A DNA stretch of 42,929 nt, from positions 1 to 42,929 of the forward strand of contig CAYNJS010000001.1 of assembly GCA_964397635.1 (NCBI GenBank). Reading direction: 5' to 3'. The DNA is from an uncultured Gammaproteobacteria bacterium. Lineage in GTDB: Bacteria; Patescibacteriota; Patescibacteriia; JAACEG01. The translations under genes and the position numbers were made by a program. Every line of letters begins with the position of its first letter. The first letter of the stretch is position 1. The notes beneath the pieces were generated by a model. That model made no database searches. It worked only from the letters and a program-made list of their open reading frames with translations, and had not been told where the DNA came from. This document shows positions 1 through 42,929 of this stretch, piece after piece.

Positions 1-55
1 GTTAAGGCTCAACAGTTTTCAAGACTGTCCCGTTCAACCGCTCCGGCATCCCTCC
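1..55 (-). tRNA. tRNA-Ser(UGA), 5' part only; the rest lies beyond the window edge
   Basis: The reverse complement reads GGAGGGA-TG-CCGGAGCGGTTGAACGGG-ACAGT-CTTGAAA-ACTGT-TGAGCC... This gives the acceptor 5' strand, a Ser-type D-arm, a 5-bp anticodon stem and a loop C-U-UGA-A-A. It closely resembles canonical bacterial tRNA-Ser(UGA). The long variable arm runs off the edge. Confidence 0.8.
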
Positions 56-107
56 ACTCTGGTGTGAAATTAAAGTTTTTATTGTATAACATAATAACCC
101 GATCAAA

Positions 108-136
108 TTGACAATCGGGATTTTTTAGTGTATATT
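108..136 (+). promoter_or_regulatory. Sigma70-like promoter for the 206-715 gene
   Basis: TTGACA (108-113), 17 nt, TATATT (131-136). The -10 lies inside the GTG-started ORF-track extension, which argues for the ATG at 206 as the real start. Confidence 0.5.
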
Positions 137-205
137 ATAAGTATAGATATTTTTTCTACAGTCTTATTATATAATTTCTTAAAAATTTGTCAATTTTTAA
201 TTTTT

Positions 206-715
206 ATGGAAAGTTTTAAAGATAAACAAGAAAATCAAATTGATCCGGGTAAAGTTTTATTAAATTGGAGCTTTCCGGAATACGAAAAACATGAAAGAAA
301 ATTATCTTGGTATATAGTGTCTTTTTCAGTTGGTGCTTTTATGTTTTTATACAGTGTGGTTACAGGTAATTTTATTTTTGCAATTATTGTTATATTAGCC
401 GGGGTTATTTTAATAAATTCGTTAAAGGGCGAACCTAGAAATATAGATTTTTCTATTACCGACAGGGGTATTTTGCTGGGGCGTAATTTTTATGAATACG
501 ATAATTTATCTAAGTTTTGGATTATTTATAAAGCCCCTCAGGTTAAAAAATTATATTTTGAAGTTGATAATATATTACATACTCAGTTAGTTATGCCAAT
601 AGGCAATGTTTCACCTTTGGAATTAAGGGATTTATTAGGCAAATATTTAGAAGAGGATGTTGATAAAGAAAATGAATCGATTTCTGATTCGTTGGGAAGA
701 GCGTTAAAAATTTGA
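206..715 (+). CDS. Hypothetical small membrane protein (2 TM helices plus a soluble C-terminal domain)
   Basis: ORF 128-715, trimmed to the first ATG (MESFKDKQ...). Hydrophobic stretch WYIVSFSVGAFMFLYSVVTGNFIFAIIVILAGVILI. TGA stop. I recognise no family motif. Confidence 0.6.
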   Translation: MESFKDKQENQIDPGKVLLNWSFPEYEKHERKLSWYIVSFSVGAFMFLYSVVTGNFIFAIIVILAGVILINSLKGEPRNIDFSITDRGILLGRNFYEYDNLSKFWIIYKAPQVKKLYFEVDNILHTQLVMPIGNVSPLELRDLLGKYLEEDVDKENESISDSLGRALKI

Positions 716-751
716 AAATTTGAAAATATTTTAAGTATTAAAAAATTAATT

Positions 752-780
752 CCACCGATATTATCGGTGGTAATTTTTTT
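752..780 (+). terminator. Rho-independent terminator-like hairpin
   Basis: CCACCGATA/TATCGGTGG stem followed by TAATTTTTTT. It ends 1 nt before the tRNA-Arg 5' end. Confidence 0.6.
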
Positions 781-781
781 A

Positions 782-853
782 GCACCCGTAGTTCAACGGA
801 TAGAACGCAAGATTGCGGATCTTGTAATGTAGGTTCAATTCCTGCCGGGTGCA
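782..853 (+). tRNA. tRNA-Arg(GCG)
   Basis: 72-nt cloverleaf. Acceptor GCACCCG/CGGGTGC. D-arm GTTC-AACGGATA-GAAC. Anticodon stem CAAGA/TCTTG with loop TT-GCG-GA. T-arm GTAGG-TTCAATT-CCTGC. Discriminator A. No encoded CCA. Confidence 0.85.
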
Positions 854-867
854 CAAAGTTTATCTAT

Positions 868-2940
868 ATGGTCAATTTTGATTCACCAGTCGGTAGTATT
901 TCTCCGATTGCTAAAAAAATTAACTCTAAATTAAAAAGATTAGGCATAGTAAAAGTAGCTGATCTTGTTTATTATTATCCTTTCCGTTACGACGATTTTA
1001 CTAATGTTAAAAAAATAAAAGACTTAACTCCCGGCGAAGTTGTAACTATAGAGGGCAGGGTAGATTTAATAGAAAATAGAAGAAGTCCGGTAAAAAGAAG
1101 AAATATTACCGAAGCTGTTATTAGTGATGAAACTGGATCAATAAAGGTAGTCTGGTTTAATCAGCCTTTTTTGATTAAAAATATAAGACCAGGGAATAAT
1201 ATTTATTTATCAGGTAAAGTTGATATTGATTTTAATAGCATGCAAATGGTGGGACCTGAATACGAAAAGGCCAGAAAAGATGCGTCTAATACTGGTAGAT
1301 TGGCACCTGTTTATCCACTTACCCAAGGAATAACTAATAAGCAGATAAGATTTTTTGTTCGGTCTATTTTTCCTTTAATAAGAAATGTTAAAGACTGGAT
1401 GCCGGGAGAAATTAAAAATAAGTTGAATTTACTTAATTTAAGTGAAGTCTTAAAGCAAGTTCATTTTCCTGATAATAAAGAATTAATTAAAAAAGCTCGG
1501 TTGCGATTAAAGTTTGATGAGCTGTTTTTAGTTCAACTGCAAAAACAAGCAGTTAAAAATAAAATTAAAAAAAGCGCAGCAGATAAAATAGAGTTTAAGG
1601 AAGAAGATGTTAAAAAATTTGTTGATAGCCTGCCTTTTACCTTAACTGATGATCAAAGAAAATCGTCCTGGAGTATTTTAAAGGATCTACAAAAAGATTA
1701 TCCAATGAATAGACTGCTTGATGGAGATGTTGGCTCAGGTAAAACCGTGGTTAGCGCTATAGCTATGTTGAACATTGCCTTAAATGGTTTTCAATCAGCT
1801 TATATGGCTCCCACGGAAATTTTAGCCAAGCAACAATATGAGTCATTAAAAAAAGTTTATAAGGATTTTAATATTAGTTTAGCGCTTTTAACTAGAACTG
1901 AACAAAAAATTAGTTCAACAAAAGAAAAGATAAAAAAGGCAGATTTTTTGAAAAAAATATCCAATGGCAAGGTTCAAATTATTATTGGAACCCATGCTTT
2001 GATTCAAAATAAGGTTGAATTTAAAAATTTAGCTTTAGCAGTAGTTGATGAACAGCATCGCTTTGGAGTAGAGCAAAGAGGAAAAATAATTCAAAAGTCA
2101 GGTGATAAAAAAACAAGCCCACATTTTTTATCAATGACAGCAACTCCAATACCAAGGACGCTACATTTGGCTATTTATGGGGATTTAGATTTAAGTGTAA
2201 TTAGGCAGATGCCAAAGGACAGAAAGAAGATTATAACTAAAATAATTGAACCGAGTGAAAGGCAAGAATCTTATAAATTTATCCGCAGTCAAATAGAAGA
2301 GGGCAGGCAAGTTTTTGTTATTTGTCCTTTAATTGATGAGAGTGATAAATTAGGAGTTAAATCTGTAACCGAAGAATATGAGCGGTTAAACAAAAAAGTT
2401 TTTCCAGATATTAAAATGGGAAAGCTTCATGGAAAATTAAAAGCAACTGAAAAGGAAGAGATAATGAATGATTTTTTGGATAATAAAATAAAAATTTTAG
2501 TTTCCACTTCAGTAGTAGAGGTTGGAGTTGATATTCCCAATGCTACGGTAATGTTAATTGAAGGAGCAGAGCGTTTTGGATTGGCTCAACTACATCAGTT
2601 TAGAGGTCGGGTCGGCAGGAGTAAATATCAATCTTATTGTTTTCTTTTTAGTGATAGTGTTAGTGAAAATACTCTAAGCAGATTGGAAGCCTTAAAAGAA
2701 TGCAGTGATGGATTTGAACTGGCTAAAAGAGATTTAGAGTTTAGAGGTTATGGAGATATCTACGGTAAAATGCAATCAGGAATGACGGAATTTAAAATAG
2801 CCAGTTTAAGTGATTTTAGCATAATTCAAAAAGCTAATGAGGAAGCTGTAAAAATAATGGAAGAAGACCCGGAATTTAATAAATATCCAGAGTTAAAAGA
2901 AAAAATTAAGCAATTTGAAGAAAGTGTGCATCTAGAGTAG
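868..2940 (+). CDS. recG: ATP-dependent DNA helicase RecG
   Basis: 690 aa. Walker A GDVGSGKT, DEQH box VVDEQHRFG, SMTATPIPRT, QLHQFRGRVGR. N-terminal wedge/OB region. Confidence 0.95.
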   Translation: MVNFDSPVGSISPIAKKINSKLKRLGIVKVADLVYYYPFRYDDFTNVKKIKDLTPGEVVTIEGRVDLIENRRSPVKRRNITEAVISDETGSIKVVWFNQPFLIKNIRPGNNIYLSGKVDIDFNSMQMVGPEYEKARKDASNTGRLAPVYPLTQGITNKQIRFFVRSIFPLIRNVKDWMPGEIKNKLNLLNLSEVLKQVHFPDNKELIKKARLRLKFDELFLVQLQKQAVKNKIKKSAADKIEFKEEDVKKFVDSLPFTLTDDQRKSSWSILKDLQKDYPMNRLLDGDVGSGKTVVSAIAMLNIALNGFQSAYMAPTEILAKQQYESLKKVYKDFNISLALLTRTEQKISSTKEKIKKADFLKKISNGKVQIIIGTHALIQNKVEFKNLALAVVDEQHRFGVEQRGKIIQKSGDKKTSPHFLSMTATPIPRTLHLAIYGDLDLSVIRQMPKDRKKIITKIIEPSERQESYKFIRSQIEEGRQVFVICPLIDESDKLGVKSVTEEYERLNKKVFPDIKMGKLHGKLKATEKEEIMNDFLDNKIKILVSTSVVEVGVDIPNATVMLIEGAERFGLAQLHQFRGRVGRSKYQSYCFLFSDSVSENTLSRLEALKECSDGFELAKRDLEFRGYGDIYGKMQSGMTEFKIASLSDFSIIQKANEEAVKIMEEDPEFNKYPELKEKIKQFEESVHLE

Positions 2941-2943
2941 GTA

Positions 2944-2969
2944 AGTGAACATACCGTGGTATGTTCACT
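2944..2969 (+). terminator. Hairpin just after the recG stop
   Basis: AGTGAACATAC-CGTG-GTATGTTCACT, an 11-bp perfect stem. The T-tract after it is weak. Confidence 0.4.
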
Positions 2970-3035
2970 GTTATGTTTAAATAAAAAATATGCGGTTAAT
3001 CACTTTAAGAAAGAGTAGTTTCTATTTTAAAAAGA

Positions 3036-3073
3036 CCCAGTTGGTGCAAAAACCAACTGGGCTTTATCTTTTT
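3036..3073. terminator. Bidirectional terminator between convergent recG and radA
   Basis: CCCAGTTGGT-GCAAAA-ACCAACTGGG, with an A-run upstream and CTTTATCTTTTT downstream. Confidence 0.7.
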
Positions 3074-3142
3074 AAAGGTGTTTTTAAAAAATATAAATAA
3101 GTTTAATTACATATTAAATTACGTAATTAATTACGTAATTAA

Positions 3143-4477
3143 TTAAAATACCTTTTCAATAGCTTCTTTTAATGTTTTTACTTGAACAATTTCAATTCCA
3201 TTTATTTTTTCTTTTAAAGAAAAACTTGGAGTAATAATTTTATTAAATCCTAGGGTTTTGGCTTCTTTTATTCGTTGATCTATTTTGTTAACTTTTCTAA
3301 TTTCACCGCCTAGACCAATCTCACCAATAGCAATTAAATTTTTTAGCAAAGGCTTATTTTTATAAGCCGAAACAATAGCCAGGCACACTGCTAGATCAAC
3401 TGCCGGTTCGCTTATTTTTATTCCACCAACAATATTTAAATTTATATCTTGATTAATTAAATTTATCCCAGCTCTTTTAGTTAAGACAGCTGATAGGATT
3501 TGCAATCTATTGGTATCAAAGCCGAAGGCTCTTCGTTGGGGATATCCAAAAATAGTTTTACTAACTAAAGCTTGAACTTCGATTAAAAACGATCTTGTGC
3601 CCTCAATGATTGAGCTGATAGTTGTGCCAGGATTAGTTTTATCACCCGAATCTAAAAATATTCCAGACGGATTTTTAATCTCTTTTAGCCCTTGAGGTTC
3701 CATTTCAAAAACTCCGATTTCAGAGGTTGGGCCAAAACGATTTTTTTTGGTTTTTAAAATTCTGAAATCCTGAGCTTCATCACCCTCTAAATAAGTGACT
3801 GTATCAACTAAATGTTCTAATGTTTTAGGGCCAGCCACTTGGCCGTCTTTGGTAATGTGTCCGATTATAAAAACAGGAACATTATTTTTCTTGGCTACCT
3901 CAAGCAGTTTTACGGTTGTTGCTCTAATTTGCGATATGCTCCCGGTTTCGCTTTCTATTTCTTGAGATCTAATGGTTTGGATTGAGTCTACAATAACTAG
4001 TCCGGGTCTTACTTCTTCGATTGTTCTTGAAATATTCTCAACTTCAATGTCGGCAGAGAATAAAATATCATCACCGCTTATTTTAAGTCTGTCCAGTCTT
4101 AATTTTATTTGCTGAGCCGATTCTTCGCCAGAGACATATAAAGTATTTTTAACTAAGCCGGAAATTTGCAAAACCAAAGTAGATTTGCCAATACCAGGTT
4201 CACCGCCAATTAAGGTTAAGCTCCCTGGGACAATTCCTCCGCCCAAAACTCTATCAAATTCTTGAATATTAGTTTTGATTCTTTGTATACTTTTACCTTC
4301 TATTTTATTAAGACTTGTAAGTTCGCTTATCTTGCCAGTAGTTTTGCTTTTATCCTCCTTAGTTTTGCTTTCCTCCTGGAGAGTTCCCCAGCCACCACAC
4401 TCAGGGCATCTCCCTTGCCACTTAGGGGCTTGTGCGTTACATTTAGAGCAAATATAAATTGTTTGCTGTTTAGGCAT
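3143..4477 (-). CDS. radA: DNA repair protein RadA/Sms
   Basis: 444 aa. N-terminal zinc finger CSKC...CPECGGW, Walker A GEPGIGKST, KNRFG motif (KTKKNRFGPTSE), Lon-protease-like C-terminal domain. Confidence 0.95.
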   Translation of the reverse strand: MPKQQTIYICSKCNAQAPKWQGRCPECGGWGTLQEESKTKEDKSKTTGKISELTSLNKIEGKSIQRIKTNIQEFDRVLGGGIVPGSLTLIGGEPGIGKSTLVLQISGLVKNTLYVSGEESAQQIKLRLDRLKISGDDILFSADIEVENISRTIEEVRPGLVIVDSIQTIRSQEIESETGSISQIRATTVKLLEVAKKNNVPVFIIGHITKDGQVAGPKTLEHLVDTVTYLEGDEAQDFRILKTKKNRFGPTSEIGVFEMEPQGLKEIKNPSGIFLDSGDKTNPGTTISSIIEGTRSFLIEVQALVSKTIFGYPQRRAFGFDTNRLQILSAVLTKRAGINLINQDINLNIVGGIKISEPAVDLAVCLAIVSAYKNKPLLKNLIAIGEIGLGGEIRKVNKIDQRIKEAKTLGFNKIITPSFSLKEKINGIEIVQVKTLKEAIEKVF

Positions 4478-4500
4478 ATTTAGTTATTTAACGAAGAAAC

Positions 4501-4570
4501 CCCCTCTGACTCCCCCTTATCAGGGGGAGAATTGTGATAAAAAGTTCCTCCATTGACAAGGGGAGGCCAG
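4501..4570. repeat. GC-rich palindromic modules in the intergenic spacer
   Basis: Hairpins TCCCCCT-TATC-AGGGGGA (about 4511-4528) and CCTCC-N10-GGAGG (about 4547-4566). The same module types recur at 14999-15019 and 15057-15077. Confidence 0.7.
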
Positions 4571-4596
4571 GAGGGGTTAAAAATTTTAAAAACTGT

Positions 4597-4818
4597 TTAT
4601 TTTACTTTTGACGCAGGAACTATTAACGGATCGCCAAGCGGTACTTCTGTTTTTTTAATATTATCATTAATTGATAAATTTTCTTCTTTTTCTGTATCAC
4701 TATTTTTAGCCATATATGAACCAGTTATTTTTAAAATTCCCAAAAGAGAAATTGAAATAACAAAAAGTATTATCAGCGATAATATGAAAAGATGTATATC
4801 TTTATTTTTTTCTTTCAT
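4597..4818 (-). CDS. Hypothetical small single-pass membrane protein
   Basis: 73 aa. K-rich N-terminus then a TM helix (LFILSLIILFVISISLLGIL). Same strand as, and 21 nt downstream of, the 4840-6066 gene. Preferred over the overlapping plus-strand ORF 4553-4858. Confidence 0.45.
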   Translation of the reverse strand: MKEKNKDIHLFILSLIILFVISISLLGILKITGSYMAKNSDTEKEENLSINDNIKKTEVPLGDPLIVPASKVK

Positions 4819-4839
4819 AAGTCTTGTTATTTGGATTAT

Positions 4840-6066
4840 TTACAAATTAATTTTATAAAGTCTTCCAGTTCGGCGATCGGTAAAATATAACTCTTGCTCA
4901 TTATTAGTAACCATAAGGTTCTCTATATTGTGGTCTATCTCCGGTAAAGGTATTTTTTCTGTAGAGTTTATGCTTAAGTCAATTCTGTATATATCATCCG
5001 GAACATCTATTGCGTAGTTTGGGGATAAACCCATCATTTTTTCCAGTTTTTGAGGCACCCCGCAATATATTACGCTATTGCTATAAAATACGCATTTTTC
5101 AGCCCAAGTGTTAATTAAAATTCTTCTTTTAGCTGACCCAAATTTACTTGTTATCCAAAGGTTGGGTTTGTAGTCCTCTCTTATATTATAAACGCTATAG
5201 AGTATTTGCTCTCCGCTAGGGCTCCATTTGCCTTGAAAGCCTTGGCCGTCAACAACAAAAGAGCTAAATTTCTCATCGTTTTGGCCTATGGGGAAGATTT
5301 CCTGATGATGAAGGTCGATATTTTTTGTAAAAAAAGCAACGATTTGATTGGTAGGGGAAATGTTTATTTGAAAGCTTGAAGCTTTGTCTCCCAGTTCTTC
5401 GATAATTTTTGCATTGCCAGTTACTGTGTTGGCAATTATTAAGTGATTGTTGTTTTGATTATTATCTAAGCTTTTGGTGACAATTTTTTTATTATCAGAA
5501 GCAAAGTTAAAATCTCCCCAGTTAGCCGGCAGGGTTGTTTGTTTTTCGGTTGAGAAATCGTAAATTATATTTGATCCGTCTGGATATTCAATAATTGCCT
5601 TATTTTTATCATCTGACCAAGAGATATCTTGAGCGCTGTAAAAAGTTTGATCACTAAGAATTTTAGTTACTCCGTTTTTATATATTTCATAAAATTTTCC
5701 GTCTTGATTATTGTAGTAAATAACGCCATCGCCGGTATTGTCAATTATTGGCGCTTTTACTATATCTTTAGTTACTTTTGTGATATCTTTTGTTTTTGGC
5801 AGATGATCTTTGGTTTCATCAATAATTTCTTTATTAGTGTTAACATTTTTATCACGCGTAGCAAGTCCGCCGGGACCGGTTTGATTTATATTAATGTTTT
5901 GTCCGTCTTTTAAATTATAGTAGTCTTCATAATCTTCATCGGTTGTTGTTTTTTGTCCAGGAGATCCAAAAAACATCATATAAATTAACCAGCCAAAAAA
6001 CAAGGCCGTTAAAATAAAACCTATAAATAAGGCTACTTTTTTATAGTCCAGTTCCGGTAATTTCAT
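4840..6066 (-). CDS. N-terminally TM-anchored PD40/TolB-like beta-propeller protein
   Basis: 408 aa. TM helix VALFIGFILTALFFGWLIYMMFF. Repeated PD40-like segments (ISWSDDKNKAII, FASDNKKIV, ISPTNQIVAF, WSPSGEQILYS). Confidence 0.65.
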   Translation of the reverse strand: MKLPELDYKKVALFIGFILTALFFGWLIYMMFFGSPGQKTTTDEDYEDYYNLKDGQNININQTGPGGLATRDKNVNTNKEIIDETKDHLPKTKDITKVTKDIVKAPIIDNTGDGVIYYNNQDGKFYEIYKNGVTKILSDQTFYSAQDISWSDDKNKAIIEYPDGSNIIYDFSTEKQTTLPANWGDFNFASDNKKIVTKSLDNNQNNNHLIIANTVTGNAKIIEELGDKASSFQINISPTNQIVAFFTKNIDLHHQEIFPIGQNDEKFSSFVVDGQGFQGKWSPSGEQILYSVYNIREDYKPNLWITSKFGSAKRRILINTWAEKCVFYSNSVIYCGVPQKLEKMMGLSPNYAIDVPDDIYRIDLSINSTEKIPLPEIDHNIENLMVTNNEQELYFTDRRTGRLYKINL

Positions 6067-6087
6067 AGTTAGTATATTGTTGAAAAA

Positions 6088-6495
6088 TTAATTAAAAAAG
6101 TTTTTTAACCATTCAAAGGCGCAAAAAGCTTTATTTTCATTGCATAAAACAGCCAGTATTATAATTACAACTATTACAGCAATTATAGTTCCGCCAATAA
6201 TAACCGAGGAACAAGAAAACGCAGCCATGATCCATTTTAGAATTTTGAATTTTTTATATGTTTTTTTCCCTTTTTCAATTATTCCTCCTTTTTCCTCTTT
6301 TTTCTTTTTTATTCTTAATGCTAGCTTTAGCTTATTCCACGCACTTTGATTACTATCTTCTGATGATTGCCTTTCTGGGTATGGCCCGGTAGCTTCATTT
6401 GTTTGTTCCTGATTTAGCTCGCTCCCCATTTTTAGTGTTGGCAATTGATTGGGGATTTGATCGCTGATATAATCTTTATTTTTCTCTTCATTCAT
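6088..6495 (-). CDS. Hypothetical tail-anchored membrane protein
   Basis: 135 aa. Polar and lysine-rich N-terminal half, then a C-terminal TM segment (IMAAFSCSSVIIGGTIIAVIVVIIILAVL). Starts 5 nt after the clpC stop. Confidence 0.55.
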   Translation of the reverse strand: MNEEKNKDYISDQIPNQLPTLKMGSELNQEQTNEATGPYPERQSSEDSNQSAWNKLKLALRIKKKKEEKGGIIEKGKKTYKKFKILKWIMAAFSCSSVIIGGTIIAVIVVIIILAVLCNENKAFCAFEWLKNFFN

Positions 6496-6500
6496 AGGCT

Positions 6501-8960
6501 TTATATTCTAAATTCTAAATCTTCTACAGTAACAATTCCTGCTCCTATCTTTATTTTACCATTTTTTTTATTTTTTAGCATCATTTCGATGAGTTCATCT
6601 TCGATTTTGTTTTGAATTGTCTTTCGGACGGCTCTGGCGCCTTGATCTGGTAAATAAGAAATTTTCGATAAATGTTTTATAGCCTTTTGATCACTTTTAA
6701 TTTTAATGTTTTTTTCAGCCAGTCTATTGTTTAATTCGTCTAGTTGCAACTTAACTATTTTTTCCATATCTTTTTGTTTTAATGGATTAAAAATCAATAT
6801 TTTGTCCAGTCTGCTTAAAAGTTCCGGACGAAGCGTTTTTTTGACTCCGGAATTTATTTTATTTTTTAGCTCATTAAAATTAAAGTCCTTTTTGCCTTTA
6901 GGGCCAAAGCCAATATCGTTTTTAAAGTAAAAATCTTTCAGCCCGATATTTGAAGTGAGGATTATTAAGGTGTTTTTAAAGTTAATTGTTTCACCGCCTG
7001 CATCGGTTAAAACCCCGTCTTCTAATATTTGAAGCAGGAGATTAAAGATATCCGGGTGAGCTTTTTCTATTTCATCAAACAACACCAAGCTGTAAGGGTT
7101 GTGTTTGACAAATTCTGTTAATTTCCCGCCTTCTTGATAACCAACATAACCAGCAGGGGCCCCGATCAACTTAGAAGTGTTGAATTTATCAGCAAATTCG
7201 CTCATATCTAGCTTGATCATGGCCTTTTTGCTGCCAAAGACAGTTTTGGCTATAACTTTGGCCAGTTCGGTTTTACCCACGCCGGTTGGACCCAAAAAGA
7301 GAAATGATCCCAATGGACGTTCTGGGTGGGATATATTAAGCAAAGATCTTTTTAGATATTTAGTGACTACTTGAATAGCTTCTTTTTGCCCGATAATTTT
7401 ATTGTTTAATTTTGTTTCAAGTTCTACAATGTTTTGCTTGTTGCTTAAATTTAACTTTTCAACCGGTATATGGGTATACTTAGAAACAGCTTTTATAATA
7501 TCTTCTTCGTTTATTTCTCCTAAAAATATCTTTTGAGCTTGATCCTTAAGTCTTTTAAAGCTATTAAATTCTTTTTTAATATTTTCTTCTTTTTGTTTTA
7601 ATCTTACTGCTTCTTTGTAGTTTTCTTCATTGATATAAAATCTTTTTTCTTCCTGAATTTTTTTAAATTTTTTCTCAAATTTAGATTGAATAAAATTTAA
7701 ATTATATTTTTGCTTTTTGATTTTTATCCTGGACGCCGCTTCGTCGATTAGGTCGATTGCTTTATCCGGTAAAAATTTGTCGGTTATGTAGCGGGTAGAA
7801 AGATTAATGGAACTTTCTATTGCCTCTGGATTAATATTTATTTTGTGGAAATCCTCGTAATATTTTTTAAGTTCAGTTAAAATTTCTAAAGTTTTTTTAT
7901 AATCCGGTTCTTCAACTTTAATGGATTCAAACCTTCTGATCAAGGCCCGATCTTTCTCAATATTTTTTTTATAATCAGACAGCGTAGTTGTTCCAATAAC
8001 ACTAAATTCACCGCGCGACAGCGCCGGTTTTAAGATATTAGCTGCGTCCAATGAACCATTAGATGATCCGGCGCCAACTATGTTATGTATTTCATCGATA
8101 AATAAAATAGCATCAGGATTTTTTTGAATTTCTTCAATAGTGTTTTTAAGACGAGACTCGAACTCTCCCCTAAACATTGTGCCGGCAATAGCATTGCCAA
8201 GGTCCAGTTTGATTATTTTCTTGCCAAAAAGCATTGAAGGAACTTCAAGATCGTGTATTTTTTTTGCCAATCCTTCTATGATAGCGGTTTTACCAACTCC
8301 AGGTTCGCCTAAGAGCAGGGGGTTATTTTTTTTGCGGCGGCAAAGAATTTGAGCAATTCTATTTATTTCATCATCTCTTCCAATAACAGGATCAAATTTT
8401 TCTACAGCAGACTTTTCGGTCATTTCTATCATAAAATCAGTAGGAGCTTCGACTTCTTGGCCAAAAAAATCAAACTCTTCTATGCTACCGGGTATTTTCT
8501 GAGTTGGAAGTTCTGAGAATTTAGAAATAGTTTTAAGCGTCACATTTATTTGTTCTTCCAGTTTTGTCGGGTTGATTTTATATTTTTTAAGAAAATTTTT
8601 AATATTTATATTGTTTATCTTTAGGATGGCAAGCAAAAGATGTTCTGTGCCAATAAAAGTATGGTTAAGATTATTTGAAATTATTAATGATTTTTTAATA
8701 ACTTCTTTGCTTTTCCCGGATAATTTTGGCGATGGTTTTTTTTCTTGATTTTGAAAAGTTATTGCCAGATCTTTTTTTAGTTGGCTTTTTGATATTTTGA
8801 ATTTATTGATTATATGATTTCCCAGAGAGCCTTTTTGATTAATTAGGCAAAAGAAAATATGTTCCGGTTCAATAAGCGGATTATTTATTTCCCGGGCTAG
8901 TTTATAGGCATCATTAAGAGCGCCTTTATATGAAGTTGTAAATTTATTTAAAAATGACAT
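6501..8960 (-). CDS. clpC: Clp/Hsp100 ATPase, ClpC-type
   Basis: 819 aa. Clp_N repeats. D1: GEPGVGKTA and ILFIDEIH. Short M-domain with a UVR-like segment (EENYKEAVRLKQKE). D2: GPTGVGKTELAK and VLFDEIEKAH. A candidate ClpP-docking IGF loop (NDIGFGP). Confidence 0.9.
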   Translation of the reverse strand: MSFLNKFTTSYKGALNDAYKLAREINNPLIEPEHIFFCLINQKGSLGNHIINKFKISKSQLKKDLAITFQNQEKKPSPKLSGKSKEVIKKSLIISNNLNHTFIGTEHLLLAILKINNINIKNFLKKYKINPTKLEEQINVTLKTISKFSELPTQKIPGSIEEFDFFGQEVEAPTDFMIEMTEKSAVEKFDPVIGRDDEINRIAQILCRRKKNNPLLLGEPGVGKTAIIEGLAKKIHDLEVPSMLFGKKIIKLDLGNAIAGTMFRGEFESRLKNTIEEIQKNPDAILFIDEIHNIVGAGSSNGSLDAANILKPALSRGEFSVIGTTTLSDYKKNIEKDRALIRRFESIKVEEPDYKKTLEILTELKKYYEDFHKININPEAIESSINLSTRYITDKFLPDKAIDLIDEAASRIKIKKQKYNLNFIQSKFEKKFKKIQEEKRFYINEENYKEAVRLKQKEENIKKEFNSFKRLKDQAQKIFLGEINEEDIIKAVSKYTHIPVEKLNLSNKQNIVELETKLNNKIIGQKEAIQVVTKYLKRSLLNISHPERPLGSFLFLGPTGVGKTELAKVIAKTVFGSKKAMIKLDMSEFADKFNTSKLIGAPAGYVGYQEGGKLTEFVKHNPYSLVLFDEIEKAHPDIFNLLLQILEDGVLTDAGGETINFKNTLIILTSNIGLKDFYFKNDIGFGPKGKKDFNFNELKNKINSGVKKTLRPELLSRLDKILIFNPLKQKDMEKIVKLQLDELNNRLAEKNIKIKSDQKAIKHLSKISYLPDQGARAVRKTIQNKIEDELIEMMLKNKKNGKIKIGAGIVTVEDLEFRI

Positions 8961-8973
8961 AGTTTAAAAAATT

Positions 8974-9097
8974 AAAAATCAAATCTCAAAAATCAAAATG
9001 ACAAAGTAAAATGCAAAAATAGTCTGCCTTCGGCAGATTTTAATAAATTGTCGCGAAGCGACTCCTTAATTTTGATGTTTGATTTTTGCATTTTGAT
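8974..9097. repeat. Mosaic repeat element, copy A (reverse orientation relative to copies B and C)
   Basis: AT-rich heptad arms AAAAATCAAATCTCAAAAATCAAAATG... and ...ATTTTGATGTTTGATTTTTGCATTTTGAT are inverted repeats. Internal hairpins are TCTGCC-TTC-GGCAGA (9023-9037) and GTCGC-GAA-GCGAC (9050-9062). The GAGTCGCTTCGCGACAA core is shared with 16572-16590 and 29742-29760. Confidence 0.8.
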
Positions 9098-9102
9098 ATT
9101 TT

Positions 9103-9981
9103 TTATCTTCCCATTGTTCGGAGTGCTTGAATTCTCTCAGCTACCGGTGGATGGGTAGAAAAAAGTTTAGAAACTTTTTTACCTTTAAGCGGGTTGGCAA
9201 TATATAGATGAGCGGTTGCATTACTGGCTTTTTTAATTGGTATATTGTCTTGTGATATTTTTTCTAAAGCTCTGGCTAATCCTTCAGGGTAGCGAGTTAA
9301 AAGTGATCCATCGGCATCAGCCAAAAATTCTCTTTTTCTGGAAACCGCCAGTTGAATTAACTGGGCAATAAAAGGGGAGAGAATCATTAAAACTAGCCCA
9401 ATAATCATTAAAGGTCCGCTTTTGCTGTCTCGGTCTCGACCGCCGAAGCCAAAGATATGGGCGCGAAGCATGAAGTCAGCCATTAAAGCAATTATTCCAA
9501 CTAAAACAATAACAATGGTCATTATCCTAATGTCGTAGTTTTTGATGTGAGATAATTCATGGGCGATTACACCTTCTAGTTCTTCATTTTCCAATTTTTC
9601 CATTATCCCGGTGGTAACGGCAACAGATGAATGATTCGGATCACGTCCACAGGCAAAAGCATTCATTCCCGGATCGTTTATAATGTGCACTTTTGGCATT
9701 GGTAGGCCGGCGGTAATACTTAGATTTTCTACCATTCTATATAGATAAGGATTTTCTTCTTTTTTAATTTCTTTGGCTCCTGATGACATTAAGGCGATTT
9801 TATCCCCTTTATAGTATCCGGTTAAGCTCATTAAAACCGAGATAATTAAGGCAATAATTAAGCCCACGTAACCAAAGTTATAAAGCTCGCCAAAAAGCCA
9901 GCCTAAGCCGAGAATAAAGGCAATAAAAATAGCTATTAGTATTATAGTTTTTCTTTTATTTCTGGTTATTTGTGAATACAT
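9103..9981 (-). CDS. htpX: Zinc metalloprotease HtpX (M48)
   Basis: 292 aa. Multiple TM helices and the HELSHIKN HExxH motif. Confidence 0.9.
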   Translation of the reverse strand: MYSQITRNKRKTIILIAIFIAFILGLGWLFGELYNFGYVGLIIALIISVLMSLTGYYKGDKIALMSSGAKEIKKEENPYLYRMVENLSITAGLPMPKVHIINDPGMNAFACGRDPNHSSVAVTTGIMEKLENEELEGVIAHELSHIKNYDIRIMTIVIVLVGIIALMADFMLRAHIFGFGGRDRDSKSGPLMIIGLVLMILSPFIAQLIQLAVSRKREFLADADGSLLTRYPEGLARALEKISQDNIPIKKASNATAHLYIANPLKGKKVSKLFSTHPPVAERIQALRTMGR

Positions 9982-9987
9982 AAAATA

Positions 9988-10917
9988 TTATTTTATTTCT
10001 TTTATATAAGCATTAATAGCGTTTTTTGACGAATACCAGTTCCTTCCTTTTTTAATCGCCTCTATTTTATTGTTTATTGCAAGTTTTTTTAAATACGCAG
10101 GAGAATAATCGCAATATTTAGACAACTCTGCAAGAGGTAATAATTTATCGTTTTTTTTATTTGACGGCTTTAATATTTCTAAATAAATATTTAAGCTTCT
10201 AATTACGCTTTGAGCTAAAAATTCGCATAAATTTTTGTAGTCACCTTTGTCTGCTTCAGATAAAATCCTATAATATCTTTTTCTGTCGTTTTTTAAAATT
10301 ATTGCCATTGGGTAACCCGCGTTCATTAATAAAATGTTCATTATTATTCTTGATGTTCTGCCATTACCGTCCCAAAAAGGATGAATAGCAACTAATTTAT
10401 GATGGAGTAGCGCTGATAATTCAACAATATGTAAATTATTTTTTTCTTTTTTAAGCCATTTTATTAATTTTTCCATTTCTGTTTGCACTTCAAAACCTGA
10501 TGGAGGTGCATGATCATTGCCAGATATAAACACATCACCATTTCTATATACACCGGCTATTTCGCTATCAGATTCTTTAACAACCAAGGAATGAATTTGC
10601 TTTATCAAATTTCCGGAAATTGTATTTTTCTTATCTTTATCGATCATCTCATATAAAAAACCTAAAGCCTCATGATGATTTATTGCTTCTAAATGTTCTT
10701 TGAGCGGTTTTCCTTTAATGGTTAAGCCTTCGTTTACAACCCAAAAAGTTTCTTTTTTAGTTAAAGTATTTCCTTCAATCGCATTTGAGTTATAAGTCAT
10801 TTCAAGCTGAAAATTATCTCTTATCTTTTTTAAAATAGTCTTATTAATAGGTCGGCACTTATTTAAAAGATTAAGCTTATTTTCTAATAATTTTTTTGTG
10901 TTTTGTGATAGATACAT
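9988..10917 (-). CDS. Fic-domain protein with an intramolecular inhibitory motif and a C-terminal HTH-like tail
   Basis: 309 aa. Fic core HPFWDGNGRTSR. N-terminal SNAIEG matches the [S/T]xxxE[G/N] inhibitory helix motif. C-terminal about 50 aa (LAELSKYCDYSPAYLKKLAINNKIEAIKKGRNWY) looks like an excisionase/MerR-type HTH. Confidence 0.85.
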   Translation of the reverse strand: MYLSQNTKKLLENKLNLLNKCRPINKTILKKIRDNFQLEMTYNSNAIEGNTLTKKETFWVVNEGLTIKGKPLKEHLEAINHHEALGFLYEMIDKDKKNTISGNLIKQIHSLVVKESDSEIAGVYRNGDVFISGNDHAPPSGFEVQTEMEKLIKWLKKEKNNLHIVELSALLHHKLVAIHPFWDGNGRTSRIIMNILLMNAGYPMAIILKNDRKRYYRILSEADKGDYKNLCEFLAQSVIRSLNIYLEILKPSNKKNDKLLPLAELSKYCDYSPAYLKKLAINNKIEAIKKGRNWYSSKNAINAYIKEIK

Positions 10918-10922
10918 AAGAT

Positions 10923-10974
10923 ATAGGTACGATAATTATATTTTAACTCTATCGTACCCTATAAATTTTGTCAA
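10923..10974 (-). promoter_or_regulatory. Candidate fic promoter with an overlapping palindromic operator
   Basis: On the minus strand, TTGACA (10969-10974) is followed by the inverted repeat ATAGGGTACGATA-N15-TATCGTACCTAT (10923-10962). The repeat ends 5 nt before the fic ATG. Confidence 0.45.
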
Positions 10975-11018
10975 TATCTTGCTATTTGACTTAACAATTA
11001 TAAGTATTTTTACAAATT

Positions 11019-11768
11019 TTATTTTTTCCCTAAAAATATATTCAACACATCTTGAGCCGATTCTTCGCCGGTTGTTTTTGAGAACAGTTTTAATTTATCA
11101 AGGCGATGCAATAGCATTAAGACAGAAATAATTGAAGTACTAAAAGCCGCCTTTAGTATTGACTCTAGTATTAATCCCTGAGACGGAATAGCTGATAGGG
11201 TTATAAACAAAATTAATGATATAAAAAAAATTATTATCCAATTAAATATCGGCACTCTTTCCTGGTGGAGGGCAATCATTTTTTTCCTTATTACTTGCAG
11301 TCTTTGCAAGCTGGTTAAAATTTCACGCAAAGCCAGATTTTTCAAGCTCTTCAAGTTTTTATTTTTGGTAATATTTTCCGTTAAATTATTTATATTTGTC
11401 AGGGTGGTTGATTTGTTTACAAAGTGATAGTCCCAAGATTTGTTTTTAATTATTAGATTATAATGATCTTTTATGATTTTCTTTATATTTTTTTGAGGTA
11501 ATTTTCCCAGATGCCCAAACTGCCTGTATAGGCCGGACATTTCGCCGTCAAAAGCGGTTATGTTTTCCCTGATATTGCTATATCGTTTGCCCTGGCGAGC
11601 AATAAAAAACCCGGTAAAGGTTGCAAATAAAAAAGTGGAGATGGTTAAAAATATCTGAAATGAATCAATAGCATAAAACGGGAAAAAATAATATAAAGAA
11701 AATAATGCAAGAAAGATAAAAAATATTAGTATAAGCATAAAAAATATAAAATTAAGTTTATTCCCCAA
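11019..11768 (-). CDS. DUF4239-like four-TM membrane protein
   Basis: 249 aa. Two N-terminal TM helices, a helical soluble middle and two C-terminal TM helices. The start overlaps the upstream gene's end by 11 nt. Confidence 0.6.
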   Translation of the reverse strand: MGNKLNFIFFMLILIFFIFLALFSLYYFFPFYAIDSFQIFLTISTFLFATFTGFFIARQGKRYSNIRENITAFDGEMSGLYRQFGHLGKLPQKNIKKIIKDHYNLIIKNKSWDYHFVNKSTTLTNINNLTENITKNKNLKSLKNLALREILTSLQRLQVIRKKMIALHQERVPIFNWIIIFFISLILFITLSAIPSQGLILESILKAAFSTSIISVLMLLHRLDKLKLFSKTTGEESAQDVLNIFLGKK

Positions 11769-12579
11769 AAGAAAGGACCTCGTAATTTACTTTATGTTTT
11801 TTTACATTAAATTCTTTTTCTATTGATTCAACAACTTTTTCTTTATTATAAGGTTTACACGAGAAAATATCCATAAAAACCTCGTTTTCAAGGCCATGTG
11901 GCAGTACAAAGGTATGAATTGCAATATGAGAAAAATCAATAACAGCAAAACCGGTAATGCCGGGATTTTTTGGGCTTCCTTCCATTAAATTTGGTCCATG
12001 AAGAATATTCATTTTAAGGGATTTTATTGTTTTTGTGATAAATCCTTTTATAATGCGCTTACTTGTTATTTTATTTCGATCAGTTGTTTTAAAATCAAAG
12101 GTTATATGAAAAGCAGGAACAGTCATTTGATTGAAGCTCATATATTTATCCCCCAAAATAATTCCAACAAGATTTCGCAGTAAATTTCTTATATTTTCAA
12201 ATAATATAAATTGTTCTTTTTTGTCTTTACAGAAGGCTTCAAAGTGATAACTGAGTTCAGCAACCTTATTAAATAATCGCTGGTCTTTTTTTAAAGTTTT
12301 ATTTGTGATTTTATTGTTTTCTATTTTGTCGATAACAAATTGTATAATTTGTAAAAAGGAGTGCATTAATTGATGTTGGCTGTTGGGCAATAGCTTTGCC
12401 TTACCGGTTATTGCAACCATAATTTCCGATTCCATTTTAAGAGTTTTTTCAATGCCTTCATCAGAAGCGCTAATCTTATTGATTTTAGAACTAATATTGA
12501 TTGAGTTATTTTTTAATAAGTCAAATTGTTTTTTTAGCTCTTTATTTAGATTACCTATGTTTTTAAATCGATAGTTCAT
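11758..12579 (-). CDS. Pyruvoyl-dependent decarboxylase of the AdoMetDC (SpeH/SpeD) fold with an approximately 150-aa N-terminal helical extension
   Basis: 273 aa. The C-terminal part GITGFAVIDFSHIAIHTFVLPHGLENEVFMDIFSCKP aligns by eye to the class 1 AdoMetDC core ([30 protein letters not shown]). The self-cleavage Ser, the catalytic His and the Cys are all conserved. Confidence 0.7.
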   Translation of the reverse strand: MNYRFKNIGNLNKELKKQFDLLKNNSINISSKINKISASDEGIEKTLKMESEIMVAITGKAKLLPNSQHQLMHSFLQIIQFVIDKIENNKITNKTLKKDQRLFNKVAELSYHFEAFCKDKKEQFILFENIRNLLRNLVGIILGDKYMSFNQMTVPAFHITFDFKTTDRNKITSKRIIKGFITKTIKSLKMNILHGPNLMEGSPKNPGITGFAVIDFSHIAIHTFVLPHGLENEVFMDIFSCKPYNKEKVVESIEKEFNVKKHKVNYEVLSFGE

Positions 12580-12599
12580 AAAATTAAATTTATTTCTTT

Positions 12600-13697
12600 T
12601 TATTTTAATTTTTTAGCAAATACAAACACCATTCCGTCGTAGCCCACTGTTTCTTTATCGCTTCCTTCCAGTACTGATATTTCAATAATTTTAAAATCAT
12701 TTTCTTCTAAAAAAGAAGAAATATCATTTTCATCTATATTGGTTGCGGGCATTTGTTCTTCTTCAACTTGATACCAGTCAGCGCTACGAATAGCAGAGAG
12801 GGAAAGGAAACCCCCAGACTTAATGACATCTATTATGTTTTTCATTCCCTTTTCCCAGGTAGCGCGATCGGAAGTGGCAGACTCTATGGTAAAGTTTGAA
12901 GTTAGGAGGTCGATATTAGATTCCCTTCCTGAGGCAGTAACTGCCTCAAATTGTTCTTCATCATTAAGTTCGAGTCCTTCTTCAAAAACATTGCCGTGTA
13001 TTACTGAACTAACAACAGTACGAAGATGATTTTTCATTCCTTCTATTGTTTCGCTTTCCAGAAGTTTTAAAATATTTTGCGCGTGTGTTTTAGTTTGATT
13101 ATCGTCCGATTCAGCTTGTTTGTGAAGGATTGACATATATTTTTTATCTTCCTTAAGTGTTCGTTGCATAAGTGAAAAATAAGCATCCCAATTATAACTA
13201 TCTTCTTCTTGATTAAGCCATCTGTTTACCTCTTCTCTATTTTGTTCTAAAAATTCAGAATGAGTTATGCTTCCGGCTTCGAGAGATGTTAATATGTGTT
13301 GATAAATTGTTGGTCCGCCGTCAACATCTAATACTTTAATATTATTTTGAGGGTATGCTTCAAGTAAATTTCCGGCTACATTTTTTTGAAAATCAAAAAT
13401 TACAATATTTTCAACTGTCTCGTGCGGTAGATTTGTTTTTTCTACAATACTTTCAATATTTATGCGTCCATCGTTTTGGGAAATTTCATCTTGAACTTTC
13501 TTTATTGCCCAAGAAAATTTATCTATATCAATTTGCTCGGGATAATAATTTTTAATATAGTCTTGGGCTTCGAATTTTTCTTTAAATATAGCTGATTCTG
13601 CATTATCTTTTTCAAAACCATCTTTTTTGTCAGGGCTTGGAGTAGGCTCTGGTCGCGTTATTTCGTCAAAAAACCATTTTCCATATTGGTTGCTCAA
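12600..13697 (-). CDS. NNMT/PNMT/TEMT-family (PF01234-like) class I methyltransferase homologue
   Basis: 365 aa with an apparent TTG start. Three blocks align by eye to human NNMT: FEAQDYIKNYY versus FNPRDYLEKYY; VLDVDGGPTIYQHILTSLEAGSITHSEFLEQNREEVNRWL versus [40 protein letters not shown]; and IKSGGFLSLSA...GMVFVFAKKL versus LKPGGFLVIMD...GLFSLVARKL. Confidence 0.75.
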   Translation of the reverse strand: MSNQYGKWFFDEITRPEPTPSPDKKDGFEKDNAESAIFKEKFEAQDYIKNYYPEQIDIDKFSWAIKKVQDEISQNDGRINIESIVEKTNLPHETVENIVIFDFQKNVAGNLLEAYPQNNIKVLDVDGGPTIYQHILTSLEAGSITHSEFLEQNREEVNRWLNQEEDSYNWDAYFSLMQRTLKEDKKYMSILHKQAESDDNQTKTHAQNILKLLESETIEGMKNHLRTVVSSVIHGNVFEEGLELNDEEQFEAVTASGRESNIDLLTSNFTIESATSDRATWEKGMKNIIDVIKSGGFLSLSAIRSADWYQVEEEQMPATNIDENDISSFLEENDFKIIEISVLEGSDKETVGYDGMVFVFAKKLK

Positions 13698-13831
13698 AGT
13701 TACTAAAAATATTTTTTTAACTTTATTTTTATATAAAACATAAAATAAACAAAATTTTTGCCTGGCTAGTATATTATTTTAGATTTTTTTTCAGCAGAAT
13801 AATCCTAGAGGGTTCAAGTTAATGGATTAAT

Positions 13832-14149
13832 TTATAAAATTTCTTTAACTTTATTTACCCATTCTTTTATTTCATTGAATCCAGTTTTTTTCTCATCTTC
13901 GTTGCTATTCATAATTTTTCTAGATGCTTCTTTTCTGTTTTCTAATAATGCTTGATAAATAGGGTTTTCTCCTAATATATTATCTAATTCTTCCATAGAA
14001 TCACTGGTATCTGCGTAGGCATAATCATTGTCACCGCTTTCAAGCGATTGGATTATATTTCCAATGTTTTCAAGTTCATCAATCATAAATTCTTTATCTT
14101 CAGCCGGTAAATTAATTTTTTCAATATTGGGCATTTCTTCAAAATTCAT
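13832..14149 (-). CDS. Hypothetical small, highly acidic protein
   Basis: 105 aa, D/E-rich, no TM segment and no recognisable motif. Lies 134 nt upstream of the methyltransferase-like gene on the same strand. Confidence 0.5.
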   Translation of the reverse strand: MNFEEMPNIEKINLPAEDKEFMIDELENIGNIIQSLESGDNDYAYADTSDSMEELDNILGENPIYQALLENRKEASRKIMNSNEDEKKTGFNEIKEWVNKVKEIL

Positions 14150-14205
14150 AGTTTTAATTTTAGTTAATTAAAAAATTTTTTAAATTAGATTATTTAATTT
14201 TTTAG

Positions 14206-14249
14206 ATCCCGCATCATTTTATTTGATTATATTAAAGAATGTGCGGGAT
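14206..14249. repeat. GATCCCGCA...TGCGGGATGAC palindromic module
   Basis: ATCCCGCA (14206-14213) pairs with TGCGGGAT (14242-14249). A related module is at 15203-15252. Confidence 0.6.
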
Positions 14250-14273
14250 GACATATTCTAAAAGCTAATGAAG

Positions 14274-14831
14274 CTAAAAGCTAACCTTCGGCACTTCTTT
14301 TTCTTTCTCATCTTCAATTTCGAAGAATTCTCTTTTTTCAAAGCCAAGCTGTTTGGCAATTACATTGGTAGGGAAAACTTGTAATTTAATATTAAAGTCG
14401 CGAACGTTGCCGTTGTAAAATCTTCTAGCGGCTTGAATTTTATTTTCAGTATCAGATAGCTCATCTTGAAGTTTAGCAAAGTTTTGATTTGCTTTTAAGT
14501 CTGGGTAATTTTCTGCAACCGCAAATAAAGATTTTAGAGTGTCGGTTAGCATGTTTTCTGCTTTGCCTTGTTCTTCGGCTGTTCCCGCATTCATAGCGTT
14601 GCTTCTTGCTTCGGTAACACGTTCAAATAGTTCTTTTTCGTGAGTTGCATAACCTTTTACGGTGTCAATTAAATTAGGGATCAAGTCATAACGTCTTTTT
14701 AATTGAACATCGATATCTGACCAAGCTTCGTTGGTTCTGGTTTTTAGTTTAATCAATCCGTTATAAACGGCAATTAACCAAAAGATAGTAATAGCTATAA
14801 CAACTAAAACTATCCACATAATTGTTTCCAT
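14274..14831 (-). CDS. lemA: LemA family protein
   Basis: 185 aa. N-terminal TM helix. LemA-typical blocks RRYDLIPNL, ENYPDLKAN, ARRFYN. Confidence 0.85.
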   Translation of the reverse strand: METIMWIVLVVIAITIFWLIAVYNGLIKLKTRTNEAWSDIDVQLKRRYDLIPNLIDTVKGYATHEKELFERVTEARSNAMNAGTAEEQGKAENMLTDTLKSLFAVAENYPDLKANQNFAKLQDELSDTENKIQAARRFYNGNVRDFNIKLQVFPTNVIAKQLGFEKREFFEIEDEKEKEVPKVSF

Positions 14832-14915
14832 AAAGGTGTTTTTAATTATCGCCGATTAGAAAAAAGTTTTTTATAAAAGGCAATTAAATATTTAAGATAT
14901 CAAAAACCAAATATA

Positions 14916-15124
14916 AAAAATCAAAATCAATGAATCGTTTTACCCAGCCCGCCGTGGTGGGCGGAGTTTTACGACAATATTTTTAAAATCCCCCTTGCTC
15001 CCCCTTTTTCAAAGGGGGAAACCGGATTAATTTTGTTTAAATTATATTTTATAGTCCCCTCCTTAGGAAAAGGAGGGTCAGGGTGGATTTTTCTTTTTTA
15101 ATTTTTCATTGCCATTTTGATTTT
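14916..15124. repeat. Mosaic repeat element, copy D (TIR-bounded, about 210 nt)
   Basis: Terminal inverted repeats AAAAATCAAAATCAATGAA (14916-14934) and TTCATTGCCATTTTGATTTT (15105-15124). Internal GC-rich hairpins: CCGCC..GGCGG (about 14950-14966), TCCCCCTTT-TTC-AAAGGGGGA (14999-15019), CCCTCCTT-N5-AAGGAGGG (15057-15077). Confidence 0.75.
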
Positions 15125-15202
15125 ATATCAATTTTATTGTATAATTTCTATAAGAAAAAGTCAAAATGTTATGGCTCTGTAATTGTTGAGTTTAACGGTT
15201 AG

Positions 15203-15252
15203 ATCCCGTATCATCCATATAACAACCCTCCGGTGGTAGGTGTGTATGGGAT
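15203..15252. repeat. GATCCCGTA...TATGGGATGAC palindromic module
   Basis: ATCCCGTA pairs with TATGGGAT (one G-T pair). Same module type as 14206-14249. Confidence 0.5.
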
Positions 15253-15288
15253 GACATAGGGAGGATATTAGTAAATGATAAAAAAATC

Positions 15289-15297
15289 TGGTATAAT
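15289..15297 (+). promoter_or_regulatory. Extended -10 promoter candidate for the pilM operon
   Basis: TGgTATAAT at 15289-15297, about 112 nt upstream of the pilM ATG. Confidence 0.45.
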
Positions 15298-15370
15298 ATA
15301 TATAATTTAAGATTTTAGAATTAAGATTGAAGATTTTGATTTAATTTGATTTTTGTTTGTTAATTTTTAG

Positions 15371-15402
15371 CAATCTAAAATCTAAAATCGGCAATCTAAA
15401 AT
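15371..15402 (+). repeat. Heptad-periodic AU-rich leader immediately 5' of pilM
   Basis: CAATCTA-AAATCTA-AAATCGG-CAATCTA-AAATT, ending 7 nt before the ATG. No Shine-Dalgarno sequence. Near-identical tract at 20275-20309. Confidence 0.7.
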
Positions 15403-15409
15403 TACTTAT

Positions 15410-16555
15410 ATGGGATTATTGAGCACCAACTACAGTTATTTGGGCGTTAACATCGGCGCTTCAAGTATTAAATTAGTCGAATTGGGAGATAATAAAGGAA
15501 CCCCAAAACTTGCTACTTACGGTTTTACCGAGCAATCTGTTGATATTATCAAAGATGATTCAGATGCAGCCAGGAATGAAGCAGCAAGAATTTTAAAACA
15601 TCTCTTCAAGGAATCAAAGGCGTCCGGTAATAAGGTTATTACAGCTTTACCGACTTTTTCTGTCTTTACTTCTGTAATAAGTTTGCCACAAATGAATAAA
15701 AAAGATTTAGCAGGAGCAGTTAAATGGGAGGCTAAAAAGATTATTCCTATGCCTCTTGAGGATATAGTATTAAACTGGAATATCATCAATAAATCAACAG
15801 CGCCGGGATCTAATAAAATAAAAGGGATAATAGGCGGTAAAAAAGAAAAACACGCTGACGATGATCAGCATAAAAAAAACAAAGAAGAAAAAAAAGAAGA
15901 CACAAAGGTTTTAATTACCGGTGCACCTAAAAAGCTTGTTAGTAAATATATGGATATTTTTCAAAGAGCTAATTTAAGCTTACTTAGCCTGGAAACAGAA
16001 ATATTTGCTCTTATTAGGTCTTTAGTTGGAAACGATAAATCAACTTTAATTATTGTTGATTTAGGGGCTAAGGCAACTAATATTTCTTTGGTTCAAAATG
16101 GCTTGCCAGTTATAAATAGAAGCATTGAACTGGGCGGAAACAATATAACCAAGGAAATAAGCCAAAACTTGGACATTTCGGTTGAACGCGCAGAGCAATT
16201 TAAATATGATATCGGCATAAGTGATAACGGAGCAAATAGTTCGGTTTTTAAATCTATTGAAAATACAATAACACCGATAATTGACGAAGTTAATTACACC
16301 ATAGATTTTTTCAAAGAACAGCTTGCTTTAGGGCAAAATTTGGAAAAAGAAAATATAGAGAAAATTATACTAACAGGCGGGTCGTCGCTTATTTCTTATT
16401 TGCCTGATTATTTATCTCAAAAATTAAGTAAAAAAGTATATCTTGGCGATCCTTGGGCTAGGATTGTCTATCCAAAAGATTTAAAGCCTATTTTTGAAGA
16501 AATCGGACCTAAATTATCTGTTCCGATTGGTCTAGCAATGAGGGAGATTGTGTAA
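15410..16555 (+). CDS. pilM: Type IV pilus assembly ATPase-fold protein PilM
   Basis: 381 aa. Actin/HSP70-like phosphate motifs (GVNIGASSIKLVEL, IIVDLGAKATNISL, ILTGGSS). A charged insertion KKEKHADDDQHKKNKEEKKED. Confidence 0.85.
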   Translation: MGLLSTNYSYLGVNIGASSIKLVELGDNKGTPKLATYGFTEQSVDIIKDDSDAARNEAARILKHLFKESKASGNKVITALPTFSVFTSVISLPQMNKKDLAGAVKWEAKKIIPMPLEDIVLNWNIINKSTAPGSNKIKGIIGGKKEKHADDDQHKKNKEEKKEDTKVLITGAPKKLVSKYMDIFQRANLSLLSLETEIFALIRSLVGNDKSTLIIVDLGAKATNISLVQNGLPVINRSIELGGNNITKEISQNLDISVERAEQFKYDIGISDNGANSSVFKSIENTITPIIDEVNYTIDFFKEQLALGQNLEKENIEKIILTGGSSLISYLPDYLSQKLSKKVYLGDPWARIVYPKDLKPIFEEIGPKLSVPIGLAMREIV

Positions 16556-16640
16556 AAAAATCAAAATTATTGAGTCGCTTCGCGACAATATTCAAAAAAA
16601 TTATGAGTAAGGCGAATGTGGTTATTTTGTATTTTTAATA
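16556..16640. repeat. Mosaic repeat element, copy B (inside the pilM-pilN spacer)
   Basis: AAAATCAAAATTATT-GAGTCGCTTCGCGACAATATT...TTATGAGTAAGGCGAATG...TTATTTTGTATTTTT. Hairpin GTCGC-TTC-GCGAC at 16574-16586. Clearly homologous to 29720-29831. Confidence 0.8.
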
Positions 16641-16673
16641 TTTTTTATTTATTTGTATTTTTTAAATAAAAAA

Positions 16674-17444
16674 ATGGAAAATAAGGAACAAAAAAAGGGG
16701 GCATATAGGCCATTTTCTAGTGAAGATGCTAGTATAAAAAAGAAAATTGCAGGAAGAGAAAAGGGGAAGGCGAAAAAACCTTTCTCAATGACTGTTTTTA
16801 ATGTGGATAAGTTTAAATCATTTTTAAATAAATCCACTAACAAAAAAGCCATACGGGGAAAAAAAGAAGCAATTAAAGAGGGTGAAAAAAATATAGATTT
16901 TATTTTAGAGGAATATTCCGGAGCCCTAAAGGTTAAAATTTTAAAAAAATTCCACTTTTTGTTTTTAATTGCAATATTCCTCTTGATTACAGTTTTTATT
17001 TTTAGGATATTTTTGGATTATAGAAAAATAGAAATTAAAGAAGCTAGCGCTGAACTAGCCAATAAAAATGAACAGTTAAAGATAGAGATTCATAATAATT
17101 TGAAATATAAGAAGGAATCCAGAGATATGGATAATAAATTTAAAAAGCTTGACAAATTGATAAACGGTCATATTTATTGGTCTAATTTATTTGATTTTTT
17201 GGAAAAAAATACTTTAGAAAATGTTTATTATGTTAATTTTGAGAGTAGTGGAACTAGGCAAATTACTCTTCAGGCAAGAGCCGCTTCTTTTGATAATTTG
17301 TCAAAACAACTAGAAACATATGAATCAAGCGATAGGGTTGAGGAGGTTAGAATAGATTCAGCCACCTTAGTTGAGGGTATTGAAGAGGATTATGTTCGAT
17401 TTAACATAGTTTTAACTTTTAAAGATGATTTTTTCTTAAAGTAG
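16674..17444 (+). CDS. pilN: PilN-like bitopic pilus assembly protein
   Basis: ORF 16653-17444 trimmed to the first ATG. Basic cytoplasmic N-terminus, one TM helix (FHFLFLIAIFLLITVFIFRIF), then a coiled-coil and an alpha/beta domain. The call rests on topology and position after pilM; the canonical N-terminal INLLP motif is not evident. Confidence 0.55.
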   Translation: MENKEQKKGAYRPFSSEDASIKKKIAGREKGKAKKPFSMTVFNVDKFKSFLNKSTNKKAIRGKKEAIKEGEKNIDFILEEYSGALKVKILKKFHFLFLIAIFLLITVFIFRIFLDYRKIEIKEASAELANKNEQLKIEIHNNLKYKKESRDMDNKFKKLDKLINGHIYWSNLFDFLEKNTLENVYYVNFESSGTRQITLQARAASFDNLSKQLETYESSDRVEEVRIDSATLVEGIEEDYVRFNIVLTFKDDFFLK

Positions 17445-17456
17445 GCTTAATACATT

Positions 17457-18074
17457 ATGCTTTTAAGTGAAAACAATAATAGAAATAAGACTTACTCATT
17501 TTTATTGAAAAACTTTGATTATTTTATTTTGATATTTGTGTTTTTCTTTGCTTATTTTGTTTACAATCTTTATTTTAAAGATATTTTAATAGAAATAAAT
17601 GAGGTTGAGTCTAGAAAAATGAATTTGGAAAAAGAAGTTTATGAGGAGCAGAAAAATTATTTAAATAGGTTATACGCAACAAAGAGCAGTTTAGATGAAA
17701 TAAGTTCAGATGATTTAAAGAAAGTTCAGACGATTCTACCAGAAAACGATCAAAAGAAAGAGTTATTCCATTACCTTGATAAGTTGATTAAGGAAAATCA
17801 GATGAATCTTCAGTTTATTAAGTTTTCAAATTTAGAGTACAAAAATTATAACGATAGCAAAGGGACAACCAATCAAGAAGATGTTTCTGATAAGGTTTCT
17901 AGATTAAAGATAGATATGAGGGTTAGCGGGGTTACCTACAACAGGTTAAAATTACTTTTAAATTCAATTGAAAATAATTTAAGGTTAATGGATGTTGAAT
18001 TTTTTAATTTTTCTTCCTTGGATAACGGAGAATTAAATTTAAGTGTTATTGCTTATTATGAGCCAGGACAGTAG
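17457..18074 (+). CDS. pilO: PilO-like bitopic pilus assembly protein
   Basis: 205 aa. One TM helix (YFILIFVFFFAYFVYNLYF) followed by a coiled coil. Called from position and topology. Confidence 0.5.
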   Translation: MLLSENNNRNKTYSFLLKNFDYFILIFVFFFAYFVYNLYFKDILIEINEVESRKMNLEKEVYEEQKNYLNRLYATKSSLDEISSDDLKKVQTILPENDQKKELFHYLDKLIKENQMNLQFIKFSNLEYKNYNDSKGTTNQEDVSDKVSRLKIDMRVSGVTYNRLKLLLNSIENNLRLMDVEFFNFSSLDNGELNLSVIAYYEPGQ

Positions 18075-18092
18075 ACTCATTATATAAAATAT

Positions 18093-18440
18093 ATGCAGCT
18101 TTCAGAAAGAGAATTGAAAAAAATAAAAAATAAAATTAAGGGGCTTTTTAGGGTTTTTATCTTGCTCTACGTTTTGTTTGTTGGTTATTATTTATATTAC
18201 ACTTTTATTTGGGATCAAAGAGTTTTTTGGAAGAATCAATTATTTGGAGAGTTAGATTCTAAGATTGTGAATTATGGTTACAGTACAGACGATATTAACG
18301 ATATAATAGTGGCTTTTGATGCAGATTTTATGGAGAGTGTAAAGTATAAAAATTTATCAGAAAAACCATATAAAAATTTATCGAATGATGAATTGGGGAG
18401 GAAAAATCCTTTTGATCCATATAAAAACAACACAGAATGA
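18093..18440 (+). CDS. Small bitopic protein with a C-terminal RKNPFDP motif (PilP-like?)
   Basis: 115 aa. TM helix LFRVFILLYVLFVGYYLYYTFIW. The C-terminal GRKNPFDPY resembles the R(D/N)PF motif seen in PilP/GspC-type pilus accessory proteins. TGA stop. Confidence 0.45.
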   Translation: MQLSERELKKIKNKIKGLFRVFILLYVLFVGYYLYYTFIWDQRVFWKNQLFGELDSKIVNYGYSTDDINDIIVAFDADFMESVKYKNLSEKPYKNLSNDELGRKNPFDPYKNNTE

Positions 18441-18444
18441 ATTT

Positions 18445-20169
18445 ATGATATTTACTAAGAAAAAATTGTTAGATAGATTGGTTAATCTGGGGATTATTTC
18501 ACCAAAAGTTGCTCGAGACAACTACTCTAAAGGGAATCTTGATAAGGTTGAGAATATTTTACTTAAAAAAGAGATTTTAGATGAGGAGGGGCTGGCTAAG
18601 GTAAAAGGAGAGATGCTACATGTTCCTTATATTGATGTTGCAAGTAAGCAAATATCAGCTGAATTGTTAAAGATTTTTTCAATTGATAATTTAGAAGAAT
18701 ATCAGGCCATTCCTTTTTTTAAAAAGGGGGCAGAGGTTAAGATTGGTCTTGTTAATCCTCAGGATGTTAAGTCAACTCAAGCAATAGATTTTTTGGCTAA
18801 AAAAAATAATTTAAAACCCAAATATTTTATTGTCTCCAAGCAGAGTTTTGTTAAGGCTATAAATAAAAGTAAAAATATTGAAGATGAAATAGAAGACGCT
18901 TTGAATAAAGCAAGGGAAGATATTTCTTCTGGTAAAAAGGAAGATTCTAGAGCAGTTGATACTATTAAAAAGGCTCCAATATCTAGAATGGTTTCAGTTA
19001 TAATTAAGCACGCTATTGAGGGTGGAGCATCTGATATTCATATTGAACCAACCCCAAAAACCTCTAGAGTTCGTTATAGAGTAGACGGAGTTTTGCATAC
19101 TTCTCTTGCTTTGCCAATTCATATTCATTCATCTTTGGTGTCTCGGGTTAAAGTTTTGGCTAATTTAAAACTAGACGAAAAGCGCGTGCCGCAAGATGGG
19201 AGGATTAAGTTTAGTATTAACGATAAGGATATAGATTGTAGAGTTTCAATTTTTCCACTACTTGAAAATGAAAAGATAGTTATTAGGATTTTAGACCCAA
19301 GAAGGGGAGCTTTAAAGCTTCGGGACTTAGGTTTTAATAAAAAGCATATTGAGCTTATTGAGGAGGGTATTAAAACAACTGACGGAGCCTTCTTTTTGAC
19401 TGGTCCAACCGGATCCGGCAAAACCACAACTCTTTATTCTATTTTGAATATTTTAAATAAAGAGGGGGTAAATATAGCCACTTTAGAGGATCCAATTGAA
19501 TATTTTATTGAGGGGATAAATCAGTCCCAGGTTAAGCCTGATATAGGCTTTAGTTTTGCTTTTGGACTTCGGTCGTTGCTTCGACAGGATCCAGATATTT
19601 TGATGATTGGCGAGGTCAGGGACAAGGAAACTGCGGATTTGTCTATTCATGCGGCGCTAACGGGACATTTTATTTTATCAACTCTTCATACTAATAGCGC
19701 CCTTGGAACCTTGCCAAGGCTAATTGATTTAGGGGTGGATTATTTTTTACTGGGTCCAGCGGTGAGGATTGTTATTGCTCAAAGGTTGGTAAGAAAAATC
19801 TGTGAAAAATGTAAAGTAGAGTCACTAATTGGAGAAGAATTAAAAGCAAAGGTGTTAGAAGAGATAAAAAATACCCCAAAAGAATACTTAGAAATAGAGG
19901 GAATTAGCGGGAGTGACTTAAAATTTTACAAAGGCAAAGGGTGTCCGGTTTGTGATAATACTGGATATAAATCCCGCATGGTTATAGCCGAAATTTTAAC
20001 AATAAATGAAGAGTTAAGCAATATAATTTCTACTGGTTATGACAAGGCTAAAATTAGAGAATATGTAAGTAAGCAAGGGGTGATATCGATTAAACAAGAC
20101 GGTATATTAAAAGCCTTAAAAGGGCTTACTTCACTAGAGGAAGTTATAAGAACAACTAAAAATAGATAA
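18445..20169 (+). CDS. pilB: Type IV pilus extension ATPase PilB (GspE family)
   Basis: ORF trimmed to the ATG 5 nt after the previous stop. T2SE_N-like N-terminus, Walker A GPTGSGKTT, Asp box EDPIEY, Walker B DPDILMIGEVRD, His box TGHFILSTLHTN, tetra-Cys CEKC...CPVCDNTGY. Confidence 0.93.
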   Translation: MIFTKKKLLDRLVNLGIISPKVARDNYSKGNLDKVENILLKKEILDEEGLAKVKGEMLHVPYIDVASKQISAELLKIFSIDNLEEYQAIPFFKKGAEVKIGLVNPQDVKSTQAIDFLAKKNNLKPKYFIVSKQSFVKAINKSKNIEDEIEDALNKAREDISSGKKEDSRAVDTIKKAPISRMVSVIIKHAIEGGASDIHIEPTPKTSRVRYRVDGVLHTSLALPIHIHSSLVSRVKVLANLKLDEKRVPQDGRIKFSINDKDIDCRVSIFPLLENEKIVIRILDPRRGALKLRDLGFNKKHIELIEEGIKTTDGAFFLTGPTGSGKTTTLYSILNILNKEGVNIATLEDPIEYFIEGINQSQVKPDIGFSFAFGLRSLLRQDPDILMIGEVRDKETADLSIHAALTGHFILSTLHTNSALGTLPRLIDLGVDYFLLGPAVRIVIAQRLVRKICEKCKVESLIGEELKAKVLEEIKNTPKEYLEIEGISGSDLKFYKGKGCPVCDNTGYKSRMVIAEILTINEELSNIISTGYDKAKIREYVSKQGVISIKQDGILKALKGLTSLEEVIRTTKNR

Positions 20170-20274
20170 GATTTAAAAACAAAAAGATTAAAATATTTAA
20201 AGATTAAAAAATATAGCTTAAGATTAGCGATTTAAGAATAAGGGATGTAGAAAAAGTTTTAAAGGTAAATAAAT

Positions 20275-20309
20275 AAAAATCTAAAATCGTAAATCTAAAA
20301 TCTAAAATT
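20275..20309 (+). repeat. Heptad-periodic AU-rich leader immediately 5' of the receiver gene
   Basis: AAAATCT-AAAATCG-TAAATCT-AAAATCT-AAAATTA, ending 6 nt before the ATG. No Shine-Dalgarno sequence. Confidence 0.7.
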
Positions 20310-20315
20310 AATTAT

Positions 20316-20696
20316 ATGGCTAAAAATCAAGTAAAAAAAGTTTTAATAGTTGAGGACGATGTTTTTTTGTCTAATATTTATAATAAAAAATTTACTAACG
20401 AAGGCTTTGAAGTTTATACCGCCTCTGACGGTAAAAAAGCAGTAATTATAATTAAGCAAAAGAAACCAGATATAATTTTACTTGATATAATGTTGCCCCA
20501 AATGGACGGATTTGAGGTATTAGAAGAGATTAAAAAAGATCCAGAGGTTAAAGATATTCCAGTTATCTTATTAACAAACATTAATGAGCAAGATGGGATT
20601 AAAAAAGGGTATGACTTAGGGGCAAAGGATTATATTATTAAAACATTTTTCACACCAAGCGAGATTGTGGATAAAGTAAAAAAATTTATAAATTAA
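20316..20696 (+). CDS. Stand-alone CheY-like receiver domain protein
   Basis: 126 aa. Acidic pocket EDD, phospho-acceptor D in ILLDIMLP, T in LLTN, K in YIIKTF. No output domain. Confidence 0.85.
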   Translation: MAKNQVKKVLIVEDDVFLSNIYNKKFTNEGFEVYTASDGKKAVIIIKQKKPDIILLDIMLPQMDGFEVLEEIKKDPEVKDIPVILLTNINEQDGIKKGYDLGAKDYIIKTFFTPSEIVDKVKKFIN

Positions 20697-20706
20697 GGAG
20701 GAAAAA

Positions 20707-21918
20707 ATGCCTTTTTTTCGTTACAAAGTAAAAGACGGGCAAGGTAAATCTTTAGCAGGCATTATCGAGGCTTATGATCAGGATATGGCGGTTGACACAT
20801 TAAATGATCAAGGTTTTATTATTATAAAGATCGTCAAAAGAGATAGGATAAGAGCCTTTGATAATCTTATTAGTAGAATTTTTCATAGTATTAAGAAGAG
20901 GGATGTTATTTTTTTATTGGAGCAATTATCAATTCTTATTTCGGCTAATATAGCCATAGTCCAGTCACTGAGAATTATTGAAAAACAAACCCACCATGCA
21001 TATTTAAGAAAGGTTATTCTTGATATAGCCGATAAAATAGAAAGTGGCAACAAAATATCAAAATCTTTTGCTAAGTATCCAGAAATTTTTAATAATTTTT
21101 TTATAAAGATGGTAGAGTCTGGCGAGGCTTCTGGTAAATTAGAAGATACTTTATTATTTTTAGCTGATCAAGAAGAAAAAAAGTACCTCCTTCGAAGAAA
21201 GATAAGAAATGCTATGATTTATCCTGTTTTTATTTTATTCACGCTTTTCTTCGTTGGGATAATAATGCTTTCTTTTGTTGTTCCGAATATTGCTGTTATT
21301 TTTGCCGAAGCTGGAGTTCCTTGGCCGTTTTCAATTAAAGTTTTAATGATTCTTAATAATATAATTTTCTCTTTTTGGTGGATATTTGTTTTTTTTATCG
21401 GCGGTATTTTTTATATACTTTATATGTATTATAAGACATATGGCGGAAAGGTTTTCTTTGATTCTTTAATGTTGAAGATTCCAGCCATTGGGCCGCTACT
21501 TAGAAAATTTTATTTAGTCCAATTTTCCAGAAGTTTTTATACGTTAGTTTCAGGCGGAGTTGGTGTTAGCAGTTCTTTTAAATTATCTAAAGAATCAGTG
21601 GAAAATATTGTTTATCAAGAATTAATTGAAAAAGCAGCCAGGGAGGTCGAGGACGGTAATTCAATTGCTAATGTTTTTTTAAAGAGCAGTTTGATTCCGC
21701 CGATGTATGGCCATATGATAAACGTGGGAGAAGAGTCGGGAAGATTGTCGTCCGTTTTGGAAAAGTTAATTAATTTTTATACAAATGATATTGAAGACAG
21801 TATTAAAAATGCTATAACCTTATTTGAACCAGTGGTTATGATAATTATTGGAATAGCCGTTGGCTTGCTTATATCCACAGTTATTATGCCTGTTTATAAC
21901 CTTTCCTTAGCTTTCTAA
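20707..21918 (+). CDS. pilC: Type IV pilus platform protein PilC (GspF family)
   Basis: 403 aa. Duplicated GspF-type cytoplasmic domains separated by TM helices. Strong SD (AAGGAGG) 7 nt upstream. Confidence 0.9.
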   Translation: MPFFRYKVKDGQGKSLAGIIEAYDQDMAVDTLNDQGFIIIKIVKRDRIRAFDNLISRIFHSIKKRDVIFLLEQLSILISANIAIVQSLRIIEKQTHHAYLRKVILDIADKIESGNKISKSFAKYPEIFNNFFIKMVESGEASGKLEDTLLFLADQEEKKYLLRRKIRNAMIYPVFILFTLFFVGIIMLSFVVPNIAVIFAEAGVPWPFSIKVLMILNNIIFSFWWIFVFFIGGIFYILYMYYKTYGGKVFFDSLMLKIPAIGPLLRKFYLVQFSRSFYTLVSGGVGVSSSFKLSKESVENIVYQELIEKAAREVEDGNSIANVFLKSSLIPPMYGHMINVGEESGRLSSVLEKLINFYTNDIEDSIKNAITLFEPVVMIIIGIAVGLLISTVIMPVYNLSLAF

Positions 21919-21962
21919 AACAAAATTTACAATTATTTTTAAATTTTGTATATATATTATTT

Positions 21963-21973
21963 TGTGCTATAAT
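21963..21973 (+). promoter_or_regulatory. Extended -10 promoter for the major pilin gene
   Basis: TGTGCTATAAT (TGn-TATAAT). The identical 11-mer occurs at 32808-32818. A strong SD (GGAAGGGGGTG) follows, 8-18 nt before the ATG. Confidence 0.6.
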
Positions 21974-22012
21974 TAATTAATAAAAATATATCTGGAAGGG
22001 GGTGAAAAAATA

Positions 22013-22585
22013 ATGAAAAAACTTAACAAACGAGGTTTTACTCTTATCGAGCTTTTAGTAGTAGTAGCTATTATTGGTCTGCTTTCTACTATGGCTGTAA
22101 TTGCTCTTGGTAATGCAAGGCAAAAAGCGCGTGATGCAAGACGTCAATCTGATTTAAAAATTTTGCAAACCGCAGTTGAGCTTTATGTTAGTGATAATGG
22201 CGCAGTTCCAACTCCAGCTACAGTTGATGCCTGGGATGGACCAACTGCAGGTGCTGATGAAAGCTTAGAAACAATTTTAGCAGGATATCTTCCAGGCGGA
22301 CTTCCAGAAGATCCGTCAACCACAGCAAGAGATTGGATTTACTGTTGGAACGCTACTAATGGAACTTATTTAATCGCTACTACCTTGGAACAAGTTCCAA
22401 CTGGCGGTGTAGCCGGAGATCTTGATTCTGTTTCTAATTGGCTTGCAACTGAATGCATAGCATCTGATGATGGGCTTGCTCCAGCAGCGGTGCCTGGTTG
22501 CAGTGATGCTACCGGTCAAATTGATGACAATGGTGATGGAGTTGCTTCCGTGACAGCTGTTTGTTTAGGCCAAGACGATGCCTAA
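22013..22585 (+). CDS. Major type IV pilin (class III signal peptide)
   Basis: 190 aa. MKKLNKRG/FTLIELLVVVAIIGLLSTMAVIAL prepilin leader with E at +5. C-terminal domain is A/G/D/T/P-rich with 4 Cys. It has its own promoter and a strong terminator. Confidence 0.9.
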   Translation: MKKLNKRGFTLIELLVVVAIIGLLSTMAVIALGNARQKARDARRQSDLKILQTAVELYVSDNGAVPTPATVDAWDGPTAGADESLETILAGYLPGGLPEDPSTTARDWIYCWNATNGTYLIATTLEQVPTGGVAGDLDSVSNWLATECIASDDGLAPAAVPGCSDATGQIDDNGDGVASVTAVCLGQDDA

Positions 22586-22635
22586 TCTTCAAAACAATCA
22601 AAAATTTTTGATTGTATTATCATATAATACAATTT

Positions 22636-22685
22636 AAACAACCTCGCTTCCGCCATCCGGCGGATAGCGTGGTTGTTTTTGTTTT
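22636..22685 (+). terminator. Strong rho-independent terminator after the pilin gene
   Basis: AAACAACC...TCCGCC-ATCC-GGCGGA...GGTTGTTT extended stem followed by TTGTTTT. Confidence 0.8.
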
Positions 22686-22735
22686 AAAAGGTTTAATTTA
22701 GCCTGAAAATTTAGTTTGTTTTAAGGCTTTAAATA

Positions 22736-22744
22736 TGATACAAT
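22736..22744 (+). promoter_or_regulatory. Extended -10 promoter candidate for pilD
   Basis: TGaTACAAT, about 80 nt upstream of the pilD ATG. Confidence 0.35.
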
Positions 22745-22825
22745 AATAATAAATAAAATTTAAAGTTATAAATTAGAATGTTAATCATTTTGATTTTTGA
22801 TATTTAAATTTTGATTTTTTATCTT

Positions 22826-23659
22826 ATGTCCCCCGACTTATTCTTCCTAATATTTTTCTTTATTATCGGGCTAATCGCGGGTAGTTTTTTGAATGTACTG
22901 ATTTTTAGAATTTATTATAAAAAACCTTTTGCCAAAGGAAGAAGTTATTGTCCGAAATGCAAAAAACAAATTAGCTGGAAGGACAATATCCCTGTTATCA
23001 GTTTTTTAATTCTTAGGGGAAAGTGTAGAAATTGTGGTAAGAAAATTTCTTGGCAATACCCAATAATAGAGCTAGTGACAGGCGTAGTGTTTGTAATAGT
23101 ATTTTACACGCATTATGTTTCTTATTTTGAATCTTTAAATAATTTCCAATTTCCAATTTCCAATTTCCAAATATTTTTTAATTTTGAATTTTTAGTTATT
23201 TTATTTCGCGATTTATTCATTGTATCGGCTTTAGTGGTAGTTTTTGTTCAAGATTTTAATTGGTATATTATCTTAGACAGGGTTATCTTGCCGTCAACAG
23301 TTATAGTTTTTGCTTTAAATGTTTTATTGGGGTATGATTTTTTGAATTTGATTTTGGGAGCCTTTATTGCGGGAGGCTTTTTTTATTTACAATTTATGAT
23401 TTCAAATGGTAGATGGATTGGCGGTGGCGATATTAGGCTAGGGTTATTTATGGGGGTTAGTCTTGGTTTCCCCCTGGTTTTAGTAGCGCTTTTTTTATCT
23501 TATATAACGGGATCTATTATTGGAATTTTTTTAATATTAGTTGGCAAAAAGAGCATGGGGTCTAAGTTGCCATTTGGAACCTTTCTAGCCCCGGCAACTT
23601 TGTTTACCTTGTTTTGGGGGCAAAACCTTTTAAATTGGTATGTTAGCCTTTTTATATAA
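22826..23659 (+). CDS. pilD: Prepilin peptidase PilD (A24 family)
   Basis: ORF trimmed to the first ATG. Zinc-binding CPKC...CRNC N-terminal module, multiple TM helices, catalytic Asp contexts VQDFNWYIILD and GGGDIRLG. Confidence 0.88.
   Translation: MSPDLFFLIFFFIIGLIAGSFLNVLIFRIYYKKPFAKGRSYCPKCKKQISWKDNIPVISFLILRGKCRNCGKKISWQYPIIELVTGVVFVIVFYTHYVSYFESLNNFQFPISNFQIFFNFEFLVILFRDLFIVSALVVVFVQDFNWYIILDRVILPSTVIVFALNVLLGYDFLNLILGAFIAGGFFYLQFMISNGRWIGGGDIRLGLFMGVSLGFPLVLVALFLSYITGSIIGIFLILVGKKSMGSKLPFGTFLAPATLFTLFWGQNLLNWYVSLFI
23141..23168 (+). repeat. Perfect 4 x 7-nt tandem repeat (AATTTCC) inside pilD
   Basis: AATTTCC repeated exactly four times, encoding NFQFPISNFQ. Confidence 0.9.
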
Positions 23660-23661
23660 TA

Positions 23662-23797
23662 AATTATTGCTGCAATTTCCATCTTTATGGCAAATTTTCT
23701 ATAAAAATCTTTGGCCTATGCTACGGCATAAGCAAAAAATTTTTCTTAATAAATTTTCTCAAAATATGAAAACTTCGCTAAACAATTTATTATATAA
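23662..23797 (+). repeat. Direct repeat R1 (left flank of the minor-pilin module)
   Basis: Shares with 27131-27232 the blocks CTGCAATTTCCAT, an exact 26-mer TTTTTCTTAATAAATTTTCTCAAAAT (23740-23765 versus 27164-27189), and ACAAyTTATTATAT. R1 carries an extra hairpin insert TATGC-TACG-GCATA. Confidence 0.8.
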
Positions 23798-23828
23798 AAA
23801 GACTATTAATTTATTTGTCTGGTAAATT

Positions 23829-24404
23829 ATGTCTTTAGGAAAACTACAAACTACAAACTACAAACTACAAACTAACCAGGGTGGTTTTTCAATGATTGAG
23901 ATGCTTATTGTGTTAACCGTAGTTGTTTTAATTTCTATTGGTTTTTTCTATAAATTTAGGATAAACAAGCAAACCATTACAGAAATTGCCGCCAAAGAGA
24001 TGGTTTATTCAATCAAGGAAGTAAAGCAAAAAATATTAAGCGGTGACCTTGTTGATATTAAGGCTAATAAGGGCTGTATAGATAACAAGTGTATTTTGGG
24101 GGTAAATTTTTTAGGGGGTAAAACTTATAGAATTTTTATAGAGAAGAGTAATCCGCCAGATTATAGTTTTGGCAAAGAAGACATACTTTTAGAGGAGAAA
24201 TATTTACCACAGGGAATAAGTTATTTAACCGATGATTTTAGGGATATTTTTTTTGAATCACCTTATGGTGTTTTTCAAGCAAGGGGCATAAATGGGCTTT
24301 TAACAGATTGTTCTTATGAATGTCTTTTAACAGTTGTCCCAGACGAAGGCGGCAGAGAGGCTCAAATAAAAATAAATTATCAAGGCCTTATTTATGTTGA
24401 TTAA
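23829..24404 (+). CDS. Minor (pseudo)pilin
   Basis: 191 aa. Leader MSLGKLQTTNYKLQTNQGG/FSMIEMLIVLTVVVLISIGF with E at +5. Confidence 0.8.
   Translation: MSLGKLQTTNYKLQTNQGGFSMIEMLIVLTVVVLISIGFFYKFRINKQTITEIAAKEMVYSIKEVKQKILSGDLVDIKANKGCIDNKCILGVNFLGGKTYRIFIEKSNPPDYSFGKEDILLEEKYLPQGISYLTDDFRDIFFESPYGVFQARGINGLLTDCSYECLLTVVPDEGGREAQIKINYQGLIYVD
23841..23868 (+). repeat. 3.9 x 7-nt tandem repeat (AAACTAC) in the leader-peptide codons of the minor pilin
   Basis: AAACTAC-AAACTAC-AAACTAC-AAACTAA, 12 nt after the ATG and upstream of the G/F cleavage site. Confidence 0.9.
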
Positions 24405-25017
24405 GAGAAGTAAAAAAGGATACAGTTTGCTCGAAACCATTATAGGGATAACTATTTTAAGTATAGGTATTTTATCGGTTTTATCTATTTCAGTAAAAAT
24501 GATTTCTGCTCAGGATTATGTAAAAAACAGGCAGCAAGCTACTTTATTTGCAGTGGAAGGCTTGGAAGTGTTGAAGATAAAATTAGAGGATAATTTTTTA
24601 AAGTGCAAGAGTAGCGAAGAGAATTATTTAAATGAATCTTGGAGTTGTTGGGGGGATATTCTATTTGCGGGAGATAATTGTCTTTGTAGTGGTGATCCGG
24701 GCGTTTTTTCTGTTGATAAAAGTTATGTTTTAAATTTTAATTCTAACAACTGGGTTATTCAGCCAACTTCATTCAACTCTTGGAATAAAATTTATTATAA
24801 CTGTTTAGATTCAGGGCTTTGTTATTATTCTCATAACCAAGAAAATTTAAACTCAAAGGAAACTATTTATGAGAGAAATATTACGTTACTTGGGGCAGAG
24901 GATTATAATGGTGATTATCACGATGATTTAATTAAGGTTAAGTCATCTGTTAGATGGAAGGATATGGGGAGATATAAACAAGTAACATTAATAACAGATT
25001 TTTATAATTGGCGATGA
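24394..25017 (+). CDS. Minor pilin
   Basis: 207 aa. MLIKRSKKG/YSLLETIIGITILSIGIL prepilin N-terminus. Overlaps the upstream gene by 11 nt. Confidence 0.8.
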   Translation: MLIKRSKKGYSLLETIIGITILSIGILSVLSISVKMISAQDYVKNRQQATLFAVEGLEVLKIKLEDNFLKCKSSEENYLNESWSCWGDILFAGDNCLCSGDPGVFSVDKSYVLNFNSNNWVIQPTSFNSWNKIYYNCLDSGLCYYSHNQENLNSKETIYERNITLLGAEDYNGDYHDDLIKVKSSVRWKDMGRYKQVTLITDFYNWR

Positions 25018-25559
25018 AAAATAAATTGAACACAAAAGGAAGCACGCTTGTTATTTCACTTATAATTTTATCGGTTCTTTTGACTGTGGGAATGATTGTT
25101 TCTAATATTATTGTTAGGGATATTTCTTTGGATCGTAATTTTAGCAATGGCGAGCAGGCTTATTTTGCCGCTGAGAGTGGTTTAAAGAGATCTTTGTGGC
25201 TTATTAAAAATGATATTTTTAGTAATAGTGATGCCGACATTTTTCAAGGTATAAACTTTATTCCTTATGTTGATAGTGTTATAGATATGTGTCCTGATTT
25301 TTGGGATAAGGACAGTAATTGTCCTTGTCCTATCTCTCCTTATGGTGAGGCCTGTAATAGCTTTAATGATAAAAATTTAATTCTTTCTGGTGAGTTATCC
25401 GATGATGGATATACTTACGATGTTTATATAAAAATTAATTATGCCGACGATAGCGAAGATAATTTTAATAGAATGGTTTATATAATATCTGTTGGTAAAT
25501 TTCGTAATGTAGAGAAAACATTAGAATATAGTATGTGCTTAGGTGAGAATTGTTTATGA
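25014..25559 (+). CDS. PilX-like minor pilin
   Basis: Start moved to the ATG in an ATGA overlap with the previous stop. N-terminus MKNKLNTKG/STLVISLIILSVLLTVGMIV is PilX_N-like, with no E at +5. Confidence 0.7.
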   Translation: MKNKLNTKGSTLVISLIILSVLLTVGMIVSNIIVRDISLDRNFSNGEQAYFAAESGLKRSLWLIKNDIFSNSDADIFQGINFIPYVDSVIDMCPDFWDKDSNCPCPISPYGEACNSFNDKNLILSGELSDDGYTYDVYIKINYADDSEDNFNRMVYIISVGKFRNVEKTLEYSMCLGENCL

Positions 25560-27124
25560 TTTTAAGACCAAAAAACAACAGGGGTTTTACTCTTCTTGAG
25601 GTTATAATTTCTGTAACTATTTTTATTTTAGTTTTAGGAAGTATTTTTATTGTTTTTTCTTTTACTGTGGACAAGGATCGTAAATTAATCGAGTCTCAGC
25701 AGCAATTGAGTAGCATAAGAGTTGTCATTAACCAGCTATCAAAAGAGTTTAAAAATGCAGAAATTAATACATTTATTAAAAGAGATACAACTATTTGTCC
25801 AAGAATAAATGAAATATTTAAAATAGGGAATAATTCAAGTTCGATAAGTTTGATACTAGGGAATAAATGTATCAGGTATAAGTTGGGTACTTACAATAAA
25901 AAAGGCGGGGTTCTATTAAGAGACGAAGAAGATGCTATAGACGGAGAGGAGATTTTATTTGACGTGCCAGTTTTGAACCCAAGTATAGAGGTGGGAGCAT
26001 TGAGTTTTTTTATTAGTGGAATTAACAGACACAGTATTACAACAAGTATTCTGGTTGGTGGAGTCAATGAATCGCTCTCTAAAGTTTTTAATTATCAATT
26101 TACTATAAAAAACAATAAAAATTTTTCATTAAAAAATAAATATGAAGTAAAAAGGGACAACGATGGCTTGGGTATTAATGGTTCATTTTGCAAGGTTTTG
26201 GCTGATAAAAAATATATTTATGCAATTTATCAAAATTCCGCAGTAGAAGTTTATGATTTAGAAGATTTAAATTTAGTTGGCTCCTTGTCAGGGAGCATTT
26301 CTATGTCTAAAGTTATAGACGCTGTAATTTACAATGATTTTTTAATAGTTTTTGGGCTAGACAGCGCAGGCAATGAAGGGTGGTATCGAGTTATTAATAT
26401 GTCACCAATTGATTTTGGCAAAAGTCCCGTTCAGGTAGTTGGAGGATCTGGCCTTGCTTCTATTGCTAATTTTTTAGCTTTAAAGGATAATTATTTATAT
26501 ATATCAAGGGCCAGTGATGGGTTTATCAAGGGCGGTATTGATATTTATAGCATTTCTTCTGACGGAGACTTAAATTTAGAAAATTCTTTTATTGATACTA
26601 ATAATTATTCCGGTCATTTGCACGTTTTTGATGACTATCTTTATGAAGAGTCTTGGGGCGATGATGATATTAAACGTAATTTAAAGGAGTATAATATATC
26701 AAGCAGCTCAAATCCTCTTTTGGTTGATATTTATCAAGACGTTGATCCCGGGAGCATGACAATAAAAGATGGATTTTTATACACTTCAGGAGATGGTTTT
26801 AATATTTATAGAGTTAGTAATATTGGTGCTGGCAAATTAAACAGGGGAAAGGTTGATCTAGGCGGTTACGGTTATAATATGCAATTAGTTGGGCCAGACA
26901 TTTTTTTAAGCAACGGAAGAGAAAAAAAGGTTTTTTATGAAAACAGTTGTGATAATTTTAACACCTCTTATGTTATAAACGCGTCAGATCCACTAAATCC
27001 TTTTGTCAGTAATAGCTATAAAGGAGGATTAGATGTCGTTAGGGTTCCTTATGTTTATAGGAAAGGAGTTAATAATATAGAAATTTTAAAATTATTCGAA
27101 ATCAATAATATCATAGACCTATAA
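25556..27124 (+). CDS. Large minor pilin fused to a beta-propeller-like (LVIVD-repeat-like) domain; candidate tip adhesin
   Basis: Start at the ATGA overlap. MILRPKNNRG/FTLLEVIISVTIFILVLG prepilin N-terminus, then about 330 aa of repeated blocks (KKYIYAIYQNSAVEVYDL, NDFLIVFGLDS, DNYLYISRASDG..IDIYSI, DDYLYEES, DGFLYTSGDGFNIYRV, PDIFLSNG). Confidence 0.7.
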   Translation: MILRPKNNRGFTLLEVIISVTIFILVLGSIFIVFSFTVDKDRKLIESQQQLSSIRVVINQLSKEFKNAEINTFIKRDTTICPRINEIFKIGNNSSSISLILGNKCIRYKLGTYNKKGGVLLRDEEDAIDGEEILFDVPVLNPSIEVGALSFFISGINRHSITTSILVGGVNESLSKVFNYQFTIKNNKNFSLKNKYEVKRDNDGLGINGSFCKVLADKKYIYAIYQNSAVEVYDLEDLNLVGSLSGSISMSKVIDAVIYNDFLIVFGLDSAGNEGWYRVINMSPIDFGKSPVQVVGGSGLASIANFLALKDNYLYISRASDGFIKGGIDIYSISSDGDLNLENSFIDTNNYSGHLHVFDDYLYEESWGDDDIKRNLKEYNISSSSNPLLVDIYQDVDPGSMTIKDGFLYTSGDGFNIYRVSNIGAGKLNRGKVDLGGYGYNMQLVGPDIFLSNGREKKVFYENSCDNFNTSYVINASDPLNPFVSNSYKGGLDVVRVPYVYRKGVNNIEILKLFEINNIIDL

Positions 27125-27130
27125 CATAAT

Positions 27131-27232
27131 AAGTTATTACTGCAATTTCCATATTTTGGTAAATTTTTCTTAATAAATTTTCTCAAAATCTATCCCGCCT
27201 AGGCGGGATCGTTACACAACTTATTATATTAT
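27131..27232 (+). repeat. Direct repeat R2 (right flank of the minor-pilin module)
   Basis: See R1. R2 carries a different hairpin insert, ATCCCGCC-TA-GGCGGGAT (27192-27209). Confidence 0.8.
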
Positions 27233-27244
27233 AGGCCTATTTGA

Positions 27245-29266
<2,022 letters not shown>

Positions 29267-29280
29267 ATATTTTATTAACC

Positions 29281-29430
29281 GCGCTAACTAATTTTCAATT
29301 TTCAATTTTTAATTTCCATTAAATTTTTCAATGATTTAATTTTAAAAAACTTGAATAGTCAGAAAATATTAAAAATTAGTGAATTAAAAATTTAATAAAA
29401 ATTCAAAATTAGAAATTAGTAATTATTATT
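29281..29430. repeat. AT-rich repeat element upstream of gatC
   Basis: Left arm TAATTTTCAATTTTCAATTTTTAATTTCC. Core AAATTTTTCAATGA. Right arm AAATTCAAAATTAGAAATTAGTAATTA, partly inverted. A related core and arms occur at 31340-31480. Confidence 0.55.
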
Positions 29431-29432
29431 AT

Positions 29433-29720
29433 ATGTTAACAATAAAAGAGGTAGAGCACATTGCCGAGTTAGCTCGTTTGGAGCTAACAGGAAAAGAAAA
29501 GGAAATGTTTGTAGAGCAACTTTCCTCTATTTTAGATTATGTGGAAAAATTACAGGAGGTTGATACCCAGGGAGTCGAGGAAACCTCTCAGGTAACCGGC
29601 TTGGTTAATGCCACTCGTAAAGACCAAGAAGAAGAGTCTCCAAAAGAATTAATTAATGATATTTTAGATAATGCTCCAGATAAAGAAGAAGGGTTATTTA
29701 AGGTAAAAAGCGTATTCTAA
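29433..29720 (+). CDS. gatC: Glu/Asp-tRNA amidotransferase subunit C
   Basis: 95 aa, typical GatC N-terminus (VEHIAELARLELT), located immediately upstream of gatA. Confidence 0.85.
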   Translation: MLTIKEVEHIAELARLELTGKEKEMFVEQLSSILDYVEKLQEVDTQGVEETSQVTGLVNATRKDQEEESPKELINDILDNAPDKEEGLFKVKSVF

Positions 29721-29831
29721 AAATCAAAAATCAAAATTAACGAGTCGCTTCGCGACAATATTTTAATAAAAATTTTAAATAAGTTATGAGCGGAGCGAAT
29801 ACAATAATTTTGCATTTTGAATTTTGATTTA
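29720..29831. repeat. Mosaic repeat element, copy C (inside the gatC-gatA spacer)
   Basis: AAAATCAAAAATCAAAATTAAC-GAGTCGCTTCGCGACAATATT...TTATGAGCGGAGCGAAT...AATTTTGCATTTTGAATTTTGATTT. Hairpin at 29744-29756. Homologous to copy B. Confidence 0.8.
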
Positions 29832-29839
29832 ATTACTCT

Positions 29840-31279
29840 ATGTCACTTAGTAAATTAAAAATTTTAGAGGCTCATAAAGGGCTAAAAAATAAAGATTTTT
29901 CTTGTGAAGAGCTGGTAGGAGCTCATATTAAAGAAGCTGAGGAAAAGGATAAGGATATCAATGCTTATGTGCTTAGTAATTTTGAAATTGCCATGGATGA
30001 GGCGCGAAAAGTTGATGAAAAAATTAAAAAAGGTCATGAAATAAAAACTTTAGAAGGTCTTCCTGTTTCTATTAAGGACTGTTTTTGTGTTAAGGGTATG
30101 GAGTCAACTGCTTCGTCTAATATTTTAAAAGGCTATATTCCGCCGTTTGACGCTACTTCAGTTAAAGCAATAAAAGATCAAGGTTCTATTATTCTAGGAA
30201 AAGTTAATACCGATGAGTTTACTATGGGGGCTTCAACCGAAACATCTGCCTTTGGCGTAACTAAGAACCCTCATGATTTAGAGAGGGTAGCTGGTGGGTC
30301 ATCAGGTGGGAGCGCTGCTAGTGTGGCAGCAGGTATGGCTATGTATTCACTTGCAACTGATACCGGAGGATCTATTCGTCAACCAGCAACCTTTTGCGGA
30401 GTTCCTGGATTAAAGGTTACTTATGGACGAGTATCTCGTTATGGGGTAATGAGCATGGCAAGTTCCCTTGATAGTATTGGTCCAATTGCTAAATCAGTTG
30501 AAGACCTAGCTATTATTTTAGGTGTGATTGCAGGCCATGATAAAAATGATTCAACTACGCCAAAAGTCGATGTGCCGGATTATGTAAAAGATTTAGACAA
30601 AGATGTTAAGGGGTTAAAAATAGGCGTCCCAAAAGAATATTTTATTGAAGGATTGAATGAAGATATTAAAAAAAGCGTAGAAGATGTTGCTAAAAAATTA
30701 AAAGCTTTAGGGGCTAAGATAGTAGATATAAGTTTGCCTTATACAGAGTATGCTATTGCTGCTTACTACATAATTGCTCCATCAGAAATTAGTTCTAATA
30801 TGGCTCGTTACGATGGAATTAGATACGGATTTTCGGTTGCTAAAGACAAGGATGCAAATGTAAGAAATTTAATGGATATTTATAAAAAAAGCAAGTCAAA
30901 AGGTTTTGGGGATGAAGTAAAAAGAAGGATTATGCTTGGTACTTATGCTTTGTCGGCCGGCTATTATGACGCTTACTATAAAAAGGCAATGCAAGTCAGA
31001 ACTTTGATTAAGCAAGATTTTGATAAGGCTTTTGAAGAAGTGGATGCTATTATTGCTCCAGTTACACCTGGTTCAGCCTTTAAGATAGGGGAAAACGTTA
31101 ATGATCCGTTGCAAATGTACTTAGAGGATATTTTTACAGCGCCAATAAACTTAGCAGGGGTTCCATCTTTAAGCGTTCCTTTTGGCAAGTCTCAAAATAT
31201 GCCAATCGGTGTTCAAATTATTGGTAAACATTTTGATGAACAAACTATATTACAAATAGGAAAGAAGTTAGAAAAATAA
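29840..31279 (+). CDS. gatA: Glu/Asp-tRNA amidotransferase subunit A
   Basis: 479 aa. Amidase signature GGSSGGSAASVAAG and conserved KD..CVKGM.STASS block. Confidence 0.95.
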   Translation: MSLSKLKILEAHKGLKNKDFSCEELVGAHIKEAEEKDKDINAYVLSNFEIAMDEARKVDEKIKKGHEIKTLEGLPVSIKDCFCVKGMESTASSNILKGYIPPFDATSVKAIKDQGSIILGKVNTDEFTMGASTETSAFGVTKNPHDLERVAGGSSGGSAASVAAGMAMYSLATDTGGSIRQPATFCGVPGLKVTYGRVSRYGVMSMASSLDSIGPIAKSVEDLAIILGVIAGHDKNDSTTPKVDVPDYVKDLDKDVKGLKIGVPKEYFIEGLNEDIKKSVEDVAKKLKALGAKIVDISLPYTEYAIAAYYIIAPSEISSNMARYDGIRYGFSVAKDKDANVRNLMDIYKKSKSKGFGDEVKRRIMLGTYALSAGYYDAYYKKAMQVRTLIKQDFDKAFEEVDAIIAPVTPGSAFKIGENVNDPLQMYLEDIFTAPINLAGVPSLSVPFGKSQNMPIGVQIIGKHFDEQTILQIGKKLEK

Positions 31280-31320
31280 ATAACTTGGGAGAGGATTTAT
31301 AGATATAATAAAAGAAAGTT

Positions 31321-31600
31321 AATATTTTATTAGCTATGCTGATTAATTTTCAATTTACATTTATCAATTTACAATAAATTTTCAATGAACAATTTTTAGT
31401 TAAAAAAGAGGCGGGAATACCGAGATTTGAAAATTTAAAAATTGTAAATTGATAATTTTTAACCAATATAATTAATTATAACTTTACATTTTGCAATTTT
31501 CATTTTGATATTTCCCGCCACTTAAATTAAATGAAGGCGGGATCCCGTCCCGCCGCGGCGGGATGATGAGATTTGATTCTTGCATTTTGTTTTTTTAAAA
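31321..31600. repeat. Composite repeat region (AT-rich inverted arms plus GC-rich CCCGCC/GGCGGG hairpins)
   Basis: ATCAATTTACAAT (about 31364) is inverted as ATTGTAAATTGAT (about 31442). Hairpins TCCCGCC...GGCGGGA (31512-31542) and TCCCGCC-GC-GGCGGGA (31548-31563). A heptad-like TTTGATT/TTGCATTTTG arm runs to the next ATG. Confidence 0.6.
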
Positions 31601-31602
31601 TT

Positions 31603-31950
31603 ATGCGTCGTGAAAAATGGAACGATGTAGTAGGTTTAATAAAAGATAAGTTCGATGTCCTCGATGATCGAATTGATAAAGAGGAAATAGGAGGGGATGT
31701 TAATGGTGATAGTGCCTTTGAAAAAAAGGAGATCATCGAGTTCGAGGGACCTCTTGGTAAAATGAAAATCGAACTTATTACCAGGCCTATTGTTGTCGAA
31801 AAAAAGACAAACTTTTCAAGGAGAATAGGTAGTGATGTGGCGGTTACTTATATTTACTCCGACACAGAGGAAACAACAAAATTTCAGGTTTACAAATGGA
31901 GTGAAGGAGACGATGATTGGGTGGGAGTTGAGGCGGAAATGTTTGAGTAA
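31603..31950 (+). CDS. Hypothetical small soluble protein
   Basis: ORF 31573-31950 trimmed to the second ATG (MRREKWNDV...). The upstream codons lie in the repeat arm. No recognisable motif. Confidence 0.5.
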   Translation: MRREKWNDVVGLIKDKFDVLDDRIDKEEIGGDVNGDSAFEKKEIIEFEGPLGKMKIELITRPIVVEKKTNFSRRIGSDVAVTYIYSDTEETTKFQVYKWSEGDDDWVGVEAEMFE

Positions 31951-31961
31951 ATATCTGTATT

Positions 31962-32765
31962 ATGGATTATTTAAATGCTATAATTTTTGGTATTGTTCAG
32001 GGGATAACAGAGTTTATCCCTATTTCAAGCTCTGGGCATTTATTCATTCTTCATGAAATATTAGATCTTCCAATTGTTGATAATTTGACTTTTGATGTTA
32101 CCTTACATTTAGCTTCACTTTTTGCAGTTATTATATTTTTTAAAAGAGAGATTTGGCAATTGGTTGGGTCTTTTTTAAATTTATTAAAAGGTAGGCGCGA
32201 TAGATATAGCGTTTTAGTAATTTTAATAATAGTTGGAACTTTGCCAGCTGCGGCAATTGGCTATTTCTTTGAAGACTTAATTGAGGAAAAATTTAGATCT
32301 ATTTACGTTGTAGTAACAATGTTAATTGTGGTGGCAATGCTATTTTTTGATAGTGAAAAAACCGGCAAGAAAAAGTATAACATGGATAATTTAAATTGGA
32401 AGAATGCTTTATTTATTGGTTTTGCTCAAGCTATAGCCTTGATACCAGGGACATCAAGGTCTGGTATAACTATAGTTGCTGGACTTTATGCTGGATTAAG
32501 GAGGGAAGAGGCTGTTAAATTTTCCTTTTTACTTTCAGTGCCTATTATCCTAGGCGCATCTTTGTTTAAAATAACAGATATTAATTTCACCAGTTTAATA
32601 ATAGGGGAAATTGTTGTCTTGTCTGTGTCTTCTGTTTTTTCCTTTATTTCAGCTTTTTTTGCTATAAAATATTTTTTGAGCTTTGTAGAAAAATATTCAC
32701 TAAAAAGTTTTGCTATTTATAGGATTATTTTAGGGGTAATTATCCTTTTGTTTTTAATTTTTTAG
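31962..32765 (+). CDS. uppP: Undecaprenyl-diphosphatase UppP/BacA
   Basis: 267 aa polytopic protein. Motifs GIVQGITEFIPISSSGH and PGTSRSG. Confidence 0.92.
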   Translation: MDYLNAIIFGIVQGITEFIPISSSGHLFILHEILDLPIVDNLTFDVTLHLASLFAVIIFFKREIWQLVGSFLNLLKGRRDRYSVLVILIIVGTLPAAAIGYFFEDLIEEKFRSIYVVVTMLIVVAMLFFDSEKTGKKKYNMDNLNWKNALFIGFAQAIALIPGTSRSGITIVAGLYAGLRREEAVKFSFLLSVPIILGASLFKITDINFTSLIIGEIVVLSVSSVFSFISAFFAIKYFLSFVEKYSLKSFAIYRIILGVIILLFLIF

Positions 32766-32807
32766 GCAATTTTTTTGCCTTTTTTTCGTTTTTATTAAGA
32801 TAAAAAG

Positions 32808-32818
32808 TGTGCTATAAT
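32808..32818 (+). promoter_or_regulatory. Extended -10 promoter for the 32922/33301 operon
   Basis: TGTGCTATAAT, identical to the pilin promoter 11-mer. Confidence 0.55.
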
Positions 32819-32853
32819 ATTATTAGTATATAGTATCTTGAATATGGTATATT

Positions 32854-32893
32854 GAATATTATTTTTAAAATTTATTTTAAAAATAATATATTC
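32854..32893. promoter_or_regulatory. AT-rich near-perfect inverted repeat in the 5' leader (candidate operator or RNA hairpin)
   Basis: GAATATTATTTTTAAAAT-TT-ATTTTAAAAATAATAT(AT)TC, between the promoter and the ATG at 32922. Confidence 0.4.
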
Positions 32894-32921
32894 TACATTC
32901 AGCATTCTATATTCTATTTTT

Positions 32922-33299
32922 ATGACTCAAAACGCTTTTTTTCTGCTTATAAAATATATCACTGTAGATTTGCTGGGGGATTTTATTTATTTCCCGATTT
33001 GGTGGTATACAAAAGGCTTTAAAAAAACCTTAATATTTACCGGACTTAAAATACAGGGGGTTCAAAATTCTTTGGGGGTAAGTATTTGGGCAAAAAATTT
33101 ATTTAGACCCATGTATGGCCAATATGATCTTCAGGGTCGTTTCATTAGTTTTTTAATGAGGTTTTTTCAATTGATCTTTAGGTCAATTGCTTTTGCTTTT
33201 GCTTTTGCTTTTATATTGATATTACCAATTATTTGGATTATTTTTCCAATATTTGTAGTTTTTCAAATATTTTTAATAATTAGTTCCTCCCTTAAGTAA
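32922..33299 (+). CDS. Hypothetical polytopic membrane protein
   Basis: 125 aa, with an N-terminal hydrophobic stretch and a strongly hydrophobic C-terminus. Contains a (GCTTTT)x4 in-frame hexamer repeat encoding AFAFAFAF. The stop lies 1 nt before the next start. Confidence 0.6.
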   Translation: MTQNAFFLLIKYITVDLLGDFIYFPIWWYTKGFKKTLIFTGLKIQGVQNSLGVSIWAKNLFRPMYGQYDLQGRFISFLMRFFQLIFRSIAFAFAFAFILILPIIWIIFPIFVVFQIFLIISSSLK

Positions 33300-33300
33300 T

Positions 33301-36096
33301 ATGGCCGACGAAGATAGTCAAAAAGAAGGACAGGAAAAAAGAAAAACCTTTCAAAGTGTTAATTGTGATTACTGCAGTTTAACCGGAAAGTATGAAGGTA
33401 AAACATGCCCTAATTGCCGTGGCAGAGGGGTTGTTTTTTGGTTTGATGAAACTTTATTTTATTGGGGCAAAAAAATTACAACACTTTCAATTTTAGAAAA
33501 TAAACTTGAGAAAACTGCTAGAAAAATTGTTAATGGTATTCTTTTTACTTTTGGCTTCGGTGGTTTTTTGTTTTTTTTATATTATATCTACAGGTCAAAT
33601 TTACAGACCTTTATAACAGTAGAATTTTGGTTGACTCAATCGTGGGAAATGTTAATTTTTTGGATCAGTTTAATTACTAATATGTATTTGATATATCGGC
33701 TTGATAAAGAATCATCAACTAAACAAAGGGTAAAGAAAAGAAAGTATAACGAGGCTGTAGGAATTTTTTTAATGGGAGATGTTTGGGCTGAAATTGCAAA
33801 ATTACCTAAAAAATCAGAAGTAGAGATTTCTAGGTCTTTTTCTGATGATTCTCTTAAGGCAACAGAGGAGGCTTGGCGTCTGGCTGGTAAATTTAAGCAT
33901 CCGGAAATTAGGCCAGTTCATATTTTTGCTTCTCTTTTGTTTTTTCAAAAAGTAGATCTAATTTTTGCCCGACTTGGAATAGATATTCAGGATTTAGCTA
34001 AGAAGATTAACAAGCTTTTAAATAGGCAAGAATTTCATGAGTTCAAGCAAAACGACGGCAGGCATTTTTCTGTTGTTGCTAGGGAAACATTATTTAGCGC
34101 GTATTTGGAGGCTTATACTGCTCGTGATGCCCAGGTTAGCGTAATAGATCTACTCTTAGCTTGCACTAAAGTAGATGACGATGTTCAGGAAATTTTATTC
34201 GATCTTAAGGTTGATTTGAATAAAATTAAAAATGTAGTTTCTTGGATTAGGGTTAATGAGTCAATGTTACAGAGTAGCAGAAAGTATAGAAAGTCGGCTC
34301 TTTTAAAGCCAAGCAGTGGAATGGATAGGGCCATGACAGCAGTTGCAACGCCAATATTAGATCATTTTTCTCAGGACTTAACTTTATTGGCTAAATTCGG
34401 TTACCTTGAGCCTTGTGTTGGCCGGGAAAAGGAAATAAAAGATATTTTTAGAGCTATGGAGGCAAGCGGTCAAAGTGTAATTTTATCTGGTAACCCAGGA
34501 GTTGGCAAGACAACTATTATGGGCGGGATAGCTAGACTTATGGTTTCTGAAGAGGTCCCAGAGGTAATAAAAGACAAAAGAATGATTAGCCTTAGCGTTG
34601 CTAGGCTTGTGAGCGGTGTTAGCCCGGCCGAAGCACAGGGGAGGTTAATGGACATTATTACTGAGATTAAAAGAGCTGGTAATATTGTTTTATTTATTCA
34701 AGATATTCAAGATATGATCGGCATAACCTCTGGTAGTGAAGAGAGTTTAGATTTGTCAGAAGTTTTAGTTTCAGAAGTTTCCCAAGGAACATTTTTTGCC
34801 TTTGCCACCACAACCTCATCTGATTATATTAGATATATAGAGGGTTCATCTTTGGGCGACGCTATGCAAAGAGTTAAAGTAGAAGAGCCGGAATTAGATG
34901 AAGCTATCCAGATTTTAGAAGCAAAGACCGTTAGAATTGAATATAAAAATCAGGTTTATTTTTCTTATAGCGCTATTGAGCAGGCAGTAAAACTGTCAAA
35001 GAGATATATTCACGATAGATTTTTACCAGAAAAAGCAATTAAGATTGTTGAGCAAACAGCGGTTTATGTCCATAAAAACAAAGGATTAAAGGCGGTTGTT
35101 ACATCAGAAGATGTGGCTAAGTTAATTTCGGAAAAGGTTAATATTCCTCTTATTAGCGTAACCGAAGAAGAGGGTGAAAAATTATTAAAATTAGAACTGA
35201 AAATACATGAACGAATTGTTGGCCAGGAAGAAGCTGTTAAGATGGTTTCTTCAGCGCTAAGAAGGGCTAGGGCAGAACTGCGAGATATGAATAGGCCAAT
35301 TGCTAATTTTTTATTTTTAGGGCCAACTGGTGTTGGTAAAACAGAATTAGCAAAAACAGTGGCAGAGGTTTATTTTGGGTCAGAAGAAAATATGACTAGG
35401 CTGGATATGAGTGAGTATCAGAGTCAATCCAGTATTAATAGGCTTATTGGTTCGCCTCCGGGCAGTGGTGGTACAGGTACAGGTGGTTATTTGACTGAAG
35501 CGGTTAGACAAAAACCATTTACATTGCTCTTGCTTGATGAGCTTGAAAAGGCCCACCCGGATATTTTAAATGTTTTCTTGCAATTAATGGAAGACGGCAG
35601 ATTAACAGATGGACTTGGACGGACAATTGATTTTACTAATGTTATTTTGATTGCTACTTCTAACTCAGGGACATCTTTTATTCAAGATAAAGTAAGAGAA
35701 GGTTGGGCCATAGAAGATGTTAAGAATGCTTTAATGGAAGATGAAATTAAAAAGTCTTTTAGGCCAGAGTTTGTAAATCGTTTTGATGGAGTTATTGTAT
35801 TTAAACCGCTTGGTCTAAAGGAGGTTTTAGCTATTGCTAGGTTATTACTTGTAAAAGTGGCCAAACAGCTTAAGCCCAAGGGTATTAATTTAAAGGCTAC
35901 AGAGCAAGCAATTAAAGAGTTAGCTGAACAGGGCTATGATCCTCAATATGGAGCAAGACCCCTTAGAAGGGTTATTCAAGAAAAGGTCAGCGACTCTTTG
36001 GCAAATTTTTTATTAACTGGAAAGATCGATCGAAGGGATACTGTTGTTCTTGATGAGGGTGGTGTTTTGAGAGTGGAAAAAGCAGAAAAGTTGTAA
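33301..36096 (+). CDS. Atypical membrane-anchored Clp/Hsp100-family AAA+ protein (Zn-ribbon, 2 TM, Clp_N, degenerate D1, canonical D2)
   Basis: 931 aa. N-terminal CDYC...CPNCRGRG zinc ribbon. Two TM helices (IVNGILFTFGFGGFLFFLYYIY, MLIFWISLITNMYLIY). Clp_N repeats. D1 has Walker A GNPGVGKTT but Walker B LFIQDIQD instead of hhhhDE. Essentially no M-domain. D2 has GPTGVGKTELAK, LLLDELEKAH, RPEFVNRFD, GARPLRR. No IGF-type loop seen. Confidence 0.85.
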   Translation: MADEDSQKEGQEKRKTFQSVNCDYCSLTGKYEGKTCPNCRGRGVVFWFDETLFYWGKKITTLSILENKLEKTARKIVNGILFTFGFGGFLFFLYYIYRSNLQTFITVEFWLTQSWEMLIFWISLITNMYLIYRLDKESSTKQRVKKRKYNEAVGIFLMGDVWAEIAKLPKKSEVEISRSFSDDSLKATEEAWRLAGKFKHPEIRPVHIFASLLFFQKVDLIFARLGIDIQDLAKKINKLLNRQEFHEFKQNDGRHFSVVARETLFSAYLEAYTARDAQVSVIDLLLACTKVDDDVQEILFDLKVDLNKIKNVVSWIRVNESMLQSSRKYRKSALLKPSSGMDRAMTAVATPILDHFSQDLTLLAKFGYLEPCVGREKEIKDIFRAMEASGQSVILSGNPGVGKTTIMGGIARLMVSEEVPEVIKDKRMISLSVARLVSGVSPAEAQGRLMDIITEIKRAGNIVLFIQDIQDMIGITSGSEESLDLSEVLVSEVSQGTFFAFATTTSSDYIRYIEGSSLGDAMQRVKVEEPELDEAIQILEAKTVRIEYKNQVYFSYSAIEQAVKLSKRYIHDRFLPEKAIKIVEQTAVYVHKNKGLKAVVTSEDVAKLISEKVNIPLISVTEEEGEKLLKLELKIHERIVGQEEAVKMVSSALRRARAELRDMNRPIANFLFLGPTGVGKTELAKTVAEVYFGSEENMTRLDMSEYQSQSSINRLIGSPPGSGGTGTGGYLTEAVRQKPFTLLLLDELEKAHPDILNVFLQLMEDGRLTDGLGRTIDFTNVILIATSNSGTSFIQDKVREGWAIEDVKNALMEDEIKKSFRPEFVNRFDGVIVFKPLGLKEVLAIARLLLVKVAKQLKPKGINLKATEQAIKELAEQGYDPQYGARPLRRVIQEKVSDSLANFLLTGKIDRRDTVVLDEGGVLRVEKAEKL

Positions 36097-36264
36097 ATTT
36101 GTCGAATTTATATAAAAGTTATTATAATCTTTTAGCAAGAAGATAAATTTTTATTATTATAAAATATGTATTTAGGTAAAGAGGCCGAAAAAATTAGACT
36201 AGAAAAACAGCAAATAGTTTAAAAATATATAGAAATAGTTAAAAAAAATGAAAAAAATGATGCA

Positions 36265-36456
36265 ATGGTTGCGTATAAAAAGATGATAGATTTGACCAAT
36301 GAATGTTTTGGTGATTTGACCCCAGAAGAAAAAGAAAAACACATAATGTATAATGCTTTTTTAGGAGCTGAATTAACCAATAAAAGTGGTAAATTTGTTT
36401 TTGATAAGGTAGACGAAAAAGCTGAAAGCATATTAAATAAAAAATTAGATAACTAA
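36265..36456 (+). CDS. Hypothetical small protein
   Basis: 63-aa ORF. It is in frame with a short upstream ORF (36166-36222) from which it is separated only by a TAA codon. Confidence 0.35.
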   Translation: MVAYKKMIDLTNECFGDLTPEEKEKHIMYNAFLGAELTNKSGKFVFDKVDEKAESILNKKLDN

Positions 36457-36525
36457 TTTATCTCAAGTACCGTAATTTATAAATTTTTCGTTTATATTTT
36501 TTGAGTATATTGAGTAAGGTAATTT

Positions 36526-37752
36526 ATGGTAAAGAAATTATTAGGCGTTATTTTATTATTGGCAATGTTTTTTTCGACTTTGTCTATTATGCCAGCTTTG
36601 GCAGTGGGCAACGGGAACAATACACCCGTGCCTACGTTAACAAAGACCGGTAATACGCCAGTAGCAGGATCTGTTATTAAGGCCAAGGGAAAACCAGCTC
36701 TTTATTATGTGGGAGAAGATGGAAAGCGTTATGTTTTTCCAAATTCAAGTACTTATTTTTCTTGGTTTAACGATTTTTCTGAAGTGCAAGAAGTTGACCC
36801 GAGAGATCTTTCTAATTATGAATTAGCTGGCAATATTAGATATAAGCCAGGGGCTATTCTTGTAAAAATTCAAAGCGATCCAAAGGTTTATGCCGTAGGA
36901 TCGAATGGACAATTACGTTGGGTTAAAACAGAGAAGATAGCTAAAATTTTATACGGAAAAGATTGGAATAAGTTAATTGACGATATTCCTGTTCATTTTT
37001 TTGGTAATTATAGAAAAGGAGATCCAATCGAAGGTGAGGAGGATTTTGAGCCAACAGAAGAAGAAGAGCAAGCGCCAACAATCGCGCATAATAGAGGATT
37101 TAAACCTTTTGCAAGGTTTAAAGCGAGAACTGCAAAGCAAAAAATGTGCGGTCGTTTAGAGGGCGCGCTTGAAAGATTGCAAAAAAGATTTAAAAGATGG
37201 GGGGCTGATATTACCAACGAAGCCGACGAAGTTTTGGATAGATGTTATGATATTAGGGATAATATAATCGATCAAATAAAAGATAAAAAAGTAATTATTT
37301 GCCATAAGGGTGAAACTTTATCAGTTGCGGCCCCAGCTCTTAAGGGACGCATAAAACATGGAGATACACTTGGGGAGTGCGGAGAAGATAGTTCAAATAT
37401 TGATGATTCAGATGACGCCGACGATCAAGATGATTCTGATGATGATCAAGGCGATGTTGATGAGACTGCACCGGTTATTTCAAATATTGTAGCCACGCCT
37501 TCTGCTACTTCTACGGTTATTATCTGGAATACAGATGAAGACAGCAAAAGTAAGGTTTATTATGCAATTGAATCATTTGTTGCGGCAACAGAAATATTTA
37601 ATGAATCCGATAATACTATGGTTACGGTTCATTCTCTAGGTTTAATGGATTTAGCCACTTCAACAGAATATTTTTATTATGTTGAATCAGAAGATGCTGA
37701 TGGTAATATTGCTACTAGTACAGAGGATACATTTATTACGCTTGTTGAGTAA
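36526..37752 (+). CDS. Secreted protein with an acidic linker and a C-terminal Fn3-like domain
   Basis: 408 aa. Signal peptide MVKKLLGVILLLAMFFSTLSIMPALA. Poly-acidic linker DDSDDADDQDDSDDDQGDVDE. C-terminal APVISNIVATPSATSTVIIWNTDEDSKSKVYY...TEYFYYVESEDADGN resembles an Fn3 or purple-acid-phosphatase N-terminal domain. Confidence 0.7.
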   Translation: MVKKLLGVILLLAMFFSTLSIMPALAVGNGNNTPVPTLTKTGNTPVAGSVIKAKGKPALYYVGEDGKRYVFPNSSTYFSWFNDFSEVQEVDPRDLSNYELAGNIRYKPGAILVKIQSDPKVYAVGSNGQLRWVKTEKIAKILYGKDWNKLIDDIPVHFFGNYRKGDPIEGEEDFEPTEEEEQAPTIAHNRGFKPFARFKARTAKQKMCGRLEGALERLQKRFKRWGADITNEADEVLDRCYDIRDNIIDQIKDKKVIICHKGETLSVAAPALKGRIKHGDTLGECGEDSSNIDDSDDADDQDDSDDDQGDVDETAPVISNIVATPSATSTVIIWNTDEDSKSKVYYAIESFVAATEIFNESDNTMVTVHSLGLMDLATSTEYFYYVESEDADGNIATSTEDTFITLVE

Positions 37753-37876
37753 TTTTTTATTCGATAAATCACTATGGTTGATGGAGATATGTTAAATTTT
37801 TGACTTAAAACCCTAACTTTAACTTCATCAACCTTGATGATATCAGAAGTATCGTCGAACTAACCTATGATTAGCT

Positions 37877-37907
37877 GGGCTTGCCTTAAAAACGCGAGCC
37901 CTTTTTT
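37877..37907 (+). terminator. Rho-independent terminator
   Basis: GGGCTTGC-N9-GCGAGCCC followed by TTTTTT. Confidence 0.7.
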
Positions 37908-37910
37908 AAT

Positions 37911-37941
37911 CCAGCACCACTTTCTTGAGTGCTGGTTTTTT
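37911..37941 (+). terminator. Second tandem terminator hairpin
   Basis: CCAGCAC-N11-GTGCTGG followed by TTTTTT. The 5' arm can alternatively pair with 37964-37974. Confidence 0.55.
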
Positions 37942-38005
37942 AAAAAAATATATTTTCCAAAGCGGTGCTGGATTAATTGACGAAAAACTTATTTGGGTGT
38001 AAAAT

Positions 38006-40006
38006 ATGGACACCGTATTAAAAACAAGCACTAATATGTTTAAAATAAGTTCGAAATTTAGCCCATCCGGAGACCAGCCGCAAGCTATAAATAAACTAAC
38101 TAAAGGGATTAAAGGTAATAAAAAATATCAAACTCTTTTAGGTGTAACAGGCTCTGGAAAAACCTTTGCAATGGCCAATGTCATTGAACAGGCTCAGAAG
38201 CCTACTCTTGTTATTGCTCATAATAAAACTTTAGCAGCCCAACTTTGTAATGAGTTTAGAGAATTCTTTCCAAACAGTGCAGTAGAATATTTTGTTTCTT
38301 ATTATGATTATTACCAACCAGAGTCTTACATGCCAAGGAGTGATACTTATATTGAAAAGGAAGCACAAATCAATGATGAGATAGACAGATTAAGACATGC
38401 CACAACTAGTGCGTTATTATCACGAAAAGATGTAATTATTGTAGCGTCAGTATCTTGTATTTATGGGCTGGGTTCCCCTGAATCATACAAAGAAGAAGTT
38501 TTACATATAGAAAAAAATACTGAAATTGATCGTACTAAATTAATGAGAAAATTAGTAGAATTGCATTTTACTAGAACTAACGCTTCTTTGAAAAGAGGGG
38601 AATTTAGATCTCGCGGTAATGTAATTGAAATTAATCCAATCGATATTGAAATTGTTTACCGAATTGAATTAAATGGCAATAAAATAGTGAATATTGTATC
38701 AATTAACCCTTTAACCAGAAAAATCAAGGAAGAACTTTTGGATTTTTGGATCTTTTCAGCCAGGCATTTTATAACTTCCGGACCAGAAAAAGAAAGAGCC
38801 GAAAAGGCGATTAAAAAAGAATTACAAGAAAGATTAAAATACTTTAAAAAAGAAGGTCTACTACTAGAAGCCGAGCGATTGGAAAGAAGAACCAATTTTG
38901 ACTTAGAGATGATTAGGGAAATTGGATATTGTAATGGAATTGAAAATTATTCAAGACATCTAACCGGAAGGGCTCCTGGAGAACCTCCTTATACTCTTTT
39001 ATCCTATTTCCCTGAGGACTTTTTAATGTTTATCGATGAATCCCATGTTACGGTTCCACAAATAGGAGGAATGTATAACGGTGATAAAGCTAGAAAAGAT
39101 AGCTTGGTCAAATATGGATTTAGATTGCCAAGTGCTTATGATAATCGACCTCTCAAATTTTATGAATTTGAAAAAAAGATAAAGCAATGTATTTTTACCT
39201 CAGCTACTCCGGCTAAATATGAAATAGAAAATTCAACCCAAGTTGTAGAACAAATTATTAGACCAACTGGCTTGCTTGATCCAGAAATCATAATTAAACC
39301 AGTAACTGGAAAAAAAGAAAACTTGAGCCAGGTTGAAGATTTAATTGAAGAGGTTAAAATTAGATCTAAGAAAAAAGAAAGAGTGTTGGTTACTACTTTA
39401 ACTAAAAAAATGGCCGAGGATTTATCAGAATATTTAGCCCAGCAGAATATTAAATCAAAATATTTACATAGTGACATTAAAACATTTGATAGGGTTAAAA
39501 TATTAACCCAATTTAGAAAAGGGGAATTTGATTGTTTAGTTGGAGTTAATCTACTTAGAGAAGGTCTTGATTTACCAGAGGTTACACTGGTTGCCATATT
39601 AGATGCTGACAAAGAAGGATTCTTAAGAAGTGAAACCTCATTAATCCAAACCATTGGAAGAGCGGCCAGAAATGTTAAAGGTCAAGTTATTTTATATGCC
39701 GATAATATTACCGGATCACTTGATAGAGCTATAAAGGAAACTAATCGAAGAAGAAAAAAGCAAATGGCCTACAATAAAAAACATAACATTAAACCACAAA
39801 CTATTAAGAAAAAAGTTAAAGATATTACAGATGGATTAAGCTTTGAAAAAGTAGAAAAGGTTTTAAATACAGAATTAAAGGCTGAGCCGCACAAAAAAGA
39901 TCAGATTATCAAACAAAAAGAATTTGAAATGAATGAGGCGGCTAAAAATTTAGAATTTGAGTTAGCGGCCATTCTTCGAGATCAAATCAAATTATTAAAG
40001 AAATAG
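38006..40006 (+). CDS. uvrB: Excinuclease ABC subunit B
   Basis: 666 aa. [12 protein letters not shown], beta-hairpin region YYDYYQPE, C-terminal UVR motif ([13 protein letters not shown]). GGGTG lies 6 nt before the ATG at 38006. An alternative start at 38036 (MFKISSKF) matches typical UvrB N-termini. Confidence 0.93.
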
Positions 40007-40018
40007 AGATAATTAATT

Positions 40019-40095
40019 ATGTCATTCCGGCCTCCGAGCCGGAATCCCTGCCTGCCGGCAGGCAAGTAGATTCCGTGTCAAGCACGGAATGACAT
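40019..40095. repeat. Three-hairpin GC-rich palindromic array between uvrB and uvrA
   Basis: ATTCCGG-N8-CCGGAAT, a perfect 16-nt palindrome TGCCTGCCGGCAGGCA (about 40049-40064), and ATTCCGTG-TCAAG-CACGGAAT. The outer inverted ends are ATGTCATTCC...GGAATGACAT. Confidence 0.8.
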
Positions 40096-40108
40096 ATCCG
40101 TATAATAT

Positions 40109-42664
40109 ATGAATAATAAAATAACAATTAAAGGAGCCAAAGAACATAACCTGAAAAATATAGATCTAGAACTTCCAAGGCATAAAATGATCGTTTTTAC
40201 GGGCTTATCTGGATCTGGAAAATCCAGCCTTGCTTTTGATACAATTTTTGCTGAAGGACAACGCAGATACATTGAATCACTATCAGCTTATGCTAGGCAA
40301 TTTTTAGGACAGATGCAAAAACCAGATGTTACAGAAATTGAAGGTCTTTCTCCTGCAATTTCCATTGACCAGAAGGCTCACAGTGCTAATCCTCGTTCTA
40401 CGGTAGCCACTATAACAGAGATTTATGACTACTTAAGGGTTTTATATGCAAGAATAGGAGAGCCATATTGCCCGGTCTGTGATACAAAAATAGAAAAAAT
40501 GACTGTTGAGGAGATGGTTGATATAATTGAAACAGAAGTTAAAAAAGCGGATTCCCGCTTTCGCGGGAATGACAAGAGGCGTGGTCGGGACAAAGATAAA
40601 GAAACGACCATTTTAGCGCCAATTGTTCAGGGAAGAAAGGGGGAATACTATCAAATGTTATATAATATGTATAATGAGGGTTTTATGCATGTTCGAGTTG
40701 ATGGCAAGATGAAAAAACTATCAGAAAAAATTATTTTAAATAAAAATAAACGCCACGAAATAGAATTAGTAACAGATTTATTGCCAAAAGAAGAAGTAAC
40801 AAATCTAGACAAAGACAAGAGACAAAGGCTGTCTGAATCAATTGAAAACGCTCTTGATTATGGGAATGGAATATTAATAGTTAAGCTAGCTGACGGTAAA
40901 GAAAAATTTTTATCGGCTAAATTTAGTTGTCCAAAGTGTAATTTTAGCTTTCCGGAAATCGAACCAAGACTGTTTAGTTTTAATAGTCCTTATGGAGCCT
41001 GTCCGACTTGTCATGGACTTGGAACAGAATCTTTATTTTCTAATAAAGTTTGCTTAGATTGTAATGGGAAAAGACTGCGCAGAGAGGCCCTTTCAGTTTA
41101 TATCGGTAAAAAAAATATATATGAAATTGTAAATCTCGATATAGAGAATGCTATTAATTTTTTCCTTAGCTTAAAATTAACCAAAACCAAAAAAGAAATA
41201 TCCGATGCTGTAATGAAGGAAATAATAAATAGATTGCAATTTATGATGGATGTTGGCTTGGAATATTTAACCCTAAACAGAAAAGCAGGTACATTATCCG
41301 GCGGAGAAGCGCAAAGAATTAGGCTCGCTTCTCAAGTCGGCTCTCAACTTGTAGGCGCTTTATATGTTTTAGATGAGCCAACAATTGGCTTACACCAAAG
41401 AGACAACGATAGATTAATAGAAACCTTAAAAAATCTTAGAGACTTGGGTAATACTATTATAGTAGTAGAACACGATGAAGATACAATTAGAGCGGCTGAT
41501 TATTTAGTAGACTTTGGTCCGGGAGCAGGGAAGCATGGTGGTGAGATAGTTTGCAGTGGTGAAATACCAAAAGTTTTTTGTAATAAAAAATCTTTAACTT
41601 GCCTCTATTTAAGGGGTGATAGTAAAGTACCAGTACCAGTTACCAGAAGAAAAAACAATAAAGATGCCCTAAAAATTTACGGCGCTAAACAAAATAATTT
41701 ACAAAATATTAATATAGAAATACCGCTTCGAAGGTTTGTTTGTATTACCGGAGTGTCTGGATCAGGAAAAAGCTCACTAGCTTATGATGTTCTATATACT
41801 CATCTAGCCAATAGATTAAATAGCGCTAATCACAAAAAAGGTGATTTTAAAAAAATTACCGGTTTAGAATATCTTGATAAAGCAATCTTAATGGATCAAT
41901 CTCCAATTGGTAGAACCCCAAGGAGTAATCCAGCTACTTATACAGGAATATTCACCTATATCCGGGAACTTTTTGCTGCAACGCCTGAAGCTAGATTTAG
42001 AAATTATTTACCTGGAAGGTTTAGCTTTAATGTTCCCAACGAGCGAGGTGGAGGCAGATGCGAACATTGTAGGGGTCATGGCCATATTGCAGTTGAGATG
42101 CACTTTTTACCTACTGTTTATGTTGGGTGTGATATCTGTAAAGGTAGAAGATTTGATAGAGAGACCCTAGAAGTTCACTATAAGAAAAAAAATATTGCCG
42201 ATATATTATCCATGAATGTAGAAGAGGCCTTTGAATTTTTTAAAGATATTCCACACCTTAAAGAAAGGTTAAAAGTATTGAAAGATGTAGGACTTGGCTA
42301 TATTGAGCTTGGCCAAGCCGCCACTACTCTATCTGGTGGTGAGGCCCAAAGGGTAAAACTATCTAATGAACTTGGCAAGAAGGCTACCGGTAAAACTTTT
42401 TATTTATTCGATGAACCAACTACCGGCCTGCATTTTGATGATGTTAGGCAGCTTTTAGATGTTTTGCACCGCTTAGTATTTGAAGGTAACTCCATAGTTG
42501 TAATTGAACATAATTTAGACGTTATAAAAACTGCTGATTATATAATTGACCTTGGCCCGGAGGGGGGTAACAAGGGGGGAACTGTAATTGCCACCGGAAC
42601 ATCTGAGGAAATTGTCAGAAATCCAAAAAGTTACACTGGAAAATATTTAAAGAAATATCTTTAA
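40109..42664 (+). CDS. uvrA: Excinuclease ABC subunit A
   Basis: 851 aa. Two ABC modules (GLSGSGKSSLAFDT, GVSGSGKSSLAYD; LSGGEAQR twice) and zinc modules (CPVC, CPKC..CPTCHG, CEHCRGHG..CDICKG). Confidence 0.95.
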   Translation: MNNKITIKGAKEHNLKNIDLELPRHKMIVFTGLSGSGKSSLAFDTIFAEGQRRYIESLSAYARQFLGQMQKPDVTEIEGLSPAISIDQKAHSANPRSTVATITEIYDYLRVLYARIGEPYCPVCDTKIEKMTVEEMVDIIETEVKKADSRFRGNDKRRGRDKDKETTILAPIVQGRKGEYYQMLYNMYNEGFMHVRVDGKMKKLSEKIILNKNKRHEIELVTDLLPKEEVTNLDKDKRQRLSESIENALDYGNGILIVKLADGKEKFLSAKFSCPKCNFSFPEIEPRLFSFNSPYGACPTCHGLGTESLFSNKVCLDCNGKRLRREALSVYIGKKNIYEIVNLDIENAINFFLSLKLTKTKKEISDAVMKEIINRLQFMMDVGLEYLTLNRKAGTLSGGEAQRIRLASQVGSQLVGALYVLDEPTIGLHQRDNDRLIETLKNLRDLGNTIIVVEHDEDTIRAADYLVDFGPGAGKHGGEIVCSGEIPKVFCNKKSLTCLYLRGDSKVPVPVTRRKNNKDALKIYGAKQNNLQNINIEIPLRRFVCITGVSGSGKSSLAYDVLYTHLANRLNSANHKKGDFKKITGLEYLDKAILMDQSPIGRTPRSNPATYTGIFTYIRELFAATPEARFRNYLPGRFSFNVPNERGGGRCEHCRGHGHIAVEMHFLPTVYVGCDICKGRRFDRETLEVHYKKKNIADILSMNVEEAFEFFKDIPHLKERLKVLKDVGLGYIELGQAATTLSGGEAQRVKLSNELGKKATGKTFYLFDEPTTGLHFDDVRQLLDVLHRLVFEGNSIVVIEHNLDVIKTADYIIDLGPEGGNKGGTVIATGTSEEIVRNPKSYTGKYLKKYL
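40547..40600 (+). repeat. GC-rich palindromic module inserted in-frame within uvrA
   Basis: ATTCCCGC-TTTC-GCGGGAAT perfect hairpin (40551-40570) plus GC-rich flank, encoding ADSRFRGNDKRRGRDKDK. The segment is visibly GC-rich relative to the rest of the gene. Confidence 0.75.
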
Positions 42665-42668
42665 TGTT

Positions 42669-42810
42669 ATCTCGAGTGAGTGAGGCGAGTCGAGAAATCT
42701 AAAATGTCATTCCAAGTTTTATCTTGTCATCCTGAACTAGTTTCAGGATCTATTATGTTATTCCGGACTTCAAGTAGAAATTTAGATTCCGTGTCAAGCA
42801 CTGAATGACA
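42669..42810. repeat. Array of GC-rich palindromic modules downstream of uvrA
   Basis: TCTCGA-N13-TCGAGA (about 42670-42695), ATCCTGAA-CTAGT-TTCAGGAT (42729-42749), and ATTCCGTG-TCAAG-CACTGAAT (42786-42806), which is a one-mismatch copy of the module at 40066-40092. Confidence 0.75.
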
Positions 42811-42830
42811 CAATGTTATTCAAATAAAAA

Positions 42831-42864
42831 ATCCACCGAACGTTTTCCGTTTTGGTGGATTTTG
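42831..42864 (+). terminator. Rho-independent terminator after uvrA
   Basis: ATCCACCGAACG...CGTTTTGGTGGAT stem followed by TTT. Confidence 0.6.
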
Positions 42865-42929
42865 CAATATTAAGTACTCCTGTTTTCCGCACTGGGACAC
42901 CCAAGCCCATTAAGTATTTTTAATAATAT

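Follow-up and report, generated by a model that had tools for sequence, protein, structure and literature searches.

The products made by S-adenosylmethionine decarboxylase (AdoMetDC, SpeD) are consumed by aminopropyltransferases that have a class I methyltransferase fold, a partnership that has its classical precedent in SpeD–SpeE gene pairs and fusions (PMC10407285). Two neofunctionalised SpeD homologues, both pyruvoyl-dependent, act instead on amino acids: SpeDA on L-arginine and SpeDC on L-ornithine (Li, Liang, Phillips & Michael 2023, PMC10407285). SpeDA is close to SpeD, is without the conserved Pro of the HTWPE motif, and has no sharp sequence signature (PMC10407285). A route from amino acid to amine to N-methyl amine is found in plants, in ornithine decarboxylase plus putrescine N-methyltransferase (PMT); this has the same chemical logic as the pathway that we propose below, but the resemblance is functional only: the plant enzymes have different folds, namely those of PLP decarboxylases and of a spermidine-synthase-derived PMT (PMC3725402). 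A further point of comparison is the animal N-methyltransferase family that comprises NNMT, PNMT and INMT. In INMT/NNMT, Tyr20, Tyr25 and Tyr69 are ligands of the SAM carboxylate, Asp85 and Asn90 are ligands of the ribose, and Gly63 is in contact with the amino group of SAM (PMC12467775).

The locus described here is a block of three minus-strand genes in the window (the whole stretch of 42,929 nucleotides that was analysed), which comes from a bacterium of the candidate phyla radiation (CPR). Gene 1 (12600–13697; 365 aa, TTG start) encodes a class I methyltransferase of the NNMT/PNMT/TEMT family; gene 2 (11758–12579; 273 aa, ATG start) encodes a helical N-domain joined to a SpeD/AdoMetDC-fold domain; gene 3 (11019–11768; 249 aa, TTG start) encodes a membrane protein of the Bestrophin-like family (formerly DUF4239). 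The ORF coordinates confirm the shared strand and the 20-nt spacer between genes 1 and 2 (12580–12599, minus strand) that were reported in a preliminary description of this DNA. The 11-nt overlap of genes 2 and 3 (11758–11768) that was also reported there holds only with the TTG start of gene 3; an alternative in-frame ATG at 11738 would leave a 19-nt gap to gene 2 and no overlap. In a simple scan for promoters and terminators, no terminator on the minus strand turned up within the three-gene block, which is compatible with an operon but is not proof of one. We consider it fairly probable that genes 2 and 1 represent the split form of a two-enzyme module (amino-acid decarboxylation, then N-methylation) that is distributed across CPR bacteria and DPANN archaea; the two genes probably form a previously uncharacterised two-step route to an N-methylated amine, since the same families occur as fusions in other uncultured microbes.

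The C-terminal domain of gene 2 (residues 156–273; 11758–12114, minus strand) belongs to the SpeD/AdoMetDC fold, as the preliminary description had supposed: a profile search matched PF02675 over residues 158–265 only (57.4 bits, cutoff 25; E 2e-15), and a Foldseek comparison of the predicted fold retrieved Thermotoga maritima AdoMetDC (1tmi/1tlu/1vr7; E ~3e-6, TM 0.76–0.80). The Ser/His/Cys set of the self-processing enzymes, which had been noted previously, is indeed retained within the motif IDFSHIAIHTF…FSCKP. Ser217 (codon 11929–11931), the predicted pyruvoyl precursor, His222 (11914–11916) and Cys241 (11857–11859), all on the minus strand, align with T. maritima S63, H68 and C83, and all three are invariant in 15/15 members of the gene 2 family, which is itself small (16 clusters among 5.8 billion proteins). 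Self-cleavage is predicted between Phe216 and Ser217. This Phe-Ser site is followed by an HTFVLPH motif in which no Glu occupies the His+4 position. The same is true of the family: Phe precedes Ser, the His+4 residue is Leu, Met or Thr, and Glu is found there in none of 15 members. In contrast, Glu both precedes Ser and occupies His+4 (HTWPE) in 5/5 SpeD references: one sequence from T. maritima, the solved chain 2iii, and three N-terminal domains that we placed in SpeD on the basis of their motif. Glu247 of human AdoMetDC binds the ribose of AdoMet (PMC3686867); judging from motif spacing, T. maritima E72, the His+4 Glu, would be its equivalent. The TIGR03330 model, an equivalog for bona fide AdoMetDC, scores gene 2 at 44.1 bits, below its cutoff of 75.65. 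Furthermore, BLAST gave 40 bits to SpeDC-type domains versus 32 to SpeD domains. With the AdoMet-contacting residues lost, and the domain closer to the ornithine-decarboxylase-type SpeD branch, the best reading of the sequence is that gene 2 encodes an amino-acid decarboxylase and not a true AdoMetDC.

Gene 2 resembles SpeDA and SpeDC in several respects: all have the class 1b AdoMetDC fold and the Ser/His/Cys self-processing set, all have lost AdoMetDC hallmarks, and all occur, horizontally spread, in CPR bacteria and DPANN archaea. An FSC-x-[FY]-D motif is common to SpeDC and gene 2. On the other hand, only one of the four SpeDC diagnostic residues (Gln, Thr, Phe and Tyr; QLIETS…GHF…Y.D.FSC) is present in gene 2, namely the Phe of HTF; V/I stands in place of the Gln, and F in place of both the Thr and the Tyr. 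Judged by these residues, gene 2 does not carry the signature of a SpeDC ornithine decarboxylase. As for the SpeDA criterion, the Pro is present in gene 2 but shifted by an insertion (HTFVLP). Gene 2 departs from both SpeDA and SpeDC in its cleavage site (Phe–Ser versus Glu–Ser or Thr–Ser), in a 4-residue insertion after HTF, in its 155-aa helical N-domain, and in having a methyltransferase as partner, where those of SpeDA and SpeDC are speE, speY, hss or casdh genes.

That N-domain (residues 1–155; 12115–12579, minus strand) corresponds to the unrecognised extension of about 150 aa in the preliminary description. It is real, and it matches no Pfam family and no PDB sequence. AlphaFold2 (AF2) predicts five long helices, for which Foldseek searches of PDB and BFVD gave no confident match; a second SpeD domain was ruled out. 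The domain is nevertheless conserved in 15/15 family members, with the motif F.N.RNL.RN..GIL.GDKY.

Turning to gene 1, its assignment to the NNMT/PNMT family is borne out by a PF01234 profile match (106.3 bits, Pfam gathering cutoff 25; E 2e-30), by the sequences of solved structures and by the predicted fold. Gene 1 aligns with human PNMT (E 8e-16) in the blocks that had been picked out previously by eye, and for its AF2 model (pLDDT 87) the best 50 Foldseek matches in PDB are all NNMT/PNMT (E 1e-19 to 1e-17, TM ~0.8), with no aminopropyltransferase among them. Besides this fold, gene 1 has in common with NNMT, PNMT and INMT the motif I pattern (GxGPT.YQ) and the Tyr residues that bind the carboxylate of SAM; its E272 is acidic like PNMT E185, with which it aligns. 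It differs from them in that identity is only 16–20%, the host is prokaryotic rather than animal, a helical segment is added at the N-terminus and ~30 aa are inserted in the lid, and Asp replaces the Gly63 equivalent. Gene 1 belongs to an enlarged CPR methyltransferase subfamily with extra helical insertions. The preliminary statement that bacteria seldom have this family roughly holds for the subfamily, which has 62 clusters in 5.8 billion proteins; curated bacterial PF01234-type families, GntF and SCO2525, do exist. Of the curated bacterial models, the one that fits gene 1 best is that of GntF, the N-methyltransferase of the guanitoxin pathway (NCBIfam NF041360): gene 1 scores 59.2 bits (E 3e-16) and so misses the equivalog cutoff of 60, and the guanitoxin gene cluster is absent here.

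The Asp residue to which the preliminary description had drawn attention is present in motif I of gene 1 (DVDGGPT, residues 124–130), encoded by GAC at 13320–13322 on the minus strand. It is not a family trait: relatives read DVGGGPT, the first glycine of this SAM-binding motif being Gly in 22/22 aligned relatives and in 33 of the 34 locus copies with a readable motif, the remaining one (L033) having Ala. Compared with the copy at L012, the codon has changed from GGT to GAC. The residue had been likened to the acidic residue of spermidine synthases. In those enzymes, the Asp is the fourth position of a GGGDG loop; Asp126 of gene 1 sits at the first loop Gly, the equivalent of the SAM-contacting Gly63 of INMT/NNMT, and it therefore lends no support to the idea of an aminopropyltransferase.

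That idea was the second of two proposals in the preliminary description: gene 2 would be a true AdoMetDC and gene 1 an aminopropyl- or aminoalkyltransferase that uses decarboxylated AdoMet (dcAdoMet), with Asp126 disfavouring the AdoMet carboxylate. It draws on the SpeD–SpeE pairs and fusions as precedent, and on the existence of some decarboxylases of the DFSH type whose fusion partner is another, unannotated Rossmann-like domain. Moreover, a second methyltransferase-linked decarboxylase clade (AESH…HTFP.R) scores closer to bona fide SpeD; a dcAdoMet-related role is possible for that clade, and this counts against our best explanation. However, Y47, Y52 and Y132, the equivalents of all three carboxylate ligands (Y20, Y25 and Y69), are invariant in the gene 1 family, the copy in the window included, and E148 and N153, which correspond to D85 and N90, are invariant or nearly so and are likewise present here. 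Asp126, in contrast, is private to this genome. Taking into account also that the structural matches are confined to NNMT/PNMT, that gene 1 has no spermidine-synthase Pfam match, and that gene 2 is without the two Glu residues of AdoMetDC and falls below the TIGR03330 cutoff, we judge this proposal to be highly improbable.

Another consequence of G126D has to be weighed. It is one of three radical private changes, with N305S and G312E, at columns whose conservation among relatives is 91% or more, and the nine nearest relatives have no such changes. Bearing in mind the role of Gly63 in SAM binding, G126D may have weakened binding of the cofactor, and with the three changes together gene 1 may be impaired in this genome, a point against our best explanation. 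The module would then be decaying: through G126D, together with the other two, SAM binding by gene 1 would be gone, leaving a functional decarboxylase on its own and an amine that is not methylated here. We regard such decay as unlikely, because the gene 1 ORF is intact, AF2 models the Asp126 loop confidently, and comparison with the 77%-identical relative gave 107 synonymous versus 94 non-synonymous codon differences, unlike a freely drifting pseudogene; the three substitutions are equally explicable as assembly errors or adaptive changes.

We derived the evidence for a functional link between the two enzymes from a survey of neighbourhoods and fusions. In 14 of the 38 public loci with a gene 1 relative, an AdoMetDC-like ORF lies within 1.7 kb; these ORFs are from two different decarboxylase clades and the gene orders vary. 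One example, in Falkowbacteria (L014), is a 116-aa decarboxylase of the DFSH type that begins 30 nt after the methyltransferase gene. When the gene 2 domain was used as query against 1.84 billion representatives, its nearest relatives included single proteins that contain both PF02675 and PF01234 (P0083, P0088, P0104 and P0134). A follow-up search brought the number of clusters with such fusions to at least 24, of which 20 are full length (365–377 aa). They stand as lone genes, in bacterial and in archaeal contexts. The fusions (e.g., P0257, and P0227, which is automatically named GntF) comprise the same two enzyme families and the same D[F/Y]SH decarboxylase clade as gene 2: as an outgroup, the decarboxylase part of the fusions comes closest to gene 2 (43% identity for P0088), and F or Y before Ser, followed by HTF…FSCK, is common to gene 2, the L014 gene and 21/21 fusions examined. 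Glu occupies His+4 in only 1 of these 21. In the window each activity has a gene of its own, gene 2 has its extra N-domain, and gene 1 is a larger, divergent branch with ~50 aa of insertions; its identity to the methyltransferase part of the fusions is only 25%, which counts against our best explanation. We found no experimental paper on PF02675+PF01234 fusions in the literature.

It might be argued that genes 1 and 2 are neighbours by chance, gene 2 being a stand-alone, horizontally moving Arg/Orn decarboxylase of a polyamine pathway to which genes 1 and 3 are unrelated. Relatives of gene 2 do stand alone in 10 different contexts, some of them archaeal and at 77% identity, and in none of these ten loci does a PF01234 gene lie within ~6 kb; in Magasanikbacteria (L006), the gene 2 homologue lies between a PilM and a Fic gene, and neither gene 1 nor gene 3 accompanies it. 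Nor was a decarboxylase found beside the closest relatives of gene 1 (77%, 62% and 52% identity), and among the loci surveyed no other pairs an extended decarboxylase with a large-type methyltransferase. Against this stands the rarity of both families, 16 and 62 clusters; yet fusions of their members make up at least 24 clusters, and the two lie side by side in the 14 loci described above; here they share a strand and are 20 nt apart. Chance adjacency is thus, in our view, very unlikely. The decarboxylase–methyltransferase link holds at the family level; the trio does not.

We therefore return to the two-step route, of which decarboxylation followed by N-methylation is the best-supported part of the first proposal in the preliminary description, given the recurrent adjacency and the fusions; the membrane-protein partner that the same proposal included is not conserved. 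The gene 2 product would be a proenzyme. Its conserved Ser/His/Cys set and its fold suggest that it would cleave itself at Phe216–Ser217 and so generate an N-terminal pyruvoyl group, after which it would turn an amino acid, rather than S-adenosylmethionine, into a primary amine by decarboxylation. Gene 1 would then bind intact SAM and methylate a nitrogen of this amine; its family membership, the conserved ligands of the SAM carboxylate and the acidic residue at the PNMT Glu185 position all point to this step. We infer both the substrate and which step comes first. As a first guess, the substrate would be a basic amino acid, either Arg or Orn (yielding agmatine or putrescine), because all characterised neofunctionalised SpeD homologues use them and because the molecule that GntF, the nearest curated bacterial model, methylates at a primary amine carries a guanidine group.

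Evenly balanced, in our estimation, is a broader proposal, in which a horizontally mobile, hitherto uncharacterised CPR/DPANN pathway, encoded as a fusion or as adjacent genes, employs a SpeD-fold clade of pyruvoyl decarboxylases with new substrate specificity (cleaved at Asp-Phe/Tyr–Ser) to feed an animal-type NNMT/PNMT-family enzyme, the outcome being an N-methylated amine such as methylated agmatine, putrescine or another biogenic amine; at this locus the N-domain would be a regulatory or assembly addition. If this is true, a dedicated, repeatedly transferred methylated-amine module in the small metabolisms of CPR and DPANN organisms would speak for a metabolite that is important to an episymbiotic lifestyle. 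It would also extend AdoMetDC neofunctionalisation past the arginine and ornithine decarboxylases, and give the NNMT/PNMT family its first prokaryotic physiological role outside toxin biosynthesis. For these proteins, automatic names such as "S-adenosylmethionine decarboxylase" or "GntF" are probably in error. The fusion proteins offer a test object for the module in a single polypeptide.

Gene 3 is a DUF4239-like membrane protein, as had been described: it matches PF14023 (52.3 bits, cutoff 32; E 7e-14) over profile positions 31–218 of 232. Co-conservation of the three genes was a test that the preliminary description had set for itself; tblastn with gene 3 found a homologue in none of 48 related loci. 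Gene 3 thus adjoins the module in this genome only and is not a conserved partner but, at most, a locally recruited channel. A three-gene pathway, with gene 3 as a dedicated channel or exporter of the methylated amine, would accord with its tight position after gene 2 on the same strand, and with the unrelated membrane proteins beside the module elsewhere (cl3, an MFS fragment, TauE). Given that PF14023-type homologues are absent from all 48 related loci, that the fusion proteins are encoded by stand-alone genes, and that the membrane neighbours at different loci are not homologous to one another, we find this arrangement distinctly unlikely. As to the identity of those neighbours, cl3 is a ~195-aa multi-pass protein that lies between the decarboxylase and the methyltransferase at other loci; the MFS fragment follows fusion P0262, and TauE precedes P0004.

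The three minus-strand open reading frames lie exactly where the preliminary description had placed them: gene 1 (12600-13697; 365 aa) encodes an NNMT/PNMT-type methyltransferase, gene 2 (11758-12579; 273 aa) an extended SpeD-fold decarboxylase, and gene 3 (11019-11768; 249 aa) a Bestrophin-like membrane protein. Genes 1 and 2 are separated by 20 nt. The reported 11-nt overlap of genes 2 and 3 holds if the latter begins at a TTG codon; its next in-frame ATG would instead place the two genes 19 nt apart. The window has a G+C content of about 31% and a bacterial gene content (RecG, RadA, ClpB, HtpX, Fic, LemA and a type IV pilus block), and the nearest relatives of the genes of interest carry the label Candidatus Magasanikbacteria, a CPR lineage. 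The original observation is confirmed as a whole, and we consider these genes to be a split, elaborated member of what, judging from sequence, would be a module pairing a decarboxylase with an N-methyltransferase in both CPR bacteria and DPANN archaea.

Gene 1 belongs, as proposed, to the NNMT/PNMT family: it scores 106 bits against PF01234 (cutoff 25) and aligns with human PNMT (E 8e-16) in the blocks that had been recognized by eye, while its score against the NCBIfam GntF model (59.2 bits) falls just short of the cutoff of 60. The top 50 PDB matches to its AlphaFold model (pLDDT 87, pTM 0.85) are all NNMT/PNMT structures (TM ~0.8). The family comprises 62 clusters, for which 38 loci were fetched from genome and metagenome collections. 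In INMT/NNMT, the carboxylate of SAM is contacted by Tyr20, Tyr25 and Tyr69, the amino group by Gly63, and the ribose by Asp85 and Asn90 (PMC12467775). The SAM-ligand equivalents Tyr47, Tyr52, Tyr132, Glu148 and Asn153 are invariant or nearly so across the gene 1 family and can be aligned with those of an animal NNMT-like protein; moreover, PNMT Glu185 is aligned with Glu272. These features fit intact-SAM binding and amine methylation, and not the use of decarboxylated AdoMet.

The additional Asp in the glycine-rich loop of gene 1 (DVDGGPT), which had been likened to that of spermidine synthases, is indeed present, but the likeness does not hold. Asp126 is confined to the window copy: its position is occupied by Gly in 22 of 22 aligned relatives and, among 34 locus copies with a readable motif, by Gly in 33 and Ala in one (L033); the codon is GAC in the window versus GGT in a 77%-identical relative. 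Furthermore, Asp126 occupies the Gly63-equivalent position, the first glycine of the loop, whereas the Asp of spermidine synthases is at the fourth loop position (GGGDG). We also noted N305S and G312E, which, like G126D, are radical, private changes at columns that 91% or more of the relatives conserve; the nine nearest relatives have no such deviations. The reading frame is intact, and synonymous codon differences from the 77%-identical relative (107) outnumber the non-synonymous ones (94). The three private changes may represent impairment, adaptation or an assembly error.

The placement of gene 2 in the AdoMetDC fold is upheld for its C-terminal part, in which PF02675 matches residues 158-265 and the predicted structure fits that of Thermotoga maritima AdoMetDC (TM 0.76-0.80). 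Residues 1-155, for which AF2 predicts five long helices, matched no Pfam family, PDB sequence, or PDB or viral fold. These helices, and Foldseek matches to the C-terminal domain only, led us to reject a degenerate second SpeD domain, and in this respect gene 2 differs from the SpeD–SpeDC fusions, with their second SpeD-type domain, of Li et al. 2023 (PMC10407285). Nor is the extension kin to either of two neighbour families at other methyltransferase loci, cl3 and cl4 (hhalign probabilities <1%), for which Pfam and PDB profile searches were themselves empty. Self-processing and catalysis by the T. maritima enzyme require S63, H68 and C83 (PMC10407285). The Ser/His/Cys set that had been read from the sequence is present: these residues align with S217, H222 and C241 of gene 2, which are invariant in 15 of 15 family members.

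An AdoMetDC-like reading frame lies within 1.7 kb in 14 of the 38 methyltransferase loci; no decarboxylase was found near the closest relatives of gene 1 (77%, 62% and 52% identity). Most decarboxylases at the 14 loci read AESH…HTFP.R…YTCK, and this AESH-type block runs: decarboxylase, ~195-aa multi-pass membrane protein, small ORF, methyltransferase, histidine kinase. At a Falkowbacteria locus (L014), a 116-aa decarboxylase with 40% identity to gene 2 (IDFSHVSIHTF…FSCKEYDKEKV) begins 30 nt past the methyltransferase gene. With the gene 2 domain as query, a full HMMER search across 1.84 billion representatives yielded 412 matches, and the nearest relatives outside the gene 2 family include single proteins that combine PF02675 with PF01234 (clusters P0083, P0088, P0104 and P0134). 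A follow-up search raised these fusions to at least 24 clusters, 20 of them full length (365-377 aa); their genes stand alone, in bacterial as well as archaeal surroundings, and one carries the name "GntF" at NCBI. P0088 is 43% identical to gene 2 in its decarboxylase domain and 25% identical to gene 1 in its methyltransferase domain. Recurrent adjacency and fusion together are, in our view, good evidence that the two enzymes serve a single pathway. Our literature search found no characterization or biochemical study of such a decarboxylase–NNMT-type pairing or fusion.

Regarding the substrate of gene 2, we compared five SpeD references: a T. maritima sequence, the solved chain 2iii, and three N-terminal domains that we classed as SpeD on motif grounds. 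In each of the five, Glu precedes the Ser and a second Glu stands at His+4 (HTWPE). In the gene 2 family, Phe precedes the Ser and His+4 is Leu, Met or Thr; in the fusions, Phe or Tyr precedes the Ser, and only one of 21 has the Glu after the His. Human AdoMetDC uses Glu247, four residues past His243, to bind the AdoMet ribose hydroxyls (PMC3686867), and from this spacing we infer that the HTWPE Glu is its probable equivalent. The gene 2 domain scores a mean of 40 bits against SpeDC-type (ornithine decarboxylase) domains versus 32 against SpeD domains. It has only one of four SpeDC-diagnostic residues and also falls below the TIGR03330 (AdoMetDC) cutoff. On these grounds gene 2, which lacks both AdoMetDC hallmarks, reads as a putative new clade of the neofunctionalized SpeD family whose substrate would be an amino acid. 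The proposal that an AdoMetDC supplies decarboxylated AdoMet to an aminopropyl- or aminoalkyl-transferase is disfavoured: gene 1 keeps its SAM ligands, Asp126 is private to the window, and gene 2 lacks the AdoMetDC hallmarks. Polyamine partner genes (speE and others) were absent among the scanned ORFs, about half of those of at least 100 aa in the 43 kb.

The alternative proposal, decarboxylation of an amino acid followed by N-methylation and handling by the membrane protein, is favoured by adjacency and fusion as far as the two enzymes are concerned, but not for the membrane protein. Gene 3 is DUF4239-like as described (52 bits against PF14023, Bestrophin-like, formerly DUF4239; cutoff 32), and tblastn found its homologue in none of 48 related loci. 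With gene 2 relatives standing alone and the closest gene 1 relatives lacking a decarboxylase, the trio is not conserved across the related loci. As chemistry, decarboxylation and then N-methylation is well known; what is unfamiliar is the choice of enzyme families, the putative new decarboxylase clade and the N-terminal domain of gene 2.

The gene 2 family is very small: its proteins, each ~270 aa long, make up 16 clusters out of 5.8 billion proteins. In ten of ten contexts the gene is alone among unrelated neighbours, with no PF01234 or PF14023 gene nearby; in a Magasanikbacteria locus (L006, 79% identity) PilM lies to one side of it and a Fic gene to the other, as they do in the window, but genes 1 and 3 are missing. 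Several of the ten contigs are archaeal, with histone, eIF-1A, eRF1 or thermosome genes, and on these the identity to the window protein is as high as 77%. Besides CPR bacteria, archaeal-looking contigs (L010/L011, 6001-6810; L001; L003) encode the extended decarboxylase at 77-82% amino-acid identity; thermosome, PTH2, histone, eIF-1A and eRF1 genes are found on them, and one protein is named Pacearchaeota. This implies that the gene has recently been transferred horizontally between the CPR bacteria and the DPANN archaea. Unrelated methyltransferase genes adjoin, or lie within ~2.5 kb of, several stand-alone homologues (L005, 2746-3420; the P0002 locus; L007; L008): in L005 a membrane methyltransferase of the ICMT/PEMT type is encoded 65 nt upstream, and other examples are of Methyltransf_11/25, RrnaAD and N6_N4_Mtase types. 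These could reflect chance in methyltransferase-rich small genomes.

Two neighbour proteins recur elsewhere, neither with a Pfam or PDB match. At L015-L019, L023, L035-L037, L041 and L042, the ~195-aa membrane protein (cl3; motifs TRPNRATW and LPTxKKxYxDPxSE; alignment A3) is encoded between decarboxylase and methyltransferase (e.g., L019 7118-7714), and a histidine kinase follows the methyltransferase. A ~270-aa conserved helical protein (MQLYALDYF, alignment A4), which shows no relationship to the N-terminal domain of gene 2, is directly upstream of the methyltransferase at L014 (2-676), L022, L024, L025, L029, L043, L045 and L047. A 105-aa acidic protein encoded upstream in the window (13832-14149) is without homologues at the related loci and shows no kinship with the small ORFs that precede other methyltransferase genes.

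Two further architectures were seen. In P0290, P0282 and P0288 (289-301 aa), a DFSH-type decarboxylase is followed in the same protein by an unannotated C-terminal domain of ~170 aa (VLVAGYGLG…TTVE…IGDIWPD) that by eye looks like a small Rossmann domain of the methyltransferase or aminopropyltransferase kind; it has no significant Pfam or PDB match (3dtn is marginal, E 0.08). P0162 and P0193 (300-302 aa), in which an N-terminal multi-pass membrane domain of ~175 aa is fused to an AESH-type AdoMetDC-like domain, show a further SpeD-family architecture that is likewise unreported.

A promoter and terminator scan of the AT-rich window was uninformative, and no credible Rfam match to a riboswitch or other substrate-pointing RNA was found upstream of the genes. 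We also observed a GC-rich double hairpin in the LemA–PilM intergenic region (minus strand, 14984-15092; MFE -46 kcal/mol, z -3.3 versus shuffles); sub-threshold Rfam matches to plant miRNA families were judged spurious, and the structure may be a terminator or regulatory element.

Follow-up and report, generated by a model that had tools for sequence, protein, structure and literature searches.

REPs of the CGTC-1 class were equated by Di Nocera, De Gregorio and Rocco (2013; PMC3733652) with the dRS3 repeats of Neisseria and with RPE-6 of Rickettsia conorii, TGTC and CCTC being accepted as variants of the CGTC tag. No dedicated transposase is known for CGTC REPs (PMC3733652). The same study tabulates the peptides encoded by intragenic CGTC-1 copies of R. 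conorii (DSRFRGND, DSRLRGND, SFPRKRES, VIPAKAGI and CHSRESGNP; PMC3733652, supplement file 4) and names uvrB and uvrC among the host genes. It also records GTAG-class REPs in the uvrA of Opitutus terrae (the class being given in its supplement) and REP dimers in that of Thioalkalivibrio, finds REPs unusually frequent in the UvrABCD and RecBCD genes, and speculates on a mutator-type modulation by way of REP-tagged repair genes (PMC3733652). Two other systems invite comparison, namely the Rickettsia palindromic elements in their original sense (RPE-1; Ogata et al. 2000, as cited in PMC3733652) and the REP/REPIN-RAYT system, that is, the GTAG REPs of Pseudomonas and enterobacteria (Bertels and Rainey 2011; PMC3116915).

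The window analysed here is a stretch of 42,929 nucleotides that belongs to an 853-kb draft genome of the Patescibacteria/CPR (75 contigs, about 80% complete). The ORF list gives an intact uvrA coding sequence of 851 amino acids on the plus strand (40109..42664), with uvrB directly 5' of it on the same strand (38006..40006), a gene order that relatives keep. The product scores 1316 bits against the NCBIfam equivalog NF001503 (cut-off 1147) and 1241 bits against TIGR00630, above cut-off, and its UvrB-binding domain (Pfam UvrA_inter) lies at residues 162-261. A Pfam search found no match to the insertion (DNA-binding) domain PF17755 in this UvrA, and residues 305-419 of the PDB chain aligned with it have no counterpart. 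A second uvrA paralogue, on contig C55, has the PF17755 insertion domain.

Positions 40547-40600 of uvrA read GCG GAT TCC CGC TTT CGC GGG AAT GAC AAG AGG CGT GGT CGG GAC AAA GAT AAA, which translates to ADSRFRGNDKRRGRDKDK, UvrA residues 147-164. Pattern search and RNA folding delimit a perfect hairpin within them (40551..40570), composed of an 8-bp stem ATTCCCGC/GCGGGAAT and a 4-nt TTTC loop; the exact pattern ATTCCCGC-TTTC-GCGGGAAT has one match in the window and none in 100 shuffles. Folded as RNA, the 8-bp stem is again perfect, and the surrounding 81 nt reach -20.8 kcal/mol (z -2.5). The hairpin sits in a REP module core defined from genome-wide copies, GATTCCCGCTTTCGCGGGAATGACA (40550..40574, plus strand), which encodes DSRFRGND and, on the minus strand, is built of a TGTC tag, the 8-bp stem, a GAAA loop, the returning stem and a CCG tail. 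This core is identical at 25 of 25 positions to an intergenic copy, C4:8859-8883, and at 24 of 25 to about 12 others. Our results confirm the first-pass annotation of this stretch, which had placed a palindromic module in frame within uvrA at 40547-40600 (the hairpin is exact and the ORF intact) and had expected an FPRKRES-type peptide from the reverse strand, where the ORF 40429-40611 does read ...SFPRKRES.... Readings of the hairpin as a terminator or as a known Rfam RNA were rejected: the sense strand has no U-tract 3' of the stem, so the hairpin is not a terminator for uvrA, and the comparison with Rfam gave no significant match.

The uvrA module has many counterparts in the genome. Exact-stem copies number 21, all but one with a 4-nt loop, the pattern GATTCCCGC-N4-GCGGGAATGAC yields 19 copies against none for its reversed control, and looser modules, recognised by the termini GAT[TC]C[CT]...[AG]G[GA]ATGAC, amount to about 137 in the 853 kb. 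Dimers are found 23 times in the -/+ orientation, never in +/-, and seven times in the same orientation. A dimer arranged around an inner palindrome (40021-40046, minus; 40069-40093, plus) fills the uvrB-uvrA spacer, which measures 102 nt here; in L031 and on the P0001 contig, the closest relatives discussed below, it has 3 nt. Just downstream of uvrA lie a half-site (42706-42713, minus) and a further module (42726-42750, minus), followed at 42760-42810 by a copy, 76% identical, of 40044-40094 in the spacer that precedes uvrA. Three intergenic stretches of the window had been taken for the same type as the uvrA module. By their termini, this is borne out for the dimer at 40021-40093 and for the module at 14205-14252 (plus); the third, 31512-31563, has similar CCCGCC/GGCGGG stems but does not match the termini pattern.

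In-frame copies in other coding sequences, for which a search had been proposed, were found in at least seven genes: leuS, valS, tsaD, and those of a GT4 glycosyltransferase, a FemAB-like protein, an LTD/PKD protein and a DUF2079 protein. The GT4 and tsaD products carry the peptide DSRLRGND, and tsaD also encodes VIPAKARIQ; query residues ~131-159 of the tsaD product are absent in its closest relative, and those up to ~171 in other relatives. Beyond this genome, the module pattern is present in 18 of 41 relatives and in 59 of 301 sampled genomes of the phylum (control, 0). A near-identical 24-nt element is common to Rickettsia, Neisseria and a fifth of the sampled Patescibacteria.

Relatives allow the history of the uvrA copy to be read. 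P0001 is the closest protein match; the DNA-level comparison was made with L031, 94% identical to P0001. Between the present uvrA and that of L031, identity is 94.5% in amino acids and 85.6% in nucleotides (dN/dS 0.035, dS ~1), and the codon comparison shows the gene to be under strong purifying selection. A single indel interrupts the 843 aligned codons. It corresponds to a lineage-specific segment of 45 nt, ADSRFRGNDKRRGRD (40547..40591, plus strand), with a GC content of 0.50-0.52 versus 0.33 genome-wide, which by codon comparison with L031, L044 and L002 replaces 21 AT-rich nt encoding VYKNKKS/W in the closest relatives, for a net gain of 24 nt and eight amino acids. L031, P0001 and P0002 all have the shorter AT-rich segment and no palindrome, and the 17 nearest homologues agree in loop length and in a YK.KK motif, lost here. 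On these comparisons, the insert most likely arrived after the split from the closest sampled relatives. One might still see in the palindrome an inherited or convergent coding feature of UvrA, or else an assembly artefact, given that the loop varies in many lineages and that the metagenome assembly is fragmented. We hold this to be extremely improbable: all close relatives lack the palindrome, the core is identical over 25 of 25 nt to a dispersed family, the ORF, with its single indel, is unbroken and in frame, and an in-frame misjoin caused by a 25-nt repeat in a collinear gene would be unlikely.

The orthologue alignment gives the indel boundaries, as the first-pass annotation had hoped, and agrees with it that the extra residues are no lineage-wide feature of UvrA, yet it revises the size of the event. 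An insertion of about 50 nt that preserved the frame had been proposed; the frame is indeed kept, but 45 nt replaced 21. Similarly, the spacer of 30 residues between the conserved MVD and LAP, set against 13 in E. coli, stands in comparison with solved UvrA chains, whereas the nearest relatives already have 22, so that the lineage-specific gain is eight residues (24 nt net) and not about 17. Judging from the alignment, the whole subfamily shares about nine of the 17 residues by which this UvrA exceeds the E. coli type.

Next to the core lies a unique GC-rich flank of 17 nt, AGAGGCGTGGTCGGGAC (40575..40591, plus strand), which encodes most of KRRGRD. Neither blastn-short nor mismatch scans with shuffled controls detected another genomic copy of it at up to three mismatches, and no match came from scanning one genome per species for the exact junction. 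Drifted ancestral lysine codons were considered as its source, as the length fits once a 24-nt module is removed. Since 14 of 21 nt differ, with 67% GC in a genome of 33% GC, this was set aside and the flank is provisionally treated as foreign DNA. It may be what is left of a 'module + spacer + half-site' composite, consisting of a spacer and a degenerate GGGAATGAC half-site; an arrangement of module, 12-14 nt spacer and GGAATGAC is met ten times in the genome, tsaD included. With 17 foreign nt unmatched in the genome and 21 ancestral nt lost, the uvrA event differs from the clean insertion of a module.

No target-site duplication was found at the uvrA junctions. A 45-for-21-nt replacement of this kind, with a unique flank, could also stem from homologous recombination or gene conversion (with another uvrA allele or an ectopic copy), or from template switching at the hairpin while the DNA was replicated or repaired, in place of mobile insertion. 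The lack of a known transposase for CGTC REPs would agree with this, as would the distribution of PF01797, whose presence does not track the module among the 41 relatives (10 have both, eight and eight one only, 15 neither). However, the junction is absent from the other uvrA genes among the best 120 protein matches, as it is from the one-genome-per-species scan, and such an origin would concern the copying mechanism alone, the insert still being repeat-derived; we judge it very unlikely. No dedicated transposase is evident for the repeat.

The reading that we favour, and consider highly probable, is that a CGTC-1 REP-type copy replaced a segment of a uvrA loop and is translated there, most likely as a neutral passenger. 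About 45 GC-rich nt (25-nt module plus 17-nt flank) would have taken the place of 21 nt, and the stretch so replaced would have lain in the lysine-rich variable loop of the UvrB-binding domain. The insert would be translated as DSRFRGND-KRRGRD and the gene would stay open, because the net change is +24 nt and the module is stop-free in five of six frames.

The insert does fall in the UvrB-binding domain, near the region that the first-pass annotation had named, in a variable-length loop that joins the first helix to the first strand. AlphaFold2 places the helix at residues 133-153 and the strand at 166-176, gives residues 154-163 a pLDDT below 50, and predicts the loop to be flexible or disordered. 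The subfamily shows loop lengths of 27 to 47, solved UvrA chains have no residues at the insert point, and the ancestral loop is lysine-rich and basic. Of the new surface loop once suggested, the flexible residues are found in the prediction, but an existing loop of variable length has been enlarged and none created. The insert may persist as a neutral passenger because such a loop tolerates extra disordered residues, and we infer neutrality as its most likely state.

Several observations could be turned against neutrality and in favour of co-option, in which the basic disordered residues RFRGNDKRRGRD would alter the handling of UvrB or DNA by UvrA, or an mRNA hairpin would tune uvrA translation or stability; the mutator-type modulation mentioned above is an example. 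The insert lies within the UvrB-binding domain, REPs are unusually frequent in UvrABCD/RecBCD genes (PMC3733652), and three other lineages (P0006, P0028, P0034) have GC-rich palindromic inserts of independent origin in this region of UvrA, which makes at least four independent cases. The stem is still perfect at dS ~1; the insertion may be recent, gene conversion may have acted, or the hairpin may be under selection. On the other hand, the ancestral loop was already basic, variable in length and disordered in the model, and no sense-strand U-tract or Rfam match marks the hairpin as a uvrA terminator or known RNA. The same module also occurs in many unrelated genes of the genome, which fits tolerance and not function. 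We regard co-option as unlikely. A broader proposition, that the start of the UvrB-binding domain is an insertion hot spot (at least four lineages, through targeting or through selection on the UvrA-UvrB hand-off) and that a cross-phylum activity mobilises CGTC REPs, seems to us rather doubtful.

With neutral passage of a repeat copy as the preferred reading, this is a real case of selfish DNA within a working gene, of a kind already described, and it opens no new mechanism. Its value lies in being a polarised example of an intragenic REP, with relatives that lack the insert, one indel and strong purifying selection. It also extends a CGTC-1/RPE-6-type family, in frame in housekeeping and repair genes, to the ultra-small genomes of the CPR, for which no published report of such repeats was found in the literature searched. 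For annotation, the module explains spurious 'SFPRKRES'-type ORFs and odd GC-rich loops in CPR proteins.

How does the element compare with the known repeat classes? A MITE was considered and rejected: there is no target-site duplication at uvrA, 21 ancestral nt are missing, and the unit of 24-27 nt is below MITE size. With the REPIN-RAYT system it shares short hairpin repeats, often in inverted doublets, and the genome has a RAYT-like Y1 transposase gene (C3:2330-3019; NF047646, 84 bits versus a cut-off of 80). The module, however, has no GTAG tag, and a RAYT association was rejected, as this gene is flanked not by the module but by an inverted repeat of its own, AAAAGGGGTCA / TGACCCCTTTT, and no clear co-variation emerged in the 41 relatives. 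The likeness to RPE-1 is that of selfish palindromic DNA lying in frame within functional housekeeping genes and adding surface peptides without destroying the protein. RPE-1 elements are about 100-150 bp long and encode 30-50 amino acids, whereas the unit here has 24-27 nt and encodes eight or nine; the likeness is one of description.

The closest match is CGTC-1. The host differs, belonging to the Patescibacteria/CPR and lying outside the five phyla of the 2013 paper (PMC3733652); the family here also includes long-loop, composite and 'module + half-site' variants, and the uvrA copy bears its unique 17-nt flank and 21-nt deletion. Both the uvrA copy and the C20 copy have a CCG tail, most others here CTA, where the CGTC-1 consensus has CCA. 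In other respects the resemblance is close: on its minus strand the uvrA copy has TGTC-ATTCCCGC-GAAA-GCGGGAAT, and most other copies (A)TGTCATTCC, with an 8-bp stem, A and T complementary at the first two positions, a 4-nt loop, and dispersed multiple copies whose dimers keep one inverted orientation. The Rickettsia comparison made at first pass was well chosen, since the CGTC-1 class is that of RPE-6 and the DSRFRGND of uvrA is identical to the peptide of R. conorii intragenic copies (PMC3733652); the DSRLRGND of GT4 and tsaD and the antisense SFPRKRES likewise stand in that table. By these sequence features, the uvrA module fits the CGTC-1 REP class together with Neisseria dRS3 and Rickettsia RPE-6.

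The uvrA gene (40109-42664) follows uvrB (38006-40006) in the window and is an intact open reading frame of 851 aa, in a draft genome (G000) of 853 kb, 75 contigs, 33% GC and an estimated ~80% completeness, whose Patescibacteria/CPR placement comes from source names on protein matches. Positions 40547-40600, read as GCG GAT TCC CGC TTT CGC GGG AAT GAC AAG AGG CGT GGT CGG GAC AAA GAT AAA, encode UvrA residues 147-164, ADSRFRGNDKRRGRDKDK, and hold the exact hairpin ATTCCCGC-TTTC-GCGGGAAT (40551-40570), which folds as RNA into a perfect 8-bp stem. This pattern matches once within the window and never in 100 shuffles, and GC content is ~0.5 across 40530-40620, compared with ~0.3 in the surroundings. 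The core of this short palindromic module, GATTCCCGCTTTCGCGGGAATGACA (40550-40574), is identical at 25/25 positions to a copy on another contig (C4:8859-8883) and at 24/25 to about a dozen further copies in the genome. The first-pass annotation of an in-frame palindromic repeat in uvrA is thus confirmed, as is its FPRKRES-type antisense peptide, the antisense ORF 40429-40611 reading ...SFPRKRES.... No U-run follows the hairpin on the sense strand, and an Rfam search gave nothing significant. On the minus strand, the hairpin followed by CCGCTTTTTT (40541-40570) scores as an intrinsic-terminator-like site, an appearance that the upstream AAA AAA lysine codons probably account for.

Alignment with orthologues set the boundaries of the indel. 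One UvrA match, P0001, shares 89% identity with the G000 protein across residues 60-260 and is shorter by 8 residues; a second, P0002, for which DNA was likewise obtained (L044), also lacks the insert. Compared with L031, the DNA of a gene near-identical to P0001, the whole uvrA gene has 94.5% protein identity, 85.6% DNA identity and a dN/dS of 0.035, and the 8-codon difference at the module is the sole indel among 843 codons. Here the fifteen codons from GCG GAT TCC to GGT CGG GAC stand against GTT TAT AAA AAT AAA AAA TCC in L031, meaning that 45 GC-rich nt replace 21 AT-rich nt (net +24 nt), and the conserved K-D-K-E-T-T-I-L-A-P follows directly in both. Since all of the 17 nearest homologues share a YK.KK motif and are of the shorter length, the G000 state is derived and lineage-specific. 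The insertion proposed earlier is therefore supported in that the frame was kept, but its size of about 50 nt and its history had to be corrected. The junctions carry no target-site duplication. Modules were also gained in the G000 lineage between uvrB and uvrA, where the spacer (40007-40108) measures 102 nt, against 3 nt in L031 and the P0001 contig, and is filled by an inverted module dimer around a third palindrome, CTGCCTGCCGGCAGGCAAG; the 7.1 kb of L031 sequence examined contain no module.

The 17 nt 3' of the module, AGAGGCGTGGTCGGGAC (40575-40591), bear on how the insert arose. No second copy of this flank was found in G000 with up to 3 mismatches, at 4-5 mismatches the matches are no more numerous than for shuffled queries, and an exact junction scan of one genome per species gave no match. 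If GAT...GAC is taken out, the ancestral length remains exactly, as expected if a clean 24-nt module had been inserted and the adjacent seven codons had diverged; we favour this less, given that 14 of the 21 nt differ and that the stretch has 67% GC in a genome of 33% GC. A composite insert of 42-45 nt with loss of 21 nt is the reading we prefer; the insert in tsaD, GAT TCC CGC CTT CGC GGG AAT GAC ATG GTG AGA AAC GGG AAT GAC (DSRLRGNDMVRNGND), is directly comparable to its uvrA counterpart, GAT TCC CGC TTT CGC GGG AAT GAC AAG AGG CGT GGT CGG GAC (DSRFRGNDKRRGRD).

When solved UvrA chains (9gxk, 2r6f and others) are aligned, the additional residues come after the helix ...TVDQMVDRIMEF and before the strand RIQLLAPVV, and the 30 residues from MVD to LAP, against 13 in the solved chains, agree with the spacer lengths given in the annotation. 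The UvrB-interaction domain is matched by Pfam at residues 162-261, from profile position 15 on. An AlphaFold2 model from 47 homologues (mean pLDDT 83, pTM 0.72) places a helix at 133-153, pLDDT below 50 at 154-163 and a strand at 166-176; the module-encoded residues are therefore predicted to lengthen the helix and then enter a disordered loop. Between fixed anchors this loop varies from 27 to 47 residues across the UvrA subfamily, and in three other lineages this region holds separate GC-rich inserts that form hairpins and keep the frame: P0006 (its insert is missing from the near-identical P0013), P0028 (GATACCCGCCTTCGC...GGGCAGGCAAGAGAC) and P0034 (CCGCC-CAA-GGCGG plus CAGCC-GCG-GGCTG, missing from P0033). 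Examples of such GC-rich palindromic in-frame inserts in the helix-loop region of other CPR lineages (L045:4001-5413, L051:501-3176, L052:501-3194) are GSPESSAERLQRGGSGE, DTRLRSATDGQARD and FPPKADQPRAE. A possible functional role of the G000 insert in the UvrA-UvrB hand-off found no support.

The two UvrA paralogues of G000 have lost complementary domains. The one in the window (40109-42664) has the UvrB-binding domain PF17760 and lacks the DNA-binding insertion domain PF17755, while the other (C55:2557-5100, an 848-aa open frame) has PF17755 and lacks PF17760. Within the same family, most genomes showed the C55 type alone; in other orders UvrA is canonical, with 940-1000 aa. This leads us to ask whether the two form a heterodimer or divide the labour.

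The module belongs to a large family. Exact-stem copies number 21 in G000, and GATTCCCGC-N4-GCGGGAATGAC occurs 19 times, with no match to a backward-read control pattern; 137 modules share the termini GAT[TC]C[CT]...[AG]G[GA]ATGAC around variable interiors. Pairs account for 58 of these; 23 dimers are inverted with their tags outward, the opposite inverted orientation is absent, and 7 are in the same orientation. The intergenic modules at 40021-40095 and 14205-14252 are members of the same superfamily as the uvrA copy, as originally proposed; the third region named, 31512-31563, has similar stems but does not fit the termini pattern used. A unit of module, 12-14 nt spacer and second GGAATGAC half-site was found in 10 cases, against a roughly estimated ~0.1 by chance. 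Tandem arrays and such units, seen at C60:4404-4503 and nine other sites, suggest that the repeat replicates or slips at its tag end. Of 41 relatives, 18 contain the exact 24-nt pattern, as do 59 of 301 genomes sampled from the phylum, the control being zero throughout.

Module insertion is not peculiar to uvrA, as a search of all long G000 ORFs for in-frame copies, with host identities supported by Pfam, demonstrated. The leuS gene (C22:7744-10611) carries, in the region of the editing domain, VIPAHEPES and a second, degenerate module, valS has CHPEFILGS, and tsaD (C15:9596-10777) contains a full inverted dimer plus a half-site (VIPAKARIQEKKIDSRLRGNDMVRNGND); residues ~131-159 of the tsaD protein (to ~171 in some comparisons, ~159 being for the closest relative) are missing from otherwise contiguous relative matches. 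A GT4 glycosyltransferase reads DSRLRGND in frame (at C11:983-1102), a FemAB-like gene has a 56-57-nt module, and in-frame modules also occur in an LTD/PKD surface protein and a DUF2079 membrane protein. Five of the module's six frames lack stop codons, judging from its sequence, so that a copy can survive in frame given no more than a tolerant site and a length that is a multiple of three. Besides its modules, leuS encodes an in-frame GIY-YIG nuclease domain (PF01541, residues 324-392). In the GT4 gene about four CAGCTAC heptanucleotide units, translated as TATSYQLPAT, directly follow DSRLRGND, and both sit in the linker joining the two Rossmann halves.

G000 encodes four ORFs of the Y1 transposase-like type (PF01797). 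That at C3:2330-3019 narrowly passes the NCBIfam REP-associated tyrosine transposase (RAYT) equivalog (84 bits, cut-off 80) and is bracketed by its own inverted repeat, AAAAGGGGTCA / TGACCCCTTTT; the module does not flank it. The others lie at C22:10610-11080, C36:3627-4151 and C33:8873-9505, one of them directly 3' of leuS. Of the 41 relatives, 10 have both module and PF01797, 8 the module alone, 8 PF01797 alone and 15 neither; the copy-richest genome (G006, 29 copies) gave no match to PF01797, but its completeness is just 76%.

Our literature search found no paper connecting REPs or RPEs to CPR/Patescibacteria. CGTC-tagged REPs, with TGTC as the tag in many copies, were defined by Di Nocera et al. 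2013 (PMC3733652), whose CGTC-1 family has an 8-bp stem starting with AT, a 4-nt loop, a short tail and mostly one inverted dimer type, and is equated with Neisseria dRS3 and R. conorii RPE-6. The G000 module shares the defining features of CGTC-1 that could be tested, the tail consensus being the sole unclear one. The comparison with Rickettsia palindromic elements made in the annotation is consequently literally right for RPE-6, while a match to the long RPE-1 elements is not established. Intragenic REPs were reported notably in repair genes, including Thioalkalivibrio uvrA, both Opitutus terrae uvrA genes and R. conorii uvrB (PMC3733652), and the supplement to that work lists a uvrB homologue and uvrC among the R. 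conorii hosts of CGTC-1. The peptides encoded there (DSRFRGND, DSRLRGND, SFPRKRES, VIPAKAGI and CHSRESGNP; PMC3733652 supplement) are those seen in G000, and the uvrA insert belongs to an already known kind, the intragenic REP.
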